Made by a program: the position numbers and the translations under genes | Virus record (IMG/VR): IMGVR_UViG_3300042451_001197 | Location: 1 to 64,000 of that record | Reading direction: 5' to 3' (one strand) | Source: a virus | DNA: 64,000 nt | The notes under the pieces: generated by a model | What the model was told of the DNA's origin: nothing | Seen by the model: only the letters and a program-made list of their open reading frames with translations | Databases searched by the model: none | In this document: piece by piece, positions 1-64,000 of the stretch | Numbering within the stretch: position 1 is the stretch's first letter | Layout of the letters: each line of letters begins with the position of its first letter

Positions 1-2
1 TA

Positions 3-908
3 GTTATTATTTTCACCAAAGTTATCATATCTTTTCCCCGCATCTTCCCTAACCGACATAAAAGAATATTTTAAATCTTTTTCATAAGATTTTATTTTTT
101 GATAAAATTCATCAGGAACATCTTTAAGTAGCTCGTCAAAATTATCACCATTACTTAATATTTCCCATATACCAGTAGTTGATATATTGGTCATTATTTT
201 ATGTAAACGAAGATATTCCTGTCCTTTTATTTTAACTCTATCACCATTAGAAAATTTAACAACAAACCCTTCTTCATCATCCTTTATCATTGAACTTAAA
301 GTAGTATAGTCTGATATCCCATCATACTTTTCAACAACCCTAAATCCAAGGTTATTTATCATATTTCTTATTCTTATATCTTCATCACCATCATATAAGT
401 TAACTTCTCTTCCAGTTTTGGTTTCTATTACACCCAATAAAACAACATCTTCAAATGGGTATTGAACTACTATACGATTATCAGAATATATTATCTCAAA
501 CAAATAGGTATATTCAGTTTTTAAGTTTTTGTAACCATACTTTTGTAACATTTCAAACCCTTTAACTGATTGGTTAGAAGTAAATGAACCTCTGGTAGCC
601 ATTATCCATTCACCATTATAGTTAAATAAGATACCTAAACTACCATCCATTTTTGAATAAACTTCAAAATCAGTAGTTGGGGTGTGTTTATTTTCGGACA
701 AGTTAAAAAACTTTCTGAAAGGTCTTGCAACTATATTTCCTTTATCATCAGTTACCAAACCTCTAGTTTGTAGTAACAATTGATGGGTGTGCCATAAATT
801 ATCATATTGCACTTTTTCACTATAATTCCATATAGTAAGATTATGGAAAGGGTGTGTTTGTTTACTCACTAATCCTTCATCATACAATTTATTTAATTCG
901 TTTATCAT
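3..908 (-). CDS. T4 Rnl1-like RNA ligase (3' end runs off the window)
   Basis: Not in the ORF track. Manual translation from ATG at 908: MINELNKLYDEGLVSKQTHPFHNLTIWNY...RGLVTD...ARPFRKFFN...KMDGS (motif I)...ATRGSF...FEII...EGFVVKF...KIKG. No stop found at either checked end. Confidence 0.88.
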   Translation of the reverse strand, partial: MINELNKLYDEGLVSKQTHPFHNLTIWNYSEKVQYDNLWHTHQLLLQTRGLVTDDKGNIVARPFRKFFNLSENKHTPTTDFEVYSKMDGSLGILFNYNGEWIMATRGSFTSNQSVKGFEMLQKYGYKNLKTEYTYLFEIIYSDNRIVVQYPFEDVVLLGVIETKTGREVNLYDGDEDIRIRNMINNLGFRVVEKYDGISDYTTLSSMIKDDEEGFVVKFSNGDRVKIKGQEYLRLHKIMTNISTTGIWEILSNGDNFDELLKDVPDEFYQKIKSYEKDLKYSFMSVREDAGKRYDNFGENNN

Positions 909-1440
909 ATCTTTCAATAATTTCTTTTGCCCACATTAATAAATCTTCAACTCTTTGACCAGGGGGGTGATTACCACACCATAATTCTAAATTTTCAGGT
1001 CTATTATCATCTCTTATACCATTAATATGGTGGACAGTTTCGTCCGGAAATAAATCTCTACCAAGTCTTTCAATCATCACTTGTCTGTGAACAGGGATTA
1101 CCTTACCTATTCGTTTATCATAGACTTTGACATACCCATCTTTGTTTTTATGACCTTTTCCTCTTTCACCTATTTTTAAAAAATTTGGGTCACCATGTAT
1201 TCGCCATCTACTATAGTGAGTTCTACAATAACCACAGCTAAGCTTTGTCAATTTTTCACAACCTTCAATTAAACATTTTTGTTCTTCATTTCTTTTTTGT
1301 AATGGTATATCCCAATCATCACGCTTTTGTAAAAACCTATTATAATGTCCATTACATAATTGTTCTTTAAATGTTACTATCGGTTTTTCACAACCTACAA
1401 TTTTACATTTGATTTCAGTATTTTTTTTAATCTTAGTCAT
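889..1440 (-). CDS. HNH homing endonuclease with N-terminal Cys/His zinc-binding repeats
   Basis: HRQVM...ETVHHINGIRDDNRPENLEL HNH motif; two CxxxxC...CxxHY repeats; sits between two copies of the ligase N-terminus. Confidence 0.85.
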   Translation of the reverse strand: MTKIKKNTEIKCKIVGCEKPIVTFKEQLCNGHYNRFLQKRDDWDIPLQKRNEEQKCLIEGCEKLTKLSCGYCRTHYSRWRIHGDPNFLKIGERGKGHKNKDGYVKVYDKRIGKVIPVHRQVMIERLGRDLFPDETVHHINGIRDDNRPENLELWCGNHPPGQRVEDLLMWAKEIIERYDKRIK

Positions 1441-1476
1441 ATCCTATAAATATGACGAACTACACTTAAAATCAAA

Positions 1477-1572
1477 TTATATATACTTCCATATAGTTAA
1501 TGGTAGGGTTGGATGAACTTGTTTGTGAAGTAACCCATCTTCGTGATATTTATTTAAGGTGTCTAACATCAT
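1477..1572 (-). pseudogene. Orphaned original N-terminus of the RNA ligase (31 aa)
   Basis: Translates MMLDTLNKYHEDGLLHKQVHPTLPLTIWKYI*, homologous to the ligase start at 908; preceded by TATCTTTG. Confidence 0.8.
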
Positions 1573-1608
1573 TACAAAGATAATAAATTTTTTTTAAATT
1601 TCAAAATT

Positions 1609-2154
1609 ATGAAACAATATTCTATCGAAGAATTAAAAGGAGAATTTAACAGATTAGGTTATAAATGGTTTGATTTTCAAATTGTTGGTATTAGATCGAA
1701 AGCCAATTTACCAAATGTTTTTGATGATTTAATCGCAGTCATTAACAAAGATAAAATTCAATGGTTTACTTGTACAACAAACCCAGGAACTCATTGGTTA
1801 AAGAATTTACTTAATCCAAAAGGGGCGGCATTACTTAAACCAGGTCAATATGTTGATACTTGGGGTGTTGGTTTACATCAGGGTAAATACGAAGCATTAA
1901 CACAACAAAAACCTGTTACCGTTTTTAGAGATAAAGATTTAGATGATTTAGCCGAAGAAACTGCGGTTACTGATACAGGAATTTTCGGTATTAATATCCA
2001 CAGAGCGAATGATAAAATGGTCTCAAAATTCATAGATAAGTGGAGTGCAGGTTGTCAAGTGTTAAATGACCCTAATCAGTTTAAAGAATTATTACACGAA
2101 TGTAAGTTATCGGGTAAAAAATTATTTACCTACTCGCTTTTAAAGGAATTTTAA
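1609..2154 (+). CDS. L,D-transpeptidase (YkuD)-like protein, possible cell-wall enzyme
   Basis: GINIHRA...WSAGCQV His/Cys motif. Confidence 0.5.
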   Translation: MKQYSIEELKGEFNRLGYKWFDFQIVGIRSKANLPNVFDDLIAVINKDKIQWFTCTTNPGTHWLKNLLNPKGAALLKPGQYVDTWGVGLHQGKYEALTQQKPVTVFRDKDLDDLAEETAVTDTGIFGINIHRANDKMVSKFIDKWSAGCQVLNDPNQFKELLHECKLSGKKLFTYSLLKEF

Positions 2155-2322
2155 TTCGTTTTCACTAATTATATCTTTATTATTCAATCTGTATTGATAA
2201 TTACCTTTTGAATATAATACTTCCTCAACAATGCCGCTTGAGTAGATATTCCCATCTATTTTAACGACTTTGACTTTATCCCCAATTTTAAATTTTGGGT
2301 TATTTTTTCTAGGTCTTCCCAA
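2140..2322 (-). CDS. Small KOW/SH3-like hypothetical protein
   Basis: KFKIGDKVKV motif; start uncertain. Confidence 0.4.
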   Translation of the reverse strand: MGRPRKNNPKFKIGDKVKVVKIDGNIYSSGIVEEVLYSKGNYQYRLNNKDIISENELKFL

Positions 2323-2344
2323 CTTCTTTATTCCATAAATATCT

Positions 2345-3001
2345 TCAAAATGAAGTTTGGGTATGATGGTCGTAATTCATCTCGCTGGTTATAGGTCTTA
2401 CTTCCATTAATGGTGACACTTCTCTTAATACGTGATAAGGACGGAATTCGGGGTGACCATCCATGCCGACATCCATACGCCTTCCTATACCAAATCGGAG
2501 TTTAGTCGGTAAATGCGAATGACCGTGAAGGTGTGCCACTCCCTTATTTAAACCATCCCAAGAACTAATCGGGTAGTGCATCAAACGAAACTTACGTTTT
2601 CCGATTACTAAAGTTTCGTAATGACTTACAGACAGAAATAGTTCTTGAATATTATCTCTATTCTTTTCTATGTGTTCATCGTGATTTCCAAGTATTAAAT
2701 GTATGTTTTTACAAACAATTCTGTTGTGAAATTCTCTTATTGAATCAAATCCACCAAAAGACCAATCACCCAAATGAATCAGAATATCATCTTGTTTAAC
2801 CACACTATTAATGTTATCAACAATTAAACTATTCATCCTCTCAAGTGAGGTGAAATCCCTTGTATAATCAACTGGGACTTCACCATTTTCATCTCTCCAT
2901 TCACTAACTCCTCGACATATATTCTTGTGATTGTAATGTGTATCCGATGTTATCCAAACATCAGGAAACCTACCTTTACCATCACCTTCAATTTTAATCA
3001 T
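2345..3001 (-). CDS. Calcineurin-like metallophosphoesterase
   Basis: SDTH, LGD, GNHD, HGHSH motifs. Confidence 0.85.
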   Translation of the reverse strand: MIKIEGDGKGRFPDVWITSDTHYNHKNICRGVSEWRDENGEVPVDYTRDFTSLERMNSLIVDNINSVVKQDDILIHLGDWSFGGFDSIREFHNRIVCKNIHLILGNHDEHIEKNRDNIQELFLSVSHYETLVIGKRKFRLMHYPISSWDGLNKGVAHLHGHSHLPTKLRFGIGRRMDVGMDGHPEFRPYHVLREVSPLMEVRPITSEMNYDHHTQTSF

Positions 3002-3483
3002 TACTCGGCTAATTTCTTATTTGTAAATTCTTTAATTCCTGTTACTTCAAATAAAATCTCTTTTTCAATTGATTCGGGAAACACTATATCCTGTTCAATA
3101 TCGTCAAGTTCAACTTCCAATGTAATCAAACTTGTATTTTCGTAGGAGTCAATCTCAAATTTTAAATCATTTTCTTTAACGACCGTTCTAACTTTTTTAA
3201 TTTTAGAATAACTACTCAAATCCAATTTTTCAAATTCTTCGTTAGTTATTATCGTTGTTTCTTCGTGATTAACCCCTCTTGATAATGTTACTTTTTTTTC
3301 CTTAAAAATGGTAACCTGATTATTTTTTTGGTCTACTTGATATCTGTATCTATAACCATCAGGAGAATACCACTGCTCAATATCATAAACAATATCTATC
3401 TTATCTAATTTTGGAAATCTTTTCAACAAAAATTTTCTCTCAATTTCTTTGTGCCCACCCGTCATATCTATCTCATTTTTCAT
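3001..3483 (-). CDS. CYTH-domain (triphosphate tunnel) protein
   Basis: EIERKFLL, KKVR, FEID, LEVEL motifs. Confidence 0.8.
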   Translation of the reverse strand: MKNEIDMTGGHKEIERKFLLKRFPKLDKIDIVYDIEQWYSPDGYRYRYQVDQKNNQVTIFKEKKVTLSRGVNHEETTIITNEEFEKLDLSSYSKIKKVRTVVKENDLKFEIDSYENTSLITLEVELDDIEQDIVFPESIEKEILFEVTGIKEFTNKKLAE

Positions 3484-3487
3484 AATA

Positions 3488-3519
3488 CAAAGATAATATT
3501 TTTTTGTGAATCCTCCAAA
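3488..3519 (-). promoter_or_regulatory. Bacteroidota-type housekeeping promoter (representative of more than 12 copies)
   Basis: TTTG-N20-TATCTTTG, 4 nt before the ATG at 3483. Confidence 0.8.
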
Positions 3520-3528
3520 TAAAAAAAG

Positions 3529-3768
3529 TTAATTATTGAAGTATTTTTTATAAATTTTAAACATTAAAAATAAAGGAACTAAACAAATTACACCAACAAT
3601 TACTGAAACCGCTGCGGTTCGTATTAAGAAAAAATAGAATGTATAGATATGTTCATATAAACTCATCCCTTGTATTGGAAGTAAGAAAAAGAATGTTAAA
3701 CATATAATTAATGAAAGCATTAAACCTGCGGTTAAGATAAATAATCCTTTTAAGATGTTTTTTTTCAT
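3529..3768 (-). CDS. Small membrane protein
   Basis: Two hydrophobic segments. Confidence 0.6.
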   Translation of the reverse strand: MKKNILKGLFILTAGLMLSLIICLTFFFLLPIQGMSLYEHIYTFYFFLIRTAAVSVIVGVICLVPLFLMFKIYKKYFNN

Positions 3769-3772
3769 AGTT

Positions 3773-3895
3773 TTAAATTATTAGTATTAAAGTTATTATT
3801 AGTAATATTATGTTTAGGTAAATCATAGTGTAAGAAAACTCGATTTGTTGTTCACTTTTACCTTGCCAATCATCATCCCATTCTATTTTTTCCAT
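3773..3895 (-). CDS. 40-aa membrane microprotein (DWQGKS family)
   Basis: Manual translation MEKIEWDDDWQGKSEQQIEFSYTMIYLNIILLIITLILII*; paralog of 4141..4287. Confidence 0.65.
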   Translation of the reverse strand: MEKIEWDDDWQGKSEQQIEFSYTMIYLNIILLIITLILII

Positions 3896-3901
3896 ACGTT
3901 T

Positions 3902-4111
3902 TTAAAGAGTCTCCAATTCATTAAGATCGATTAAAATATTACCTTGTCTATCAATTACTTCATTCTCGATTAGGTTCATAGCGGTTCTACCATAATGACC
4001 CTGTAATGTCCAAGCATTACCTGTTTTAACAAGTTCACTAAAAAATTCAACCATATCTTTGTCACTCATTTCACCACCTTCGTAAGCAATAATTTTTTCA
4101 ACTGAAATCAT
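3902..4111 (-). CDS. Hypothetical phage protein
   Basis: ORF with AWTLQGHYGRTA motif and its own TAnnTTTG promoter. Confidence 0.7.
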   Translation of the reverse strand: MISVEKIIAYEGGEMSDKDMVEFFSELVKTGNAWTLQGHYGRTAMNLIENEVIDRQGNILIDLNELETL

Positions 4112-4140
4112 AATTTATTAATTTTATAATACAAAGATAC

Positions 4141-4287
4141 TCAAATAATTTTATTTACCAAATAAAAAACTCCTAAAACTATTAACAAGATACTAACAAC
4201 TATTAAACATAGTGACGCGACCTTTGTTGAGTAATCTACCTGTTCTTTACTTTTACCTTGCCAATCCTCTAAATTCCAATCACTCAT
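4141..4287 (-). CDS. 48-aa membrane microprotein (DWQGKS family)
   Basis: Manual translation MSDWNLEDWQGKSKEQVDYSTKVASLCLIVVSILLIVLGVFYLVNKII*. Confidence 0.65.
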   Translation of the reverse strand: MSDWNLEDWQGKSKEQVDYSTKVASLCLIVVSILLIVLGVFYLVNKII

Positions 4288-4886
4288 ATGTTTTCCTCCT
4301 TAAACACTTTAAAAACTTTTTTAGACATTTTATTATAATTCATATTGAATTTTGTACTCATCACTCCCAAAACTTTTTCGTTTTTATATGGCGAATTTTT
4401 AGGGGTACTCCATCTTCTTGTGTAATACATCCAATTATAAAACATTACATAAGCATTTGCCTTTTTGATGTAATCAGTTATATCAATACTTAAACCCCAC
4501 TCTTTTATCAGTTTAACTGACCTTTTTTCATTATCCAATTCAAGGTCTCGACAATTTGATAAATGTTTTTGAATGTTCCTAACTTCTTTACCCGACAACC
4601 ACTCGTCTAATTTAACCAATGAATTTAACGTTGTATTCCATAGTGGTATACCATCCTGCCATTGAGTTAGATGAGCATATTCGTGAACCAAAACACCAAA
4701 CCCATCGGGACTTTTTATGGCGACTACAAGTTTTTTATTTTCAGAATCAAACCAACCAGAACACTTGGCATTACTACTATACTTAACATAAGAAACATTT
4801 CTTATATCACATTTAACCCCCAATTCTTTACAATGGGATTTAACGTGTTTAATAAATTCCTTATCTTTTTCTGTCAATCCCCTCAT
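4284..4886 (-). CDS. Zincin-like metallopeptidase domain protein
   Basis: HEYAH motif with downstream Glu (ELDNE). Confidence 0.55.
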   Translation of the reverse strand: MRGLTEKDKEFIKHVKSHCKELGVKCDIRNVSYVKYSSNAKCSGWFDSENKKLVVAIKSPDGFGVLVHEYAHLTQWQDGIPLWNTTLNSLVKLDEWLSGKEVRNIQKHLSNCRDLELDNEKRSVKLIKEWGLSIDITDYIKKANAYVMFYNWMYYTRRWSTPKNSPYKNEKVLGVMSTKFNMNYNKMSKKVFKVFKEENI

Positions 4887-5115
4887 ATTAATAAACTTTT
4901 ATAATACAAAGGTACGATTTTTTTTTGAAATTACCAAATTTTTTTAACAAAAAAACCACCTGAAAATGGTGGTGTTGGGGGGGGGGTTTAGGTTTGTATT
5001 GTTAGTAATCCCAGTTCTATATTTACCTTTTATTGGGAGATTCCTTAAACCTGAGTCGGAATCACAATTTAATAATAATTATCCTAACCCTCAACAAAAT
5101 AATGTTAAGAAATTG

Positions 5116-5385
5116 TTAATTAAAACCCAAAGGGTTTAATTCACTACCAATAGGTAAGTTTTGTAGTTCTAACATTTCCTCGGTTATTTCTTCGGGAGTT
5201 AAGTGACCTTTAATATCAGAATCACAACTTCTCCAAATTTCAAAAGTATTGATACCATCACCATATAAACCAACGCCTCCACCAACAACCGAAATTTTGT
5301 GACCATTATCAAACTCCATTATGGCTTGTTTTCCACCTGTCAAACTTTGTTTTGGTTTGAACTCTAAATCATTAAATGTTTTCAT
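5116..5385 (-). CDS. Hypothetical phage protein
   Basis: ORF preceded by TTTG-N19-TACATTTG. Confidence 0.7.
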   Translation of the reverse strand: MKTFNDLEFKPKQSLTGGKQAIMEFDNGHKISVVGGGVGLYGDGINTFEIWRSCDSDIKGHLTPEEITEEMLELQNLPIGSELNPLGFN

Positions 5386-5546
5386 ACCACAAATGTAGTA
5401 ATATTTTTTGAATCCACAAAATTTTTTAAAATAAAAAACCCACTTTATTAGAGTGAGTTTTTCTTATAATTTACCAAATATATTTCTCAAATCACATTTT
5501 TCTTTATGTGTTTGAATCTTCCTTAAAAAATTTAAAATCTTCCTTA

Positions 5547-8500
5547 TCATTCAATTATAAATAATTCTTTAATTAATGTATTGTTTTTGTTATCTCTAAC
5601 CATTATAAAATATATTCCCGTATTAAGACTGGTTAGATTTAATTGGTCTTCGGATTTATTATAACCCGAATAAACAACTTGTCCTAAACTATTCTTAACC
5701 TCAACAAAATAAATATCACTTTCACCTCTAAAAACTCTAAATTCCATAATTCCTTTACCAGGATTTGGGTAGACAATAAAATCTAAGTCTTTATTATTGT
5801 TGTCATCTAAACCAACCATTCTTACATCACAAACTTTATTGACCCCAAAATAACCCATAGGACTTGACCCACAAGTATTCACACCCATAACACTAAAAGT
5901 TCCCCCAAAGAAAGATGACGATGTTTTAGCATATACCACATTACCCGTGGTCGAACCTATAAAAGAAGTTCCGTTGGGGTTACTCCAAATATAACTCGCA
6001 TTTCTTGGTGATATCGATGCGGTTAACATTATGGTGTCAGGAAAACAAGCTTGATTTATACCTGTAATTGTCGGTCTTTGTGTTAGTAACCCAATTCTTC
6101 TAGTACTCTTTACGGTACCACAAGAAAATTGTGTTGTTAATCTAATACTATCACAAGAGTTATTAATACAAGTTGACTCAAAATTACTTGGGAAAAATAC
6201 ACTTATTGAATTAGTTCCCTGACCACTAACTATCTGAGCATTATTTGGTACCGACCAAGTAAATGATAATGCTCCTGTTGTAGAAACACTATAAGTATTT
6301 GTATAACCATTGTCAACACAACTTGAACCATTTATAGTTACGGTTGGAAGTCCTACACTTACAACTCTAGTTAATGTTACAGGATTTCCACATCCTCCTG
6401 TTATGACTAACTGAATATTACCTCCAGTAAATCCATTTTGGAATGTTACTTGAATCGAATTTGTTCCTTGACCACTAACTATTGTTGAATTAACGGGAAC
6501 TGACCAATTGTAATTAACCCCACTTATTGGTGTAACACTAAAAGTTGTTGATGTATTTGTTCCAATTATACTACAAACACTTCTTACCCCTGATATTGAA
6601 GATGATGAAATTGTTGATTGGGTTGTTGATAAAGTTTTAGTTGATGATATACTACCACCACAACCATTATTTAGATTAACACTAATTGTTCCCGAAACAA
6701 ATGAGTTAGACACTAATACATTTATGACATTAGTTCCTTGACCTGATTGTATTGTCATATTTGTTGGAACTGACCAAGTAAATGTTCCACTTTGGTTTGT
6801 TACACTATAAGTTACCGATTGACCTAAGTATGGACATAAATCTCCAGGACCTGATATTGTACCAATATTACTATAAAGGTTGTTATTTGATACTGAACCA
6901 TAAGTCATAGGTGAACTACCACATTGATTAACTGACATTACACTAAACTGACCTGAAGTAAACGTGGTACTAAATTTAACTTTGATAGTGTCATTGTTAT
7001 TATTACCAACTAAAGAAACTCCATTCGGTAATCCCCATATATAATTAAATGAAGTTGGGACTGAATCTACACGATAGGTATAAATTGTATTACCATCAGA
7101 ACAAACCGTGGAAGGTCCTAAAATTGAAGTTGGTCTTGTAACATATTTGTCAATGGTAAATGTTTTAGTCGTGGTACTACAAGCGTTTGTTGCGGTAACC
7201 GAAGCGACTGAACCTGTAACAAAGTACATACTAAATTTAAACTGAACCGTATCATTACCTTGTCCTGAAAATACGTTAACCCCATACGGAGGAACCCAAG
7301 TATAAGTTGTATTTGGTTGTGAATTTGTAACTATATATTGTTTAATACTACCAATAGGGTCACCACAGAAATTACCTGAGATTGTAGGTTTGTTAGGTAA
7401 TTTAGAAACCCAAATACTTCTATGATAAGTAATGCCATTTGAAACAACATCAACTTCAATACTATCTTGAATAAACCCACTTGAAAAAGTTACATTAACA
7501 TTTTGACTACTCAACCCATTGGAAGATGTAACACTATTTGGTAATATCCAAGAAATGGTATTAGGTACCCCATTAGAATAGTTTATGGTGTACGTTGTTG
7601 AGTTAATACCACATATTGAACTAATACCACTAATTTGTCCTACAATAATTGGTGTTGAGTTACAACCCAAATTTACAGATGTTTGTGACGTACAACTTTT
7701 AGAATCAGTTACCGTTAAAGTGTAATTACCCGAAGGAATGTTTGTTAAATTTTGTGATGATGAACCATTAGACCAAGAATAAGAATAAGGTGATGTCCCA
7801 CCAACAACACTTACATTAATACTACCATTATTAAACCCACAGGTTGGTGTTACCGATGATGTAACAGAAATACTTAATTGATTTGGTTGACTTACATTTA
7901 AAGTTGTGATTTTATTACAACCTTTGTTATCAGTTATAGTTACGTTATAGTTACCTGCAGTTAAATTACTAATCGTATTTTGATTACTACCATTACCCCA
8001 TAAAATAATATAAGGTGATGTTCCACCTGAGATGTTTGTTACTGAAAGACTACCATTACTTTCACCAAAACAATTTACATTTGTTACTGAAGTGGTAACC
8101 GTAATTGTTGATGGTTGTGTTATTGTAACTGAGTTGGTTGTTGTACAACCTTTACTATCCGTGATTGTTACTGAATAAGTGTTTGCTGGTAAATTATTTA
8201 AGTCTTGATTAGTAGAACCATTAGACCAACTATATGAATAAGGTGAAGTTCCACCACTTGGGGTTAAGTTAATACTACCATTGACACCATTAAAACAACT
8301 AACATTTACGGAAGTTAATGATGATGTAAGTAACGTAGGTTGTGTGATTGTAACCGAGTTAGTTGAACTACATAGGTTGTTATCAGTAATTGTAACTGAG
8401 TAATTACCCGATGTTAGATTAGATATATCTTCAATTGTTCCACCATTTGACCAACTAAAAGTAAAAGGACTATTTCCTGTTGGTGTTAAATCTATCGAAC

Positions 8501-11087
8501 CATCACTACCACCATTACAAGAAACATTAATTGAAGTTAGTGTTGAAGTTGGCGGATAAGCTATAGTCCAACTAGATAAAATATCATAAGCATTGTTCGT
8601 ACAACCAATTCCTGTTGTACAATTTCCTCTTCTACCTCTAATTTGAACCGTAATCCCATCACTTAAAGATGATGTTGATATTGTTGTACCAGGAATATAA
8701 TTTGACCAAGAAGTTCCGTTAATTGTATATTGAAATATGTCAGAACAACCAACCCCACTTGAACCTGAATTGAATGTTGCGGATAAATCAGTTCCGACAC
8801 AAACATTATTAGTATTCGGTGTTTTAGTATTTAATGTTGGGTTAATTGGGTCAGGAATGACCGTAACCGTATGAATGTTTGATGTATCTTTACAACCATT
8901 ACCATCTGTAACGATAACTCTATAATCTCTCGTTACGGTTGGGGTTGCATTTATTGTTGAGGTGGTTACCGTATTTGACCAACTACCACTATTAAATTGC
9001 CATTGATAGGTATATGTCGGTATTCCCAATGTAACTGATGAAGTTATGTTGTTTGTTCCTGAACCACCCGCACAAATCTGTGATGAACTTGGTATTGTTA
9101 CAATCGGACTTGTGGCTAAAGATAATGTAACCGTATTTGAGTTTGTCGATTGATTACAACTATTTGTAACTTGAACATAGTAGTTTCCAAGGGTTGATGT
9201 TGAGTATGTGTCACTATTAGCTCCCGATATACTAACTCCGTTACGATACCATTGATATGTAAATGGTGTTCTAACCCCTGACGCAACAACTGAAAATGTT
9301 TGTGGTGTTGTACAAGTTTGTAAATTAATTGGTTGGGTTGTAATAGTTGGTGGTGATGAAGTATAAGTAACACCTAACTGAAAGTTTCCTTTAGCACTTC
9401 CATAACCTGTGACTAAAACATAATAGTCAGTATTGTTTGTTGAAGTGAAGGTAACTCTTGATTGTGTCGAACAATCGTCATCATTATAAGTTAAACAAGT
9501 TAGAGAACCACAAACTCCCGTATATACAAATAATTTAGTATCGAATGAAGTTCCTGTACATAAACTTAAAGTTATGTTTTGTCCATTACCAACCACCTTA
9601 TACCAAACACCAGGTGCTGTCCAAGTTTCAAAAACGTCTGTGAAACAACTCGGAGAATCCCCTGTTTGAGTTGCGTAATTAGTACTTCCATTCCAAGTTA
9701 CATCACAAGTTGTTGAGATTGCACCCGAACATAAATCGTTTGATGGGAGTGGAATACTACATTTTACTTGTCTTGTTCTGCTAACAGACTGAGTTCCACA
9801 ATTACTATTAGTATGAGTATAAAATCGAACAACTTCATCTGAAGTTGGTGTGTAGATTATTGGTGTTGTTCCGTAAATATATTTTGTTGTTCCACCACTA
9901 TTTGTTATGGTAATAAAATCTGTGGAAACTGAACTATTAAATGTATATTGAACGTTTGAAATTAAACTAACGTTTGAGTATTCACCCGCATATCCTAATG
10001 TTGTAATGTTTTCAAAAGAACCTGAACAAGATGGTGAGTATGTTGTAGAAGGATATAAAGTTCCGTTCGTACATCCAGGTGTTGATGTTGTAAATGACCA
10101 AGTTGAACAACTTAAAGCCGTACCTGCCGAATTTTTAGGAATAACCTTCCAATAATAAGTGGTCGAATTTGACAACGTTGGTGTATATGAAGTACCTGAT
10201 TGATTAACTACAAATGGGGGTGAACTATTTGTTCCAAAGTAAACGTCATAACTTGTTGCGTTACTAACCACACCCCAATTTAAAGTTTGTGATAATAAAA
10301 TGTCTGTTGAATTGTTTGTCGGTGATGTTAGTGTGGCACAAACGGGTATTGCGGTATAGGTTAATATTACACGACCCGCAGCTCCCGCTCCACCATTTCT
10401 TGATGTGGTGTTGTTTTTAAATGCTCCTCCACCCCCACCACCAGGTGTTGAACCTGCCGTACCATTACCACCCGAAGCGTGTCCACTACCACCATTACCA
10501 CCACCTGAAGGGGCTGTTGCTCCTGCAGTTCCTGTAGCATCAGTACCATTAGCAGAAGTCCCCGCACCTGAACCACCACCTCCAGAAGTTACTCCACCAA
10601 CCCTACCTGAACCACCTCGATATATTGTTTGTCCAACCGAATTAGTTGTTGTCCCGACACCCGCAGTAGTTCCAACCGCACTTTGACCGCCTTTTGCTAA
10701 GACACCATCATTAGAAGATGTGGGAGATGAGTTAGTTAATTCATTGACCCAAGTGTCATTTCCATTTGCAGCGTTACCTGATGTTCCTGTTCTTGACGCT
10801 CCAACCACCCAATAAATAATTTGACCAGGAGTTACGGATATTGTTGATATAGAATGAGAACCTCCCGCACCACCCGCTAAACCACCTGTTCCTGTGGTTG
10901 ATTGTCCTGTTCCCGCACCTCCACCACCCCAAGCATCAATCTTAATTGAATACACGTTTGAAGGTACAATCCAAGAACCCGAACCAGAACCTACTAAAGT
11001 TCCTGATGCAGGCATTGCAGTTTGTGAAAATGATTTAATACATAATAGTGTGAATAGAGTTAAAAATATGTATGTTATTTTTTTCAT
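5547..11087 (-). CDS. Large secreted adhesin-like protein: signal peptide, Gly-rich domain, FN3/Ig, SprB repeats, PKD-like repeats, T9SS type-A C-terminal sorting domain
   Basis: MKK...SFSQ signal peptide; repeats VSCxGxSxGSIxLTxxGGTSPYSYSWSNG; C-terminal YPNP...SLGQVV...LNTGIYFI...KELFIIE. Confidence 0.88.
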   Translation of the reverse strand: MKKITYIFLTLFTLLCIKSFSQTAMPASGTLVGSGSGSWIVPSNVYSIKIDAWGGGGAGTGQSTTGTGGLAGGAGGSHSISTISVTPGQIIYWVVGASRTGTSGNAANGNDTWVNELTNSSPTSSNDGVLAKGGQSAVGTTAGVGTTTNSVGQTIYRGGSGRVGGVTSGGGGSGAGTSANGTDATGTAGATAPSGGGNGGSGHASGGNGTAGSTPGGGGGGAFKNNTTSRNGGAGAAGRVILTYTAIPVCATLTSPTNNSTDILLSQTLNWGVVSNATSYDVYFGTNSSPPFVVNQSGTSYTPTLSNSTTYYWKVIPKNSAGTALSCSTWSFTTSTPGCTNGTLYPSTTYSPSCSGSFENITTLGYAGEYSNVSLISNVQYTFNSSVSTDFITITNSGGTTKYIYGTTPIIYTPTSDEVVRFYTHTNSNCGTQSVSRTRQVKCSIPLPSNDLCSGAISTTCDVTWNGSTNYATQTGDSPSCFTDVFETWTAPGVWYKVVGNGQNITLSLCTGTSFDTKLFVYTGVCGSLTCLTYNDDDCSTQSRVTFTSTNNTDYYVLVTGYGSAKGNFQLGVTYTSSPPTITTQPINLQTCTTPQTFSVVASGVRTPFTYQWYRNGVSISGANSDTYSTSTLGNYYVQVTNSCNQSTNSNTVTLSLATSPIVTIPSSSQICAGGSGTNNITSSVTLGIPTYTYQWQFNSGSWSNTVTTSTINATPTVTRDYRVIVTDGNGCKDTSNIHTVTVIPDPINPTLNTKTPNTNNVCVGTDLSATFNSGSSGVGCSDIFQYTINGTSWSNYIPGTTISTSSLSDGITVQIRGRRGNCTTGIGCTNNAYDILSSWTIAYPPTSTLTSINVSCNGGSDGSIDLTPTGNSPFTFSWSNGGTIEDISNLTSGNYSVTITDNNLCSSTNSVTITQPTLLTSSLTSVNVSCFNGVNGSINLTPSGGTSPYSYSWSNGSTNQDLNNLPANTYSVTITDSKGCTTTNSVTITQPSTITVTTSVTNVNCFGESNGSLSVTNISGGTSPYIILWGNGSNQNTISNLTAGNYNVTITDNKGCNKITTLNVSQPNQLSISVTSSVTPTCGFNNGSINVSVVGGTSPYSYSWSNGSSSQNLTNIPSGNYTLTVTDSKSCTSQTSVNLGCNSTPIIVGQISGISSICGINSTTYTINYSNGVPNTISWILPNSVTSSNGLSSQNVNVTFSSGFIQDSIEVDVVSNGITYHRSIWVSKLPNKPTISGNFCGDPIGSIKQYIVTNSQPNTTYTWVPPYGVNVFSGQGNDTVQFKFSMYFVTGSVASVTATNACSTTTKTFTIDKYVTRPTSILGPSTVCSDGNTIYTYRVDSVPTSFNYIWGLPNGVSLVGNNNNDTIKVKFSTTFTSGQFSVMSVNQCGSSPMTYGSVSNNNLYSNIGTISGPGDLCPYLGQSVTYSVTNQSGTFTWSVPTNMTIQSGQGTNVINVLVSNSFVSGTISVNLNNGCGGSISSTKTLSTTQSTISSSSISGVRSVCSIIGTNTSTTFSVTPISGVNYNWSVPVNSTIVSGQGTNSIQVTFQNGFTGGNIQLVITGGCGNPVTLTRVVSVGLPTVTINGSSCVDNGYTNTYSVSTTGALSFTWSVPNNAQIVSGQGTNSISVFFPSNFESTCINNSCDSIRLTTQFSCGTVKSTRRIGLLTQRPTITGINQACFPDTIMLTASISPRNASYIWSNPNGTSFIGSTTGNVVYAKTSSSFFGGTFSVMGVNTCGSSPMGYFGVNKVCDVRMVGLDDNNNKDLDFIVYPNPGKGIMEFRVFRGESDIYFVEVKNSLGQVVYSGYNKSEDQLNLTSLNTGIYFIMVRDNKNNTLIKELFIIE

Positions 11088-11200
11088 TGTTACACATAAT
11101 TTCTACTCTCTTAAAAGAACTTCTTAATAGAAGACCCCCAATTTCCTTGGGTAGGTTGAGTTATTTATATAAATATAAAAAAAGAAATAAAAAAATCAAA

Positions 11201-11680
11201 TTAGTTATAAATAAACCAATCAGGGATATTCCTATTTTTCCAATTCGCAAAATCTTTTTTTTCTTTTCTGTAATATTCTCTATAAGAGTCAATAGCATTT
11301 CCTATTTTACACTCAATAGGCATTGCTAAAGCAAAAGGAGTTAATTCTCCAATACTTTTTATCTTAGGTTTATTAATTATGCACCACTCAATAACATCTT
11401 GAGATTTATGTCTTTTTCCGTACCTATAAGTATATTCGGAACATAATTCCATACCCAAATCACATAACCAAACGTAATTCTCATAACACTCTCTTACCCA
11501 AATAGAACAAGGGTGATTTTTGTGAGACAATTTGTATGGTACTTCATTAGTTACTTGGTCGGTCATATGATGAACACCACATAAAAGTTGGGAACTTTCA
11601 AGTATCATTTTAACAACGTGTTTATCACAATGATATTCCGCACACTTTTTTGGATTATAATCTAAAACAAAAATATTCAT
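11201..11680 (-). CDS. Pyrimidine-dimer DNA glycosylase (DenV)-related protein
   Basis: MNIFVLD...HCDKHVVKMILE..QLL...HKNHPCSIW...EYTYRYGKRH pattern. Confidence 0.65.
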   Translation of the reverse strand: MNIFVLDYNPKKCAEYHCDKHVVKMILESSQLLCGVHHMTDQVTNEVPYKLSHKNHPCSIWVRECYENYVWLCDLGMELCSEYTYRYGKRHKSQDVIEWCIINKPKIKSIGELTPFALAMPIECKIGNAIDSYREYYRKEKKDFANWKNRNIPDWFIYN

Positions 11681-11943
11681 TAGTATTTTTTAAGAATGTT
11701 TTCAATTACTTCTATATCTTTCATAGACATTTGAAGTCTAATTTCAGATAATTTTTGACAATTTTGATTCCAATTTTTATCTGAGATTAATTGATCATTT
11801 TCAGGGATTGGAGTCGTTACATTTGTAAGATGTCCTTCCTCATTTAACCATTTAATAACTTGTTTAATTTCTTTAGAACCGCAAGATGATAAGAATTCAT
11901 CTACTTCAACTTCCACTTCAGCATAAGTTTCAAAATAAGGCAT
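11680..11943 (-). CDS. Hypothetical protein
   Basis: ORF overlapping its downstream neighbour by 1 nt. Confidence 0.6.
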   Translation of the reverse strand: MPYFETYAEVEVEVDEFLSSCGSKEIKQVIKWLNEEGHLTNVTTPIPENDQLISDKNWNQNCQKLSEIRLQMSMKDIEVIENILKKY

Positions 11944-11955
11944 AGTTTTTAAATT

Positions 11956-12594
11956 TTAATTATTATTGATTATATTTTTACATTTAGAACAGAAATCACC
12001 ACTATCATACTCGTCATTAGCGATGGCCATAATACAAGTCAAATCAGAACAATGGTCTAAACCAAGAGTGTGACCGATTTCGTGGATAGTCGTTTCTTTA
12101 ATAAACTCAGGTTTACCTCTCATAATAATAGTATTACCGTAGATTGTTGTATAACCTCTTAATCTCATACCATCTTTTGTGTATAAATTATTGTTGGTAA
12201 TATAGATAGTTTTAACATCTTTTCTCAAAGATGTGACACACTTGTAGGCGTCTAATGTATCACCATTAATAAACAAATCTGATGTAACTTGTTCAGGATT
12301 ACCAATACTTGTAGAATAACCATAAAAATCTTTAATTACATTAGATGTCTCTTCAAGTATAGAGTAATCAATGTTACCTAAAGGAACTATGTTTATATGT
12401 TGATTATTTTTTCTAACGGACTGATAATCAACGCTCTCTGTTCGAACTTCTTCATAAATTACAGGGGTTTCCGTAACTACCTGATTTTCAATACGTTTAA
12501 CATTTTTATTAATTTCTCCTTTGTTGTTTTTAACATATTCAGCAATTGTGAATACTACAACTACAAATAAAATGGTGGTGATTATATTTTTCAT
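11956..12594 (-). CDS. Archaemetzincin-like (M54) zinc metalloprotease with N-terminal anchor
   Basis: HEIGHTLGLDHC...CIM...FCSKC. Confidence 0.8.
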   Translation of the reverse strand: MKNIITTILFVVVVFTIAEYVKNNKGEINKNVKRIENQVVTETPVIYEEVRTESVDYQSVRKNNQHINIVPLGNIDYSILEETSNVIKDFYGYSTSIGNPEQVTSDLFINGDTLDAYKCVTSLRKDVKTIYITNNNLYTKDGMRLRGYTTIYGNTIIMRGKPEFIKETTIHEIGHTLGLDHCSDLTCIMAIANDEYDSGDFCSKCKNIINNN

Positions 12595-12674
12595 ACCACA
12601 AATATATGAACTTTTTCCTAATTGGCAAAATTTAATTTAAAATTCTTTTTATTTAGATTTAGTCTAAATAAAAA

Positions 12675-14999
12675 TCATAAATTTTTCTTACCACTAAAAA
12701 TATTTGGTAAATTGTTTCTTCTATTTGGTCTAGAAGGTATTACTTTTTCGATAGTTTTCCGTATAGAATCTTTCTTAATTTCTATGAGTTTTTCTCTATC
12801 AATAGGTTTTTTTTCTGAAACTATTCTAACATCTTGCTTTACAGGTTCAGTATTTATTATAGAATTTACTTTATTGTAATTTATTTCTTTTCTCTTATTT
12901 AAAGATTCTTTTATCGATTTTTTAATTAAGTCCGATTTTGAATGAATAATTTCAATATCTTTAGATATTTTGTCATTAACAATTATTTCAACTTTAATTT
13001 CTGTAAAAATTTCAGTAACTAAACTAGGTAACTTTAATTCTCCGTTATTTTTGAAACTTAAAATTCTGTAATCCTTTCTTATTTTTGAATCATATCCTGT
13101 TTCAGGACTTTGGGTTAAACTATTTGAATGTAATCTTCTAAAAAAACAATTATTTTTTGTAAATCCTAAAGATAGTCCGTTTTTATAAACTCTATTTGAA
13201 AAGTTTGAATCCGCCTCACATCTCCAAGGTTCAAATCCGTTCATAGACATAAAAACTTCTTTTTTAATTGAAAAGACACCTTCTCCGTAATATGTTATTT
13301 TTTTATGGTTGTTAACATTGTCTATAAAATCATAATACTTAGGTTTAACAATGTCTTTGGTTTTATGTAATTCCAACATATCCGCAACCATATTTTCATT
13401 CATAATATCATCCGAATCAAAGAATAATATTATTTCTGAGTTAGATATACTACATAAAGAATTTTTAATAATGTAAGGACCAACATTTTTTTCAAAAAAA
13501 TAAAATCTAATTCTGTTATCAAATTTTTTAGTTTTTATATAATTTAATGTCTCTTTACATCCGTCAATTCCTACAATAATTTCACAATCTAAATTTTTAA
13601 CTGACAATAAAACAGAATCTAAACATTCTTGTAAATATGAAGTATTTTTATAGGTTGGAATTATAATAGTGAGTATTTTTTCATTAATATCGAAATTACT
13701 AATTAATGGTTGTGTTTTTCTAAAAATCGGGTGCATCTTTGAATCGTCATTTCCGGTATGTTCCACTAAAGAACCGTAATTCTTTACTTTATAATTTAAA
13801 TTATTCAAACGCCTTGTCATTTGACACCCAACCCCGGATGAATTCATTTTACCTGTTGAGTTGATTGGATGTAACTCAAAATTTATCTTCTTGAAAAATG
13901 AATGTGGGGCACAAAAAGCACCGTCAACCCAATTTAGATAACCCCAATTAGTCTCTCCAATTCCTTTTTGTGTAAATAATCTAACAATTTCATTTTCATT
14001 AATAATTGTTTTTAATTTTTCAAAATATCCATTAATGAGTTTGAAGTCGTCCGCCAACATAACCCCATATTTAAATTTATATTTAGACATTTCATCTAAT
14101 AATTTGTTAACGGTTACCCAATACTTTTCTTTACCATTATTATTAGTATTTTCCAAATAGATAATATTTTTATTCAAATTTTTTAAATCTAAATACCTAT
14201 CATCTTTCGATCCATCATTTATAATAATGATTAATGTATTTGTATGACTTTCTAATATATTCTCAATTAAATTTTTTATTTTTTCATATCTCTCGTATGT
14301 GGGTATTATATATACAAAATCATATTTAACTTCTTTTTTATACCAAAAATATGTCGGGGTTGACGCGTAATTGACTTTATCGGTCGAGTACCCCAACTCA
14401 TTGGCAATTCTTTCAAAATTATTAAATTCCTCATCATTTCTAAGCTCGGCAATAATAATAGGATTGTATTTTAATATTATTTTTTTAGCACCCTCTAAAA
14501 CATTTGATTCGTAACCCTCAACATCTATCTTTATTAAATTTATATCCTCAAAATCATTTAACAATATATCTAAGCTATTTACAACAACATCACCTCCATC
14601 CCCAACAATTTTAGTCATACCAATATTTGTCATATCAATATCTGACACAACCACTTTTTTAGGTCTTTCTCCGACCGCCGCATTAATAGTAATTACATTA
14701 TCAGTATTTAAATTTTTAATATTTTCTTCCAGCACATTGAATATCATATAATTCATCTCGATTGAGACTACTTTGTCGGAATTACAGAATTTTGAAAAGA
14801 ATATTGTGTGATTACCTATGTTCGACCCAACATCAACATACGTTCCTTTTAAATTTAAAGATTTGACTTTTTCTAGTAATTTTAATTCGTAAAAATTACC
14901 CGTTATTTTTAAATGTTTAAAAATATGATCGGTCTCAGATAGACTAGTTAATAGTAATTTATTATTATTATAATTTATTTCTGTTACACTATTTCCCAT
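12675..14999 (-). CDS. FkbM-family methyltransferase fused to two GT2-like glycosyltransferase domains
   Basis: VDVGSNIGNH and IKIDVEGYE; IIPTY...INDGS; IIIPTY...FFDSDD. Confidence 0.8.
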   Translation of the reverse strand: MGNSVTEINYNNNKLLLTSLSETDHIFKHLKITGNFYELKLLEKVKSLNLKGTYVDVGSNIGNHTIFFSKFCNSDKVVSIEMNYMIFNVLEENIKNLNTDNVITINAAVGERPKKVVVSDIDMTNIGMTKIVGDGGDVVVNSLDILLNDFEDINLIKIDVEGYESNVLEGAKKIILKYNPIIIAELRNDEEFNNFERIANELGYSTDKVNYASTPTYFWYKKEVKYDFVYIIPTYERYEKIKNLIENILESHTNTLIIIINDGSKDDRYLDLKNLNKNIIYLENTNNNGKEKYWVTVNKLLDEMSKYKFKYGVMLADDFKLINGYFEKLKTIINENEIVRLFTQKGIGETNWGYLNWVDGAFCAPHSFFKKINFELHPINSTGKMNSSGVGCQMTRRLNNLNYKVKNYGSLVEHTGNDDSKMHPIFRKTQPLISNFDINEKILTIIIPTYKNTSYLQECLDSVLLSVKNLDCEIIVGIDGCKETLNYIKTKKFDNRIRFYFFEKNVGPYIIKNSLCSISNSEIILFFDSDDIMNENMVADMLELHKTKDIVKPKYYDFIDNVNNHKKITYYGEGVFSIKKEVFMSMNGFEPWRCEADSNFSNRVYKNGLSLGFTKNNCFFRRLHSNSLTQSPETGYDSKIRKDYRILSFKNNGELKLPSLVTEIFTEIKVEIIVNDKISKDIEIIHSKSDLIKKSIKESLNKRKEINYNKVNSIINTEPVKQDVRIVSEKKPIDREKLIEIKKDSIRKTIEKVIPSRPNRRNNLPNIFSGKKNL

Positions 15000-15661
15000 T
15001 TTGACACTATTTTAGTTTGTTCATAATCTTTTTTTGATTTAAAATCCTCATATATTGTCCATTTATCCGACATTTTATCACTATATTTAATCCAATTCGT
15101 ATTTCTAGATATTGAATATGATTTTATATTTTGTTTTTTACACATATCACCTAACCATATGTCGGCCATATTAGGTATTGGAAAATCTGATAACTTTATA
15201 TTTAAAATCGAGGTATCAATTAGACAGGACGATGTAGCGACTAAATCAACCTCAATATCTGTTAACAACTCATTAAATCCGTGAAAAACTTTTCTATTTT
15301 TATAATAACTATTAACCGGTTTAGTTATTTTAACTCCGTGTAAACCGACAACTGATTTATATTTTTGACATTTTTCTATTAAAACATCACAATAATCGTT
15401 AGGATATATTATATCATCATCACAGGCGAAATAATAGTCATTCATATAGTTATCAATTTTATAAAATTTTGCAGCATCCCCCAATGAGTTATCAAGTAAA
15501 TAACATTCAATTTTTTTCATATCCAAAAAATAAGGAATTTCTTTATAATTATTCAATCCGATAATTATCTTGTCAACTTGATCATATAGGCTAAAAATAG
15601 TTTCTTCTAAAGATTCAATTCTATCTGGTAGAGAGGCGATACCAACAATTTTTCGTTTCAT
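14984..15661 (-). CDS. GT-A fold glycosyltransferase
   Basis: ACDDDIIYP DxD motif; NMADIW. Confidence 0.7.
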   Translation of the reverse strand: MKRKIVGIASLPDRIESLEETIFSLYDQVDKIIIGLNNYKEIPYFLDMKKIECYLLDNSLGDAAKFYKIDNYMNDYYFACDDDIIYPNDYCDVLIEKCQKYKSVVGLHGVKITKPVNSYYKNRKVFHGFNELLTDIEVDLVATSSCLIDTSILNIKLSDFPIPNMADIWLGDMCKKQNIKSYSISRNTNWIKYSDKMSDKWTIYEDFKSKKDYEQTKIVSKWEIV

Positions 15662-15713
15662 AAAAATAAATATATATATTGGTAATTAAATTTTTTTATT
15701 TATATTTAAAAAT

Positions 15714-16205
15714 ATGGATAAAGTTTTAGTTTTAAACTCAGATTATTCTCCCTTAAATGTTACCTCAATTTATAGAGGTTTTAATTTAGTTATTAGTGGT
15801 AAGGCCGAAATATTAAAGTCCTCAGACAAACCAATTCTTGCGGGCGAAAAAACTTACATTAAACCGTTGATTATCCGTTTATTTTACTACATAAAATATC
15901 GTAGTAGGACATTAAAAATAAATAGAGAAAGAATCTTAAAAAGAGATAGTTACGAGTGTGTTTATTGTGGTAAAAATGAAAATTTGACCATCGATCATAT
16001 AATCCCAAAATCAAGAGGTGGAAAAAATACTTGGACAAATTTAGTGACTTGTTGTAGTAAATGTAACGCATTTAAAAATGATAGGACACCTGAAGAAGCT
16101 AATATGATTTTAAAATGTATCCCACACGAACCCTCAATACTTCACGACATTTTAAATCCAAACATTAGATCGGTTTGGGAAGAATTTAAAAACTCATTTA
16201 TATAA
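15714..16205 (+). CDS. HNH endonuclease (McrA-like)
   Basis: RDSYECVYCG...LTIDHIIPKSRGG..TWTNLVTCCSKCN. Confidence 0.88.
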   Translation: MDKVLVLNSDYSPLNVTSIYRGFNLVISGKAEILKSSDKPILAGEKTYIKPLIIRLFYYIKYRSRTLKINRERILKRDSYECVYCGKNENLTIDHIIPKSRGGKNTWTNLVTCCSKCNAFKNDRTPEEANMILKCIPHEPSILHDILNPNIRSVWEEFKNSFI

Positions 16206-16210
16206 AAACA

Positions 16211-16231
16211 AAAAGGTGTCTTTCGACACCC
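16211..16231. terminator. Hairpin terminator between convergent genes
   Basis: GGTGTC-TTTC-GACACC with adjacent A tract. Confidence 0.6.
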
Positions 16232-16285
16232 TCTTGTTAGATATGGAATACCCCCTTTCTGTTACTGGTTTATCCCATCCGGGTT

Positions 16286-16957
16286 TTACCCCGCTGGTTT
16301 CTCGCCGGAGCCGATTGATTTATTACCAAAAGACTCTGAAAATTTTCCACTAAATTTTTGAACTACAGGACAAATAAACTCAGCAATTTTAGATTGCATC
16401 TTTTGTCCTATGTTTGATTCGCCAATTATTTCGGCTAAAGTATTTCTTAATGTATTCGCAAATCCTGATTCCATTCCTCCGCCAACACTATGTTGTAATC
16501 TTAATGCCATCGTTTCCCCTAAATTTTGTGCAATTTCTCCTGACAAATACTTACAATCTAATAATTTAGTAATTTCGTGTAATTTAATGTTACTAATTGA
16601 AACTGCGATTAAGTCAGTCATAAAACTATTTTTATCCATACCAAGAGATACTAACAATTGTCTGACGATATTTTCTTGTATAGTCTCCCAAGTACCTCTA
16701 CCTATATCTGATATTAAACTTCCCCATTGTTCATTAATTAAATTATGATTGAAATTTTCTTTCATCATTTTCGCAACTTCATTAAGAGCTTTTAAAACAA
16801 CTTCCTCTTTTTGGGATTCGGTTTTCACAATTTTGTTTTCGGTGATTAGACTAAACCTCTTTTCGATAATCCTTCTTTCTTTTACTAAAAGACTTTCTTT
16901 CATTTGTTTAGTTTTAATTAAGTTTTCTTTAACTAAATTATTTAATTTTTTTTCCAT
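16286..16957 (-). CDS. Hypothetical protein with multiple (L/I)xE sites in the N-terminal region
   Basis: LVKE, LITE, LINE. Confidence 0.6.
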   Translation of the reverse strand: MEKKLNNLVKENLIKTKQMKESLLVKERRIIEKRFSLITENKIVKTESQKEEVVLKALNEVAKMMKENFNHNLINEQWGSLISDIGRGTWETIQENIVRQLLVSLGMDKNSFMTDLIAVSISNIKLHEITKLLDCKYLSGEIAQNLGETMALRLQHSVGGGMESGFANTLRNTLAEIIGESNIGQKMQSKIAEFICPVVQKFSGKFSESFGNKSIGSGEKPAG

Positions 16958-16966
16958 TTCTATTAA

Positions 16967-17215
16967 TTATAATAAGGTATTTGCCTTACCTCTGTTTATT
17001 TTAACTATATCTTTCCATTTAGTTAGACCTATTTGATTTGCTGGACCTCTTGTCGCTCCACTCTCCCATTTAGTTACCGTTGGATAAGGAGCTGTCGACC
17101 CTCCTCCCCCTGACGATGTTCCTCCTGCATCGTCTTGTTCAGAAAATTCACCTTTATCCTCGATAGTGGTAAATCTCTTCATAAGATTTATTAAAGTATT
17201 TACATCTGTTTTCAT
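16967..17215 (-). CDS. Hypothetical protein
   Basis: Internal repeat KW...RGxAN. Confidence 0.6.
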   Translation of the reverse strand: MKTDVNTLINLMKRFTTIEDKGEFSEQDDAGGTSSGGGGSTAPYPTVTKWESGATRGPANQIGLTKWKDIVKINRGKANTLL

Positions 17216-17517
17216 TAAAACAATTCAGGTTTGGGTGTTCTTTTTGGATAAACCATATAATATTCGTTTAAAAAAGTGACGATTTCATCATCATCAATAT
17301 AATCTAAACCTTTATATAATTCATCAATATCTTCATAATCTTCATCAGATTCATTTATAGTGTTATTTAAAAAATCATAACCAAATTCAGTAATTTCATC
17401 TAAACTAATAAAGTCCTGTCTATATTGTTCTTCACCATCGTCAATGGTTCTAAAGGACACCTCTAATAAGTTTGATACATCATCTATATAAAACGAAATT
17501 AAATCTTTAACCTCCAT
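17215..17517 (-). CDS. Acidic hypothetical protein
   Basis: ORF in operon-like run. Confidence 0.6.
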   Translation of the reverse strand: MEVKDLISFYIDDVSNLLEVSFRTIDDGEEQYRQDFISLDEITEFGYDFLNNTINESDEDYEDIDELYKGLDYIDDDEIVTFLNEYYMVYPKRTPKPELF

Positions 17518-17518
17518 A

Positions 17519-18064
17519 TTAATATTTATTAAATCTTTTAAACATATTAAGTGTCTTTAAAACCTGTTCTTGTATAGGCTCAATCACATCTTCATCAATA
17601 TCCTGTTCGTCAATATATTTAATAACCATTTCATCATTTGTTATGTCATCATCAACTCGTAAATCTAAAACATCGGTTTCTTCTTTATCATCGTGACCGA
17701 AAGTTCCGTGTTCTAAATCATCTTTTCTATCACCTATCATATCTAATGGTGCTCCAACGCTAAGGTATTCGCTCTCAAAAGTTTCTTCAGGATGAAATGC
17801 CGATCCTGATTGAGCGTCTTCATCAAACAATCCTGTCGATTTTCCATCGAATCTCATTTCATTAATTCCCACATTTTTATATTCGGAAACATCCCCTTTA
17901 TTATTTACGGTTAAACCCATCTTATCATTTGCCAAATCCTGAACATATAATGGTTGAGTATTAGATTGAGAATAATTGGTTACATATCCATCATAGATAG
18001 TTCTATGTTTATTGAGAATACTTTCCTTTTCTTCTCTTGTCATCTTAAAAAGATATTGATTCAT
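17519..18064 (-). CDS. Acidic hypothetical protein
   Basis: TATTTAT upstream; TREEKESIL leader. Confidence 0.6.
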   Translation of the reverse strand: MNQYLFKMTREEKESILNKHRTIYDGYVTNYSQSNTQPLYVQDLANDKMGLTVNNKGDVSEYKNVGINEMRFDGKSTGLFDEDAQSGSAFHPEETFESEYLSVGAPLDMIGDRKDDLEHGTFGHDDKEETDVLDLRVDDDITNDEMVIKYIDEQDIDEDVIEPIQEQVLKTLNMFKRFNKY

Positions 18065-18096
18065 AATTTTTATTTTTTATATAAATACATTTAAAC

Positions 18097-18438
18097 CTAT
18101 AAAACTTTACTAACCAAATTAATTAGTTGTTTTTTAGTTATAAGATAAGATTCTTTTTTTATTCCTCTTTTTTTATCGGTATAATATGGGTCTTTTGTCC
18201 AAGTATCTTTTTTAATTGAGAGAGATAATGTACTTATTCTTTTACCAATATTGTCATAATCTCCATCATCCCAAGACACTTTATACATCCATTCACCGGC
18301 CGCGTCAAACAATTCTCCCGCAACTCCCCAACTTCCTGGTGATAAACTTTCACCATCCATAAATAATAGACATACTCTATCACCAATTTCTAACTTTGGA
18401 TTTATTCTTGAATCGGGATTTAAATCGTTAGGTCTCAT
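18097..18438 (-). CDS. Hypothetical protein
   Basis: ORF track. Confidence 0.55.
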   Translation of the reverse strand: MRPNDLNPDSRINPKLEIGDRVCLLFMDGESLSPGSWGVAGELFDAAGEWMYKVSWDDGDYDNIGKRISTLSLSIKKDTWTKDPYYTDKKRGIKKESYLITKKQLINLVSKVL

Positions 18439-18491
18439 ATATTTTTACGTATTTTATTAATAATAAATATTATCAAAGTATTTATTGTCGT

Positions 18492-19124
18492 ATGGGTATT
18501 ACAATTTTAATTAATGAAAATCAAAAAAGAAGACTAATCCTTGAAGGTAGTGGTGATTTTATTGTTGAGATATTATCAAAAAATTATGAATTTGTTAAAA
18601 AAGTTATTAAGGATTCATCAAGTCAGATAGGTCTTAATTTAGAGTTTTTGGTTAGTTGGGGGGCAACTATTGGTGGATTTGTAGGTCCTTTAGAAGAATT
18701 TTTAAGAGGTGTTGAACCTAGTTTATCTGATTTGGAAATTAGTTTAATCTTAACAGGGGTTATTTCGTCTTATTATCTCGATAATAAAGAATACGTCAAA
18801 AAAATTATCGATACTATAAAAGAAAAAGGTTTATATAAACCATTTAAAAAAGTCTTAACTAAGAGTAAAGAATTTAAATCTGTTTTTTCTGATTTTATTG
18901 GTAGTTTAGGTATTACATTACATAAAGTAACTAACATATTAAGTTATACTTTTATATTACCATTATTACCCATACTATATAATATGGTTACCGAGAATAA
19001 TATTAGTTCATCTGAAATTAGTGACCTATCTAAAAGACTAATAGGGTTTGGTCTTTTAACCGTATCTGGTTTGGTATTAAAACAATTAATATCAAAAATC
19101 GCAAAAAGATTTAAGGGTAAATAA
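18492..19124 (+). CDS. Hypothetical protein with ILINE leader
   Basis: TATTTAT 5 nt upstream of the ATG. Confidence 0.6.
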   Translation: MGITILINENQKRRLILEGSGDFIVEILSKNYEFVKKVIKDSSSQIGLNLEFLVSWGATIGGFVGPLEEFLRGVEPSLSDLEISLILTGVISSYYLDNKEYVKKIIDTIKEKGLYKPFKKVLTKSKEFKSVFSDFIGSLGITLHKVTNILSYTFILPLLPILYNMVTENNISSSEISDLSKRLIGFGLLTVSGLVLKQLISKIAKRFKGK

Positions 19125-19184
19125 TAATTTGTCTATTTGTTTTTATTTTACTATATTTTATTAGAAATATTAGTTTTTTAAAAA

Positions 19185-20216
19185 ATGGATAAAAAATTCG
19201 ACTTTAAGGATATCACATTAGTTCCTGAAACAATCAGTTCAATTTCATCAAGAAAAGAGGTAAATCCCTTTTATGAAAATGGTAAATTACCAATATTTGT
19301 ATCACCAATGGATACCGTTGTTGATGGGGATAATTGTGAGTTATTTCACGAAAACAAATTAGAGGTATGTTTACCAAGAGGAGTTTTTTCAGGTGAAGAT
19401 GATTCATTTAGTTCAATATCGTTAACGGATTTTGAGAAAATAATTAATTGGTTTAGTGATGGTTCATTAGAAACTAAAGAGACTCGATTTTTAGTTGATA
19501 TCGCTAATGGTCATATGGAAAAATTACACGAATTATGTAAAAAATTCATAGAGACAAGAGAATCTGAAAAATATGAAATTATGGTTGGTAATGTCGCCAA
19601 CCCAAAAACATTTGAGAAATTTTGTGAAATAGGTGTTGATTATGTTAGAGTCGGTATTGGTGGTGGTAGCGGTTGTTTAACATCTGCGAATACCGGAGTT
19701 CACTATCCTATGGCGTCTTTAATTTCTGAATGTTATATGATTAAAAAAAATAACGGGTTTAAAACAAAAATAATAGCGGATGGTGGATTTAGAAATTATG
19801 ATGATATTATCAAAGCCATTGCTTTAGGTGCTGATTATGTTATGTTAGGAGGTATTTTAAATAAAACTTTAGAATCTTGTTCACCAACAAAATTATTTGA
19901 TTTAATACCGATTAGTGAGAAAACTACAAAATTAATATGGGAAAATTTTCCAATATTAAAAAAACGTCTATATAAAGATTTTAGAGGTATGAGTACTAAA
20001 GAAGTTCAAGTAAAATGGGGTAAAAATAAACCAACAACATCTGAAGGTATTTCAAAAACAAATAGAATTGAGTACACTTTAAATGGATGGGTTAGTAACT
20101 TTGAGGATTATCTTAGATCGGCTATGTCGTATACAAATTCAAAAGATTTAGAACAATTTAAAGATAGTGATTATATTTTTATCACCGAAAACGCTCTTAA
20201 TCGTTATAATAAATGA
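19185..20216 (+). CDS. guaC: GMP reductase / IMP dehydrogenase family enzyme
   Basis: SPMDTV, DIANGH, GNVA, VGIGGGSGCLT, IIADGG, GADYVMLG, FRGMS; no CBS domains. Confidence 0.75.
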   Translation: MDKKFDFKDITLVPETISSISSRKEVNPFYENGKLPIFVSPMDTVVDGDNCELFHENKLEVCLPRGVFSGEDDSFSSISLTDFEKIINWFSDGSLETKETRFLVDIANGHMEKLHELCKKFIETRESEKYEIMVGNVANPKTFEKFCEIGVDYVRVGIGGGSGCLTSANTGVHYPMASLISECYMIKKNNGFKTKIIADGGFRNYDDIIKAIALGADYVMLGGILNKTLESCSPTKLFDLIPISEKTTKLIWENFPILKKRLYKDFRGMSTKEVQVKWGKNKPTTSEGISKTNRIEYTLNGWVSNFEDYLRSAMSYTNSKDLEQFKDSDYIFITENALNRYNK

Positions 20217-20222
20217 TGTTTG

Positions 20223-20822
20223 TTATTTAAGATATATTTTAACTTTTAAATCACCATCACCTTTAATTAACCTGTGATACACACCTTTTGGTATAAAATA
20301 TTCTTTACCTTCAGTTAATTTAATTGGTAGTTCATTATCCATTTGAAAATACCAATTATTTTTATGTTGAGGTATTACCACTCTATCTTGTTCATCAAAA
20401 TGCCATTTTAATTCTTCGGTTTTAACATTCTCAGAAAATGTTCTTATTTTAAGTTTTTTGGAAATATTTTCATCTAAAAAAGGAAATGTTTCTAAATCTT
20501 TTTGAGAACCGATCGGTAATGAATTTAAGAACATTCTAATATCATATCTGTATATATCAATATTAAGTAATTTTAAAATCTGTTCTAATTCTTCAAAAAC
20601 CGCGTACCAAAGGTTTGTAGGTTCTCCATATTCATCTTCTATAGTGTGTTCTAATTCTTGGGGTTCTGTATCGACAAAGATATATATTTTACCTTGATTA
20701 GACATTATTTTTTTAACTCTAACTTGTAAATCGTGGTCAATAAAATATTCATCAATAATATTTTTATTACCATACTCATCAAAATATCGATTAATTATAT
20801 TAATTAATTTTTCAATTTTCAT
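20223..20822 (-). CDS. Protein with C-terminal cupin-like domain
   Basis: WHFDEQDR...FIPKGVYHRL. Confidence 0.55.
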   Translation of the reverse strand: MKIEKLINIINRYFDEYGNKNIIDEYFIDHDLQVRVKKIMSNQGKIYIFVDTEPQELEHTIEDEYGEPTNLWYAVFEELEQILKLLNIDIYRYDIRMFLNSLPIGSQKDLETFPFLDENISKKLKIRTFSENVKTEELKWHFDEQDRVVIPQHKNNWYFQMDNELPIKLTEGKEYFIPKGVYHRLIKGDGDLKVKIYLK

Positions 20823-20823
20823 A

Positions 20824-21444
20824 TTACCAACTTCTACTACTCTTTAAACCCAATTTTTTTCTATGTCTTGACACATTACAACTCCAATATCCTGCGGTAG
20901 TTCTATCTTTCTTTTGGTCACACTTATGACGAGCTCTGAATGATTTTGCTCTACCTTTATTAGCATTTTTTATCCTTAAATTAGGGTCACCAAATGTAAC
21001 TTTTTTAACGGTTCCTTTTGGTGTTTTAACATATACCGCAAATTTCTTAGGGCCTCCAGGCGTTCTGAATGGACTATTAAGTTTAACATTTTTTCCGCCC
21101 TTTTTAGCTTCAGTTAATATATCTTCTAAATCAGTTTCATAAATAGGTGCGTCCAACCAAACCTCATCACCATTCTCCAATAACACTTTTTTACCTAAAT
21201 CGGACTCAACAATCCATATATCATTTTCATTTAAACTGATTAAGTTTTTATCATATAAAGACCTAACTTCATTAATTAAATTAAAGAATTTATCTGAATA
21301 TACTCTGAAAATATTCTCATTTAAAGGTATTTTATTTTCAATATGGTAACTCAGTTCTTCAGATATTTGAACGTCTTTTATCAATTTCATAGGTGGATTT
21401 TTAATCTCACTTAAAACTTTACCTATTAGATTATCTATTTTCAT
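20824..21444 (-). CDS. Hypothetical protein with basic C-terminal domain
   Basis: KKFAVYV...VTFGD...SFRARHKC...AGYWSC. Confidence 0.65.
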   Translation of the reverse strand: MKIDNLIGKVLSEIKNPPMKLIKDVQISEELSYHIENKIPLNENIFRVYSDKFFNLINEVRSLYDKNLISLNENDIWIVESDLGKKVLLENGDEVWLDAPIYETDLEDILTEAKKGGKNVKLNSPFRTPGGPKKFAVYVKTPKGTVKKVTFGDPNLRIKNANKGRAKSFRARHKCDQKKDRTTAGYWSCNVSRHRKKLGLKSSRSW

Positions 21445-21486
21445 AAACCTCTTTTTTATATTAATAAATATGTCTATATTTGATAT

Positions 21487-21879
21487 ATGAATGAAAAAAT
21501 ATTATATATCGTTAGAGGATGTCCTGGCTCAGGTAAAACAACATTCGCCAAACAATTAACGTCAAACGTATTTGAGGCCGACCATTTTTTCTATGATGAA
21601 AATTGTGTCTATAAATTTGACCCATCAAAAATAAAAGACGCCCATAAAGAGTGTCAGGAATCTGTTGAGTATGCGATGCAATCAAGTATAAATAAAATTG
21701 CAGTATCAAATACATTTACCCAAGAGTGGGAAATGAAACCTTACTTTGAATTATCCGAAAAATACGGATACAAACTTTTCACCGTTGTAGTTGAGAACAG
21801 ACACGGGGGTAAAAATATTCACGGAGTTCCTGATGACAAATTAGAAATAATGAGAAATAGATTTGAATTTAAGTTATGA
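21487..21879 (+). CDS. P-loop kinase (AAA_33 / polynucleotide kinase-like)
   Basis: RGCPGSGKTT Walker A; SNTF; HGVP. Confidence 0.8.
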   Translation: MNEKILYIVRGCPGSGKTTFAKQLTSNVFEADHFFYDENCVYKFDPSKIKDAHKECQESVEYAMQSSINKIAVSNTFTQEWEMKPYFELSEKYGYKLFTVVVENRHGGKNIHGVPDDKLEIMRNRFEFKL

Positions 21880-22073
21880 GAAGTTTTTTTTATGTTATAT
21901 CGATAATAATAAGACTTTTAATTATCTATAAAGTATTTGTACTATTATTTACAACGTCAACATCAGTAGACGAAGAATCTTTTAAAAAATTAATATGGTG
22001 GGGAGTTTTTCTAATATTTGACATATGGTTACAACAATCTTTTCCTTTCGATAATAATGATAAAGAAGACTAA
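21876..22073 (+). CDS. Small membrane protein
   Basis: Two hydrophobic segments. Confidence 0.5.
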   Translation: MRSFFYVISIIIRLLIIYKVFVLLFTTSTSVDEESFKKLIWWGVFLIFDIWLQQSFPFDNNDKED

Positions 22074-22116
22074 ATATTTATCATTATCACAATATTTATA
22101 AAAAAAAGATTTTAAT

Positions 22117-22626
22117 ATGAAAAGAGTTATATTAGACGAAAAAAAAATTCGTAAAATAATCAGACAACAATTACTTGAGGATGTCTCATTAGAAAAAGAA
22201 AAAACAGATTCTAAACCAAGATGTTTAACAACTAACACCATTCCATTAGACGACATCGTTGGTACATCAAAAGATTTTAACTTATACATCTCAAATTTGA
22301 ATAAAAGAGATGGGGGTATTAATGGTATGGTCGATGCTCTTGATATTTTAAGAACTTTAAGACTACATCCTCATATTAATGATGGTGGTGAACATTTATC
22401 ATATGATTTAATGAATCACCTTAATATGTTCAGAAATAAACATTATTATGACGAAACAAATGGAGATTGTCTTAGCGCGATGGATAAAGTAATTGAACTT
22501 TATAAAGAAAATGAGCACGGCGAAGAATTGGTTAAGGACATTGAAAAAGTTTTAAATCATAAAGACCCGACCCCTAGAGCTAAAGAGTATTTAAAACGTT
22601 GTTTGAATTTAATAAAAGAAAAATAA
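22117..22626 (+). CDS. Hypothetical protein
   Basis: TATTTAT upstream; ILDE/LLE leader. Confidence 0.6.
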   Translation: MKRVILDEKKIRKIIRQQLLEDVSLEKEKTDSKPRCLTTNTIPLDDIVGTSKDFNLYISNLNKRDGGINGMVDALDILRTLRLHPHINDGGEHLSYDLMNHLNMFRNKHYYDETNGDCLSAMDKVIELYKENEHGEELVKDIEKVLNHKDPTPRAKEYLKRCLNLIKEK

Positions 22627-22721
22627 TCCTCATATAGTTGGGGACTTTTAGGATCGTTATCGTTACGGTAACATTAAAAGGGGAGGTTCGCTACCATCCC
22701 CTTTTTTAAAAATAAAAAATT

Positions 22722-23924
22722 ATGGAAAGAAAAATATTATCAGAAGAATTAGGGAGAATGTCTTACCTTTTTGCATATAAAAGAGGTGTTGTTGTAAGTG
22801 AACAACAAATTAATATCGAAAGACCTAATTGGGGTAAAAAAACTAAAGGTAAATTAAATTTTGGTTTAGTTAAGTATGCGGAATTTACAAATAATAACTT
22901 ATTTCCGAATATTGGTCGCGAAACATTACTAATTTCCTCAGTTTCTTTAGGGGTTAAATTAGAGGAAATGGCTTCAGAATCTTCAGCACCAATTGAATTA
23001 TCTTTCTCGATTAAAGATCCGTTTAAATTTGATAAAACAGATCTTACCGAATCTGGTGAAAATAATTTTATAAGTTTTATCAAAGATTATAATTTAAAAA
23101 AAGAAAAAAATATCGATAATTGGTCTAATTACTTGGAATTTATTAAAACAAATGGTGGTGTTAAAGTATTTGGATATTCTTCTCAGGATTCTAATCCAAA
23201 TGATAATGATGGTGGTCGATTACCGGCTTGTTCGTCTTATGGGGTTGGTAAAGGTCCCAGAAAACAATATAATTTATGTTTATCGCAAAAAAGAGCTGAA
23301 ATAATTAAGGAAAAATTAATTAAAGAATTACCGGAATTAGATGGGATGGTTAACGCGATAGGAAAAGGTGAGAATTGTGACAATGATTTGTGTTGGACTA
23401 AGAATAATAAAATTACCCCTGAAGAAACTTCTGAAAATAGAAAATTTTTAATTGTGTTTCCTAAATACATTTCAAATGTATCTGATGTAAATTTAGATAG
23501 TGAAAAAACTAATAAATTTTATAATAAAGAAAGTGAAGTAAAATGGGACTCTATAAATACGTATGTTGATTTAACTGAATTTGGATACGGTAAAGTTAAG
23601 GCAGTTAAAGACAATAATAATATGATTATCTTACCTTATGAAGAGATTATGAAAATTGCGAAGAATTTACCTATAATAGGGGGCGGAAAAATAAATGACT
23701 CAATAGAAGGTGTGGGTGAAATATCTGAAGATGGTTTTATTTTAAATTCCGGAGGTAAAAAACACGTATTTAAAAATTGGAATGATCCTAACGAAATTTA
23801 TAAAGAAACTAATTACGATAAATCCCTATTCAAGGTAAGTAATAGTATATTAGCGGTTAATGATAGTCCTATTAGGTTAAAAAAAATTTCTATAACTCTA
23901 TCTTATAAATCTTATTCAGAATAA
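22722..23924 (+). CDS. Protein with OmpA-like peptidoglycan-binding domain
   Basis: FKFDKTDL...GYSSQD...YNLCLSQKRAE...IGKGE...ENRK. Confidence 0.65.
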   Translation: MERKILSEELGRMSYLFAYKRGVVVSEQQINIERPNWGKKTKGKLNFGLVKYAEFTNNNLFPNIGRETLLISSVSLGVKLEEMASESSAPIELSFSIKDPFKFDKTDLTESGENNFISFIKDYNLKKEKNIDNWSNYLEFIKTNGGVKVFGYSSQDSNPNDNDGGRLPACSSYGVGKGPRKQYNLCLSQKRAEIIKEKLIKELPELDGMVNAIGKGENCDNDLCWTKNNKITPEETSENRKFLIVFPKYISNVSDVNLDSEKTNKFYNKESEVKWDSINTYVDLTEFGYGKVKAVKDNNNMIILPYEEIMKIAKNLPIIGGGKINDSIEGVGEISEDGFILNSGGKKHVFKNWNDPNEIYKETNYDKSLFKVSNSILAVNDSPIRLKKISITLSYKSYSE

Positions 23925-23938
23925 ATAAGTGGTAATAT

Positions 23939-24583
23939 TCACTCTATAAAATTTAAACAAATTCTTGTTATTTTAGTTTCTTTATTATAAAGAACGCAAC
24001 ACGCGAACATAGTTCTTATTTTTAATTTATATTTTTCATAGGCAACCACATCGTGAGAAAGTCCTCTTATAGCACAACTATGTCTAATTGACCTGTCCCA
24101 ATTTTTAATAGTCCTTTCCGCCAATTCTTGATATGTCTCCAATTTACAATTATAAAATGTGTAAACATTTTCCACGTAATCTATAAATGAACTTTCATAA
24201 AGTATTTTTGGTATATCTTTATAACTTTTATAGAACTCTTTTCTTATAAGTTTACTATTATCCTCATACCATTTACTTCTGTCTATATGATATGATATAG
24301 TTGTTGGGTTGGATACCATATCTTTACAATTTGGTAGTGAAATTGTTTTGTAGACCCATTCAGACCATCTAGGTTTGGTTAGTTCAGGGTATAATAAAAT
24401 CTCAGGATGATTTTCTGACCATTTTTGACCGGATCGATAACAATCAATAGTGTCTCTAAAATTTAAAAACGTTTCCGCCAATACTTTTGTCGCAATTTCA
24501 GAATTGAAATTATTAAAATCTATTTTTTGCGATTTAACATACAAACTAACAGAAATTAGTATTATAATTAATATTTTTTTCAT
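23939..24583 (-). CDS. Secreted CAP/SCP-like protein (start revised to MKKIL)
   Basis: Signal peptide; TYQELAE..IKNWDRSIRH; TATATTTG promoter 4 nt before ATG 24583. Confidence 0.5.
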   Translation of the reverse strand: MKKILIIILISVSLYVKSQKIDFNNFNSEIATKVLAETFLNFRDTIDCYRSGQKWSENHPEILLYPELTKPRWSEWVYKTISLPNCKDMVSNPTTISYHIDRSKWYEDNSKLIRKEFYKSYKDIPKILYESSFIDYVENVYTFYNCKLETYQELAERTIKNWDRSIRHSCAIRGLSHDVVAYEKYKLKIRTMFACCVLYNKETKITRICLNFIE

Positions 24584-25450
24584 ATTACAAATATACAAAT
24601 TAAATTTCATTCTACAAAATTTTTATATAAATAAATAATTAAAAATATGGTAAAACTTCAGTTAAAGGATAAATCACTAAAAATAATGCAAAATTGATAG
24701 TTCGGTTGAATTACGTGTTTACAAAGTTGTATTGTCAGAAAGTTAATTTTTTTAAAAATTATCAAAAGATATAACATCTTTACCTGAGTAACCTTTATAT
24801 TCTAAAACAAAAAATCCTGTAACTGATAAACAATCTGTATTAGGATTATAGTGTGTTTTATATTCTCCACACATATTTCCATAATCAATCATATCATAAA
24901 GTAGTGCAATTTTATGAAATTTTGATGACATAAAATTCTTTATAATATCTTCAGCGTAATTTTGGTAAGTTTTTTTATCGATACCCATATAGTTTATGGT
25001 GGTCACATTTTTATATTGAAATAAAATCTCCATTTTATTTTTATATTCTTTTTTAGTTTTTTTATTTTTCAAAAAATAATTAAATCTATCACTATGTTTT
25101 TCTAATAATACATTACGAAAAATTTTATGGTTTTCGTGACTAAATACTGAGTAGTGCGACATATACTCAGATTGATATTTCGCAGATTCACCACAAACTT
25201 CATCGTGTTTCATTCTACTAACATTCGCCTTTTTTCTTTCTTTCATCGCCTCTTCAAATACTAAAGAATCTAATAATTTTAAATTTATTTTTTTGAAGTT
25301 AATGACATCATCTTTTGTTTGTGATAAAAGTAATGTTGAAAACAACAATGCGATAGATATTAATATTTTTTTCATATTACTAATATACAAATTAAATTTC
25401 ATCTGGCAAAATATTTATATAAATAAATAATTAAAAATATGGCAAAATTA
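24570..25450. repeat. Duplicated ~85-bp bidirectional promoter block (about 24570-24655 and 25362-25447)
   Basis: Near-identical CATATTAC.AATATACAAATTAAATTTCAT...TATATAAATAAATAATTAAAAATATGG. Confidence 0.85.
24752..25375 (-). CDS. Secreted CAP/SCP-like protein (start revised to MKKIL)
   Basis: Signal peptide; AKYQSEYM..FSHEN; TYQNYAE..IKNFMSSKFH. Confidence 0.55.
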   Translation of the reverse strand: MKKILISIALLFSTLLLSQTKDDVINFKKINLKLLDSLVFEEAMKERKKANVSRMKHDEVCGESAKYQSEYMSHYSVFSHENHKIFRNVLLEKHSDRFNYFLKNKKTKKEYKNKMEILFQYKNVTTINYMGIDKKTYQNYAEDIIKNFMSSKFHKIALLYDMIDYGNMCGEYKTHYNPNTDCLSVTGFFVLEYKGYSGKDVISFDNF

Positions 25451-25567
25451 ACTAAAACAACATCATCATCTAAAGTAACTTTCGGGATTAAAAGAAAGGG
25501 AAAAATAAAGAAAAAATACGGACCTAAAGCCCAAAAACCTAAGAAGTATAGAGGTCAAGGTCGTTAA
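25439..25567 (+). CDS. 42-aa highly basic protein ending KKYRGQGR
   Basis: Manual translation MAKLTKTTSSSKVTFGIKRKGKIKKKYGPKAQKPKKYRGQGR*; TATTTAT upstream. Confidence 0.75.
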   Translation: MAKLTKTTSSSKVTFGIKRKGKIKKKYGPKAQKPKKYRGQGR

Positions 25568-25616
25568 TATAATAATTATTCTGAAAATGTAAATATTTAT
25601 AGTATAAAACAATACT

Positions 25617-25916
25617 ATGAATAAGAAAAAATACTTTTTTGGGTGGAATAATATTAAATGGGTAATTAAAGAAGCCGTTAATATTTACTCAAGTAAAAAA
25701 TCATTTTTCTCAAAGAAAAGAATTGAGTCCGGAATAGCGTTTGTTATTGCACAATGGGGAATGATATTTTTCCTATTGGAAAATATAAATAAAATGAGTG
25801 CTTCAGACCTTTTTATTTGGTCAGGTATAGAATTTGCGGTTTCAGGTTATATTATTAACCAAATTCAAAAAGAAAAAAAACAGGAAGAATCTGAAAAAGA
25901 AAATCCCGAACTTTAA
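25617..25916 (+). CDS. Small membrane protein (possibly holin-like)
   Basis: Two hydrophobic segments, charged C-terminus. Confidence 0.45.
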   Translation: MNKKKYFFGWNNIKWVIKEAVNIYSSKKSFFSKKRIESGIAFVIAQWGMIFFLLENINKMSASDLFIWSGIEFAVSGYIINQIQKEKKQEESEKENPEL

Positions 25917-26251
25917 TCGGGATTTTTTAATTTACCTAAATCTTCTTTTAATCTTTCTAAAAAAGATTCTTCCCCATCATCACCTGATATTAACCAATCT
26001 ATTCTTTGAGCGTAAATTTCGGCTTTACGAAGAATTTCCAAACCTTCTTTGAATTTTTCAATCACTTCATCAGGATACTTGTAATGAAATTTATCTTCAG
26101 GATATTTTTCATACCAATCAGGGTCTCTCCAACCCTCATCTTTCATCTCTTCTTTGGTTTTTTCTTTACCATTTTTTCTGATTAGTTGTTCAACCTCATC
26201 TGCAATGTAACCAATTTTATATTGGCTATATTCAAAAGCTCCTCCTGACAT
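25913..26251 (-). CDS. Hypothetical phage protein
   Basis: MSGGxFxY...RIDWLISGDDGE pattern. Confidence 0.7.
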   Translation of the reverse strand: MSGGAFEYSQYKIGYIADEVEQLIRKNGKEKTKEEMKDEGWRDPDWYEKYPEDKFHYKYPDEVIEKFKEGLEILRKAEIYAQRIDWLISGDDGEESFLERLKEDLGKLKNPD

Positions 26252-26280
26252 AGTTTATTAATTTTAGAATACAAAGATAT

Positions 26281-26310
26281 AAAAAATCCTTGGGATTTCC
26301 AAGGATTTTT
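26281..26310. terminator. Intrinsic terminator downstream of dnaK
   Basis: AAAAAATCCTTGG-GATTT-CCAAGGATTTTT. Confidence 0.75.
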
Positions 26311-26317
26311 ATTTTTT

Positions 26318-28180
26318 TTACTTAACTTCCTCAAACTCAACATCATTTGGGTCTATTGTGGTTGATTGGTCTCCATCGCCACTACTTTGATACATTTCTT
26401 GTGAAATTTTGTGGAAATGTTCATTTAATTCATCCATATGTTTTGTAACAGACTCAACATCTTTTTTACTATGAGATTCTTTTAATAAATCTAACTTAGA
26501 ATTAATTTCGGTTTTTTGTTCTTCTGTTAATTTATCTGATAAATCATTCATTGATTTGGTAATATTGAATATTGTACTATCCGCCATATTTAAAACCTCA
26601 GCATCTTCTTTGGATTTCTTATCTGATTCGGCATTTAATTCCGCATCTCTTTTCATTCTTTCAATATCTTCTTGCGATAAACTTGATGAAGATTCAATTC
26701 TAATTGATTGTGTTTTGTTTGTGGCTTTATCAACCGCAGAAACATTAATTATACCGTCTGCATTCACATCAAACACGACTTCTATTTGAGGTGTTCCTCT
26801 CATAGCGGGTGGAATACCATCTAAATGAAATCTACCAATAGTTTTATTATCTTTTGCCATAGCTCTCTCACCTTGTAATACGTGAATTTCCACACTTGGT
26901 TGATTATCTGATGCGGTAGAAAAAACTTGTGATTTTTTGGTTGGAATTGTTGTATTTGACTCGATTAATTTTGTAAACACACCACCCATAGTTTCAATAC
27001 CTAAAGATAATGGTGTAACATCTAACAATAAAACATCCTTAACATCGCCCGCTAAAACACCTCCTTGAATTGCCGCTCCTAAAGCTACAACTTCATCAGG
27101 ATTTACCCCTTTTGATGGGTCTTTTCCGAAGAATTTCTTAACTGCGTCTTGGATTGCAGGAATTCTTGTTGTACCACCAACTAAGATAATTTCATCAATA
27201 TCACTCGGATTTAATTTCGCGTTTCTTAATGCTGACTTACAAGGGTCAATAGTTCTCTGAACCAAAGAATCTACCAATTGTTCAAATTTAGACCTTGTAA
27301 GTGTCTTAACTAAGTGTTTTGGAATACCATCTACCGGCATAATATAAGGTAAGTTAATCTCTGTTGAAACGCTTGAGGATAGTTCTATTTTAGCCTTTTC
27401 AGCGGCCTCCTTTAATCTTTGCAATGCCATAGGGTCTTTAGAAATATCGATACCATTCTCATCTTTAAACTCCTTAACTAACCAATCTATGATTGTATTG
27501 TCAAAATCATCACCACCTAAATGAGTATCACCATCTGTTGACAATACTTCAAAAACGCCATCACCTAATTCTAAAACTGATACATCGTGAGTTCCACCAC
27601 CACAATCAAATACCACGACCAAAATATCCTTATCTTTCTTATCAAGACCATAAGCTAGAGCGGCCGATGTGGGCTCGTTTATGATACGTCTTACATTTAA
27701 CCCCGCAATCTCACCGGCCTCTTTAGTTGCCTGTCTTTGAGCATCGTTAAAGTAAGCGGGTACGGTAATAACCGCGTCAGTCACAGAAGTTCCTAAATAA
27801 TCTTCAGCGGTCTGTTTCATTTTTTGTAAGATGATTGCCGAAACCTCTTGTGGGGAGTATTTTCTATCATCAATCTCAACTCTTGGAGAATTATTATCAC
27901 CTTTCACTACTTTATAAGGAACTCTTGTTAATTCCTTTTTGGATTCTTCAAAAGAAGTCCCCATAAATCTTTTAATTGAATGGATTGTTTTATCGGGGTT
28001 TGTAACCGATTGTCTTTTAGCAGGGTCTCCTATTTTTCTTTCCCCACTTGTTGTAAAACCAACGATTGATGGTGTTGTTCTCTTACCTTCACTATTAGGT
28101 ATCACCACAGGTTCATTACCTTCCATTACCGCAACACACGAATTCGTGGTCCCTAAATCAATTCCTATTATTTTTCCCAT
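26318..28180 (-). CDS. dnaK: Molecular chaperone DnaK (Hsp70)
   Basis: [41 protein letters not shown]. Confidence 0.97.
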
Positions 28181-28266
28181 ACTTTTTTTTTGTTTAATTA
28201 TATTAATATTTTATTATGGAGTCAACTCCAAAATTCGCTTATTAAAAACTATACCAAACAAAGGGG

Positions 28267-28283
28267 TATGACAAAATGTCATA
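28267..28283. promoter_or_regulatory. Palindromic operator-like site upstream of dnaK
   Basis: TATGACA-AAA-TGTCATA perfect inverted repeat; extra half-site TATGACA near 28298. Confidence 0.55.
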
Positions 28284-28311
28284 AAAATTTTAAAAAATAT
28301 GACAAAATTTA

Positions 28312-28343
28312 TTTGGTGGATTAAAAAAAAGTTCATACCTTTG
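28312..28343 (+). promoter_or_regulatory. Bacteroidota-type promoter
   Basis: TTTG-N20-TACCTTTG, 4 nt before ATG 28348. Confidence 0.75.
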
Positions 28344-28347
28344 TCTT

Positions 28348-28569
28348 ATGAGAAAGAAAAAAACAACCACAACAGAAACAACAACACAAAAAGTTACTAC
28401 CACTAAAAGTACTAAATGGCAAAGAACATATGAAGATGAATTTAGAATCTCAATTTGGAAATTTGATAGTAAAATAAGTATGGTAAATCCTTACGAAGTG
28501 GAAGTTAAATTCAAAAAGGAAATTACTATGGATATGCCTAAGTTAAAGGTTAAAAGAAAAAAATCATAG
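28348..28569 (+). CDS. Hypothetical basic protein
   Basis: ORF with its own promoter. Confidence 0.6.
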   Translation: MRKKKTTTTETTTQKVTTTKSTKWQRTYEDEFRISIWKFDSKISMVNPYEVEVKFKKEITMDMPKLKVKRKKS

Positions 28570-28606
28570 TCTTTACATATTTATCATCTAATATTATTAT
28601 TAAATT

Positions 28607-28789
28607 ATGACAGAAGAAATGAAAGCCAACCTTTATGGTCAATTATTAAACGAACATACTCGTATTGGAAATAAAATATCCGAAATTAAAGGTCAAAATA
28701 TCGAACCTAATCAAAAACAAAAAGAAGAAATTAGAAAGTTGGAATTACAACAAATTAAAATTATGAATGATATTAGAAAGTTATTTTAA
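28607..28789 (+). CDS. Small coiled-coil protein
   Basis: ORF track. Confidence 0.6.
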   Translation: MTEEMKANLYGQLLNEHTRIGNKISEIKGQNIEPNQKQKEEIRKLELQQIKIMNDIRKLF

Positions 28790-28810
28790 TATATTTATAT
28801 AAAAAAAATT

Positions 28811-29293
28811 GTGCCTAATACTGAAAATTTAAGTAAGAAAGAAATCAAAGGGATTGATCTGGTTGTAAAAGCATTAAAGAAAAAATATCCTTTTATTAGC
28901 GGTTTTAATATTTTCCCTGATTATGAAAATAAATACAGATATACGCTATTTGTTGATTTAAAAATTAATTTTGAAGAGTTATCAAAATATTCTGGATTTG
29001 AATTATCTGATTCTTATTTTAAAGATAAAGATTCACTAATAAGTAAAACTTTTTTAGCTCTTTATTTTAATTCGGAATCAATAGGTAATCAAGACTCTGT
29101 TGATGTGTTGGTTGATTATTTTATTGAATTAAAAAGTTCAATAGATAAAGATATGGGGGATTTTTATGGAAATAGCATTCCAGATGAATTTAAAATTAAA
29201 ATTAAAGATTCTGATGCTAGTTACTTAGGAGAATATTTTTCAGGTCTTAGTTTAGACGGATTTACTGACGATTCTATATCAGAGAATAGTTGA
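28811..29293 (+). CDS. Hypothetical protein
   Basis: ORF track; TATTTAT upstream. Confidence 0.55.
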   Translation: MPNTENLSKKEIKGIDLVVKALKKKYPFISGFNIFPDYENKYRYTLFVDLKINFEELSKYSGFELSDSYFKDKDSLISKTFLALYFNSESIGNQDSVDVLVDYFIELKSSIDKDMGDFYGNSIPDEFKIKIKDSDASYLGEYFSGLSLDGFTDDSISENS

Positions 29294-30121
29294 ATTAATA
29301 TCTATTATTCCCCTATTACCACCTTTATTTTTTAATAAAGGGTTTGTTGTAAAATCAATTAAAAAAATATCACCTTTAGTAAAATCATCTTTATCTAACA
29401 TATCTGTTTTTATATTATCACCCCAAATTAAAATATTTTTAGGGTTATTAACGATTTTTAAATAACTTTCATTTTCAAATTTATCCAAATCAGATTTTGT
29501 TTCTAAATTAGAAAATTGGTTATCTTTATCCCAACTTAAATAAATCATTTGTTCTACTTCTAAATAATCATCCATTTCCATCTCACCTGAACCTTCACAA
29601 TATTCACAATCTTCTCTACCATCATAACAATCTGGGCAGTTTACGTATCCGGTACCTTCGCAAGTTGAACAAGTATCTTTTCCTTCTCCACCACAATTAT
29701 CACAAGAATTATCTTCATCATCTTCACCACTACCACCACACTCATCGCAATCAATTTCTCCATCACCACCACATTCGTGACAAGTTATATCGGAATCACC
29801 ACCACAACTTGAACATTTTTGAGTGCCGTACCCACTACAAAACTCACATTCATCCATTACATCTTCTTCAGTTATTTCACCAATACAAAAAGAATATAAG
29901 TTATTTTTTATTTGGTCGTAGGTGTTTTCCAAATCGGTGTTGCCTCTATTTATTTCGGACACCAAAAAACATAAAATCACGGTATCGATAGGGTTATAAC
30001 TATCAAAAATATTATGATAATCAGACATTCTCTTTAATTCTCTATAAAAATCAGATGGAATTTCATCAGAATATGTTCCAGAAAATTTATTCGCTAATTT
30101 TATTAATTTATTTTTATCCAT
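29279..30121 (-). CDS. Protein with DnaJ-type CxxCxGxG zinc-finger repeats (no J domain seen)
   Basis: About eight CxxCxGxG-like repeats. Confidence 0.75.
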   Translation of the reverse strand: MDKNKLIKLANKFSGTYSDEIPSDFYRELKRMSDYHNIFDSYNPIDTVILCFLVSEINRGNTDLENTYDQIKNNLYSFCIGEITEEDVMDECEFCSGYGTQKCSSCGGDSDITCHECGGDGEIDCDECGGSGEDDEDNSCDNCGGEGKDTCSTCEGTGYVNCPDCYDGREDCEYCEGSGEMEMDDYLEVEQMIYLSWDKDNQFSNLETKSDLDKFENESYLKIVNNPKNILIWGDNIKTDMLDKDDFTKGDIFLIDFTTNPLLKNKGGNRGIIDINSTIL

Positions 30122-30158
30122 TTTGATTATATTAAATAAATATTATATATTTATATAT

Positions 30159-30428
30159 ATGACAAAAAAAGAAAAATTATCTTCATTATTCGATAGACTT
30201 CGTAAAGTCGAATCTTATTCCGATATTGAATCTGTTTCAAAAGAAATTGGAGAGTTTTTCAATGAAAACCAAATTAAAGACCCTGAATTAAAAAAAACTC
30301 TTGATAGTTTAATATCTTTATTAAAGTTAAAATTTAAAAAGCGTAAGAAACAAAACGAAAGTTTAAAAACATCAAATTACGTTATTAGCGAAACTCAGTT
30401 ACAATTTATAATTAATAATATAAAATGA
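30159..30428 (+). CDS. Hypothetical protein (start revised to MTKKEK)
   Basis: TATTTAT upstream of ATG 30159. Confidence 0.5.
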   Translation: MTKKEKLSSLFDRLRKVESYSDIESVSKEIGEFFNENQIKDPELKKTLDSLISLLKLKFKKRKKQNESLKTSNYVISETQLQFIINNIK

Positions 30429-30652
30429 AAAATTTAATAATACTTGTCTTAGTATTTTTAATTTCCTGTTGTCAAAACCCCCAAGAAAAAGTTAAATTTA
30501 AAAAATGTGTAATTACAAGTATTAGTGTAATTAGAAATAAATCATCCATAGAATTCGGATTAAAATATTTTTACCATACCGATTGTGATGTCACATTTAC
30601 AAATAGAAAAAACATTTATCAGATTGGTGACACAATTAATATAATCGATTAA
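30425..30652 (+). CDS. Putative lipoprotein
   Basis: MKNLIILVLVFLISCC lipobox-like signal. Confidence 0.5.
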   Translation: MKNLIILVLVFLISCCQNPQEKVKFKKCVITSISVIRNKSSIEFGLKYFYHTDCDVTFTNRKNIYQIGDTINIID

Positions 30653-30653
30653 T

Positions 30654-31817
30654 TTACTTTCTACGTCTATACTTCAACTCAGTTTCAAATTGTTCACCTG
30701 TTTTATTTATTTTGTGATGTAATTCCCAATTCTTAATTGATGAATTTTTTTCTTTGGCAAGAGACCAAAGTTTTGATAATCTTTTCATAATTTTTGATGA
30801 TACAATTTTCATTTTCTTTTCTTCAGTTAAATAAAATCCTAAGATATTATTATCAAATTTATTAAAATAATCAATCATATCATAAAATATTTTTTGTTTT
30901 TTACCTATAAAACCAATAATTTCTTCAAAATCACTTGTTGTCATCATTTCTTTAACTTTGGTGATTGTATTATTGGTTAAATTAATATAAACAATTCTTA
31001 GCAATTCGTCAACTAATTCATCATCGGTTTTAAATGATTCAACATTTTCTACACCAACTCTCTTTAAGAAAATTTTAACGGCTTTTGAATCCTGTTTTAA
31101 TTCTTCTCTCATTTTTTCATAAGAAAAATTATTAATCTTCTTTAACATTTTATAAGTTTCATTGTTTGTTAGAAAATCATAAAAACCTTCTTTATCTATT
31201 TCATTAGACCTCATAAGCGAAGAAACCTCAATTGGTCTAACCAAATTTTCAACCGCATGAGTAAAATAAACGTAATGTAAAAATTTCTGTATTGGGTAGA
31301 ACGGAAAAGATGTTGAGGCAATTCCGGCATAACTCGGAACTTCTTTTATTGATTTGTATTTTTTCTTATAATTGTTATATGAGTGACCTAATTCGTGAGA
31401 CAAAGAACTAGTAATCTCCTTAGATTTTTTTTCAAAAAATTCTATAATTTCTTTTTTTGTTGTTCCTTCAGGTCCTGCCAAATTAATAATCATATTAATT
31501 TGACCTTTATCTATTTTAGCTTTTAATTTTAAAATTTTATTATTAAAAATCGTTCTTTGAGCAACCGCCATAGAATAAAACTCAACATCTGATAATTTAT
31601 CATATTCTTCAAACGTTATTGTTAAAAAAACATCAGTAATATATAAGTCGGATATAGATAATTCAGTTTCAATATCAAATTCCATTTCATTGTCTAATTC
31701 ATTAGGAATGGTTTGTAATTCATTATATATTTCATTATATAATATTTCGGACGATTCTAAAACACCTTCAGGAACACCAACGGCTTCTTTTAATATTCTT
31801 CTAATTAAATCTCTCAT
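30654..31817 (-). CDS. Protein with HExxH motif and RRILKE leader
   Basis: HELGH; MRDLIRRILKE; TATTTAT upstream. Confidence 0.6.
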   Translation of the reverse strand: MRDLIRRILKEAVGVPEGVLESSEILYNEIYNELQTIPNELDNEMEFDIETELSISDLYITDVFLTITFEEYDKLSDVEFYSMAVAQRTIFNNKILKLKAKIDKGQINMIINLAGPEGTTKKEIIEFFEKKSKEITSSLSHELGHSYNNYKKKYKSIKEVPSYAGIASTSFPFYPIQKFLHYVYFTHAVENLVRPIEVSSLMRSNEIDKEGFYDFLTNNETYKMLKKINNFSYEKMREELKQDSKAVKIFLKRVGVENVESFKTDDELVDELLRIVYINLTNNTITKVKEMMTTSDFEEIIGFIGKKQKIFYDMIDYFNKFDNNILGFYLTEEKKMKIVSSKIMKRLSKLWSLAKEKNSSIKNWELHHKINKTGEQFETELKYRRRK

Positions 31818-31897
31818 AATAGATAAATAGTTTCAAAATTTAATTTGATTTTGAAATTAGTTTTTTTATTCTTATATTTGTTGTGGTATTAAAACTT

Positions 31898-31957
31898 ATG
31901 AACAAACTAGATAAACAATACACAGACCTACTTCAAGACATTTTGGATAATGAATAA
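31898..31957 (+). pseudogene. Relic N-terminus of a second thyA allele
   Basis: MNKLDKQYTDLLQDILDNE* overlaps the start of thyA (MNKSDKYYIDNLRKIISEG). Confidence 0.65.
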
Positions 31958-32780
31958 ATCTGACAAATATTACATAGACAACCTTCGTAAAATAATTTCG
32001 GAAGGTTCTTGGGATGAAAATCCTAGACCAAGGTATCTTGATGGAGCTCCAGCACATACTAAATTCATATCACAAGTATTTGAAGAATATGATATCTCAA
32101 AAGACGAATTTCCAATACCTACTTTAAGAGATACTGCAATTAAGACTGGTATAAAAGAGATATTTTGGATATACCAAGAACAATCATCGTCACTTGATGT
32201 CGCCCATAAAATGGGGATTAAATGGTGGGACGAATGGGATATTGGTGACGGTACAATTGGTCAAAGATATGGAAGAACGATTGCTAAATATCAATTGATG
32301 GATAAGTTATTGAGTGGTTTAATGAAAGATCCGTTTAGTCGTAGACATATTATTAATATGTACCAGTATTCAGATTTGGAGGAAACAAAAGGACTTCACC
32401 CTTGTGCCTACGAGATTATGTTTTCAGTTAGGAAAGAACAAGACGAATTAATACTTGATATGACACTAATCCAAAGGTCTAACGATTACTTAGTCGCGGG
32501 TTTTATAAATAAAATACAATATACAGCACTTTTAATGATGGTTGCAGGACATTGTAACTATAAAGTCGGCAAGTTTTGTCATTTAGTTCAAAATCTTCAC
32601 ATTTATGATAGACATTTTGACGCAGTTTTCGAACTCTTAAATAAAGAACCTTTGAATATTCAACCAAAATTAATTTTAAAAGAAAATAAAAATTTTTATC
32701 AATATACAATTGATGATTTTGAAATAATCGGAACAGAAGGTGTTACTAAATTAAATTTAAAATTGGAGTTGGCAATATAG
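31950..32780 (+). CDS. thyA: Thymidylate synthase
   Basis: PFSRRHI, LHPCAY, QRSND, NLHIYDRH. Confidence 0.93.
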   Translation: MNKSDKYYIDNLRKIISEGSWDENPRPRYLDGAPAHTKFISQVFEEYDISKDEFPIPTLRDTAIKTGIKEIFWIYQEQSSSLDVAHKMGIKWWDEWDIGDGTIGQRYGRTIAKYQLMDKLLSGLMKDPFSRRHIINMYQYSDLEETKGLHPCAYEIMFSVRKEQDELILDMTLIQRSNDYLVAGFINKIQYTALLMMVAGHCNYKVGKFCHLVQNLHIYDRHFDAVFELLNKEPLNIQPKLILKENKNFYQYTIDDFEIIGTEGVTKLNLKLELAI

Positions 32781-32819
32781 TTTATCAAATTAATTCATAT
32801 TTACAATAAAAGGAAAACC

Positions 32820-34445
32820 GTGAAAAAAATAATTTTCATACTATCATTCTTAATAAGTTGTGTCATTAATTCACAAGTTTCTTCCGTTTATACGTTTAGT
32901 GAAACTACAGGCACATATACACCAATAACAGGTGGGGTTCAGTTGGTAACAACTACTGGTGGTGTCACATCATACGATACTGATGGTAGTAGTGTTACAT
33001 TATCAAGTGGTTCACAATTTGTATTTAATGGTTCAACCATAACATCTGTTAATATGACCGCGGATGGTTCATTGTGGTTAAATCCAACAACTACAACAAC
33101 AGGAAATGGGGTTACTGGCCCAATCTCTTCAAATAGTGGTGCGGCGGGTGTAATTTCCGCTTTGGGTATGGATTTAAGAAGTACCGCAATAAGTTCACAA
33201 CTCTATGAAAGAAGGTGGGAAGATTTAGGTTCAGAGGTAGTATTTCAATGGCAAAATTGTGCAAGGTATCTTCAAAGTAGTACGGAACGTTTTTCATTTC
33301 AAATTAGAATTGAAAAATCAACTGGTAATATTAGAGTAGTTTATGGTAATATGACAACTATCGCCAATAGTACAACATATCAACCACAAGTTGGTTTAAG
33401 GGGTACAACCAATGCGGACTACAACACAAGGAGATTGACAAACTCAGTTCCAGACGCTTCTCCAAATTGGGGAGCCCCTAATGGAACCACGGCCGGAACA
33501 TCAAATGCACATACTTGTAGATTCACCAGTAATGGTACTTGTTACCCAACATCAGGGTTAATTTTTATTTGGACATATACCGGTGCGCCTAACAATAACG
33601 ATTTTTGTTCAAATGCAACGACAATAACTACACCATATTCGAGCGGTATTGTTTCCACCATAGGTTCAACTTCTGATGTACCTAATAGTACGTCAAGTTG
33701 TGCCACTCAATCGAATAATGTTTGGTATAAAATAACGGGTACAGATAAGAATTTAATTGCTTCCACTTGTAATAATTCAACCAATTTTGATACGGAAATA
33801 AGAGTTTATACAGGTACTTGCGGGTCTTTGAATACTATGGTTGAGGTTGATTGTAATGATGATGAAGCGACTTGCGCTTATAGTACCGTTCAATCCGTTG
33901 TAACTTGGTGCGCAACTAGTGGTGTTAATTATTACATTTCAGTTGGTTACTTCTCATCTACAGGTGGTACTGGTAATTTTATATTGTCAGTCACCGAAAA
34001 TGGTGTTTGTGGTGCGGCATTACCAATTGAGTTATTAGATTTTAGTGGTAAATTTATTGAAAATTATAACTTATTAAATTGGGTTACGACATTAGAAATT
34101 AATAACGATTTTTTCACAATCGAAAGAAGTATTAATGGCTCTGATTGGGAATTTACCGATAATATTGATGGTTCCGGTAATAGTTCTATAAAAAAAGAAT
34201 ATAATTATAAAGATTATAAATTTGTCGATAAACAAATAAATTACTACAGATTAAAACAAACCGATTATAACGGAAATTTTAAATACTTTAATGTCATCAG
34301 TATCGATAATACTAATTTAAAAAAACGTCAATTAATTAAAATGACTGATATTTTAGGTAGACCTGTTTCATCCGAATATGTGGGAATTATTTTCCTAATA
34401 TATGACGATGGTAGTTATGAAAAAATAATTAAATTTATGAACTAA
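32820..34445 (+). CDS. Secreted protein with signal peptide and T9SS-like C-terminal region
   Basis: LPIELLDFSG...LNWVT..EINNDFFTIERS...YYRLKQTDYNG; tail DILGR...YDDGSYEK; shares an NDxC...VWYK...FDT...NDD domain with the 1846-aa protein. Confidence 0.75.
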   Translation: MKKIIFILSFLISCVINSQVSSVYTFSETTGTYTPITGGVQLVTTTGGVTSYDTDGSSVTLSSGSQFVFNGSTITSVNMTADGSLWLNPTTTTTGNGVTGPISSNSGAAGVISALGMDLRSTAISSQLYERRWEDLGSEVVFQWQNCARYLQSSTERFSFQIRIEKSTGNIRVVYGNMTTIANSTTYQPQVGLRGTTNADYNTRRLTNSVPDASPNWGAPNGTTAGTSNAHTCRFTSNGTCYPTSGLIFIWTYTGAPNNNDFCSNATTITTPYSSGIVSTIGSTSDVPNSTSSCATQSNNVWYKITGTDKNLIASTCNNSTNFDTEIRVYTGTCGSLNTMVEVDCNDDEATCAYSTVQSVVTWCATSGVNYYISVGYFSSTGGTGNFILSVTENGVCGAALPIELLDFSGKFIENYNLLNWVTTLEINNDFFTIERSINGSDWEFTDNIDGSGNSSIKKEYNYKDYKFVDKQINYYRLKQTDYNGNFKYFNVISIDNTNLKKRQLIKMTDILGRPVSSEYVGIIFLIYDDGSYEKIIKFMN

Positions 34446-34448
34446 TAT

Positions 34449-34772
34449 ATGTCAAAAAAAACCACAAAATATCAAAAAATAATTAAAGAGTGGAAAGATG
34501 CCACCACAAAAGAAATATGGGAAGGTATTAGAGATAATTTTATATTTGGTTTTATTGGAGCAACTCTAGTTGTTTTTATTTCAACAAAATCTGATTTAGC
34601 GGTCTTAATTGGGTATTTGACTTATTATTCATTTATGGGTAAAATAGTTAACCGACCTAAATATGTTACAGATTTGGGTAAATTAATAGTATTTCCATTA
34701 CCATCGGCTTTAGGGGCTTTCACAGGATATAAAGTTTCCTATATGTTAATAAAATACATTATGTATTTATAA
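34449..34772 (+). CDS. Membrane protein
   Basis: Hydrophobic segments. Confidence 0.6.
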   Translation: MSKKTTKYQKIIKEWKDATTKEIWEGIRDNFIFGFIGATLVVFISTKSDLAVLIGYLTYYSFMGKIVNRPKYVTDLGKLIVFPLPSALGAFTGYKVSYMLIKYIMYL

Positions 34773-34779
34773 TTTTTAA

Positions 34780-35382
34780 ATGAAATTAAACACAAATATA
34801 CCTTATTTTAAATGTTTAGTTAAACAATCTTATTTTACTAAAAATAAAGAACACGAAAACATATATAATAATTGTTACGCTTTCGGAATTCAATCAGTAC
34901 CTTCTAAAATTTTAACATTTCACGTTATTACTGATTATGGTATGGTAAGATCAAGAGTCCCAATATCTGAAATATATTTAAAAGAACCTAAAAATGACGT
35001 TCCTTTTTATTTTAAACAACTTTGGGATTGTTTTGGTTATGATGTATCAATAACAACTTATGATTTTTTAAAGGAGAATAGATGTGAAGTTTTATTAAGG
35101 GATAAAACAAAGGTTTGGGCGACGTATATATTCACCGTTGATTGGTATGATAATCCTTTTAGTGATGAACCGTCAGATTATAAATGCGGTCATATTTTAG
35201 TGTCTGACGATGGTTATTTATTATGTATGCCAAATAACAGAATTTATTGGAGAGACTCTAATTGGGTAACTAAAGAATTTCCCGTATTACCGCAAGAAAT
35301 AAAAGTAGATACTGATTTACCTAGTGTTGAAAGTATTTCAGATAGATGGGTTTCAGACGACACAGATTCATTTTACTATTAA
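34780..35382 (+). CDS. Hypothetical phage protein
   Basis: ORF track. Confidence 0.65.
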   Translation: MKLNTNIPYFKCLVKQSYFTKNKEHENIYNNCYAFGIQSVPSKILTFHVITDYGMVRSRVPISEIYLKEPKNDVPFYFKQLWDCFGYDVSITTYDFLKENRCEVLLRDKTKVWATYIFTVDWYDNPFSDEPSDYKCGHILVSDDGYLLCMPNNRIYWRDSNWVTKEFPVLPQEIKVDTDLPSVESISDRWVSDDTDSFYY

Positions 35383-35412
35383 AAAATTATTTATTATCTT
35401 TATAAAAAAACT

Positions 35413-35598
35413 ATGGAAAATTTGTATAACTACGTATTTTGGTACAATTCTTATCAAGAATTATGGTACGCAATCGAAACAACTAAGTACACCGAATTTA
35501 TGTCGGGACATCTCAGAGATGAAAATACTCTAACCTCAAATAAAATTGAGACTTTAATTGAGTTAATTAATAATCCGGCTCGTATACCTGAAGAATGA
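35413..35598 (+). CDS. Hypothetical protein
   Basis: ORF track. Confidence 0.55.
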   Translation: MENLYNYVFWYNSYQELWYAIETTKYTEFMSGHLRDENTLTSNKIETLIELINNPARIPEE

Positions 35599-35721
35599 TT
35601 TGGGATATTACAATATTAAAAAAAGTGGATGACCATTTCATTGTTATGAATGTTAATGGTGATACTCATCTAATAAACCGAGACTCTTTGAATGTCTTTT
35701 TAAGAAACGGAAGAGTTTCAA

Positions 35722-36402
35722 ATGCAAAAGAATTTGGTTTCGATGATAAAAAATAGAACACCTTATGTTGGTAAGATAAAACTATTATTTGAGAAACATC
35801 CTCATTATAGGTCGTCAGATAGTTTATTAAATAAAGTTCATTTTGATTTTGGTTTTACAAAATTAGTTAGTCGCATGTTTCCAAATAAAACTAAAGAGTT
35901 AGGTTGGGAAATAGATAAACGTAAAATAAACTTAATTAATAAAAACACAGGAGGATATATACGAAATTATATTCATAATGATTTTGTTTTAGAGAATTCT
36001 TTTTTGGGTGATAATGGATTATATATTGGAGACATCGAAACAGGATGGTGGTATTACAACAATAACTTTAAAGTTTGTGACGATTATCCAAAAGGAGTTG
36101 CCGAGGTTTGGAGGTTTGGTAAATTAGAAGGTTATTACGGATATACTCACAGGGGTGGTCAGACCTTTACTATTGGTGATAAATTATTTGACGAGAATTG
36201 GATTCCTACTTTTGATGAGTTAGATGAATATTGGATCGAATCATATGAACAATCAACAGGAATTGAGGTTAAAAATATTAACGATGAATTTTTAAGTGAG
36301 ATAGTTTCTTATATACCATTTAAGAAAAGAGGTTCTGTCACAATATCCAATTTTGAGGAATGTAAGCAATCCGCAATAAATATGTCAAAATATCTTTCTT
36401 AG
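35722..36402 (+). CDS. Hypothetical phage protein
   Basis: YYGYTHRGG..FTIGDKLFD motif; start uncertain. Confidence 0.6.
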   Translation: MQKNLVSMIKNRTPYVGKIKLLFEKHPHYRSSDSLLNKVHFDFGFTKLVSRMFPNKTKELGWEIDKRKINLINKNTGGYIRNYIHNDFVLENSFLGDNGLYIGDIETGWWYYNNNFKVCDDYPKGVAEVWRFGKLEGYYGYTHRGGQTFTIGDKLFDENWIPTFDELDEYWIESYEQSTGIEVKNINDEFLSEIVSYIPFKKRGSVTISNFEECKQSAINMSKYLS

Positions 36403-36415
36403 ATATTTATTATTT

Positions 36416-36805
36416 ATGAAGGTAACCATAATTCATAAACAATCCGGAATTCCTGAAAAACAATATAAATTTTACGATAAGTTTATTGAGTTTTTACAGG
36501 AAGAAATTCCATTACGAGAAGATTTAACAATTTTATTTATCTCTGAAAGATTTGGTAGTATGACAACAGGAAGTAGAGATGAAAAGGGTAGATTACGTAT
36601 TCTAACTAAAAATAGAATAAATAGAGATATATTTAGAACTATCGCTCACGAATGGGTTCACGAAAATCAAATGAAGGTTTTAAAAAGAAAAAAAGGACCT
36701 GATATTGGTGGTCAAAATGAAGATGAGGCGAATGCCAAAGCCGGAAGTTTAATCAAGAAATTTGAAAAAAGACACCCAAATTTAGAAAAATTAATGTACG
36801 CCTAA
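36416..36805 (+). CDS. Zincin-like protein
   Basis: RTIAHEWVH...EDEANAKAG. Confidence 0.6.
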   Translation: MKVTIIHKQSGIPEKQYKFYDKFIEFLQEEIPLREDLTILFISERFGSMTTGSRDEKGRLRILTKNRINRDIFRTIAHEWVHENQMKVLKRKKGPDIGGQNEDEANAKAGSLIKKFEKRHPNLEKLMYA

Positions 36806-36827
36806 ATCAATAGACGTACAATTTAAT

Positions 36828-37259
36828 TTAAGCAATTCCGACCACTTCTAAATCAAAGATTAGTTTTTTACCCGCCAAAGGATGGTTAGCATCTACGATA
36901 ACACTTTCATCTTTTACCTCAATTATTTTAACCATAATCGGTCCTTGAGGACCATTGCCTTGTAAGGTATCACCAACTTTTGGATTTTCAGGTATTTGAT
37001 TCTTAGGGACTTCAGCAGTCATCTCAATCAAATACTCTCCATAAGCGTCAGAAGGATTAATTTCGATGGTCTTCTTCTCACCTTCAGTCATTTCCAAAAG
37101 ACCATTTTCAAAACCAGGAATTAATTGCCCTTCACCGATTTTTGATTCCAAAGGATCCCTACCTTCAATCATAGAAGTATCGAAAATTGTTCCGTCTTCT
37201 AATCTACCTGTGTAATTCACCTTTACGGTGTCTCCATTTTTTATTTTTTTCATTTCCAT
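36828..37259 (-). CDS. FKBP-type peptidyl-prolyl isomerase (SlyD/SlpA-like)
   Basis: YTGRLEDGTIFDTS, LIPGFE, AYGE, DANHPLAGKKLIFDLEVV. Confidence 0.92.
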   Translation of the reverse strand: MEMKKIKNGDTVKVNYTGRLEDGTIFDTSMIEGRDPLESKIGEGQLIPGFENGLLEMTEGEKKTIEINPSDAYGEYLIEMTAEVPKNQIPENPKVGDTLQGNGPQGPIMVKIIEVKDESVIVDANHPLAGKKLIFDLEVVGIA

Positions 37260-37348
37260 CTTTTTAGATAATTATAATAATAAAAAAAAGATAAATCAAA
37301 TTATTTTTTTAAAATAAAATTTTTATTTTTGTAACAAATATTAAAGAT

Positions 37349-37519
37349 ATGTCTAACGAAAAACATTTAGAAGAAATTTTACACGAATTACACATTAGAG
37401 GTTTAATAAACATTTTTAATGAAAAGATAAAAGATTTAAATTTTAAAGATGGTAGAGATAGATACTATACTGAGGTATTTAAAATTTATGAAGAAATCAT
37501 ATTAATTCAAAAGAATTAA
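37349..37519 (+). CDS. 56-aa hypothetical protein
   Basis: Manual translation MSNEKHLEEILHELHIRGL... Confidence 0.45.
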   Translation: MSNEKHLEEILHELHIRGLINIFNEKIKDLNFKDGRDRYYTEVFKIYEEIILIQKN

Positions 37520-37769
37520 CTAACATAAATTTTTCCCCATAAAGACCTGTATATTTCCAAGATTCTTCCATAATATAATTAATACCATCATTCTGTATTA
37601 AATTAAAAGAATCTACGTCCTTAACGTGTAATGTACAATCTATGGAGTAATAATGCCCGTTTGTTGAGTATCTAACTTCATTTATGGTGACATACGAACC
37701 AGGTCCATATAATAGTTCAATATCTTCTTTATGAATATTATTTACCATTATCATCAAACACTTCTTCAT
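37497..37769 (-). CDS. Hypothetical protein
   Basis: ORF track. Confidence 0.55.
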   Translation of the reverse strand: MKKCLMIMVNNIHKEDIELLYGPGSYVTINEVRYSTNGHYYSIDCTLHVKDVDSFNLIQNDGINYIMEESWKYTGLYGEKFMLVNSFELI

Positions 37770-37825
37770 ATCTATAATTATAATGAAAAATGTTTATTAT
37801 TTAAATGAATAGATATTTATAAATT

Positions 37826-38155
37826 ATGAGATTTATTATAACAGAATCCCAAAATAATTTTCTATGGTTACTTAGAAGATTACACGACCCTGAAATTAAA
37901 GACCATTTAACTGAAATAGTTGTTGAGGGTCTTGATATCTATAACCCTTGTGATTATACTCTTGATGAGTATGTGAATATAATTGTAGAAGGTTCGGCAG
38001 AAACATTCATTCTATCTTATGAAGATAAATTTACAGGTAAAGAAAATATAGATTCATTACGTCAATTTATAAAAGAATTCATAATTGATAATTATGACAC
38101 TATCATATCTAAACATTACGATTTTATAATAAACGAATTCGATGATTGCGTTTAA
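37826..38155 (+). CDS. ITE-leader protein, paralog of 48463..48741
   Basis: MRFIITESQNNFLWLLRR vs MKFIITESQSNRMWLLRR. Confidence 0.65.
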   Translation: MRFIITESQNNFLWLLRRLHDPEIKDHLTEIVVEGLDIYNPCDYTLDEYVNIIVEGSAETFILSYEDKFTGKENIDSLRQFIKEFIIDNYDTIISKHYDFIINEFDDCV

Positions 38156-38264
38156 TTTACCATTATCCCCATATTTATAGATGGTAATATTAATATGATT
38201 TGATTTTTTTTAAAAATTAAATTAATATTTGTTTATAATAAACCTACGATATATATAAAAACAT

Positions 38265-38978
38265 ATGGGAAAGGATATGAGAGACCTACTTGATGGGTAT
38301 GGTAAAATATTAAACGAGTCCGACTACACTAGTCTTAAACGTAGATTATCGGGGGAATTATTTGCGGAAATTAAATCTCATCAAAAATCACAAATACAAG
38401 AAAGTTCACTTAATAGAATTTTACATCACGTTAGTGAACACGATTGTGCGGTCATCACCGCTTTTAGAAAAAAATTAATTAATTGTGTGAATGGTGAAGA
38501 AAGTGAAAATGTTTTAAACATTAAAACAAATAAAGGAAGAAATATCACTCTAAAATCCACATTATTGTATTTGGGTTATCAAGTTACTGAAGTTAAAGGT
38601 ACTTATATCGAAAATTATATGCAAGAAAATGAAGTTGAGGTTAAAGAAGATAGTTTTTTTGTGGTTAACTCTGATGACAATCCTAAATTTTCTCAAGATA
38701 TGTTTGATTTAGGTGAGTTATTTTGTCAAGATAGTGTGTTAATGTTCACAAATGGGGGTGGTAATAATTACTTGATAGGTACTAACAATTCCGATTTTCC
38801 TGGTTACGAACAAAAATCTCAATTAGGTAAGATTAAACCGGGAATGGAGGGTGAATTTATGACTAAAGTTGGTGGAAGACCTTTTATGACTGAAGATTTT
38901 AAAACTCTACAAATCAACACAAAAAAATTAGTTACCGAAATCGGTAGACCAATTGCTCAACACATAAGAAAAAAATAA
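38265..38978 (+). CDS. Hypothetical phage protein
   Basis: ITAFR...GY.VT.VKGTYIE...QDSVL; ILNE leader. Confidence 0.65.
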   Translation: MGKDMRDLLDGYGKILNESDYTSLKRRLSGELFAEIKSHQKSQIQESSLNRILHHVSEHDCAVITAFRKKLINCVNGEESENVLNIKTNKGRNITLKSTLLYLGYQVTEVKGTYIENYMQENEVEVKEDSFFVVNSDDNPKFSQDMFDLGELFCQDSVLMFTNGGGNNYLIGTNNSDFPGYEQKSQLGKIKPGMEGEFMTKVGGRPFMTEDFKTLQINTKKLVTEIGRPIAQHIRKK

Positions 38979-39032
38979 TTTTTTTATCATTTAAAATTTT
39001 GATTTTTCTAATTTATTTACTAAATTTGTTTT

Positions 39033-39251
39033 ATGGAATTTATAGAAATCAAAAACGAATTTAATTGGGTTATTAAAATCTTAAACTCAAGTAAGACTAA
39101 AGAACATATTTCGGCATCCGAAAAATTATTTGAAAATTTTATAAAAAAATGGGATTTTGAAATATCGGACATTATGAAATTAAAATATCAAAACGAGTTT
39201 AATTTACTAAAAAACGATAAAATTTCAGATTTATTTTTACAAAAAGTTTAA
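39033..39251 (+). CDS. Hypothetical protein
   Basis: ORF track. Confidence 0.5.
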   Translation: MEFIEIKNEFNWVIKILNSSKTKEHISASEKLFENFIKKWDFEISDIMKLKYQNEFNLLKNDKISDLFLQKV

Positions 39252-39287
39252 TTTTTTTATTTCAGAAATAATTTGTATCTTTGTATT

Positions 39288-39839
39288 ATGAAAAAAGTAA
39301 TTGAAAACATTGGACTTTGGTGGAAATTTGAGGGTAGATATTACCACAAAGATTTTGTCAATGGTATTAAAAATCTAATCAGATGGTTTCCAACTATTTG
39401 GAAAGATAGAGATTGGGACGACCATTTCATTTGGGAAATAATGATGAAGAAAATTACCTTTCAAGCCGATTACATTGGTAAAAGAGATTTTCATACTCGA
39501 GCTAAACGTGATGCTGAAATAATGATGACCTGTGTTAGGTTGATGGGTAAAGTTCGTGAAGAGTATTACCATATGGAATATATGGATTATCACGAGTCTA
39601 CATATGATTTTGTTGATTGTGATACACCAGGACATAAGGAATTGAAAATCACTGAAGTATCTGAAAACTTTGATGACTACTTCAAAAAATATCCAAGAAC
39701 TTATAAAAATATTTTGAGTGAAAATCCCAATGAGTCAAAAAGTAGAATTGCGTCATTAATTTCTATGGAAAATCATAGAAAAGCAAAAAGAGTACTGTTC
39801 AAATTAATGGAGAATAATATAGAGGCTTGGTGGGATTAA
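39288..39839 (+). CDS. Hypothetical phage protein (start revised to MKKVIE)
   Basis: TATCTTTG 4 nt upstream; WFPTIWKDRDWD...WWD. Confidence 0.65.
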   Translation: MKKVIENIGLWWKFEGRYYHKDFVNGIKNLIRWFPTIWKDRDWDDHFIWEIMMKKITFQADYIGKRDFHTRAKRDAEIMMTCVRLMGKVREEYYHMEYMDYHESTYDFVDCDTPGHKELKITEVSENFDDYFKKYPRTYKNILSENPNESKSRIASLISMENHRKAKRVLFKLMENNIEAWWD

Positions 39840-39875
39840 TTTGGTAAATTAAAATAAATTTTGTATCTTCGTACT

Positions 39876-40082
39876 ATGATAATAAACATAACAACCTTGG
39901 ATTTTTTTACAATTAAACGTACTGTAGAATTTATTAAATCTCAACCTGATTATGATAATCAAGGGGTTAGAAAATACGTTTTCGATAGAGCTAAAGAATT
40001 AGGTATTTCTATTAGGGAGTGTATTGATGACTTACAAATATCTGCAATTGATTTATATGTTGACAAAAATTTTGTAAATTAA
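39876..40082 (+). CDS. Hypothetical protein (start revised)
   Basis: Variant promoter TATCTTCG 4 nt upstream. Confidence 0.45.
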   Translation: MIINITTLDFFTIKRTVEFIKSQPDYDNQGVRKYVFDRAKELGISIRECIDDLQISAIDLYVDKNFVN

Positions 40083-40101
40083 AATAAATTACGTATCTTT
40101 G
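40071..40101 (+). promoter_or_regulatory. Bacteroidota-type promoter
   Basis: TTTG-N19-TATCTTTG, 4 nt before ATG 40106. Confidence 0.8.
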
Positions 40102-40105
40102 TATT

Positions 40106-40795
40106 ATGAAAATCACATTTATATCCGACACTCACAATAAACACAATCAGATAACCAAAGATTTACCAGGTGGTGATTTGTTGATTCATGCTGGTGATAT
40201 ATCTTCGATGGGATATAAACACGAAATTCAACAATTTTGTAAGTGGTTTAATGGTTTAGATAATTACACTAATAAAATCTTTATCGCTGGTAATCACGAT
40301 TGGGGATTTCAAGACAACCCAGAACAAACCAAAGAAATTTTAGATTTCTATAAGAATATTACTTACCTACAAGACCAAATCGATATGATTGGTGAAAATA
40401 CTGAAGATATGATTAAGGTATGGGGTAGTCCTTGGCAACCTGAATTTTATAATTGGGCTTTCAATCTACCTCGTAATGGTGAGGAACTAAAAGGTAAATG
40501 GGATTTGATTCCTAATGATATTGATATTCTAATAACACACGGACCTGCTTGGGGTTATGTTGATAAAATTTTTGGTAGTCAAACTCCGTTAGGTTGTGAA
40601 CTACTGACCACAAAAATAAAGGAAATAAAACCAAAAATTCACGTTTGCGGACATATCCATAGCGCTCGTAATGTAGTTTTTGATGGAAACACTCATTTTA
40701 TTAACGCATCTGTATTAAATGAGAGTTATTTTTACGATTACAAACCATTCACGGTAGAATGGAATCCAAAAACAAATGAAATTGAGTTCCTGTAA
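40106..40795 (+). CDS. Metallophosphoesterase (MPPED-like)
   Basis: SDTH, HAGD, AGNHD, THGP, GHIH. Confidence 0.88.
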   Translation: MKITFISDTHNKHNQITKDLPGGDLLIHAGDISSMGYKHEIQQFCKWFNGLDNYTNKIFIAGNHDWGFQDNPEQTKEILDFYKNITYLQDQIDMIGENTEDMIKVWGSPWQPEFYNWAFNLPRNGEELKGKWDLIPNDIDILITHGPAWGYVDKIFGSQTPLGCELLTTKIKEIKPKIHVCGHIHSARNVVFDGNTHFINASVLNESYFYDYKPFTVEWNPKTNEIEFL

Positions 40796-40797
40796 AG

Positions 40798-40824
40798 AAA
40801 AAACCCCTCAATAGAGGGGTTTTT
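40798..40824. terminator. Bidirectional intrinsic terminator
   Basis: AAAAAACCCCTC-AATA-GAGGGGTTTT between convergent genes. Confidence 0.8.
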
Positions 40825-40826
40825 TA

Positions 40827-41423
40827 TTAAGACAATAATTTATAATATTCTTTAAAGTGTTTTATCCTGTCGGCAAGACCTATATTACCACCATTAACTC
40901 TTTTTGTTACTTGAGTTACCACATCATCAGTTGCTCCTTTATCGCAAATCGTCCATAACTTATTACTATCAAAGAAAAAGGCTGCGGATGATAACGGATA
41001 TTTGGTTGCAACTAAATCAGGATTAGATGTACAATCTTCACCAATAAATTTTGTAAATTTTTCATAATTCACCTTTCCGGTTAATTGTATAAAACCTCTA
41101 CCTCTAAATTTAAAGCCTTCCTTAGTTGTTTCATCACCATTACCCATTCTACTACCATACACTCTTGATGCAATTTTTTCGGGGTTTCTTGCGTAAGATT
41201 CCGCTAAATTACCAGGAAAGTATTTTGGAAAAATTTTCATAAGACCATCTTTAGAGTAATTTAGATTCTCAGACACCGCCTTAAAATTTCCTGATTCGTG
41301 AGCACATTGCGATAAGAAGTGCGCTAATCTAAGATTAGAGTTTATATTAAATTTACTAATTGCATCGGGTAATTCCTTCATAACTGATTCAGGAATGTGA
41401 CCTCTTAATTTTTCAATATTCAT
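40827..41423 (-). CDS. Glycoside hydrolase family 19 endolysin
   Basis: AHFLSQCAHES, ENLNYS, FRGRGFIQLTGKVNY, TKRVNGG. Confidence 0.88.
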   Translation of the reverse strand: MNIEKLRGHIPESVMKELPDAISKFNINSNLRLAHFLSQCAHESGNFKAVSENLNYSKDGLMKIFPKYFPGNLAESYARNPEKIASRVYGSRMGNGDETTKEGFKFRGRGFIQLTGKVNYEKFTKFIGEDCTSNPDLVATKYPLSSAAFFFDSNKLWTICDKGATDDVVTQVTKRVNGGNIGLADRIKHFKEYYKLLS

Positions 41424-41424
41424 T

Positions 41425-41799
41425 TTATAAATTTTTTAAATATTCACTTAATAAATTAATATCCCAAGATATTTCGTTTAATATTTCTACCACATTACTA
41501 TCATCTCTATTGTAATAAAATTTTTCAGGGTCTTTAATTTCTTTAATTAAATTAAAGAAATAATCCTGTTGTTTAACAGGTATATAATTTTTTAAAGTGT
41601 TATATAGATTCTCGGTTAATATTATTAATAAAGTACCAATACTATAGGGGTATTCATTTTTTTGAATTTTCTCCGTAACCTCAATATACAATAGAGAAAT
41701 TATTCTAAACAAATTAGATATTCTCTCCTTTAATTCAGTATTTTGACTTAAAAGACCTGTAAATAATTCTTTTATAAAATTTATAATATCGGTCCACAT
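41425..41799 (-). CDS. Hypothetical protein
   Basis: ORF track. Confidence 0.5.
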   Translation of the reverse strand: MWTDIINFIKELFTGLLSQNTELKERISNLFRIISLLYIEVTEKIQKNEYPYSIGTLLIILTENLYNTLKNYIPVKQQDYFFNLIKEIKDPEKFYYNRDDSNVVEILNEISWDINLLSEYLKNL

Positions 41800-42768
41800 T
41801 TATTCTTCGTTTAATATATCAATAATAAAACCATCCTCATACGGTCTTTTTTGGTTATCTCCCTCATCCTTTGTATATTGAAATATGTCATCTAACATTT
41901 TTTGAATATTGTTTCTACCTATTTGAGATGTTAGAGCACTATCAAAGAAAATATCCTTATCAACATCAAAAGACCTTCTTCTTCTTTCATCTCCATACTT
42001 ATCAAGAACAAATTCTGCCAAATATTTAATTTTTTCTTCTTTACTTAAATTTTTATCAAATACAATTACACCATATTTAGTTATCGCACAACTTAAATCT
42101 GAAGATTGTATTAATTGTCTCCACATATTTTGAGCGGATTCAGATGCGTCAGATCCGGATTGTATAAATCCTTTATCATCCAACATTTTTCTATATACTT
42201 TAACACCTAAATTAAGACCTAAAAACGAGTAGGGTAACCCTCCAGGAAAATGGGTTCTATTTAATGTACCACTATCTAAATATAACTCAATGCCTGATAC
42301 TCCTTTAGGTAAATTCGAATAGTCTGACATATATCCATTTATGGCGACGTACATACTTTCAAGTTCATTACTAAATCTAAATGTTTTTAAAAAATGACCT
42401 TTATAGTGATAAATGTCTTGTATTTTATCATATAATTTATTAAATGCGGTACACATTGACATTATTTTTCTTGGAAAAATTACATAATAATGTCTATTGT
42501 ACTGGTATAATTTTAACTCCCTCCAATCAAGGTTTTTTATTGATTCTCTTATGTTATTGTACATTTCAGATAAAGATTCGACTAAACTATCAAACTTCAT
42601 CTGTTTTAGTTGAATCTTTTCACTTTCTTTTTTATTCTTCTCTTTAGCCTTCATTGATTTGACTAAATAATTTCCGGGTTGTCTGGACACTAGTTTGTTA
42701 ATCTTAATACCCATCTCCTTAACTTCGGATTCCTCTCTTAATATATTTTTAATAATATTATCAATCAT
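41800..42768 (-). CDS. Protein with ILREE leader and possible GNAT-like domain
   Basis: LGLNLGVKVYRKM...SESAQNMWRQL. Confidence 0.45.
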   Translation of the reverse strand: MIDNIIKNILREESEVKEMGIKINKLVSRQPGNYLVKSMKAKEKNKKESEKIQLKQMKFDSLVESLSEMYNNIRESIKNLDWRELKLYQYNRHYYVIFPRKIMSMCTAFNKLYDKIQDIYHYKGHFLKTFRFSNELESMYVAINGYMSDYSNLPKGVSGIELYLDSGTLNRTHFPGGLPYSFLGLNLGVKVYRKMLDDKGFIQSGSDASESAQNMWRQLIQSSDLSCAITKYGVIVFDKNLSKEEKIKYLAEFVLDKYGDERRRRSFDVDKDIFFDSALTSQIGRNNIQKMLDDIFQYTKDEGDNQKRPYEDGFIIDILNEE

Positions 42769-43172
42769 AACTTATAAATATCTGTCTTATAGACATTCTT
42801 CACCATTTTATATAAGTTATTTTGAGTATGTTGGGAATATTCCCTAACATATATCTCAAGCTTATCTACTATTATCGGTATAAAGTAATCAAAATACTGA
42901 TATAAACTATCCATATTTGAGGTATCAAAACAAGTATTAAATTTACCGTAAGAATCGATATCACCGAAAAAAGCGGTCGAATTTCCTGATGGATAATGAA
43001 ATATCATCGCGGGTTCTTTAAAAAAAATCTCATAGTTATTGTTAACTACTAAAGTATAATTTAATGGATGGTAGTGGAGTTCTAAAATTTGTTTAACTGA
43101 CTTTAATAATTTCTCATTATAAAAGTTATTATTTTGTGGTAAAACTTTTATATTGTTTGTCAGTTCAAACAT
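42765..43172 (-). CDS. Hypothetical protein
   Basis: ORF track. Confidence 0.5.
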   Translation of the reverse strand: MFELTNNIKVLPQNNNFYNEKLLKSVKQILELHYHPLNYTLVVNNNYEIFFKEPAMIFHYPSGNSTAFFGDIDSYGKFNTCFDTSNMDSLYQYFDYFIPIIVDKLEIYVREYSQHTQNNLYKMVKNVYKTDIYKL

Positions 43173-43178
43173 ATTTTT

Positions 43179-43514
43179 TTAAATTTTAATTAAAGTAACT
43201 CCATAAACTTCTAATTCCCACTCCGACCCATATTCTGTAAGACCTAAACCAAACATACTATCAAGAGAATTAAATAAATTCCTTCTAATATCATAAGGAA
43301 ATCTATTGTGTATATCTTCTAAATTACCATTAGATCTATTAAATGGGTCGACTACCACACAAATAACATTTCTTGTAATTGACTTGTCGTCTGATGCTAA
43401 ATATACACCTTGTTCTTTAAACGACACACTAATAACATTTAAGTCTGAAAATTCATTTAATATAAAATTTTCAATAATTTTCTCTAATTTAGATTCTGTT
43501 AAAAGGTATTTCAT
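43179..43514 (-). CDS. LTE-leader protein
   Basis: MKYLLTESKLEKII. Confidence 0.6.
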   Translation of the reverse strand: MKYLLTESKLEKIIENFILNEFSDLNVISVSFKEQGVYLASDDKSITRNVICVVVDPFNRSNGNLEDIHNRFPYDIRRNLFNSLDSMFGLGLTEYGSEWELEVYGVTLIKI

Positions 43515-44333
43515 TTAAGATAAATATTGTGAAATTCTGTTTTGGGCAAATTCCACATAACTTTCCTGTATTTCAAAACCTATAAAATTTCTCTTTATCT
43601 CTTTACAAGCGACCCCTGTTGTTCCAGCACCCATAAACGGGTCTAAAACCAAATCACCTTCCTTTGTAGATCCTTTAATGAAATATTTTACAAACTCTAC
43701 AGGATATACCGCCACGTGATTATCCACAATTTTTTTTGATTCTGAAGATATGTTAACAAGTGTTGTTGGTAATGCCCCTAACGGATTTGGTGCCCAATCT
43801 TTATATTCTTTTAAATCATCATCACCTTCATTTCTAGAATATCTTTTTTTGAGTGGTTTTTTCATTCTATTTATTGAAACTTCAGAATAAGGTGTTCTCA
43901 TAGAATCAATATCAAAATAAAATCCTTTTTGTTTTGCAAACCAAAATATATACTCAACCCTATCACCAAATCTACTTCTATTTGGTAGACCTTTCATTTT
44001 ATTCCAAAACAATCTCTCAAATAATTTAAGATTTGATTCTTTATGTAATCTTGAGATTAAATCGAATACATATGGATGTCTAAACCCATCTTCTACTTTA
44101 TCGTTAATGTTAAGAATGAAAGAGCCCGTTGGTTTTAAAACTCTACATATCTCAACACAATAAGGAATAAACCAATCAACATAATCATCTGCTAATATAC
44201 CTTTAAAATCGATATATGTTTTCATATCGGCATAAGGTGGTGATGTTATGACAAGATCAATAGAATTGTCAGGTAATTCTTTTAATAAATTTAATGAATC
44301 TCCTTGGTATATTTTATTTAAATCAAACTTCAT
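43515..44333 (-). CDS. Beta-class N4-cytosine/N6-adenine DNA methyltransferase (start revised to MKFDL)
   Basis: ITSPPY before HVAVYP and LDPFMGAGTTG. Confidence 0.9.
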   Translation of the reverse strand: MKFDLNKIYQGDSLNLLKELPDNSIDLVITSPPYADMKTYIDFKGILADDYVDWFIPYCVEICRVLKPTGSFILNINDKVEDGFRHPYVFDLISRLHKESNLKLFERLFWNKMKGLPNRSRFGDRVEYIFWFAKQKGFYFDIDSMRTPYSEVSINRMKKPLKKRYSRNEGDDDLKEYKDWAPNPLGALPTTLVNISSESKKIVDNHVAVYPVEFVKYFIKGSTKEGDLVLDPFMGAGTTGVACKEIKRNFIGFEIQESYVEFAQNRISQYLS

Positions 44334-44375
44334 TAGATAAAATATAACTAAGATATATTTAAATGTCAAAAGTTA

Positions 44376-44870
44376 TTATTCTTCTATAGAACCAACACTA
44401 ATTCTTATACCTATTTTGGTTCTAATCTCTTCATCAAAATACTCATTAATACAATCAACAACTTCACCTTCAACTTCCCAACCGTAATCCTCATTACTTA
44501 AAGCGTCATCTAGTGACATTTGGTCATCTCCCTGAATATTCACCATACCATTTTTAGTATCAACTTTACAATCAACCAAGAAATCATTTTCGTTATGAAC
44601 ACTTTTTATTTTTGTTGTAAAAGTAAAATCATATGAACTATGATTACTTGGTTTTATATGATGTTCTTTACTAAGAAATTCACGAACCTCTTTTATTGCT
44701 TTATCCTTTCCAATATATTCAAATAACATATATTCTATATCAGATTCACTAATACCATTTTTCGCAGTATCAAAAAAATTTTTAAAACTTCTATCATAAC
44801 CAGGTCCTGCGGTATCCCAATACTTAAAGAAAAGTTTTTTATAAAAAGGTTTAACTTTGTTCTCTTCCAT
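44376..44870 (-). CDS. Hypothetical protein
   Basis: ORF track. Confidence 0.55.
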   Translation of the reverse strand: MEENKVKPFYKKLFFKYWDTAGPGYDRSFKNFFDTAKNGISESDIEYMLFEYIGKDKAIKEVREFLSKEHHIKPSNHSSYDFTFTTKIKSVHNENDFLVDCKVDTKNGMVNIQGDDQMSLDDALSNEDYGWEVEGEVVDCINEYFDEEIRTKIGIRISVGSIEE

Positions 44871-44936
44871 AATTTATAAATATAAATAAATTAACTATTT
44901 ATTTATATTTATAAATAAATTAACTATTTATTACAT

Positions 44937-45290
44937 ATGAAATACTTAATATCAGAAAATAAATTGGACAATCTAATATATGATTATGTTGTTGATATGT
45001 TTATGAACAATGAAGAGGGTGAGTTAAATTTTACTTACGATTATGATGAAGATGGTAATGAGACTGACGACGCAATTCAATTTTATTTTAGTGATTATGG
45101 TGAAGACTATGAAGCGTTTCGTTGGTATTCGGAAGAATATTTTGATGATGGTTGTGAAAGGTGTCCCATTGTAGAGTTAAGTCGTGAATTAAAGGATAAT
45201 TTGGATTCAATGTTTTCCGATAAATGGGAAAGTCAGTTTAAAAAATGGATGAATAATGAATTTAACATTTACGTTAAAACTATTCAGTAA
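44937..45290 (+). CDS. ISE-leader member of the expanded paralog family
   Basis: MKYLISENKLDNLIYDY...SMFS...FKKW. Confidence 0.65.
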   Translation: MKYLISENKLDNLIYDYVVDMFMNNEEGELNFTYDYDEDGNETDDAIQFYFSDYGEDYEAFRWYSEEYFDDGCERCPIVELSRELKDNLDSMFSDKWESQFKKWMNNEFNIYVKTIQ

Positions 45291-45292
45291 AA

Positions 45293-45610
45293 TTATCTTC
45301 TTTTAAAATACAATGAAGGTTCATAACCCGTAAGTTTATAATATTCTCTAGGGTCATATAATTTGGCGGAACAAAATTGTTGTTCAAGAGCGTTAAGATA
45401 ATCGTCAATATAATAATTTATTGCGTCCTGAACCGTCTCGTCTTCAGATTCACTTAAATAATCTTCAATATCTTCATCGGTAATTAAAAATTCTTCAACC
45501 TTTTCTACAGGATTTTTACGATTAGGACATTTAATTACAGCAATAAATTTATGACCAGATAATTCTTCCATTATTAATTTATGTTGTGATTCAGTTATTA
45601 TTATTTTCAT
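45293..45610 (-). CDS. ITE-leader protein
   Basis: MKIIITESQ. Confidence 0.6.
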   Translation of the reverse strand: MKIIITESQHKLIMEELSGHKFIAVIKCPNRKNPVEKVEEFLITDEDIEDYLSESEDETVQDAINYYIDDYLNALEQQFCSAKLYDPREYYKLTGYEPSLYFKRR

Positions 45611-45611
45611 A

Positions 45612-45971
45612 CTATTTCAAATTCATAAGCTTAACACCAACCGTATTCCCAAAAGACCTTGTATCTACGCCAATATTGGATAACATATCTTTAATTTCAT
45701 TTGATAATATGCTATGATGGAATCCATCAAGTTTCTTTTTTATTTTATATTCATCATTATAGTTAAATGTTCGAGGTAAAGGAATGTCAGTATAAACCTC
45801 AACAATCCAATTATAATATTCATCGTCATTAGCGTGTCTTGATTTTATTTCAAACTCATAATCAAAATCTATGTCGGTTACTTTTTTAAGATAAGAATTA
45901 ATTACGTTATTAATTGTTTTTCCAAATACAACGTCAAATGACTTATTTCCAAAATACGAATGTAATCCCAT
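45612..45971 (-). CDS. Hypothetical protein
   Basis: TATTTAT upstream. Confidence 0.55.
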   Translation of the reverse strand: MGLHSYFGNKSFDVVFGKTINNVINSYLKKVTDIDFDYEFEIKSRHANDDEYYNWIVEVYTDIPLPRTFNYNDEYKIKKKLDGFHHSILSNEIKDMLSNIGVDTRSFGNTVGVKLMNLK

Positions 45972-45983
45972 AACAATAAATAT

Positions 45984-46307
45984 TTACACGGCTTTAATAA
46001 AATCGATATCAATCTCGAATTTATATTCTACAAATTTTTTAAAAATTGGAATCCAATGTTCGCTAAATAAACCATTCATAGTATCAATAAAATTGGTATC
46101 ATAAATCTCAAGTACGTTATCACCTGAATTATTATAATCTCTCGAATAATAAAAAACATCGGTATAATCACCACTTGTATCTATAACAAATAAATTATCT
46201 TCAAATTCCTCATCCTCCTCGGTATAAAGTTCATCCCAGTTATAATACTCCTCAATATATTTTAAAATAGAATCGTTTAATCTGTTTTCGGTTATAATGT
46301 ACTTCAT
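45984..46307 (-). CDS. ITE-leader member of the paralog family (start revised)
   Basis: MKYIITENRLNDSILKYIE; TATTTAT upstream. Confidence 0.65.
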   Translation of the reverse strand: MKYIITENRLNDSILKYIEEYYNWDELYTEEDEEFEDNLFVIDTSGDYTDVFYYSRDYNNSGDNVLEIYDTNFIDTMNGLFSEHWIPIFKKFVEYKFEIDIDFIKAV

Positions 46308-46320
46308 AATAATAAATATT

Positions 46321-47826
46321 TTAGATTCCGGCAATTTTATCATAAACTACCGAGCCAATGTATTCCATTTGGTCTTTGAAATTGTCGGAACTACAACCTC
46401 CTTCAAAAATTTCATAATATAACCTTTCATACAAAGTATTAATAACATTATATTTGTCTACTTTTTTTCCTGTGAAATGTCTAATTTCGTTATTTATTAA
46501 ATCTTTATTAAAAAAATTATTATTAACTTCATTAAAAAAACATTTTTTAAATCCTTCAATCATTTCTTTTTGTTTTTTTCCAAGTTCGTCTTCAAGTGTT
46601 TTTATATGTTCATTAAATTTTTCGTCATAATCATCTTCATCACCATCCAAAAGTTGTTGAATGCTATAAGTAATTTCACGCATCATATCAGATTCCGCCA
46701 TATTATAAAAATCCTTAGAAATTTTATCAATATTTTCCACAAAAACTTTTTTAATTCCTTCGGTTACCTCATTAAGAAAGTCGTCATTAAAAATACCAAT
46801 TCTTTCAGGACTATCGGCGTATAGTTTTTCATTTAAACAATAAAACCCTTCTTTACCAACACCATTAATTTCACTTAAAATATTATCAACCGTTTGTTTA
46901 AATTCAGGTCTTCCTTGACCATACATTTGTTCATCAGATACCAAAATAAAATCATTTTTATTTTGTTCATTAATATATGGTTTAATGTTTAAAACTGAAA
47001 TGGGGTTTTTAATGTCCTTATCATTTTTATTAATTAAATATGAAACCAATGAACCTTCCTTAACATCTTCAATAATGTATTTAACGTTTTGACCTCTTTC
47101 TTTTCTACTTTCAATCTCTCTTTCTAATTTATCGATTTTTTTTGATACGGCCGCGGCATCGTCAAATTTTTTCTTCATTCCATCAAAATCAATATCTTCA
47201 CCACGACTTAATTTTTCATAATTTTGTTTTCTTAAAATATCTTCGGTATCTGGATTATTTTTAATTAAATCCTCATATTCTTTTTTTAACTTTTGAACTC
47301 TCTGTGATGATTCGTGACCCATTGTCATACAATTTGTCCAATTTCTATCTGTGTCCGAACCAGCAATATCATAAGGGTGTCTTGAAATAACAACCAATAA
47401 ACCTCCAGAGTCAGATGTTAAAGCTTTCCTTGATTCATCCGAAACAAATTTTTTCATTAAGTTATCGGCTTTCATTCTTGTTAAAGCTTTACCAATTGTT
47501 GTCGTATTTTTTGATTCACCAAATTTTACAATACCCTTAATATAATCCAATACCTGATATCCATTTTGTTTTAAAAAATCCTCAACCTCTTTTTGTATTG
47601 GTGATACAGGACCTTCTTTTTTTCCTTCAACCAAAGGAATATAAATTCTATAATAATTTTTATCGTGGTCGTATTTATCTCCCAAGGTTTTAAATATCTC
47701 AGAATATCTTTCTCTATTAAATTCTTTAACGTAAGGTCTATATTGTGATGGGGTTAATGCCTCATCAATATTATATAACGATAAAATATGTTTTTTTTCT
47801 TCTTCTGTAATTAGAAATTTTCCCAT
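46321..47826 (-). CDS. Large ITE-leader hypothetical protein
   Basis: MGKFLITEEEK; ISRHPYDIAG...WTNCM. Confidence 0.7.
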   Translation of the reverse strand: MGKFLITEEEKKHILSLYNIDEALTPSQYRPYVKEFNRERYSEIFKTLGDKYDHDKNYYRIYIPLVEGKKEGPVSPIQKEVEDFLKQNGYQVLDYIKGIVKFGESKNTTTIGKALTRMKADNLMKKFVSDESRKALTSDSGGLLVVISRHPYDIAGSDTDRNWTNCMTMGHESSQRVQKLKKEYEDLIKNNPDTEDILRKQNYEKLSRGEDIDFDGMKKKFDDAAAVSKKIDKLEREIESRKERGQNVKYIIEDVKEGSLVSYLINKNDKDIKNPISVLNIKPYINEQNKNDFILVSDEQMYGQGRPEFKQTVDNILSEINGVGKEGFYCLNEKLYADSPERIGIFNDDFLNEVTEGIKKVFVENIDKISKDFYNMAESDMMREITYSIQQLLDGDEDDYDEKFNEHIKTLEDELGKKQKEMIEGFKKCFFNEVNNNFFNKDLINNEIRHFTGKKVDKYNVINTLYERLYYEIFEGGCSSDNFKDQMEYIGSVVYDKIAGI

Positions 47827-47849
47827 AATAATAAATATAATAAAAAATA

Positions 47850-47880
47850 AAAAACCCCACCTGTATATGAAGGTGGGGAC
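47850..47880 (-). terminator. Terminator family CCCCACCT...GTGGGG (copies near 47850, 48765, 49270)
   Basis: Related hairpins with U tract on the minus strand. Confidence 0.7.
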
Positions 47881-47900
47881 ATATTAAATTATTTTTTTAT

Positions 47901-48362
47901 TTAAACATCATTAAAACTTGATAATATACTATTTGTAATTTTAAGAGCCTGAGATTCATTTCCTGATATATCTAATTGTCCTCTTTTACCATATTTGTCT
48001 TTATAAAAGAAAAATATCCCACTTTGTGTTTTAGTAAATCTAATGGAGGCAAATTCATCAGGAGTACCATTTACAAATACTGACCATTGTAATGGTTTAT
48101 TATAATCCCAACATCTTGTATCTCTAGTAACATCACCAACTTCCTTTACATTAACTTTTATTGACGACGCATAAAATTCGTTATTTGGATTTGGTTTCCA
48201 ATGAGGAAATTTATTAGATATATTACCGCAATCAAAACCCTTTAAAAAATTGGATAATGATTTTACTGAAGATGGTAAAGTGGAAGATTGTTCTTCATTT
48301 ATAACTCTTTTAATGAGTTTTACTAAATCAGATTCAGTTAATCTTATAACTCTTTTTTTCAT
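47901..48362 (-). CDS. IRLTESDL-leader protein
   Basis: MKKRVIRLTESDLVKLIKRVINEEQ. Confidence 0.7.
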   Translation of the reverse strand: MKKRVIRLTESDLVKLIKRVINEEQSSTLPSSVKSLSNFLKGFDCGNISNKFPHWKPNPNNEFYASSIKVNVKEVGDVTRDTRCWDYNKPLQWSVFVNGTPDEFASIRFTKTQSGIFFFYKDKYGKRGQLDISGNESQALKITNSILSSFNDV

Positions 48363-48462
48363 AATATTATTTTTATATATAAATATATCGTAATCTCAAA
48401 AAAAAAGGGGGCGGGGGGATTGAGATCGAACGAAGTGAGTTCGGTCGGTTCGGGGTTACGAA

Positions 48463-48741
48463 TTAACATCGTCTATCAAAATACAACTCAGTTATCTCAA
48501 CATAAAACATATCTTGCAGTTCCTTCATTGTTCCCTTATAATCAAATCCTTCAATGTCATAAAAATGGGGATGAAGGTCATCCATCATATAATATAAAAA
48601 TCTTCTTTCATAGTCATTAAAAGAATTAAATTTACAACGGTTAACATATTTGGCCGATTCCTTAAAAGCCTCCTCAACCAAATCATACCTTCTCAATAAC
48701 CACATTCGATTACTTTGTGATTCTGTTATAATGAATTTCAT
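48463..48741 (-). CDS. ITE-leader protein
   Basis: MKFIITESQ. Confidence 0.65.
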   Translation of the reverse strand: MKFIITESQSNRMWLLRRYDLVEEAFKESAKYVNRCKFNSFNDYERRFLYYMMDDLHPHFYDIEGFDYKGTMKELQDMFYVEITELYFDRRC

Positions 48742-48813
48742 ATAGATAAATATATTAACAAATAAAAAACCCCACCTATATAAGATGGGGGGATTTAATT
48801 AATATCTAATTTA

Positions 48814-49236
48814 TTATTTTTGGTATTCAGTTGCCGAAAATACGGAAAAAAATTCAGTTAAATCGTCTTTAACTTTTTGAGCGTTATCAAATGATATTGG
48901 TATACTTGTTAAACTATTAAAGTTATATCCTCTATTTTTCCACCATATTTTAATTTCAGGTGTTTTAATTTGAGCTTCTATTGAAATCTCAGGTTTAACA
49001 TTATTAATTGATACCGAATATAAATAATTTGGTGATGTAAACCAATTTAACGCTTGAGCATTTTTCTGTTCTGGATAATTATATTTAAAGTCACGTAATG
49101 TTGGTTTTGGTTTTACGGTCATCATAACTTTAACAAAATTTTCCCATAAAAGATTGTTATCTGTAGATTGTTCTTTAATCACCCTTTTAACCAGTTTTAT
49201 CAAATCGGACTCAGTTAATCTTATAGTTTTTTTCAT
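48814..49236 (-). CDS. IRLTESDL-leader protein
   Basis: MKKTIRLTESDLIKLVKRVIKEQ; body unrelated to 47901. Confidence 0.7.
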   Translation of the reverse strand: MKKTIRLTESDLIKLVKRVIKEQSTDNNLLWENFVKVMMTVKPKPTLRDFKYNYPEQKNAQALNWFTSPNYLYSVSINNVKPEISIEAQIKTPEIKIWWKNRGYNFNSLTSIPISFDNAQKVKDDLTEFFSVFSATEYQK

Positions 49237-49317
49237 AATAATATTTTTATATATAAATATATTAAAAAATAAAAAACCCCACCTGTATAAGAGAGTGGGG
49301 ATTTAATAATAAATACA

Positions 49318-49596
49318 TTATTGATTATCCCTATATATGTTTCTAATATACTCTTGAAAATGGTCATCAATAAAAGACATTAAATCATCCCTATCAATCT
49401 CATTCCAATGTAATCCTTCCTTATCTCCCAAAAATACATTCTTATAAACCAAATCTTTAATATCATTATAGAATTCATCCTCATCGTAATACATATCAGG
49501 ATTACTTGATAAATTATCAATTAGTTTTTTAATCTGACCATATCTTCTTTTATATATAAGGTCATTAAATTGTCTTTCGTTAATAATAATTTTCAT
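49318..49596 (-). CDS. INE-leader protein
   Basis: MKIIINERQ. Confidence 0.65.
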   Translation of the reverse strand: MKIIINERQFNDLIYKRRYGQIKKLIDNLSSNPDMYYDEDEFYNDIKDLVYKNVFLGDKEGLHWNEIDRDDLMSFIDDHFQEYIRNIYRDNQ

Positions 49597-50030
49597 ATTC
49601 TTATTTTAATCATAAATACAAATATAAGAATTTCCTTAAAATTTTTCCAGAATTTTTTTTTCAGTTTTACACGCCTTTAGAAATATGGGGGATTTTTCTT
49701 AAAAATTTTTTCCAGATTTTTTTTACATATACTTTGCAAAAGGGATTAAGGCGGGTTTTTACAAGTCAAAATGTCATATATAGGGGGGGATACGGGGGAG
49801 GGAGGGGGTATACCCCCATATACCCCCACTCAGAGGGGAGGTATGTCATACTATTTGGTCTTTTAACCCCCCTACCAATTAGGTCTTCTTATAAGTAAGA
49901 TATGGGGGTGATGTAATTACAATGACATAACCAAATAAACTTATCAACATATAATCCACCATGCCAAATATTGTTAATAAGTTATAATGTTAATAACTAT
50001 TAATACATTTTTATTTGGTGGGGGAGAATA
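49597..50030. other. Non-coding strand-switch region, candidate replication origin or packaging/terminus site
   Basis: Divergent gene blocks; G4 motif 49783-49808; palindrome 49804-49817; TTATCAACA and 2x TGTTAATAA; ~29-bp direct repeat. Confidence 0.45.
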
Positions 50031-50049
50031 AAGTTTGTATCTTTGTTAT

Positions 50050-50454
50050 ATGAAAAGTTCTACTAAACTAAACACCTTAACTAATAAACAATTAACGAAG
50101 GTACTGAAAAGTTCCCTTCAGTATTGTATGGTTACATTTGGGGTTAATAAAAGAAAGAGAACTACTCTTGGTATTAAGATATATGGTAACATGCTTGGGG
50201 ATAAGAGATGTGCTGGTTGTTATGACCCCATTGATAATAGTATATCATTATTTCTTAATGCTAATAAAACCGTTGGGGAGTTACTAAGAACATTTGTTCA
50301 CGAGTATACACATTATCTTCAACCTTGTAGAACTAAGTATATGGAACTGCTTAATACTCACGGGTATGATAATCATCCATTTGAGATTGAGGCATATTCT
50401 GTTGAGAAGAAGTATGGGAGAAAGTTATTAAACGTTATTAAAAAAGAAGTGTAA
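50050..50454 (+). CDS. Zincin-like protein (start revised), paralog of 51446..51868
   Basis: HEYTHYLQPC...HGYDNHPFEIEA; TTTG-N20-TATCTTTG promoter. Confidence 0.7.
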   Translation: MKSSTKLNTLTNKQLTKVLKSSLQYCMVTFGVNKRKRTTLGIKIYGNMLGDKRCAGCYDPIDNSISLFLNANKTVGELLRTFVHEYTHYLQPCRTKYMELLNTHGYDNHPFEIEAYSVEKKYGRKLLNVIKKEV

Positions 50455-50502
50455 TATTATCTTTAATAAATTTGTTTATGTCAAAATAATTTAGTATCTT
50501 TG

Positions 50503-50645
50503 TATTGTCGGTGGTGATAACCGAGACGGGTTCGATGGGGGTTCTTATCGCAGAGGGTATACTCCTTCACGCCCCAACTTTTATTTTACATATATAAGCA
50601 GGGTGGAGTATACTCGGTCCCCATCTTTAACAAATGATTACAATA
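50503..50645. ncRNA. Putative structured ncRNA between convergent promoters
   Basis: GC-rich; stems 50534-50540/50619-50625 and 50555-50565/50605-50615; promoters 50471-50502(+) and 50646-50677(-). Confidence 0.45.
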
Positions 50646-50713
50646 CAAAGGTATGAAAAAAAAATGACATAAACAAATTTTTTTATTTACAAATTATTTC
50701 GTATCTTTGTATT

Positions 50714-51043
50714 ATGGAAGATGTTGTAATCAGAATGGGAGTTAAATATCTTAAATCAAAAAGATTTAATGTTAATCAGCAATATGGATTTTACAAATTC
50801 TATGAATCTATAAACCATAATGAAATTGAGTTAAGTAAGAGTTGTTCATTCATTGATATCTATTCTTCCATATATAATGAACTTAAATATATATTATCTA
50901 CGGATGATGATACTATTAAGGTTATTGTAAAATCATTTCTTTCAGATAGTCTTTCAATACCGATGGATGAATTAACTGATACAATAGTTTGTTTTCCATT
51001 CAACATATCACTTTCAGGAACATCCTTTACAATTAATGGATAA
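50714..51043 (+). CDS. Hypothetical protein, possible distant member of the paralog family
   Basis: TATCTTTG 4 nt upstream. Confidence 0.55.
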   Translation: MEDVVIRMGVKYLKSKRFNVNQQYGFYKFYESINHNEIELSKSCSFIDIYSSIYNELKYILSTDDDTIKVIVKSFLSDSLSIPMDELTDTIVCFPFNISLSGTSFTING

Positions 51044-51449
51044 GAAAAAGAAAATAATATTTGATTGGCTTGATGATCAGTTTAGGGACTGCACCATTCA
51101 TTCACATTGTGATTATCCCCAATCTTACTTTTATAAAAAAGGTATTACTATAATCGGGGAACAGGATGTTAAGAACAATTACTTTTGGGTTCATAATGAT
51201 GAGGTGTGGGGATTTATTGAAAAGGTATTCACTATGGGGAAAGAAGAAGTAAGGGATGTATTAATGGAATGGTTTGAGCATATTGGAAACAAGAAACTTG
51301 GAGTTGGTCACATCCCCCTTTATGTTGTAGAGTTAGATAAATTATTAAACCCACCTATAACTGAATTAAAATATTATACTCCTCTCATTATTACAGATAA
51401 CGATTTAAGACCAGTATTAAAAGACGGAAAACTAAAACAAATAAGATGA
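51036..51449 (+). CDS. Member of the paralog family without the xE leader
   Basis: KKIIFDWLD...FIEKVF...VLMEWFE. Confidence 0.6.
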   Translation: MDKKKKIIFDWLDDQFRDCTIHSHCDYPQSYFYKKGITIIGEQDVKNNYFWVHNDEVWGFIEKVFTMGKEEVRDVLMEWFEHIGNKKLGVGHIPLYVVELDKLLNPPITELKYYTPLIITDNDLRPVLKDGKLKQIR

Positions 51450-51868
51450 AACTAAAAAAGAAAATGAAATTAAAAGATATCCCCAAAGAAGATATGTGGT
51501 ATATTGTGGACCTTCTCTCAGTTTTCTGTGGGAAAGAGATGGGGATTAATAAAAGAAGAAAAAAAGAATTGGTTTATGTCTTGGGGAAAAAAGAAGTTGA
51601 TGGTGTTCACGGGTATTACGACTCGGATGATAATGAGATTCACTTTATGAGAAAAAAAATTAAGACCTTGGATATGTTTATTAAAACTTTCATTCACGAA
51701 TATACTCATTACTTACAACCTTGTAAGACCCACTACTCAAGATTGTTAGATCTTCACGGATATGAGAATCACCCCTATGAAGTTGAAGCTTTTTCTAATG
51801 AGAATGTTTACTTTAAAAAAGCGTATAGAGAAATTAAGTATTGTTTTTCTTTAAGAGAAAATCCATAA
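51446..51868 (+). CDS. Zincin-like protein
   Basis: HEYTHYLQPC...HGYENHPYEVEA. Confidence 0.7.
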   Translation: MKLKKKMKLKDIPKEDMWYIVDLLSVFCGKEMGINKRRKKELVYVLGKKEVDGVHGYYDSDDNEIHFMRKKIKTLDMFIKTFIHEYTHYLQPCKTHYSRLLDLHGYENHPYEVEAFSNENVYFKKAYREIKYCFSLRENP

Positions 51869-52145
51869 CCCTATCATATGAATGATTTCTGATATCCATT
51901 GATACATCGTGAAAATCTTCTGATGATAATTTTTGGTTGTTGTGAATATCCTCTATAATGTCCCCCATCTCACAATGTGTTAATAATAGACACCTCTGAG
52001 AGATGGGTTTTTTATTTCCATTAAGATTCAGTTCCCTATACTCACAAGTCCCCTTATAATCATTTTTCTCATAATATACTTTGTATATGTTCTCGTTTTT
52101 TTCTATTGAGGTTTTGTAGTCCTCTAAAATACCTGTTTTGTACAT
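51834..52145 (-). CDS. Hypothetical protein
   Basis: ORF track. Confidence 0.5.
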   Translation of the reverse strand: MYKTGILEDYKTSIEKNENIYKVYYEKNDYKGTCEYRELNLNGNKKPISQRCLLLTHCEMGDIIEDIHNNQKLSSEDFHDVSMDIRNHSYDRVMDFLLKKNNT

Positions 52146-52965
52146 ACTTTTTATATAAAAATAATTGAGATATTGGTATTAATAAAGGGGATTGTTAATA
52201 AAAATATATGTTAAATTTCTTGATTTTGTCAAAATGTCAGTTGAGTGTCAGATAGGGGATAATCCCCTTCACTAACATTTCTTACCACTTATTCCCACTC
52301 CACCATTATTATTTACCCCCATTATTGTCGTTCTCAGTATCAAAAACGTAAAAAATCCCTTCTCCTGATATCGTAGGAACCATTTTTTTTACTATATACG
52401 TTTCCCAGAGAAAAATTAGAGTTATTGTCCATAAACGCGGGAAACACTTTAGTGTGTTAGAAGAGTCATTCATATACCTTCAACGGGGAACTTTAGTGAC
52501 AACTAAAGTGGTCAATTTACACCACTTTAAAGTCCCCTTCATTATGGGGAATATACTATTCTGATACCATATAAGTTATTAGTATTATCTTCTTATGAGA
52601 TGAAATCTCCCCATATAGATATTAAATTAACTTACCATAAATTATCATACTAAACAATTCCCCATTTTGGTTATTTTAAAATTTAGCTTGGACACTTTGT
52701 CCAAGTATATGTCCAAGTTCGATGATTTTTTTACTCAAATAATATCTTAATAACCGAATTTATCTACAACACAATAATAGAATTACCATATCATACTTAT
52801 AATTCCCTTCGTAAATGGGGACACCATAAATGGGGGAAAATAAAGGAACACAATTACGAATGAAAGTTTTTTAGTGACCCACATCGTAGATGGGGGGAAC
52901 GATTACGAAGTAAAAAAAACGTGAGTGAGTGATTGGGTTAATTTATTTTCGTATATTTATACTAT

Positions 52966-53244
52966 ATGGATATTTCTAAATCAAAATTAAAAGGTATTAA
53001 ATTAGTTTTAATTAAACATAGTAATGAATTGATTACTGATGTTGACTTCTTTGTTAACTACTTGGGTTATAGACCTGAGTTAGTTTTAATGGTTGATATT
53101 GATTGGGATAAATTACCCGATGATGTAAAGAACAAACCCGTTTATTATTTAAAGGAAAAGTATGGTGAATCTGTCCACAATATTTTAAAGATGTTGGAGA
53201 TTCCTTTTAATGGTGACATTAATTTTGAGGTGATGAACAAATAA
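52966..53244 (+). CDS. Hypothetical protein
   Basis: TATTTAT at 52954-52960. Confidence 0.6.
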   Translation: MDISKSKLKGIKLVLIKHSNELITDVDFFVNYLGYRPELVLMVDIDWDKLPDDVKNKPVYYLKEKYGESVHNILKMLEIPFNGDINFEVMNK

Positions 53245-53253
53245 TTATACTAT

Positions 53254-53586
53254 ATGAAATTTGAGATAGGTGACGATAAATTGGAACAGGTAATCTTTAA
53301 GTATTTAGATAGAAAAGATTTCATTATTGAGGAGACTGATGATGACTATTATTTTTTAGAAGATAAGAGTGATATAATTTCTAGGATTAGGGTTAAAAAA
53401 GATAATATGTATTGTCTTGTTCATTATAAATTATCAAAAGAACTTAAAACATTTTTTTCACTAAACGATGATTACTTAATTAAGGTATTAACAAATTATG
53501 TTAATAAAACTTTGGATATTAAATTATCAAAAATTGAAATAAAAAATGTTATTGGTTTATTCGTCGTTAACTATTGGTCTGAGTAA
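53254..53586 (+). CDS. Paralog-family protein
   Basis: MKFEIGDDKLEQVIFKYLD. Confidence 0.75.
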   Translation: MKFEIGDDKLEQVIFKYLDRKDFIIEETDDDYYFLEDKSDIISRIRVKKDNMYCLVHYKLSKELKTFFSLNDDYLIKVLTNYVNKTLDIKLSKIEIKNVIGLFVVNYWSE

Positions 53587-53619
53587 TTATGTTAATTTAT
53601 TTTCGTATATTTATACTAT

Positions 53620-53913
53620 ATGAAATTTGAAATTAATGAAAATAAGTTGGAGAAGGTTATCTTTAAGTACTTGGATAATAAGAATTTTGTTATTAGGGAA
53701 ACTCCTTTGGAGTATATCTTTTTGACTTTGGATGATAAATATCCTCCGATTAAGATTAGAAAAAACAATATGATTTGTCTTATTTATTTTAAATTAGTAA
53801 AGGAAATTAGTTCCTTTTTTTCTATTAGTGAAATTGATTCTAAAAACTTTATAAGTAGGTATGTTAAAAACAAATTTAATCTTAAAATTTCTGTCTCCTA
53901 TATTGACGGATAA
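53620..53913 (+). CDS. Paralog-family protein
   Basis: MKFEINENKLEKVIFKYLD. Confidence 0.75.
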   Translation: MKFEINENKLEKVIFKYLDNKNFVIRETPLEYIFLTLDDKYPPIKIRKNNMICLIYFKLVKEISSFFSISEIDSKNFISRYVKNKFNLKISVSYIDG

Positions 53914-53944
53914 TTAATCTTACCTCCCTTATATTTATTACTAT

Positions 53945-54250
53945 ATGAAATTTGAAATTAATGAGAATAAGTTAGATAAGATTATCTTTCGGTATTTAGA
54001 TGGTAAAAACTTTATCATTAAGGAGACTGATAATTTTTATTATTTTTTTGAAAATGAGTCCGATGAATATGTTGAGATTAAGGTTAGAAAACGTGATATG
54101 AGTTGTTTTATTAGATACGAATTATCTGATGAAATTAAATCGTTTTTTACAATTGATAATCTTAAAGTAAAAGATGTTTTAAAAAAATATATTAATAATA
54201 TTTTAAATGTTAAAATAACTAATTCTTACGATAGTATTAATTGGAGGTGA
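53945..54250 (+). CDS. Paralog-family protein
   Basis: MKFEINENKLDKIIFRYLD. Confidence 0.75.
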   Translation: MKFEINENKLDKIIFRYLDGKNFIIKETDNFYYFFENESDEYVEIKVRKRDMSCFIRYELSDEIKSFFTIDNLKVKDVLKKYINNILNVKITNSYDSINWR

Positions 54251-54271
54251 ATTATATATATTTATTACTAT

Positions 54272-54697
54272 ATGAAACTACAAGAACAAATACATAGAAT
54301 ACAAGAGATGATGGGTTTGAATGAGGATTATAAACCTATGGGAAAGAAACATAAACCAAGTAAATTTGTTTATCATAAATCCCCGCCTTTGGTTAGAGAT
54401 AGTATTCTTAAATCAGGTTTATTGGTATCTGTTGGTGATTGTTATAAAACATACTCTGAAAACTTTTCTAAAGAAGAATGTGTTCCCGCTGTGTTTGCAA
54501 CTGATTCTGAAAATGAAAATTATTGGTATGAATCAACTTGGGATGATGATGTTTGGATGATTGATACAGAATGTGCTGGTGTTACTTGGTATAAAGATAA
54601 TCATTATGAAGATTATGATTACCATATTGTCACCTTTGAAGATATATCTCCCGATTGTATAAAATTAATCTATAAAGGAACGGGGGAAGATAATTAA
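54272..54697 (+). CDS. Possible ADP-ribosyltransferase-fold protein with MKLQEQI leader
   Basis: VYHKS....DSILKSGL...AVFAT...IVTFEDISPDCI. Confidence 0.45.
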   Translation: MKLQEQIHRIQEMMGLNEDYKPMGKKHKPSKFVYHKSPPLVRDSILKSGLLVSVGDCYKTYSENFSKEECVPAVFATDSENENYWYESTWDDDVWMIDTECAGVTWYKDNHYEDYDYHIVTFEDISPDCIKLIYKGTGEDN

Positions 54698-54698
54698 T

Positions 54699-55010
54699 AT
54701 GAAATTCGAGATAAGTGATAATAAGTTGGAGAAGGTTGTCTTTAAGTATTTGGAAGGTAAGAACTTTATCATTAGGGAAACCCCTTATGATTATTACTTT
54801 TTGGAAAACGAGGGCGATAAATATGTTCAAATTAGAATCAGAAAAAATGATATGGTTTGTTTTATTTATTACAAATTAAGTGAAGAAATTGAATCGTTTT
54901 TTTCAATTGAATTTCCTATGGTTAAAGATGTTTTAAAAAAATATGTTGAGAATATCCTAAATATTAAAGTATCTAAAACATTTTTATCTCCAACTATTTT
55001 AATTGCGTAG
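54699..55010 (+). CDS. Paralog-family protein
   Basis: MKFEISDNKLEKVVFKYLE...YVENILNIKVSKT. Confidence 0.75.
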   Translation: MKFEISDNKLEKVVFKYLEGKNFIIRETPYDYYFLENEGDKYVQIRIRKNDMVCFIYYKLSEEIESFFSIEFPMVKDVLKKYVENILNIKVSKTFLSPTILIA

Positions 55011-55030
55011 TTGAGAATACCTTAAATTAA
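54945..55030 (+). repeat. CRISPR-like mini-array 1: repeat, 30-nt spacer, half repeat
   Basis: GTTGAGAATATCCTAAATATTAAAGTATCTAAAAC / ATTTTTATCTCCAACTATTTTAATTGCGTA / GTTGAGAATACCTTAAAT. Confidence 0.7.
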
Positions 55031-55046
55031 TCTATTTATGTAATAA

Positions 55047-55373
55047 ATGAAATTTTTAATAACAGAAAATAAATTGGATAATATAATCTTTCAGTATTTG
55101 GATAATAAGAACTTTATCATTAAAGAAACTCCTTATGATTATTACTTTTTAGAAAACGAAGATGATGAATATCTTCAGATTAGAGTTAGAAAAAGTGATA
55201 TGGAGTGTTCTTTATTCTATGATTTAACCGAAGAAATTAAATCATTTTTTTCAATTAATAAACTTAAAATCAAAGATGTTTTAACAAGATATGTTGAGGA
55301 GACCTTAAACATTAAAGTTTCTCACGTATGGATGGATGGGTCGTTACACATCTCGATGTTAAAAAAGGGTTAA
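55047..55373 (+). CDS. Paralog-family protein
   Basis: MKFLITENKLDNIIFQYLD...YVEETLNIKVS. Confidence 0.75.
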   Translation: MKFLITENKLDNIIFQYLDNKNFIIKETPYDYYFLENEDDEYLQIRVRKSDMECSLFYDLTEEIKSFFSINKLKIKDVLTRYVEETLNIKVSHVWMDGSLHISMLKKG

Positions 55374-55380
55374 AATATTA
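55293..55380 (+). repeat. CRISPR-like mini-array 2 (degenerate)
   Basis: GTTGAGGAGACCTTAAACATTAAAGTTTCTCACGT / 30 nt / GTTAAAAAAGGGTTAAAATATTA. Confidence 0.5.
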
Positions 55381-55392
55381 TATTTATGTTAT

Positions 55393-55749
55393 ATGAAATT
55401 CTTAATCACCGAAAATAAATTGGATAGGATTATTGATTCTTTTATCACCAAACAATTTGAAAATTTGGAACATATTAAAGAAGGTAATTTGGTTGTTTGG
55501 GTTGACCCTGATAAAAAACCATATGTACTTATTAGACACGATGATAATGGTGATTACGATATTAATATTTTGGAAAGTATTTATTTTTTGATTAGTGATA
55601 TGTTTTCTATTAAAGAACTTGAAGATGTGGAGAAATACTTATTAAAATGGTTTGAAAAACACACGGGGATGATTGCCGATGTTGTTTTCGCATTTGATAA
55701 CGATATAACCTATGAAGAAATTATTAGTATATATATTAAAGGTGCCTAA
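55393..55749 (+). CDS. Paralog-family protein
   Basis: MKFLITENKLDRII...MFSI...KWFE. Confidence 0.7.
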   Translation: MKFLITENKLDRIIDSFITKQFENLEHIKEGNLVVWVDPDKKPYVLIRHDDNGDYDINILESIYFLISDMFSIKELEDVEKYLLKWFEKHTGMIADVVFAFDNDITYEEIISIYIKGA

Positions 55750-55803
55750 CACCAATAAAGAATTTTACCGGTTTTTCAATTTATTGATAATACCTTAAAT
55801 TAA
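55732..55803 (+). repeat. CRISPR-like mini-array 3 (3' half repeat, 30-nt spacer, 5' half repeat)
   Basis: TATATTAAAGGTGCCTAACAC / CAATAAAGAATTTTACCGGTTTTTCAATTT / ATTGATAATACCTTAAAT. Confidence 0.6.
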
Positions 55804-55819
55804 TGTATTTATGTAATAT

Positions 55820-56167
55820 ATGAAATTCTTAATCACCGAAAATAAACTTACCAAAGTTATTCAAAAATATATTAATTTTAAAACTAATGACCCTGAATTT
55901 AATTGGGTGGATAAAATTGTTATTGAACGTGGAACAACTGAAGGAATTGGTTCTGATATATTCCCCCTGTATACTTACAAAGTTTATTTTAAAGAAGATA
56001 ATCCCGATTACGAATCACAATTAAAATTATGGCATGTTATATCTTCCGCCCATAAGTTATTATTTCAATCGGATAATGAGGGAAATCCTGTGGCTTATTT
56101 TACCACATCTTCCATTAAACCTGATGGTTCAACTGATTCATTACCAAGCTATCAAAGTAAAAGTTAA
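55820..56167 (+). CDS. ITE-leader protein
   Basis: MKFLITENKL; 5' DNA identical to that of 55393, body different. Confidence 0.7.
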   Translation: MKFLITENKLTKVIQKYINFKTNDPEFNWVDKIVIERGTTEGIGSDIFPLYTYKVYFKEDNPDYESQLKLWHVISSAHKLLFQSDNEGNPVAYFTTSSIKPDGSTDSLPSYQSKS

Positions 56168-56183
56168 TGCATATTTATACCAT

Positions 56184-56504
56184 ATGAAATTCGAGATAAA
56201 TAGTGATAAATTGGGGCAGGTAATTTTTAAGTATTTGACTATTAAATTATCTATTAAAGAAACTCCCGACGGTTATTATTTTTCAGAAGATGGAAATAAT
56301 GCACATATTGTGGTTAGAAAAGACAATATGATTTGTTATGTTAGTATTGATTTTTTGGATGAAATTGAATCATTTTTTTCTATTGAATATCCTTACTCTA
56401 TAGATTTTGTTAGTGAATACGTTGAAAATATTTTAGGTGTTAACTTGCTCAGGACTGTACCATATCTTAAAAGTTGGATTGTTCCTCCCCCTGATAATAA
56501 TTAA
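56184..56504 (+). CDS. Paralog-family protein (start revised)
   Basis: MKFEINSDKLGQVIFKYL; TATTTAT at 56172-56178. Confidence 0.72.
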   Translation: MKFEINSDKLGQVIFKYLTIKLSIKETPDGYYFSEDGNNAHIVVRKDNMICYVSIDFLDEIESFFSIEYPYSIDFVSEYVENILGVNLLRTVPYLKSWIVPPPDNN

Positions 56505-56553
56505 TTAAAATTTTGTATTTGTTTATTTGATAATTTATCATTATCTTTGTATT

Positions 56554-57276
56554 ATGATTTCAGATAAAATTAAAAAAATTATATTTGATAAATTATATAA
56601 GGATTTATCTAATGTTGAGATTATTCCCCACGAAAATAGTATTTGGTTTATAGATAGGGAAGAGAAGTATTGGTATTTTGAATTTACCAAGTCAGGTGAA
56701 TTGTGGTGGAGATATTCTTTCTTTGTTGATTTTTTTCAGTTTTTTTCTATGGAATATAAGGAGTTTGTACCGATTATTAGTGAATGGGTGGAAGAGGTTT
56801 TGAATTCTAAGGTGTTTGAAACAGGGAAATTATTTTACGACTATGCACCTGAAGTGGAAGAGATATTAAATTCTAAGGTATCTACAACTGAAAGTTTATC
56901 CTTTAAGTCAGTAGGGTTGGTGGAAGAGGTATTAAATTTTAAGGTGTCTACAACTACTTCTAAATTTTCAAAAAAAAGCATTATGGTGGAAGAGGTATTA
57001 AATTCTAAGGTGTCTACAACTACGAAAAGACATTCCCCACATATCAGACAGGTGGAAAAAGTGTTAAATTCTAAGGTGTCTACAACAATTCAGGCACAAT
57101 TTCTTCTTCAGTCTCGGGTGGAAGAGATATTAAATTCTAAGGTATCGACAACTTGGTTAAATGGTTGTAATAGGGATGAAAAGGTTGGGGAAGTATTGGA
57201 TTGTAAGGTGACTGAAACCAAATTAGGTCCTACAAGTAAATTTTATGAAATAAATAAGGTTTTATCTCAAACATAA
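56554..57276 (+). CDS. Paralog-family domain fused to seven 22-aa repeats with hypervariable 10-aa inserts (start revised)
   Basis: TATCTTTG 4 nt before ATG 56554; VEEVLNSKVSTT repeats. Confidence 0.8.
   Translation: MISDKIKKIIFDKLYKDLSNVEIIPHENSIWFIDREEKYWYFEFTKSGELWWRYSFFVDFFQFFSMEYKEFVPIISEWVEEVLNSKVFETGKLFYDYAPEVEEILNSKVSTTESLSFKSVGLVEEVLNFKVSTTTSKFSKKSIMVEEVLNSKVSTTTKRHSPHIRQVEKVLNSKVSTTIQAQFLLQSRVEEILNSKVSTTWLNGCNRDEKVGEVLDCKVTETKLGPTSKFYEINKVLSQT
56787..57248 (+). CRISPR. CRISPR-like array inside a CDS: 7 x 36-nt repeat plus 30-nt unique spacers
   Basis: Consensus GGTGGAAGAGGTATTAAATTCTAAGGTGTCTACAAC at 56787, 56853, 56919, 56985, 57051, 57117, 57183; exact 66-nt period; unrelated spacers; no cas gene in the window. 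Confidence 0.55.
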
Positions 57277-57307
57277 CTTAATTCAACATCTCATATATTT
57301 ATATGAT

Positions 57308-57616
57308 ATGAAATTCGAGATTAGTGGTGGTAAATTGGAACAAGTAATATTTAAATACTTGGACGGTAAAAACTTTACCATTAGGGAAACTCCAACCAAT
57401 TATTATTTTTTTGGTGAGCCTCCACACCATTACGCAACAATAAATGTTAGAAAAAGTGATGAGAAGTGTTTTATATATCCAAACCTAATTGAACATCTAT
57501 CTTCTTTTTTTTCTATTAGTGATATAATGTCAACTGACATTATATTAAAATATACCGAAAGTAAACTGAATAATGAATCAACTTCATTATCTCTAAAACT
57601 ATATGGTGATAATTAG
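57308..57616 (+). CDS. Paralog-family protein
   Basis: MKFEISGGKLEQVIFKYLD. Confidence 0.75.
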   Translation: MKFEISGGKLEQVIFKYLDGKNFTIRETPTNYYFFGEPPHHYATINVRKSDEKCFIYPNLIEHLSSFFSISDIMSTDIILKYTESKLNNESTSLSLKLYGDN

Positions 57617-57993
57617 TCGTTCACCCTCTCTATATTAACCATTTTACCATCAGTAAACTTAGCTGAGAACTCAAACCAAGTTTCATTAACATTTGTGTAG
57701 AATCTAACATATCCGTGGTGATTAATTGTCTCAAGTCTTTCGTTAACTCTTCTTAAACAACCAAAAAGATTAGATATTCCAACCTCATTCATATATGGTC
57801 TTTCTTCATTTGGAACTTCTTCCATTTCAAACCTGTTAACTTTAATCTCACCTTCATTGGTTATGTAAATTTCAGTTAATTCTCTGTCAAAATCCTTTGT
57901 CTGAAATTCGTGATTTTCACCAATTAGTTCCTTTTCTTCTTTTGTTATTGGAAGTAAATTTGTATCAATAAATAAGTAATCGAACATTCCCAT
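57613..57993 (-). CDS. Hypothetical phage protein
   Basis: MGMFD...FQTKD...FYT...AKFTDG; TACCTTTG promoter upstream. Confidence 0.7.
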   Translation of the reverse strand: MGMFDYLFIDTNLLPITKEEKELIGENHEFQTKDFDRELTEIYITNEGEIKVNRFEMEEVPNEERPYMNEVGISNLFGCLRRVNERLETINHHGYVRFYTNVNETWFEFSAKFTDGKMVNIERVND

Positions 57994-58052
57994 ATCTTTT
58001 TCTTTTTTACAAAGGTAATAAAATATTATGGGAAAAACAAATATTTATTAAT

Positions 58053-58379
58053 ATGAATTTTGAGATTAACGAAAACAAATTACAAAATATTGTCTTCAAG
58101 TATGTGGACAATAAAAACTATGTCATTAAAGAAACTGATAATGATTATTACTTTATAGAAAACGAAGAAGATGAGTATGCTCAGATTAGAATTAGAAAAA
58201 GTGATAAAGTTTGTGTTATTTATCACAAATTAACTGAAGAAATTGAATCGTTTTTTTCAATTGAATACCCTATGGTTGAAGATGTTTTAACGAGATATGT
58301 TGAGAATACCATAAATATTGAGGTGTCTAAAACCCTATTAGGTATAAATCTTAAAGCAGAAGCGTTGAGAATACCTTAA
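58053..58379 (+). CDS. Paralog-family protein
   Basis: MNFEINENKLQNIVFKYVD...YVENTINIEVSKT. Confidence 0.75.
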   Translation: MNFEINENKLQNIVFKYVDNKNYVIKETDNDYYFIENEEDEYAQIRIRKSDKVCVIYHKLTEEIESFFSIEYPMVEDVLTRYVENTINIEVSKTLLGINLKAEALRIP

Positions 58380-58384
58380 ATTAA
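58299..58384 (+). repeat. CRISPR-like mini-array 4
   Basis: GTTGAGAATACCATAAATATTGAGGTGTCTAAAAC / CCTATTAGGTATAAATCTTAAAGCAGAAGC / GTTGAGAATACCTTAAAT. Confidence 0.72.
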
Positions 58385-58397
58385 ACTATTTATCATT

Positions 58398-58766
58398 ATG
58401 AAATACCTAATCACAGAAAATAAATTAGAAAAGGTTGTCTTTAAATTTTTGGATGGTAAAGATTTAAAAATGATTAAGAAAAAAATTAAACATTATAGTA
58501 ATATCACAAGTACTAGAATATTTTTTGTTTTAAATGAGTCTGATAAAACTTCTGAAATAACTTATGACGGTTGGAGTGGTAAACTTTTTATTAGTTCCGT
58601 TTTATGTGATGAGGTTTTTAATTTCTTTTCTCTTGAGGATGAGGATGATTCTGAATTAATAATTCAAGATTGGGTTGAATCGAAAATTAATAAGGAAATT
58701 GATATTTTTAAAGTACAATCATATCATCCCAATAGTTTTTCAGGAAGTATTTTTGAGATTGATTAA
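58398..58766 (+). CDS. Paralog-family protein
   Basis: MKYLITENKLEKVVFKFLD...FFSL...WVE. Confidence 0.72.
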   Translation: MKYLITENKLEKVVFKFLDGKDLKMIKKKIKHYSNITSTRIFFVLNESDKTSEITYDGWSGKLFISSVLCDEVFNFFSLEDEDDSELIIQDWVESKINKEIDIFKVQSYHPNSFSGSIFEID

Positions 58767-59155
58767 AAGGTTTCTAATTCGCCATCAAATTCATCACAGG
58801 ATTTAACTTTTTTGTGATAAACATCCACAGGAATATTTGTAAAGTTATGAGTATAATCCCAAGCGTCGTCCATTAGTTTGTAATACATATCTTGGACTTT
58901 CATTGTTTGAGGCCAAAACTTGGTTCCGTAACCACCAATTACATAAAGAGTGACACTATAATGTTTGTATTTTGGTTGTCCTTCTAAAACTTCTCTATTG
59001 TCGGGATGTGTGACCTCAATCTTACATACAGCATCTTTATTTGGTTCAAGAATGGTTTGATTTAATAATGTCTCAATTAGTCCTGACAAATCTTTTTTGG
59101 ATTCGTTTAAAGACATCATTGATTGTATTCTTGATATTTGTTCTTGTAGTTTCAT
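58763..59155 (-). CDS. MKLQEQI-leader protein
   Basis: Same leader as 54272, different body. Confidence 0.65.
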   Translation of the reverse strand: MKLQEQISRIQSMMSLNESKKDLSGLIETLLNQTILEPNKDAVCKIEVTHPDNREVLEGQPKYKHYSVTLYVIGGYGTKFWPQTMKVQDMYYKLMDDAWDYTHNFTNIPVDVYHKKVKSCDEFDGELETF

Positions 59156-59166
59156 TCCTTTTCAGA

Positions 59167-59775
59167 TTATTTTAAATTATTACTATCAGGTAAGTTTAAA
59201 AGAACACCCTCATTTCTCGAAAGATAATTATCTATTATTCTAATTATTTCAGGGGTCATATTTGGTATATCAGATATTTCAAAATTAAAACCCCATAATG
59301 GATTATCTTCCATATCGTATATACCATTTTCTGGTGAGTAATATACAATATTGGTTGCGAAGTTATTTATGTCATTTGATATTGTGACATAATAGTCACC
59401 CATCTCTTGTTCGTTTTTAAATTGATAACCTAATATTTCACAAACATCCGCAAAACGATATCCACCTTCATCCCATCTTGACATAATTAAAATCTCTGAT
59501 GGTATTGGTTGTCCTGTGATACCTATCTTTTCTTTCTTTGGTTTTCTTTGAATGATAACCGCGTGTTTACCTTTATGGTAATCTTCCCACTCACCAACAT
59601 CACTATTAATACACCATTGACAGAAACTTGCGTATTTCTGTAAAGCCTTATGTGTTAATGGAACAACCACAATAACATTATCGTCTTTGTAAAGTTCAAC
59701 TTTTTCTTTTTTTGGAACTCTTACTTCATTAAGTTCTTCCTTTAATATTCTTCTTATGGTTTGTTGTAAGTTCAT
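59167..59775 (-). CDS. RRILKE-leader protein, possible PcfJ-like domain
   Basis: VVVPLTHKALQKYA..QWCI. Confidence 0.5.
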   Translation of the reverse strand: MNLQQTIRRILKEELNEVRVPKKEKVELYKDDNVIVVVPLTHKALQKYASFCQWCINSDVGEWEDYHKGKHAVIIQRKPKKEKIGITGQPIPSEILIMSRWDEGGYRFADVCEILGYQFKNEQEMGDYYVTISNDINNFATNIVYYSPENGIYDMEDNPLWGFNFEISDIPNMTPEIIRIIDNYLSRNEGVLLNLPDSNNLK

Positions 59776-59836
59776 TACAATATAAATATCGTTATGGTAA
59801 CTATTATACCGTAACGAATTGAGAAATTAATTTGTG

Positions 59837-60043
59837 TTATTTCTCTATAATGAATGGTACTGATGGGTTTGGTTGTAACATCGGATACATAACTTTAATT
59901 TTATCCAGTAACCCATTTTTTTCCAAATAATTTAATTTGAATATACATTCTTTTATTAATGGTATTCTTTTAGACTTTCGTAAATTCTTAATATTAACAT
60001 CACTTAGATATTTTTTAATTATTTGTTTTACTCTTGGTGTCAT
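59837..60043 (-). CDS. Hypothetical protein
   Basis: ORF track, coupled to upstream gene. Confidence 0.5.
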   Translation of the reverse strand: MTPRVKQIIKKYLSDVNIKNLRKSKRIPLIKECIFKLNYLEKNGLLDKIKVMYPMLQPNPSVPFIIEK

Positions 60044-60252
60044 AGTTTTTCTATTTCGGTTTTAAGTTCAATTAACTCATCAATAAAAATCTTTCTTATT
60101 GTGTAGTCTATTCCTATCATTTCATTTTCAATGTAATTAATTTGATTATTAACCGCTATCAAAGCACATTGTTTTGATGTATCCGGGTCAATATCCCATC
60201 TCACATCTCTAAATTTGTTCCTTAACTCTATCGCTTTTTCTTTTAACATCAT
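60040..60252 (-). CDS. Hypothetical phage protein
   Basis: KEKA.EL...KQCALIAV motif. Confidence 0.6.
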   Translation of the reverse strand: MMLKEKAIELRNKFRDVRWDIDPDTSKQCALIAVNNQINYIENEMIGIDYTIRKIFIDELIELKTEIEKL

Positions 60253-60548
60253 ATATTAGTTTTACTCATTACTCTCCACTCACCCATTATTGTATCAGCT
60301 ATTATGTAACAAACCTCTTCGTTTGTTTCCTTTCTTTTAAATGGTATTCTGTAACTACCATATTCACCCGATGTAAATAAACCCATTTCTATAGAGAATA
60401 TGAGACCCATTCCATATTTGGGTATAATCACTTCGTTTATTAGTTTGGATAATGTTTTACAGAACTCCTCTCTATGTTTTTTGGTGTAGTCTGATTCACC
60501 CGTTTGTATAAAACAGGAATAGGTTGGATTGTTTCCATATATGTTCAT
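60249..60548 (-). CDS. Hypothetical protein
   Basis: ORF track. Confidence 0.5.
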   Translation of the reverse strand: MNIYGNNPTYSCFIQTGESDYTKKHREEFCKTLSKLINEVIIPKYGMGLIFSIEMGLFTSGEYGSYRIPFKRKETNEEVCYIIADTIMGEWRVMSKTNI

Positions 60549-60554
60549 ATTGTA

Positions 60555-61166
60555 TTAATTTAAAGAGTTGGGTAAGAATAATAATGAGGGATTCTTTTTT
60601 TGTACATCAGGTACATCACCTTGTAATAACATATATTTATTAAACTCAAGAACGTCAAATCTTTTAGTTATTAAGTGGTATCCGTTTTTGGTTGGAATGG
60701 TTGCAATCACTTTATCTCCTTCAGGTCTGATAGAATTAATTAACTTACTAATTTTTAATAAAGCCTTTTCATCCTTACTATCAATATCGCAAATCCACCT
60801 TTTTTCGTATGTCTTAATCTGACCAACAACGGAATCAAATAAACCTTTTTGATTATGACTTCCATTCTTAATTCTCTCCGCTAATGACATCATCATTTCC
60901 AAGGAAACATCCTTATGATTTTGTTTCTGAACGTGAATGTATGCTCTCGCTTTAAACATCTCACAGAGTTGTTTAATTTCATCGTATCGTTTATGTAGAT
61001 ATTCAATACTTTCAACACAATAGGTCTTGATGGTTCTTACCGACTGATGATTATCTCTTTCTCCTTCGGGTTGGTCCTTCTTTCTTTTAAGAACGTAGAC
61101 CATATAGAAATCACCTTTTTCTTCAAAGTTCAGTAATGGTTTAATAAGTTCAATGTTGTCTATCAT
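60555..61166 (-). CDS. Possible AEP (primase-polymerase) superfamily protein
   Basis: WICDID (DxD) and PTKNGYHLIT motifs. Confidence 0.45.
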   Translation of the reverse strand: MIDNIELIKPLLNFEEKGDFYMVYVLKRKKDQPEGERDNHQSVRTIKTYCVESIEYLHKRYDEIKQLCEMFKARAYIHVQKQNHKDVSLEMMMSLAERIKNGSHNQKGLFDSVVGQIKTYEKRWICDIDSKDEKALLKISKLINSIRPEGDKVIATIPTKNGYHLITKRFDVLEFNKYMLLQGDVPDVQKKNPSLLFLPNSLN

Positions 61167-61279
61167 AAGTTTATTTTCTACATCACAAAGATAGTAAATT
61201 ATATTAACATTTACAAATAAAAAACCCCGAGGATTATCTCAGGGTTCTTAATTGTTTTGAATTTAACAAAAATAACTTA

Positions 61280-61570
61280 TTAAAATTCTGGTACTTCTAT
61301 CTCAGGACCGATTTTTTCAACCTCATCAATATAAATACCCATTGATGACGAGTCACCCACTCCACCAGGAAGGAAACACTCATCCCCCTCTTCATACGAA
61401 TAAAATGAATCAGGTCCCATATACCAACAAGGTTTTGGTTTTTTATAACCCTTAATTAAAACCCAATACCATCCACTTTTTTCAGGTAATTGTTTATTAC
61501 CTTCAGTATTACTATCTTCCTTTAATAAGTTCTTAAACTTATCCATTTGTTCTCTCATTTCTTTGCTCAT
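61280..61570 (-). CDS. Hypothetical protein with LLKE leader
   Basis: TATTTAT upstream; LPEKSGWYWV. Confidence 0.55.
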   Translation of the reverse strand: MSKEMREQMDKFKNLLKEDSNTEGNKQLPEKSGWYWVLIKGYKKPKPCWYMGPDSFYSYEEGDECFLPGGVGDSSSMGIYIDEVEKIGPEIEVPEF

Positions 61571-61622
61571 AATTTCTTTTTATTATAAATACTCCACAAA
61601 ATAAAAAATACTATCTATCATC

Positions 61623-61805
61623 TTAGTAACTCCAATATTCGTTTTGTATTTTTCTTACTTCTTCAATTCCTTCCATTATTTTTTTAAATGCCGGTTCCAA
61701 CTCTGAGTTATCACCATAAAAGATATGACCATATTCTTCTATATGATGATAGAAGTCAATTATCTCTTCCATTTCCACTTTTCTAATGTCTTTAATGTTC
61801 GGCAT
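61623..61805 (-). CDS. Hypothetical protein
   Basis: ORF track. Confidence 0.45.
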   Translation of the reverse strand: MPNIKDIRKVEMEEIIDFYHHIEEYGHIFYGDNSELEPAFKKIMEGIEEVRKIQNEYWSY

Positions 61806-62550
61806 CCTGATTTACTTCTATGTTATCAATATTTTGTTCCAAGTTGTTTAATATCTTAAATTCATTTGTTTCTTCAGTATAAACAATATAACTATTATTT
61901 TCAATCCAATCACCACAATTTAGATAATGTATTCCGTTAATAGTTTTATTTTCAGGTTTATGAATATGTCCACAAATTACCCCAATACAATTTCTTTTTT
62001 TAGCCTCATCAGCTAATTGATTTTCATAATTAGTAATAAACTTAACCGCGTTCTTTACTTTGTCTTTTGCCCACTTACTTAATGATTTTCTATATCCAAT
62101 AGATTTCAAAAACATATCAATTGTAATTGCTAATTCATAACCAAATGAACCTAACTTACCTAACCACTTTAATTTAACAATACCATCGTATAAATCTCCG
62201 TGTGTTATGTAATAGTTGTTCCATACATACTCATCACAAATTTTAATGTTATTTCCAAATTTTATTGGGGTGTATTCTCTTAAAAAGTCATCGTGATTTC
62301 CTGTAATGTAAACTACCTCACAACCTTTCTTAGACATTGATAATATTCTCTTAATAACTGAAGTGTAGTTATCAGTCCAAAAATGTCTTTTCTTTAATAA
62401 CCAACCATCAATAAAGTCACCGACAATGAATAGTTTTTTAGGTTTATATTTCTTCAGTATTGTTAGTAGTTCTTTTGATTTAGAACCTTTACTACCTAAA
62501 TGTACATCTGAAATGAAAAGTGCATCTATTTTAATCTTTTTTGGTTTCAT
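61792..62550 (-). CDS. LpxH-like UDP-2,3-diacylglucosamine diphosphatase family metallophosphoesterase
   Basis: ISDVHLG, VGDFIDGW, GNHD, HGD, CGHIH, YLNCGDWIE. Confidence 0.8.
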   Translation of the reverse strand: MKPKKIKIDALFISDVHLGSKGSKSKELLTILKKYKPKKLFIVGDFIDGWLLKKRHFWTDNYTSVIKRILSMSKKGCEVVYITGNHDDFLREYTPIKFGNNIKICDEYVWNNYYITHGDLYDGIVKLKWLGKLGSFGYELAITIDMFLKSIGYRKSLSKWAKDKVKNAVKFITNYENQLADEAKKRNCIGVICGHIHKPENKTINGIHYLNCGDWIENNSYIVYTEETNEFKILNNLEQNIDNIEVNQDAEH

Positions 62551-62854
62551 TATCTTGAACTTTAAAATTATTGATTGGATAATCTAATTCTATTTCCCAC
62601 CCCTTATGTTTTTTATGTACAAAGTATAGTAAGTTTTGAACCTTGTCTGCATGATTCATATTCGTTAGCTTAAAGGTCATTTCCTTGACATACTTTCCAT
62701 TGTCGATTGAGTATTCAATTGCACTTAATGTTGCCACTGTATCCTTTTCATATAGGATTGTATTGTCTATGGAATGAAATCCTGTCGTGTCAATCTTTTT
62801 GATTGATGTACACCCAATTAAGAGTGTTGATAGTAGTATTGTTAGTTTTTTCAT
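62531..62854 (-). CDS. Putative lipoprotein
   Basis: MKKLTILLSTLLIGC lipobox. Confidence 0.6.
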   Translation of the reverse strand: MKKLTILLSTLLIGCTSIKKIDTTGFHSIDNTILYEKDTVATLSAIEYSIDNGKYVKEMTFKLTNMNHADKVQNLLYFVHKKHKGWEIELDYPINNFKVQDNETKKD

Positions 62855-63009
62855 ATTGTGTTGTTTAATAAATGTATTCTCCTACTAATTGAGTAAGACC
62901 TTGTGAGTTAGTTGTTGTTTTAGGTATTGATTGACCAAAGAAATTGACCATATGCGCAAAATTCTGTTTCCATAACACAAAGATACAATTATTTTAATTG
63001 AAAAACAAA

Positions 63010-63585
63010 TTAATATTTGTCATAATATTCCCAAACTTCATCCAATTGAGATGGGTCAACAATAAAAGATTCCCAATCATCTTTTGCTACTTCAACATCC
63101 CTAACATCAATATAAAATGTTTTGGGTGTGAATGGGAATGATTTAACATATCCTCGTTTGTCAATCATTAAATTTCTATCTCCGTTCAACCAATCTTCTT
63201 CATTTAACCAACATCTTCCACTCCAAGTAATTCCTCTTTGGTCACGTTTGATGATAGCATCAATGTAGTAAGGTTTTCCATCTTTACCATCTTTGAATAA
63301 ACCCGAACAACGTTTGTTTTGATACCAGGGTTTGCCATCACCTAAATCTCTAACATCACTCCATTCTTCGTCTTTACCTGTAATAGGTTGTAGTGATTCG
63401 TACTTAGCCAATTTATGAAATAAACTAGCAACCATCGGTGCTGACATTCCCGAATGTCCTTGTTTGGAAAATAATTCAATTAATTCCATTACGGATTTAC
63501 CAGTGGCTCCTTCATAGAAGTCTCCTTTTTTATCAAATAGTCCCGCTATTTCGAGTTCCATTTTCGCGTGTTCAATTAGTCCCAT
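63010..63585 (-). CDS. Hypothetical phage protein
   Basis: FSKQGHSGMSA...QNKRCSGLFK. Confidence 0.7.
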   Translation of the reverse strand: MGLIEHAKMELEIAGLFDKKGDFYEGATGKSVMELIELFSKQGHSGMSAPMVASLFHKLAKYESLQPITGKDEEWSDVRDLGDGKPWYQNKRCSGLFKDGKDGKPYYIDAIIKRDQRGITWSGRCWLNEEDWLNGDRNLMIDKRGYVKSFPFTPKTFYIDVRDVEVAKDDWESFIVDPSQLDEVWEYYDKY

Positions 63586-63658
63586 ATTTTTATTTTACTT
63601 GTTTTTTCATATTTTTTATTTAAGTTAAAAATACTAAATTTTAATCACATAAACAAGT

Positions 63659-63925
63659 CTATTTTTCTCTATATAATATCGCATCCTTCCAGAAATATCC
63701 TGAGTGTACTTTACCTATATCAAGTCGTGATACCCAATAATACACTTGAGTATCTCTATTGATAGAAGTTATGGTTACATATTCAATTCCATATTGTTCT
63801 TTATCAAAGTCGGATGCTTTTAGTTTGTCTCCTACGTTATATAGGTACTTGTTACTGATTGGTGTGTCTTTGGGTTTTGGTCTTCCTCTATCTCCTCCTA
63901 TTCTATTGTCTGTAAATTGTCCCAT
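63659..63925 (-). CDS. Hypothetical protein
   Basis: ORF track. Confidence 0.5.
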   Translation of the reverse strand: MGQFTDNRIGGDRGRPKPKDTPISNKYLYNVGDKLKASDFDKEQYGIEYVTITSINRDTQVYYWVSRLDIGKVHSGYFWKDAILYREK

Positions 63926-64000
63926 TATCTTATTTGAAATTTAGTTACAACCCAATCAAAATCATTGTAATCTGTTACCTTGAAGTAATAATGTCCACCT

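Follow-up and report, generated by a model that had tools for sequence, protein, structure and literature searches.

CRISPR-style units of repeat, unrelated segment and half repeat at the ends of four small jumbo-phage genes

In an uncultured jumbo phage, four small genes each end in a CRISPR-style unit, in which the DNA encoding the last helix of the protein doubles as a 35/36-nt repeat and is followed by an unrelated segment of approximately 30 nt and then by a 5' half repeat that closes the array. The window analysed here is a stretch of 64,000 nucleotides from a 106.8-kb record, and Bacteroidota-type TAnnTTTG boxes upstream of 21 genes give an indication of the host phylum. The best reading of the data is that CRISPR-type arrays sit within the 3' ends of a multi-copy family of genes of approximately 100 aa in this jumbo-phage lineage. 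On balance we lean towards the view that the four units are one-spacer CRISPR-type arrays, and that CRISPR-type insertion together with recombination rewrites the C-terminal tails of these proteins.

All four units lie on the plus strand. Paralog A (103 aa; 54699–55010) carries its full repeat of 35 nt, or 36 nt with the preceding T, at 54945–54979, where it encodes VENILNIKVSKT; the 30-nt spacer (54980–55009; 27% GC) encodes the private tail FLSPTILIA, and the G of the TAG stop codon (55008–55010) is the first base of the untranslated 18-nt terminal 5' half repeat (55010–55027), with the TATTTAT of the next gene at 55033–55039. Paralog B (108 aa; 55047–55373) is a tandem duplicate of A with a period of 348 nt. 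Its full repeat (55293–55327), which encodes VEETLNIKVSH, has diverged by nine mismatches from the composite consensus proposed in the first-pass annotation, and is followed by a 30-nt spacer of 47% GC (55328–55357), retained at 27/30 positions in L007, a relative of 94% identity, and by a diverged half repeat (55358–55376) read out of frame as MLKKG-stop, with TATTTAT at 55381–55387. Paralog C (118 aa; 55393–55749) is a divergent member of the family in which the first repeat consists of the 3' half only, with one extra base (55733–55752), and spans the stop codon at 55747–55749; no part of the 30-nt spacer (55753–55782), identical in L007 and L048, is translated, and the 5' half repeat (55783–55800) precedes a TATTTAT at 55806–55812. 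In paralog D (108 aa; 58053–58379) the full repeat (58299–58333) encodes VENTINIEVSKT, and the 30-nt spacer (58334–58363) leads into a 5' half repeat (58364–58381) whose out-of-frame translation is LRIP-stop and which contains the TAA stop codon (58377–58379), with TATTTAT at 58387–58393. The same strand also holds a long-array gene (56554–57276) which is entirely in frame and comprises a 78-aa domain, seven repeats with a period of exactly 66 nt (56787–57218) and a degenerate terminal half repeat (57250–57276).

These repeats far exceed chance, as GTTGAGAATACCTTAAAT, with up to three mismatches, matches only at 54945, 55010, 55293, 55783, 58299 and 58364, all on the plus strand, while 0.33 matches are expected in shuffled sequence, in which six were never reached. 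Neither a further copy of this 18-mer nor a reverse-strand (anti-repeat) copy was found in the 106.8-kb record. The repeat units described in the first-pass annotation are therefore real, as is most of their detail: the three full 35-nt copies (54945, 55293 and 58299) encode the family motif; the distance from full to half copy is 65 nt in the units at 54945 and 58299, the half copies matching their own full copies at 16/18 and 17/18 positions; the second copy is not translated like the first, lying after the stop codon (units at 54945 and 55732) or out of frame (units at 55293 and 58299); the TATTTAT of the next gene begins 5 nt past each half copy; and the composite agrees with the long-array repeat at 24/35 positions, against a claimed 25 or so. 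Of the two variant half copies that had been proposed, the one at 55783 is sound (16/18) and the one at 55358 is weak (approximately 12/18), and the 30-nt boundary of unit B is fixed by homology with the tandem unit and not by its own sequence. The 65-nt period common to A and B counts only once as evidence, one unit being a tandem duplicate of the other. The spacer of exactly 30 nt holds in the window but not in relatives, in which 30–32 nt follow a 35-nt repeat. The hairpin, likewise, belongs to the composite, which folds at −8.5 kcal/mol (z −3.9), and not to any real copy, those of the window having minimum free energies of 0.0, −5.5 and −4.6 kcal/mol (z +1.0 to −1.3). The spacers are unique, as had been stated: among the three paralogous units compared, gene bodies are 77–80% identical while the 30-nt segments share 33–40% pairwise identity, which is at random level (0.45 ± 0.07 for random 30-mers).

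The full repeat is the DNA coding for the conserved last helix of the family, YVExxLNxKVSxT, and this C-terminal motif is conserved at the protein level in 18/18 paralogs, including those without a DNA repeat, while the repeat sequence varies from paralog to paralog. Since the period in the window is 65 nt and not 66, the cassette rewrites only the last 8–14 residues (or falls after the stop codon) and the half repeat is untranslated. Mini-arrays are also found in relatives, each duplicating the version of the motif carried by its own gene, with periods of 65–67 nt and downstream repeats that are not translated. In L015 the arrangement is R-32-R-31-R', with repeats identical at 35/35 positions, unrelated spacers and a stop codon where repeat 2 begins; the L017 mini-array has a 65-nt period and a complete second repeat, that of L011 has a 66-nt period and a stop codon within the spacer, and that of L007 has a 67-nt period. 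The data show that the array-making process does not itself maintain the reading frame. In L007 the spacer of the unit at 58299 has been wholly exchanged for an unrelated segment (32 versus 30 nt) between flanks of approximately 97% identity, so that the site for swapping C-terminal tips envisaged in the first-pass annotation is seen directly once, and the spacer is a discrete, exchangeable cassette.

The window units are interpreted as one-spacer arrays because they match the end of the long in-frame arrays of related phages. We compared 30 distinct long arrays with 145 spacers, every one of which is 30 nt long and every frame of which is open; the last full repeat is followed, exactly 30 nt further on, by a 5' half repeat in 27 of 28 arrays (16.7/19 matches), the 3' half of that terminal repeat being at random level (5.2/17). 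The long-array spacers are foreign in composition to the phage, with 41% GC, a GC3 of 38% against 21% for the phage and flat codon usage, and the 87 distinct spacers fall into 79 families that retain no mutual similarity. Third codon positions in the repeats are 2.6 times more conserved than those in the adjacent domain. Growth of an array at one end is seen in L076, whose array is that of L075/L078 plus one domain-proximal unit whose repeat is a copy of the first-repeat variant; across the long arrays, the first position is richer in unique spacers, and spacers towards the 3' end are conserved. The inserts were also considered as targets of a diversity-generating retroelement, which was rejected on the grounds that no reverse transcriptase (RVT_1) is present in the five phage records examined (G000–G004, one of them 100% complete) and that the spacers differ at every base, not at adenines alone.

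The geometry of the units (1.5 repeats each, with a 35/36-nt repeat, a 29–31-nt spacer and a half repeat) is that of CRISPR arrays, and the closest known counterparts are the type VI-B arrays of Flavobacterium. The phage repeats match the VI-B direct repeat (DR) at 19–24 of 36 positions, where random 36-mers give 9.6 ± 2.6 and a probability of 2e-4 for at least 20, and the array-bearing paralogs are the most DR-like among 15 tested. The last 12 nt (3') of the long-form repeat are identical to the DR, but the overall identity is short of the near-identity seen within a repeat family, and no repeat closer than 24/36 was found in 185,579 species representatives. In Flavobacterium columnare, F. 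covae and Flavobacterium sp. J27, the Cas13b arrays are loaded in trans by a type II-C Cas1-Cas2 complex, and there is precedent for orphan arrays supplied in trans (Hoikkala et al. 2021, PMC8092290). Those arrays share with the phage arrays a 36-nt repeat, 29–31-nt spacers, 65–67-nt periods, the absence of an adjacent cas1 and growth at one end by copying of the first repeat, and they themselves contain 20-nt half repeats. They differ in that genuine type VI-B arrays adjoin Cas13b, whereas for the phage units neither effector nor protospacer was found; the phage repeat, moreover, codes for a conserved protein helix, varies among paralogous genes and lacks the internal stem of the DR (which folds at −10.9 kcal/mol, z −3.0) even in its long form, and the long arrays are kept open and translated.

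A second parallel is provided by the spontaneous 'neo-CRISPR' loci that result from off-target Cas1-Cas2 integration (Nivala, Shipman and Church 2018, cited in PMC7054753). There, a lone pseudo-repeat in ordinary DNA reportedly turns into repeat-spacer-repeat, and an origin of this type would account for each unit copying the motif of its own gene. The neo-CRISPR work reportedly employed overexpressed E. coli type I-E proteins with the host chromosome as target, whereas the events considered here would have taken place in phage genes, been inherited and ended in a half repeat. The virus-borne mini-CRISPR arrays (Medvedeva et al. 2019, PMC6858448) and the cas-less arrays of huge phages (Al-Shayeb et al. 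2020, PMC7162821) resemble the present units in placing one or two repeat-flanked spacers on a viral genome, here that of a jumbo phage, devoid of adaptation genes; they are, however, non-coding, their repeats are identical to those of the host and their spacers have matches in rival viruses or host genes, and none of these traits was found here. Hypervariable repeat proteins uncovered by repeat mining (Altae-Tran et al. 2020, PMC10392669) also combine a constant repeat with hypervariable inserts within a protein, but none of the five systems described corresponds to the phage arrays, in which each insert is an entire, unrelated cassette of 30 nt with foreign composition.

We propose that the units arise as the long arrays would grow, namely by domain-proximal insertion of a repeat and approximately 30 nt with copying of the first repeat. 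This mode of insertion is the signature of Cas1-Cas2 integration, and since the phages carry no cas1 the integrase would presumably be that of the host; neither Cas1 (PF01867) nor a Cas13b homologue was detected in the five phage records. Recombination from repeat to repeat would afterwards exchange and remove cassettes. Raw insertion would give inserts of 29–32 nt, from which selection for an open frame would retain the stop-free inserts of 30 nt in translated arrays. Several observations do not sit easily with this scheme: Cas1-Cas2 integration is expected to duplicate the whole repeat, whereas the window units stop at a sharp half repeat; the repeats differ between paralogs, so that one and the same integrase would need to tolerate a range of pseudo-repeats; and the CRISPR-type reading is further weakened by the weak half copy of unit B and by the failure to find either a cas gene or a protospacer. 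The protospacer search was run for all four window spacers and nothing matched, exact 26-nt cores returning only the orthologous site in IMG/VR. Searches for protospacers gave only noise in INPHARED and none among the fetched loci, in a 240-kb relative compared with itself, in two metagenome scans or in approximately 800 sampled Flavobacterium/Flavobacteriaceae genomes; the protospacer searches took in few spacers and small samples.

It is unlikely, in our judgement, that the units are purely the remnant of a protein repeat in which slippage or unequal crossing-over duplicated the motif and a 10-aa linker in tandem, as in the long in-frame genes, the likeness to CRISPR being coincidental. The window units would then be leftovers of 1.5 repeats with a 1-nt deletion, and the linkers would have been diversified by selection and shuffled by recombination. 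Conservation of the motif in all 18 paralogs, with or without a DNA repeat, agrees with such an origin, as do the strictly in-frame, open long arrays and the failure to find a cas gene or protospacer, while recombination within repeats would account for the cassette swaps inside arrays and for the half-repeat junction of unit C. An in-frame tandem protein repeat has a period that is a multiple of three and every copy translated; this is so in the long arrays but not in the window units, and the 65–67-nt periods are not multiples of three. Duplication and divergence should moreover leave AT-rich synonymous sites, whereas the spacers are foreign in GC3 and codon usage and are mutually dissimilar. 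Also at odds with a protein remnant are the L015 repeats, identical though untranslated and separated by unrelated spacers, the addition of a unit with unrelated DNA at one end in L076, and the similarity to the VI-B repeat, with its probability of about 2e-4.

We do not think that the four units act as guide or decoy RNAs. The first-pass annotation had suggested a protein with its own guide or a CRISPR mimic, of which the CRISPR-type architecture is borne out and the guide or anti-CRISPR role is unsupported. Co-transcription of the units with their gene and processing by a host Cas13b or Cas9, which would yield either crRNAs of the phage's choosing, aimed at competitors or at the host, or Racr-like anti-CRISPR RNAs serving as decoys that soak up the effector, appears improbable. 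The repeat does have the sense orientation of the VI-B DR, with the 3' 12 nt in common, and L015 and L017 keep untranslated repeats intact. A type II crRNA consists of a spacer and the first 18–19 nt of the next repeat, a form which the layout of the units resembles. A Cas13b crRNA, in contrast, requires the DR to be complete on the 3' side of the spacer, and this is not so in the units; furthermore, no real window copy folds as a hairpin, the DR internal stem is missing from the long repeats, the repeats differ between paralogs, no protospacer was found, and the record contains no anti-repeat copy. Racr candidates are common across phages, none being reported for type VI, and these solitary repeat units share with the present units a repeat-like sequence in a cas-less phage (Camara-Wilpert et al. 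2023, PMC10651486). Solitary repeat units are, however, non-coding and immediately 3' of a promoter, mimic the host repeat closely and retain its hairpin, whereas the phage repeat lies within a gene with its half copy upstream of the promoter, no hairpin is kept, and the best identity among the repeats compared is 24/36.

Least probable, and largely refuted, is a promoter reading, in which the half repeat would serve the next gene as the upstream (−33) portion of its promoter and would resemble the coding motif only incidentally: a TTG, the −33 element mentioned in PMC8092290, does lie 19 nt ahead of TATTTAT[G/C] in three of the four half copies, as in the Bacteroidota −33/−7 spacing, but the 18-mer occurs nowhere else in the 106.8 kb, including upstream of unrelated genes, a finding that the first-pass annotation had named as refuting its proposal, the 46 TATTTAT-N3-9-ATG sites have no conserved upstream TTG or half repeat, and what follows downstream in L015 and L017 is a complete repeat matching its own gene.

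Under the CRISPR-type reading, the net effect is that each of the four genes acquires a C-terminal tip of its own that can be exchanged. More tentatively, a host type II-C Cas1-Cas2 complex may recognise repeat-like coding DNA at the ends of phage genes and write captured DNA of approximately 30 nt into them. If so, the window units would represent the births of arrays or one-spacer states, an insertion of 36 + 30 = 66 nt would preserve the frame while inserts of other lengths would terminate the protein, and the phage lineage would have gained a generator of exchangeable C-terminal peptide cassettes.

Throughout the whole record, matches to the 18-mer GTTGAGAATACCTTAAAT with at most three mismatches are limited to six of the repeat sites listed in the first-pass annotation, at 54945, 55010, 55293, 55783, 58299 and 58364 (chance, 0.33). 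These belong to four units, starting at 54945, 55293, approximately 55732 and 58299, which close small genes of a paralog family of approximately 100 aa, an iterated profile of which detected 18 paralogs in the record. The 35-nt full copies encode the end of the conserved motif (Y/W)VExxLNxKVSxT, and since this motif is kept even where the DNA of the paralogs differs strongly, the full repeat is, on sequence evidence, DNA that codes for a genuine protein element. In an AlphaFold2 model of a family member, the motif closes the last helix of an alpha-beta4-alpha-alpha domain, with a pLDDT of approximately 70 over residues 1-86 and below 30 in the array part. No Pfam or PHROG family matched the domain above noise, and the top match of a fold search with the domain model (Z 5.1) was likewise within noise. 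Within IMG/VR, the mini repeat was found in just one contig.

Approximately 30 related IMG/VR loci, retrieved by family profile and repeat pattern, contain 30 different long arrays, built on a 36-nt repeat (consensus GGTGGAAGAGGTATTAAATCATAAGGTATCCACAAC) and comprising 145 spacers, 87 of them distinct. Every long array lies inside an open frame that begins with the 78-aa family domain, the remaining two frames having approximately 10% stops, and the window gene at 56554-57276 belongs to this class. In 27 of 28 arrays a 5′ half repeat is situated exactly 30 nt past the last full repeat (16.7 of 19 matches), and its 3′ half is unrelated (5.2 of 17). Repeat, 30 nt and half repeat thus constitute the standard array end, and the four window units, in which full-copy start and half copy are 65 nt apart at 54945 and 58299, are real CRISPR-type arrays with a single spacer, joined to phage gene ends. 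Of the 13 genes of the family in the 240-kb relative G002, four carry long arrays and not one carries a mini-array. One repeat of locus L008 (5152-5193) contains an in-frame insertion of 6 nt, VEDVLSHNVKVSTT, next to spacers that remain 30 nt long; the insertion is found at an identical place in the arrays of five related phages (L008, L011, L012, L021 and L032).

Relatives have mini-arrays as well, and in each of these the copied motif is the version found in the gene that carries the array. That of L015 reads R-32-R-31-R′, with repeats identical at 35 of 35 positions and a stop codon where repeat 2 begins; that of L017 has a period of 65 and a full second repeat; that of L011 has a period of 66 and a stop codon within the spacer; and that of L007 has a period of 67. 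This layout indicates that downstream repeats are retained untranslated and that insert length varies where the frame is immaterial. The exact 30-nt spacer claimed at the outset holds for the window units and for all 145 long-array spacers, but not for mini-arrays overall, whose inserts measure 29-32 nt. L007 is approximately 90-94% identical to the window and has two spacers in common with it (27/30 and 30/30), while the spacer of unit 58299 has been wholly replaced (32 nt versus 30) between flanks that are approximately 97% identical, in agreement with the earlier proposal of a swappable C-terminal tip.

When 185,579 species representatives were scanned for array-spaced copies of the 12-mer at the 3′ end of the repeat, Flavobacterium columnare, F. 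covae and Flavobacterium sp. J27 proved to have genuine arrays (repeat GTTGGGAAAGCCCTTATTTTGAAGGGTATCTACAAC, spacers of 29-31 nt), the F. columnare array adjoining Cas13b (NF038190, 782 bits). Phage repeats agree with this type VI-B direct repeat at 19-24 of 36 positions, compared to 9.6 ± 2.6 for random phage 36-mers (P(≥20) = 2e-4); no host repeat nearer than 24/36 was found among the same representatives, and of the 15 paralogs tested, those that bear arrays are the most similar to the type VI-B direct repeat. The mini-array periods of 65-67 nt are those of real Flavobacterium VI-B arrays, in which half repeats of 20 nt also occur. Split repeats were noted in the genuine type VI-B loci L053 (4745-5490, F. 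covae) and L052 (1790-3268, Flavobacterium sp. J27), consisting of the 5′ 20 nt, 45-80 nt of other DNA and the 3′ 19 nt, and their break falls at the mid-repeat position of the phage half repeats. In F. columnare, type II-C Cas1-Cas2 supplies spacers in trans to the VI-B array, which lacks cas1, and the repeats of both loci are 36 bp long (PMC8092290). Five phage records contain no Cas1, Cas13b or reverse transcriptase, and the involvement of phage-encoded Cas1 or Cas13b, or of a DGR, was therefore rejected. A degenerate 36/30 repeat array in a Sphingobacterium MAG (L049, 400-2931), beside a sigma-70-like ORF (1008-1820) and a 364-aa ORF (1837-2931), may represent a small RNA-guided system.

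The spacers have a GC content of 41% (47, 42 and 38% by codon position), while that of the adjoining domain is 29% and the GC3 of phage genes is 21%. Their codon usage is flat, AGA accounting for 35% of Arg codons versus 75% in phage genes and CGC for 16% versus 0%; the encoded residue mix is close to random, and 79 unrelated families of spacers can be distinguished. At third codon positions, the repeat varies 2.6 times less than the neighbouring domain. Orthologous arrays have their 3′ spacers in common and differ mostly at the domain-proximal side. Metagenome contig L076 carries the L075/L078 array plus one extra, domain-proximal unit, whose new repeat exactly copies the first-repeat variant; as read from these arrays, a gain of this kind matches the pattern known from CRISPR adaptation. 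A cassette swap within the arrays of the L075/L076/L078 set, together with the half-repeat junction of the unit at approximately 55732, shows that recombination inside repeats acts too. We consider it somewhat more probable than its negation that unrelated DNA is inserted with copying of the repeat and that recombination follows, the visible effect of which would be a private, exchangeable C-terminal tip. Cas1-Cas2 integration, however, would be expected to duplicate the whole repeat, whereas the units end in a sharp half repeat.

That the units are purely remnants of a protein repeat is unlikely. The half copies lie 3′ of the stop codon or in another reading frame, as had been remarked for the second copy. 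Among the three complete units, identity is 77-80% in gene bodies, 69-86% in full repeats and 63-84% in half repeat plus promoter, and the 30-nt segments are 33-40% identical, which is not above random 30-mers (0.45 ± 0.07). A functional guide or decoy RNA, to which the likeness to a Cas13b repeat would lend itself, is quite improbable. The hairpin initially ascribed to the repeat was discarded, as folding is confined to the composite consensus: the actual copies are no more stable than shuffled sequences, and no structure is common to the repeats of relatives. Repeat variants follow protein constraints and have no stem in common. Protospacers, which the first-pass annotation had suggested seeking, did not emerge: none was found in INPHARED or sampled genomes for the spacers tested; exact spacer cores in IMG/VR matched only the arrays themselves and an orthologous site in L048; one metagenome scan returned no matches and another five, every one a phage array; and no self-derived spacers were detected in G002, the whole record (G000) or the fetched loci.

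The sequence ATATTTAT lies 11-13 nt 5′ of 33 starts in G000, including those of the genes after each mini-array. A promoter element can be given hardly any weight as an explanation and was rejected, the half repeat being confined to the six sites and not a general promoter part of unrelated genes. TAnnTTTG, the Bacteroidota -7 element, is located 12 nt 5′ of the ATG in 21 other genes, among them long-array gene 56554, which makes a Bacteroidota host likely; both motif classes leave nearly no 5′ leader. Of 401 Flavobacteriaceae genomes, 3 match a non-array stretch of G002 (L077, 6192-7978) over 45-68 nt at 77-84% identity, and of 401 genomes sampled across Bacteroidota none does, a weak hint to Flavobacteriaceae as host family. 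G000 has 28% GC, and its CheckV completeness of 36% at 106,819 nt indicates a jumbo phage. Other repeats were observed in this record. A 29-nt unit is present 2.1 times (93% matches) at 44872-44932, between the divergently oriented genes 44376 (-) and 44937 (+), of which 44937 belongs to the paralog family. An intergenic TTTCCMAAAAATTTTTTCC-like direct repeat with 63-66 nt spacing lies at 49627-49700 beside GGGG/CCCC hairpins and is kept in several related phages (L007 1112-1148, L008 1641, L024 5480 and L034 4183). Beyond the window, at approximately 97161-97260, the tRNA T-arm-like 18-mer GACAGGATTCGAACCTGT is directly repeated with 80-nt spacing, which suggests a tRNA gene cluster; no tRNA genes were found in the window.

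Our literature search found no paper on CRISPR-type arrays that overlap and extend protein genes. If insertion with repeat copying is indeed responsible, the units would display what the process behind the translated CRISPR-type arrays of jumbo phages yields when selection does not act on it: inserts of 29-32 nt, regardless of frame, with the gene's own repeat copied each time. The mechanism, CRISPR-like and indifferent to frame, would then be separable from the selection that keeps long arrays readable, and arrays would be born at ordinary coding DNA that resembles a host repeat by chance.

Follow-up and report, generated by a model that had tools for sequence, protein, structure and literature searches.

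A CRISPR-style repeat-spacer array maintained as protein-coding sequence at the 3' end of a lake jumbo phage gene

Can a CRISPR-type array also be the coding sequence of a protein? The question is raised by one gene of an uncultured lake jumbo phage, analysed here in a window of 64,000 nucleotides (the whole stretch of DNA studied, positions 1 to 64,000 of IMG/VR record IMGVR_UViG_3300042451_001197). An earlier note, made from the letters of the window alone, had described 36-nt repeats and 30-nt spacers read in frame as the C-terminus of a phage protein, and had offered two alternatives: spacer-acquisition-like insertion diversifies a protein, or the mRNA doubles as a source of guide or decoy RNA. 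The array at the 3' end of the gene is genuine, and it is kept readable as protein. The reading that we prefer, with a probability of about 0.6, is that a host Cas1-Cas2 extends the phage gene by units of 22 codons and that selection keeps these units translatable.

The ORF contains seven 36-nt repeats alternating with unrelated 30-nt spacers at an exact period of 66 nt, the whole array being in frame and free of stops, as the earlier note had described (Table 1). As in CRISPR arrays in general, the direct repeats are near-identical and of fixed length, and the spacers are unique and of near-constant length. Five of the repeats match the previously proposed consensus with three mismatches or fewer (expectation of 0 from 100 shuffles), and the first and last of the seven, R1 and R7, are indeed the most degenerate. 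The mean pairwise identity of the seven spacers is 8.0/30, versus 8.5 expected from composition, in agreement with their description as mutually unrelated. Relative to the best copy, the repeats carry 24 substitutions, nine of which are synonymous and two V>I, so that changes are often synonymous or conservative, as had been remarked. The last 28 nt of the ORF, which a PSSM scan did not detect, probably constitute a decayed eighth repeat ending the array, with I-N-K-V-L-S aligning with V-E-E-V-L-N; the far-end repeats R7 and R8 are both degenerate. Promoter-like sites were no more numerous in the region than in shuffled sequences.

Table 1. Features of the array gene and its immediate 5' flank, in window coordinates; repeat identities are relative to the best copy, R4.
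Feature	Position	Strand	Remarks
Promoter-like site	56527..56555	+	TTGATA-17-TATTAT, 10/12; weak consensus match only, just 5' of the start codon
ORF, 240 aa: N-terminal domain and translated array	56554..57276	+	No stop
~77-aa N-terminal domain coding sequence	56554..56786	+	Conserved domain; occupies the CRISPR-leader position, 5' of R1
Repeat R1	56787..56822	+	31/36; degenerate 3' end GTTTGAAAC
Spacer S1 (GKLFYDYAPE)	56823..56852	+	Common to homolog P0002; no viral-contig match
Repeat R2	56853..56888	+	33/36
Spacer S2 (ESLSFKSVGL)	56889..56918	+	Unique; no metagenome or viral-contig match
Repeat R3	56919..56954	+	35/36
Spacer S3 (TSKFSKKSIM)	56955..56984	+	Low complexity; partial A-rich chance matches only
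Repeat R4, best copy GGTGGAAGAGGTATTAAATTCTAAGGTGTCTACAAC	56985..57020	+	0 mismatches; 24/36 to F. columnare VI-B repeat, in register
Spacer S4 (TKRHSPHIRQ)	57021..57050	+	30/30 to Flavobacterium HxlR-family gene, other frame
Repeat R5	57051..57086	+	33/36
Spacer S5 (IQAQFLLQSR)	57087..57116	+	Common to homolog P0003; no viral-contig match
Repeat R6	57117..57152	+	33/36
Spacer S6 (WLNGCNRDEK)	57153..57182	+	Common to P0001-P0004; old, far-end; no viral-contig match
Repeat R7	57183..57218	+	26/36, degenerate
Spacer S7 (KLGPTSKFYE)	57219..57248	+	Common to P0001-P0004; no viral-contig match
Probable decayed terminal (eighth) repeat with stop codon, INKVLSQT*	57249..57276	+	Read from sequence

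The units of related phages bear the marks of two layers of constraint, one on the peptide and one on the DNA. None of 151 unique units contains an in-frame stop, whereas the two alternative frames are interrupted in 92 and 47 units. In the translated frame 143 of 143 spacers are free of stops, compared with 36-69% in each of the five others; a stop is expected in 47% of random Flavobacterium 30-mers. Within the repeat, the least conserved positions, two variable codons aside, are all wobble positions. Frame-specific avoidance of stops, together with this wobble-biased variation, indicates that the repeat peptide is itself selected. To judge from these patterns, translation of the array is under selection and the repeat peptide under purifying selection; CRISPR arrays are generally non-coding and processed into crRNAs, whereas this one is an ORF selected to stay open. 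The translated frame encodes more acidic and fewer hydrophobic residues than the other stop-free frames, and the composition of the spacer peptides resembles that of translated random DNA. The predicted product consists of a small folded domain followed by units of 12 constant and 10 effectively random residues.

In the DNA, 124 unique units from 29 related arrays define a conserved block of exactly 36 nt, which ends mid-codon. Its first base, the wobble position of a variable codon, had been singled out in the earlier note as G in six of the seven copies; it is G in 122 of the 124 units. The base after the block, position 37 (the wobble base of the last Thr codon), is unconstrained at 0.07 bit. 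Within the block, wobble positions 13, 16, 28 and 31 vary, and there is almost no variation at wobble positions 19, 25 and 34.

An always-open frame and mostly synonymous repeat variation would also be found in an ordinary 22-residue tandem-repeat protein, possibly an LRR-like solenoid, with exposed half-repeats made hypervariable by point mutation, diversifying selection and unequal recombination, and with a coincidental likeness to CRISPR. Several properties of the protein family suit such an explanation. Homologs (E<=0.01) comprise 1207 metagenomic proteins with lengths that step by about 22 aa; the layout of this large family (>1200 proteins) is a conserved domain of ~77 aa and then 22-aa units in varying number, with an invariant W78/V79 at the junction, and array genes are often present several per phage genome. 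The N-terminal domain is paralogous to about 10 small genes nearby, a repeat-like 3' element is present in about 12 consecutive paralogs, and the start of the repeat falls in a C-terminal helix that these neighbours also have. The family profile matches the LRR protein Crov588 (summed E 3e-17; VENVLPxxLTHL versus VEEVLNSKVSTT; PMC9525666), and, because the constant 12 residues resemble this FNIP/FGxxFN LRR at a 22-residue period, part of the regularity could be protein-driven. However, there was no Pfam FNIP or LRR match, and where the FNIP unit has its FGxxFN half the phage unit has random sequence. Prediction with AF2 (25-sequence alignment) gave weak beta-hairpins in the array and a pLDDT of 52, too poor for a fold search. 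The invariant wobble G before the repeat and the free base after C36 are left over by this explanation, the in-register match to a VI-B repeat and the random-like spacers do not fit it, and it provides no account of the exact, out-of-frame copy of a bacterial gene segment, ending at the repeat edges, that is described below. We consider it very unlikely. Pfam, PHROGs, PADLOC and a protein atlas yielded no match for the array protein or its neighbours. In one homolog only, among those scanned, there was a weak match to DUF6407 (26.9 bits, cut-off 25).

The earlier note had proposed searching for the spacers in phage, plasmid and Bacteroidota genomes. A source was identified for one of the seven spacers in the window, S4, which is identical over 30/30 nt to a segment of a Flavobacterium genome (G062:C36), within a gene of the HxlR family (PF01638, 4e-28) that has SDR and oxidoreductase genes as neighbours. 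The two repeat edges mark the exact limits of the identity, and the reading frame used by the phage is not that of the HxlR gene. The per-genome E-value of this match was 1.9e-8, with a next best value among about 800 genomes of 1.6e-5. The same 30-mer occurs in the same gene context on nine metagenome contigs, none of which has repeats beside it; the transfer therefore went from bacterium to phage. At the level of sequence, the comparison establishes that spacer 4 is of bacterial origin, and through it the array has what CRISPR arrays generally have, a sequence copied from elsewhere as a spacer.

The six other spacers were without a source. S6 matches an F. columnare ORF at 25/30 positions, in the same frame, and this may be a chance match. 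Related phage arrays provided one near match (27/30), located in a second genome (G265), among 21 spacers and none among 16. There was no credible spacer match in 50,697 isolate phages and none in plasmids; the 24-nt cores of S1, S2, S5, S6 and S7 were absent from IMG/VR, S2 was absent from the metagenome contigs, and 400 further Flavobacteriaceae genomes plus 120 relatives of G062 contained only chance-level partial matches. The best isolate-phage match, 28/30 to a Pelagibacter phage, was judged to be due to chance because it runs into the repeat, and Flavobacterium matches overlapping the repeats lay in ordinary genes, not arrays. No spacer was derived from the phage's own DNA, and in these searches none was phage-derived, contrary to what one would expect of a Cas1-Cas2 that takes up DNA in infected cells. 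Upstream of both protospacers (n=2, too few for motif inference) the acquisition motif of F. columnare, TTTANNNNN, was absent; it lies upstream of only about 50% of VI-B protospacers in F. columnare (PMC8092290). The spacers of G062 and G265 match neither this phage nor related loci. Three other mechanisms were considered and dropped: a DGR, for which there is no template copy because the spacers resemble neither one another nor the rest of the 106.8-kb record; a cyanobactin-like precursor, for which the protease is lacking; and internal initiation, for which there are no conserved start contexts.

Orthologous arrays, in three groups, have far-end spacers in common and differ mostly at the domain-proximal end, by whole units. 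The earlier note had suggested aligning orthologs as a check on the polar gain and loss of 66-nt units. In P0001-P0004, S6 and S7 are common and the upstream spacers differ. Internal gains and losses of units are also seen, and these are compatible with recombination in a tandem-repeat protein. Since R1 is degenerate, S1 is common to P0002 and the middle spacers differ, strict polarity from the leader end fails unless recombination or internal insertion is allowed. The dynamics of the array appear CRISPR-like across the related phages. A plain tandem repeat, as the earlier note had framed it, would have spacers homologous to each other or conserved position by position, and no protospacer; the spacers are neither, and one has a protospacer.

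The geometry of the array had been likened to that of both type VI-B and type II-C CRISPR. The first likeness holds in part. Aligned ungapped and in register, the phage block and the Cas13b-adjacent VI-B repeat of F. columnare are identical at 24/36 positions; among the 213,568 36-mers of the phage record, none besides this block scores as high, and its orientation is that of the crRNA and leader side. The length of 36 nt, the ACAAC end and part of the outer stem are kept. However, the 5' end is GGUGG, not GUUG, and the predicted folding energy is -4.3 kcal/mol (z -0.4), versus -10.9 kcal/mol (z -2.5) for the F. columnare VI-B repeat, the inner hairpin having been lost; the paired GUUG...CAAC ends and internal hairpin that define VI-B repeats are thus not found together here. 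The second likeness does not extend to the repeat itself: the II-C repeat, at 16/36, was rejected as a model. Rfam searches of positions 56400-57400 (E<=10) returned no CRISPR-DR or other credible family. A loose repeat-end pattern run over all genomes returned mostly single chance matches, with only the F. columnare array being real. A T-rich tract coding for FFxxFF at -40 to -60 would lie at a distance similar to that of the poly(T) of host leaders.

These features bear on the second alternative of the earlier note, a working guide or decoy RNA array for host Cas13b or Cas9, which would retarget the effector to host transcripts or rival phages, or saturate it, translation being secondary or RNA-stabilising. 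The repeat is in the crRNA sense on the mRNA and retains the VI-B end motifs together with some of the outer stem; huge phages carry compact, cas-less arrays with host-like repeats, some aimed at host genes (PMC7162821), phage repeat mimics act as RNA anti-CRISPRs (PMC10651486), and the lack of self-derived spacers would fit effector-driven counter-selection. The lost hairpin and the absence of a CRISPR-DR match speak against such a role, and the frame-specific absence of stops and wobble-biased variation imply that it is the peptide that is selected. Moreover, S4 has the same sense as the HxlR mRNA and would therefore be unable to direct Cas13b to that transcript, and Cas13b was not detected in G062. 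An RNA-guide role for the array is unsupported, and we hold it to be quite unlikely. The first alternative, protein diversification by a process resembling spacer acquisition, gains from the S4 copy, the VI-B-like boundaries, the turnover by whole units and the selected translation.

The earlier note had seen no cas gene in the window, and the same holds for Cas1 and Cas13b in the whole 106.8-kb record (G000). Searches for both were likewise negative in the related jumbo phages G402 (326 kb) and G403 (309 kb), each complete, and in G404 (82% complete), as was that for Cas13b in G405 (71% complete); in the F. columnare control both genes were recovered. CRISPR arrays generally have associated cas genes in cis or in the same genome, unlike this one as far as Cas1 and Cas13b are concerned. 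The genome that holds the S4 segment carries, besides cas1, a II-C array in which 36-nt repeats recur every 65-66 nt (30-nt spacers), and G265 has cas1 and a II-C array of the same kind. We infer that Flavobacterium is the host of the phage.

We likewise infer that Cas1-Cas2 performs the insertion. On the preferred reading, the 3' two thirds of the gene would be a CRISPR-type array that grows and turns over by 66-nt insertions, each consisting of a duplicated 36-nt repeat and a captured 30-nt DNA fragment, and the most likely agent would be the type II-C Cas1-Cas2 integrase of the Flavobacterium host. There is a precedent for action in trans, as the cas1-less Cas13b (VI-B) arrays of F. columnare are loaded by II-C Cas1-Cas2, with 36-bp repeats at both loci (Hoikkala et al. 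2021, PMC8092290). Because 66 nt correspond to 22 codons, every insertion would keep the frame, and selection would remove stop-bearing units and retain the repeat-encoded peptide. The exact copy of part of a Flavobacterium gene in S4 suggests that the host spacer-capture machinery writes 10-residue segments into the phage protein. Recognition of the phage repeat by the host integrase is putative, given its partial identity to the VI-B repeat, the lost internal hairpin and its lower identity to the II-C repeat.

The same enzyme could act without benefit to the protein, if a leader-repeat-like 3' end draws off-target Cas1-Cas2 and the phage tolerates the insertions or gains by diverting host integration. 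In E. coli, new arrays are known to arise by off-target integration (Nivala et al. 2018, as recounted in PMC7054753), the repeat-like 3' elements of the paralogs in a row would provide such ends, and insertions of 66 nt are always frame-neutral. However, multi-unit arrays are kept throughout the family and often several times per genome, and this retention, with the apparent purifying selection on the repeat peptide and the acid-rich, hydrophobic-poor character of the translated frame, suggests that the product matters and is not merely tolerated. A by-product or sink of this kind is, in our estimation, unlikely.

As for function, our best guess is that the putative protein contacts a rapidly evolving host factor through a hypervariable surface built on a modular, possibly LRR-like, scaffold. 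We propose only tentatively, at rather less than even odds, that Flavobacterium jumbo phages have turned host CRISPR adaptation into a generator of diversity for their own proteins, by way of a gene family that terminates in an integrase-competent repeat, and so place new surface loops on such a scaffold; by analogy, the function would resemble that of lamprey VLRs or DGR targets, written by spacer acquisition. We found no published description of a translated CRISPR-type array in a phage gene. If the preferred reading is right, CRISPR adaptation would have a second natural output beside immune memory, the editing of a parasite's protein-coding gene, and protein hypervariability a new route, in which captured DNA is inserted as coding cassettes. 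A phage locus serving as substrate for a host integrase would be a new form of phage-host crosstalk, phage genomes could hold a natural record of the bacteria infected (here an HxlR-bearing Flavobacterium lineage), and in-frame recording or the construction of peptide libraries with Cas1-Cas2 could take the locus as a natural template. With more than 1200 metagenomic members in the family, this is not the curiosity of one genome.

Among known systems, the FNIP/FGxxFN LRR of Crov588 (PDB 6NYR; PMC9525666) has the same 22-residue period and the hydrophobic V-E-x-V-L...L pattern of the constant half. The FGxxFN(Q) half that characterises FNIP LRRs is replaced here by unrelated 10-mers of random sequence, with no Pfam match at E<=0.1 and no confident fold; foreign inserts and a repeat boundary in the DNA are features of the phage gene that Crov588 lacks. 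RNA anti-CRISPRs, or solitary repeat units (Camara-Wilpert et al. 2023, PMC10651486), are likewise phage mimics of host repeats without cas genes, but these Racrs are non-coding and keep their RNA structure, whereas the repeat of the phage array is translated and has lost the hairpin. The cas-less arrays of huge phages are compact, with a median of six repeats (Al-Shayeb et al. 2020, PMC7162821), and resemble ours in being short arrays of jumbo phages without Cas1, Cas2 or Cas4, often without an effector, with host-like repeats and some host-chromosome spacers. They are described as non-coding sources of guides, whereas ours encodes the C-terminal portion of the proteins of a conserved family, with stops avoided in a frame-specific manner.

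The VI-B arrays of F. columnare share with the phage array a 36-nt repeat (24/36 identical), spacers of 29-30 nt, G...ACAAC ends, the leader-side orientation and the absence of adjacent adaptation genes. Host-chromosome spacers are commonly acquired there, host and phage DNA being taken about evenly (PMC8092290). They differ in that the phage array lies within an ORF and is translatable, has no Cas13b anywhere in the phage and no internal hairpin in its repeat, and follows a protein-coding domain in place of a leader. Finally, in the off-target integration described by Nivala, Shipman and Church (2018), in so far as it is recounted in PMC7054753, a spacer is placed by Cas1-Cas2 at a pseudo leader-repeat site that is not in a CRISPR locus, and the neighbouring sequence is copied to become a new repeat, much as proposed here. 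In that account the events are rare and occur in E. coli overproducing Cas1-Cas2, whereas the phage gene would be a natural target, maintained in evolution within a coding sequence.

Seven copies of a 36-nt repeat (R1-R7), separated by 30-nt segments (spacers S1-S7), lie at an exact 66-nt period within an ORF, the entire array being in frame. The encoded protein comprises a ~77-aa N-terminal domain, seven units of VEEVLNSKVSTT plus 10 variable residues, and the tail INKVLSQT-stop, which looks like a decayed eighth repeat. The consensus given in the earlier note was recovered with no more than three mismatches in five copies (shuffles expect 0), and mean spacer-spacer identity was 8.0/30, versus 8.5 expected from composition, indicating no likeness beyond composition. 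The array described there, with unrelated spacers and with its first and last copies the most degenerate (R1, 31/36; R7, 26/36), is real and far beyond chance. A scan of the whole record, a 106.8-kb IMG/VR virus contig, identified no repeat copies outside the array; this contig is estimated to be 36% complete and is therefore a fragment of a jumbo phage.

Coordinates of the array, its surroundings and other phage genes in the window
Position	Feature	Remarks
3-917	RNA ligase / tail-fibre attachment catalyst (phrog_562)	
5547-11087	Large ORF	1846 aa
12675-14999	DNA methyltransferase	
26318-28180	phrog_22485 protein with a ParB-like part	620 aa
43515-44369	DNA methyltransferase	
52966-58766	Run of small genes, + strand	14 genes, of which ~10 are paralogs sharing a single ~75-aa domain (MKFEI...)
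54944-55030	Repeat, 29 nt and partial second repeat	In a paralog
56554-57276	ORF of the array protein	240 aa
56716-56750	FFxxFFxxFS motif	
56787-57248	Array, R1-R7 with S1-S7	
56791-56835	R1 and first 13 nt of S1	Likeness to a Flavobacterium gene
57021-57050	S4	
57153-57182	S6	
58298-58384	Repeat, 29 nt and partial second repeat	In a paralog

Metagenomic relatives of the array protein (1207 at E≤0.01) range from 174 to 403 aa in steps of ~22 aa. The N-terminal domain is present in every one, followed by a varying number of 22-aa units, and certain 10-mers reappear as whole cassettes across different homologs. Related loci (n=38) were found on viral contigs, the longest of 326 kb, and often comprise two or three array genes in tandem. 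No family match was obtained in Pfam, PHROG or PADLOC. The repeat begins within the C-terminal helix of the domain common to the neighbouring paralogs, several of which terminate in a VExxLNxKVSxT-like element and then a variable, unrelated tail. The N-terminal domain of the array gene belongs to the same fold family as these paralogs, and each small gene of the run is preceded by a conserved element, TATTTATAC..ATATG. Two paralogs contain a repeat, 29 nt and a partial second repeat (GTTGAGAATACCTTAAATTAA), 65 nt start to start; in both, the shifted frame stops at once (spacer TA + repeat G), and the appearance is that of a mini-array with a single spacer, the ORF having been closed by a 29-nt insert. 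The repeat in these paralogs starts with GTTGAG, nearer to the GTTGGG of the type VI-B CRISPR repeat.

Units were rebuilt at the DNA level from 29 arrays, yielding 124 unique 66-mers in which the conserved block is exactly 36 nt long. Its first base, the third of the final (variable) spacer codon, is G in 122/124 units, confirming the wobble signal reported earlier; G is the rarest base at all other spacer wobble positions. At the 3' end, the boundary falls after the second base of the final Thr codon, and the base beyond it is free (0.07 bit). Wobble positions 19 (T, 124/124), 25 (G, 120/124, giving AAG instead of the AT-rich AAA) and 34 (A, 123/124) are near-invariant, and positions 13, 16, 28 and 31 differ between phages. 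Sharp edges lying off codon edges, together with fixed wobbles, imply either constraint at the nucleotide level or a copying footprint. With two freely variable codons set aside, the positions of lowest conservation in the repeat are all wobble positions. In an ORF-blind DNA-level scan, none of the spacers of 151 unique units had an in-frame stop, versus 92 and 47 in the two remaining frames; 143/143 spacers were open in the translated frame, versus 36-69% in the five other frames, and 47% of simulated random Flavobacterium 30-mers contained an in-frame stop. The lack of stops and the wobble-biased variation indicate, on evolutionary grounds, that translation through the array is under selection. 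The spacer peptides resemble translated random DNA (C 2.4%, H 4.0%, W 1.6%), with a composition correlating better with a random-DNA simulation (r 0.67) than with the N-terminal domain (0.38). Their D+E content (10.3%, versus 5-7% in other stop-free frames) hints at extra filtering beyond stops.

The AF2 model of the array protein was of low confidence (pLDDT 52). The family profile matched one solved structure, Crov588 (summed E 3e-17, VENVLPxxLTHL versus VEEVLNSKVSTT), a closed solenoid of 22-residue FNIP/FGxxFN leucine-rich repeats (PMC9525666). Membership of this family was rejected: the 22-residue period and hydrophobic pattern are common to both proteins, but random 10-mers replace the defining FGxxFN half in the array protein. 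These common features suggest why added units might be structurally tolerated.

A pattern scan across bacterial genomes recovered the array of F. columnare ATCC 23463, located directly downstream of a Cas13b gene (NF038190, 7e-235), with the 36-nt VI-B repeat GTTGGGAAAGCCCTTATTTTGAAGGGTATCTACAAC and spacers of 29-30 nt. The window's five good repeats agree with this VI-B repeat at 24/36 positions; of the 213,568 36-mers in the phage record (mean 9.6, sd 2.6), no other reached 24. The matching positions concentrate at both ends (G-TGG-A-AG and GGT-TCTACAAC). The II-C repeat of F. columnare matches at 16/36 positions, yet shares the CCACAAC end. The FFxxFFxxFS motif of the N-terminal domain, found in the same region of related loci, is coded by T-runs 40-60 nt upstream of R1, approximately the distance of the poly(T) tract in Flavobacterium II-C and VI-B leaders. 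The phage mRNA carries the repeat in the crRNA sense, the coding region of the N-terminal domain occupying the leader position. The F. columnare repeat folds into a hairpin of -10.9 kcal/mol (z -2.5), whereas the phage repeat reaches -4.3 kcal/mol (z -0.4) and keeps the outer stem in part only, as weak a hairpin as first noted; Rfam gave no match to the repeat array. A pure guide-RNA array would leave both the lost hairpin and the frame-specific selection unexplained.

A search of the array against 401 Flavobacterium genomes, part of the proposed spacer search for protospacers, gave one outstanding match. S4 is identical (30/30) to a segment of genome G062 (contig C36; E 1.9e-8 per genome, versus 1.6e-5 for the next best), within an HxlR-family regulator gene (PF01638, 4e-28) flanked by SDR and oxidoreductase genes. 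The identity is bounded precisely by C36 of one repeat and G1 of the next; at the latter edge the bacterium has AAA and the phage GGT, independently confirming that the wobble G is part of the repeat. The bacterial gene encodes ...LRKDIPHISDK..., and the phage frame, one over, gives TKRHSPHIRQ. The same 30-mer occurs in nine metagenome contigs, always in HxlR context and never flanked by repeats (0/9); the bacterium was therefore the donor and the phage the recipient. G062 has a gene for Cas1 as well as a II-C array whose 36-nt repeats recur with a period of 65-66 nt. Immediately downstream of the HxlR gene is a DDE transposase fragment (L175:1819-2232); the donor DNA may be mobile or belong to a chromosomal stretch rich in breakpoints. 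Of 21 spacers in a related phage, one matches Flavobacterium genome G265 (27/30) in antisense to a 438-aa ORF; cas1 adjoins a 36/30 array in G265. None of the 16 spacers in a third set was matched. The other six window spacers had no credible isolate-phage match and none in plasmids; the 24-nt cores of S1, S2, S5, S6 and S7 were absent from IMG/VR and S2 from metagenome contigs, and 400 further Flavobacteriaceae genomes and G062 relatives gave at most partial hits at chance level. No spacer copied from the phage itself was found. Among CRISPR spacers in general, only a few per cent usually yield a hit. S6 resembles an F. columnare ORF (G001:C98:5574-5601) at 25/30 in the same frame (WLNGCNRDEK versus WLNGINSDEP; E 0.0045), in one Flavobacterium genome and no other, probably by chance. 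R1 with the start of S1 shares 82% identity across 45 nt with a Flavobacterium gene (G372:C31:360-404) encoding a similar peptide in the same frame (EEVFDPKMLEKGKLF versus EEVLNSKVFETGKLF; E 1.6e-5 per genome); this likeness may be accidental or may hint at how the degenerate first unit arose.

The homologs nearest to the window protein (P0002-P0004) have its far-end units (WLNGCNRDEK, KLGPTSKFYE and the tail) and differ from it in upstream units. P0003 additionally has IQAQFLLQSR; beyond this unit the window carries four that are its own, one of them with the HxlR spacer. Within each of three groups of orthologous arrays in related phages, every array ends in the same spacer and variation is greatest at the first one; whole units have also been gained or lost internally. 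The pattern, although not clean, would fit CRISPR-like polarised growth with recombination. As R1 is degenerate and S1 is common to P0002, recombination or insertion at R2 would be needed.

In agreement with the absence of cas genes from the window, Cas1 was not detected in the window record, two complete related jumbo phages (326 and 309 kb) or a third at 82% completeness, nor Cas13b in these four and a further related record at 71%; both were detected in the F. columnare positive control. In F. columnare, the II-C and VI-B loci both have 36-bp repeats, II-C Cas1-Cas2 loads the cas1-less VI-B array in trans, and new VI-B spacers derive from host and phage genomes in about equal share (PMC8092290). 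Each added unit (36 + 30 = 66 nt, 22 codons) never frameshifts. From the lack of phage Cas1, the in-trans loading and this frame neutrality, we infer that a host integrase, Cas1-Cas2, would add 66-nt units to the phage gene.

Of the two roles first proposed, protein diversification by insertion is favoured by the bacterial copy of S4 and the repeat edges, and guide production by the mRNA is disfavoured by the lost hairpin and frame-specific selection. A plain tandem-repeat protein leaves unexplained the foreign 30-mer, the DNA-level edges and the in-register VI-B likeness. The reading that accommodates all the data is a CRISPR-type array lengthened by captured DNA and retained as coding sequence. 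No description of a translated CRISPR array was found in the literature searched; compact cas-less phage arrays, adaptation in trans, off-target integration and RNA anti-CRISPRs have been described before. The phage repeat has the same 36-nt length as the F. columnare VI-B repeat and aligns with it ungapped in the same register, but it has lost the inner hairpin and lies within an ORF.
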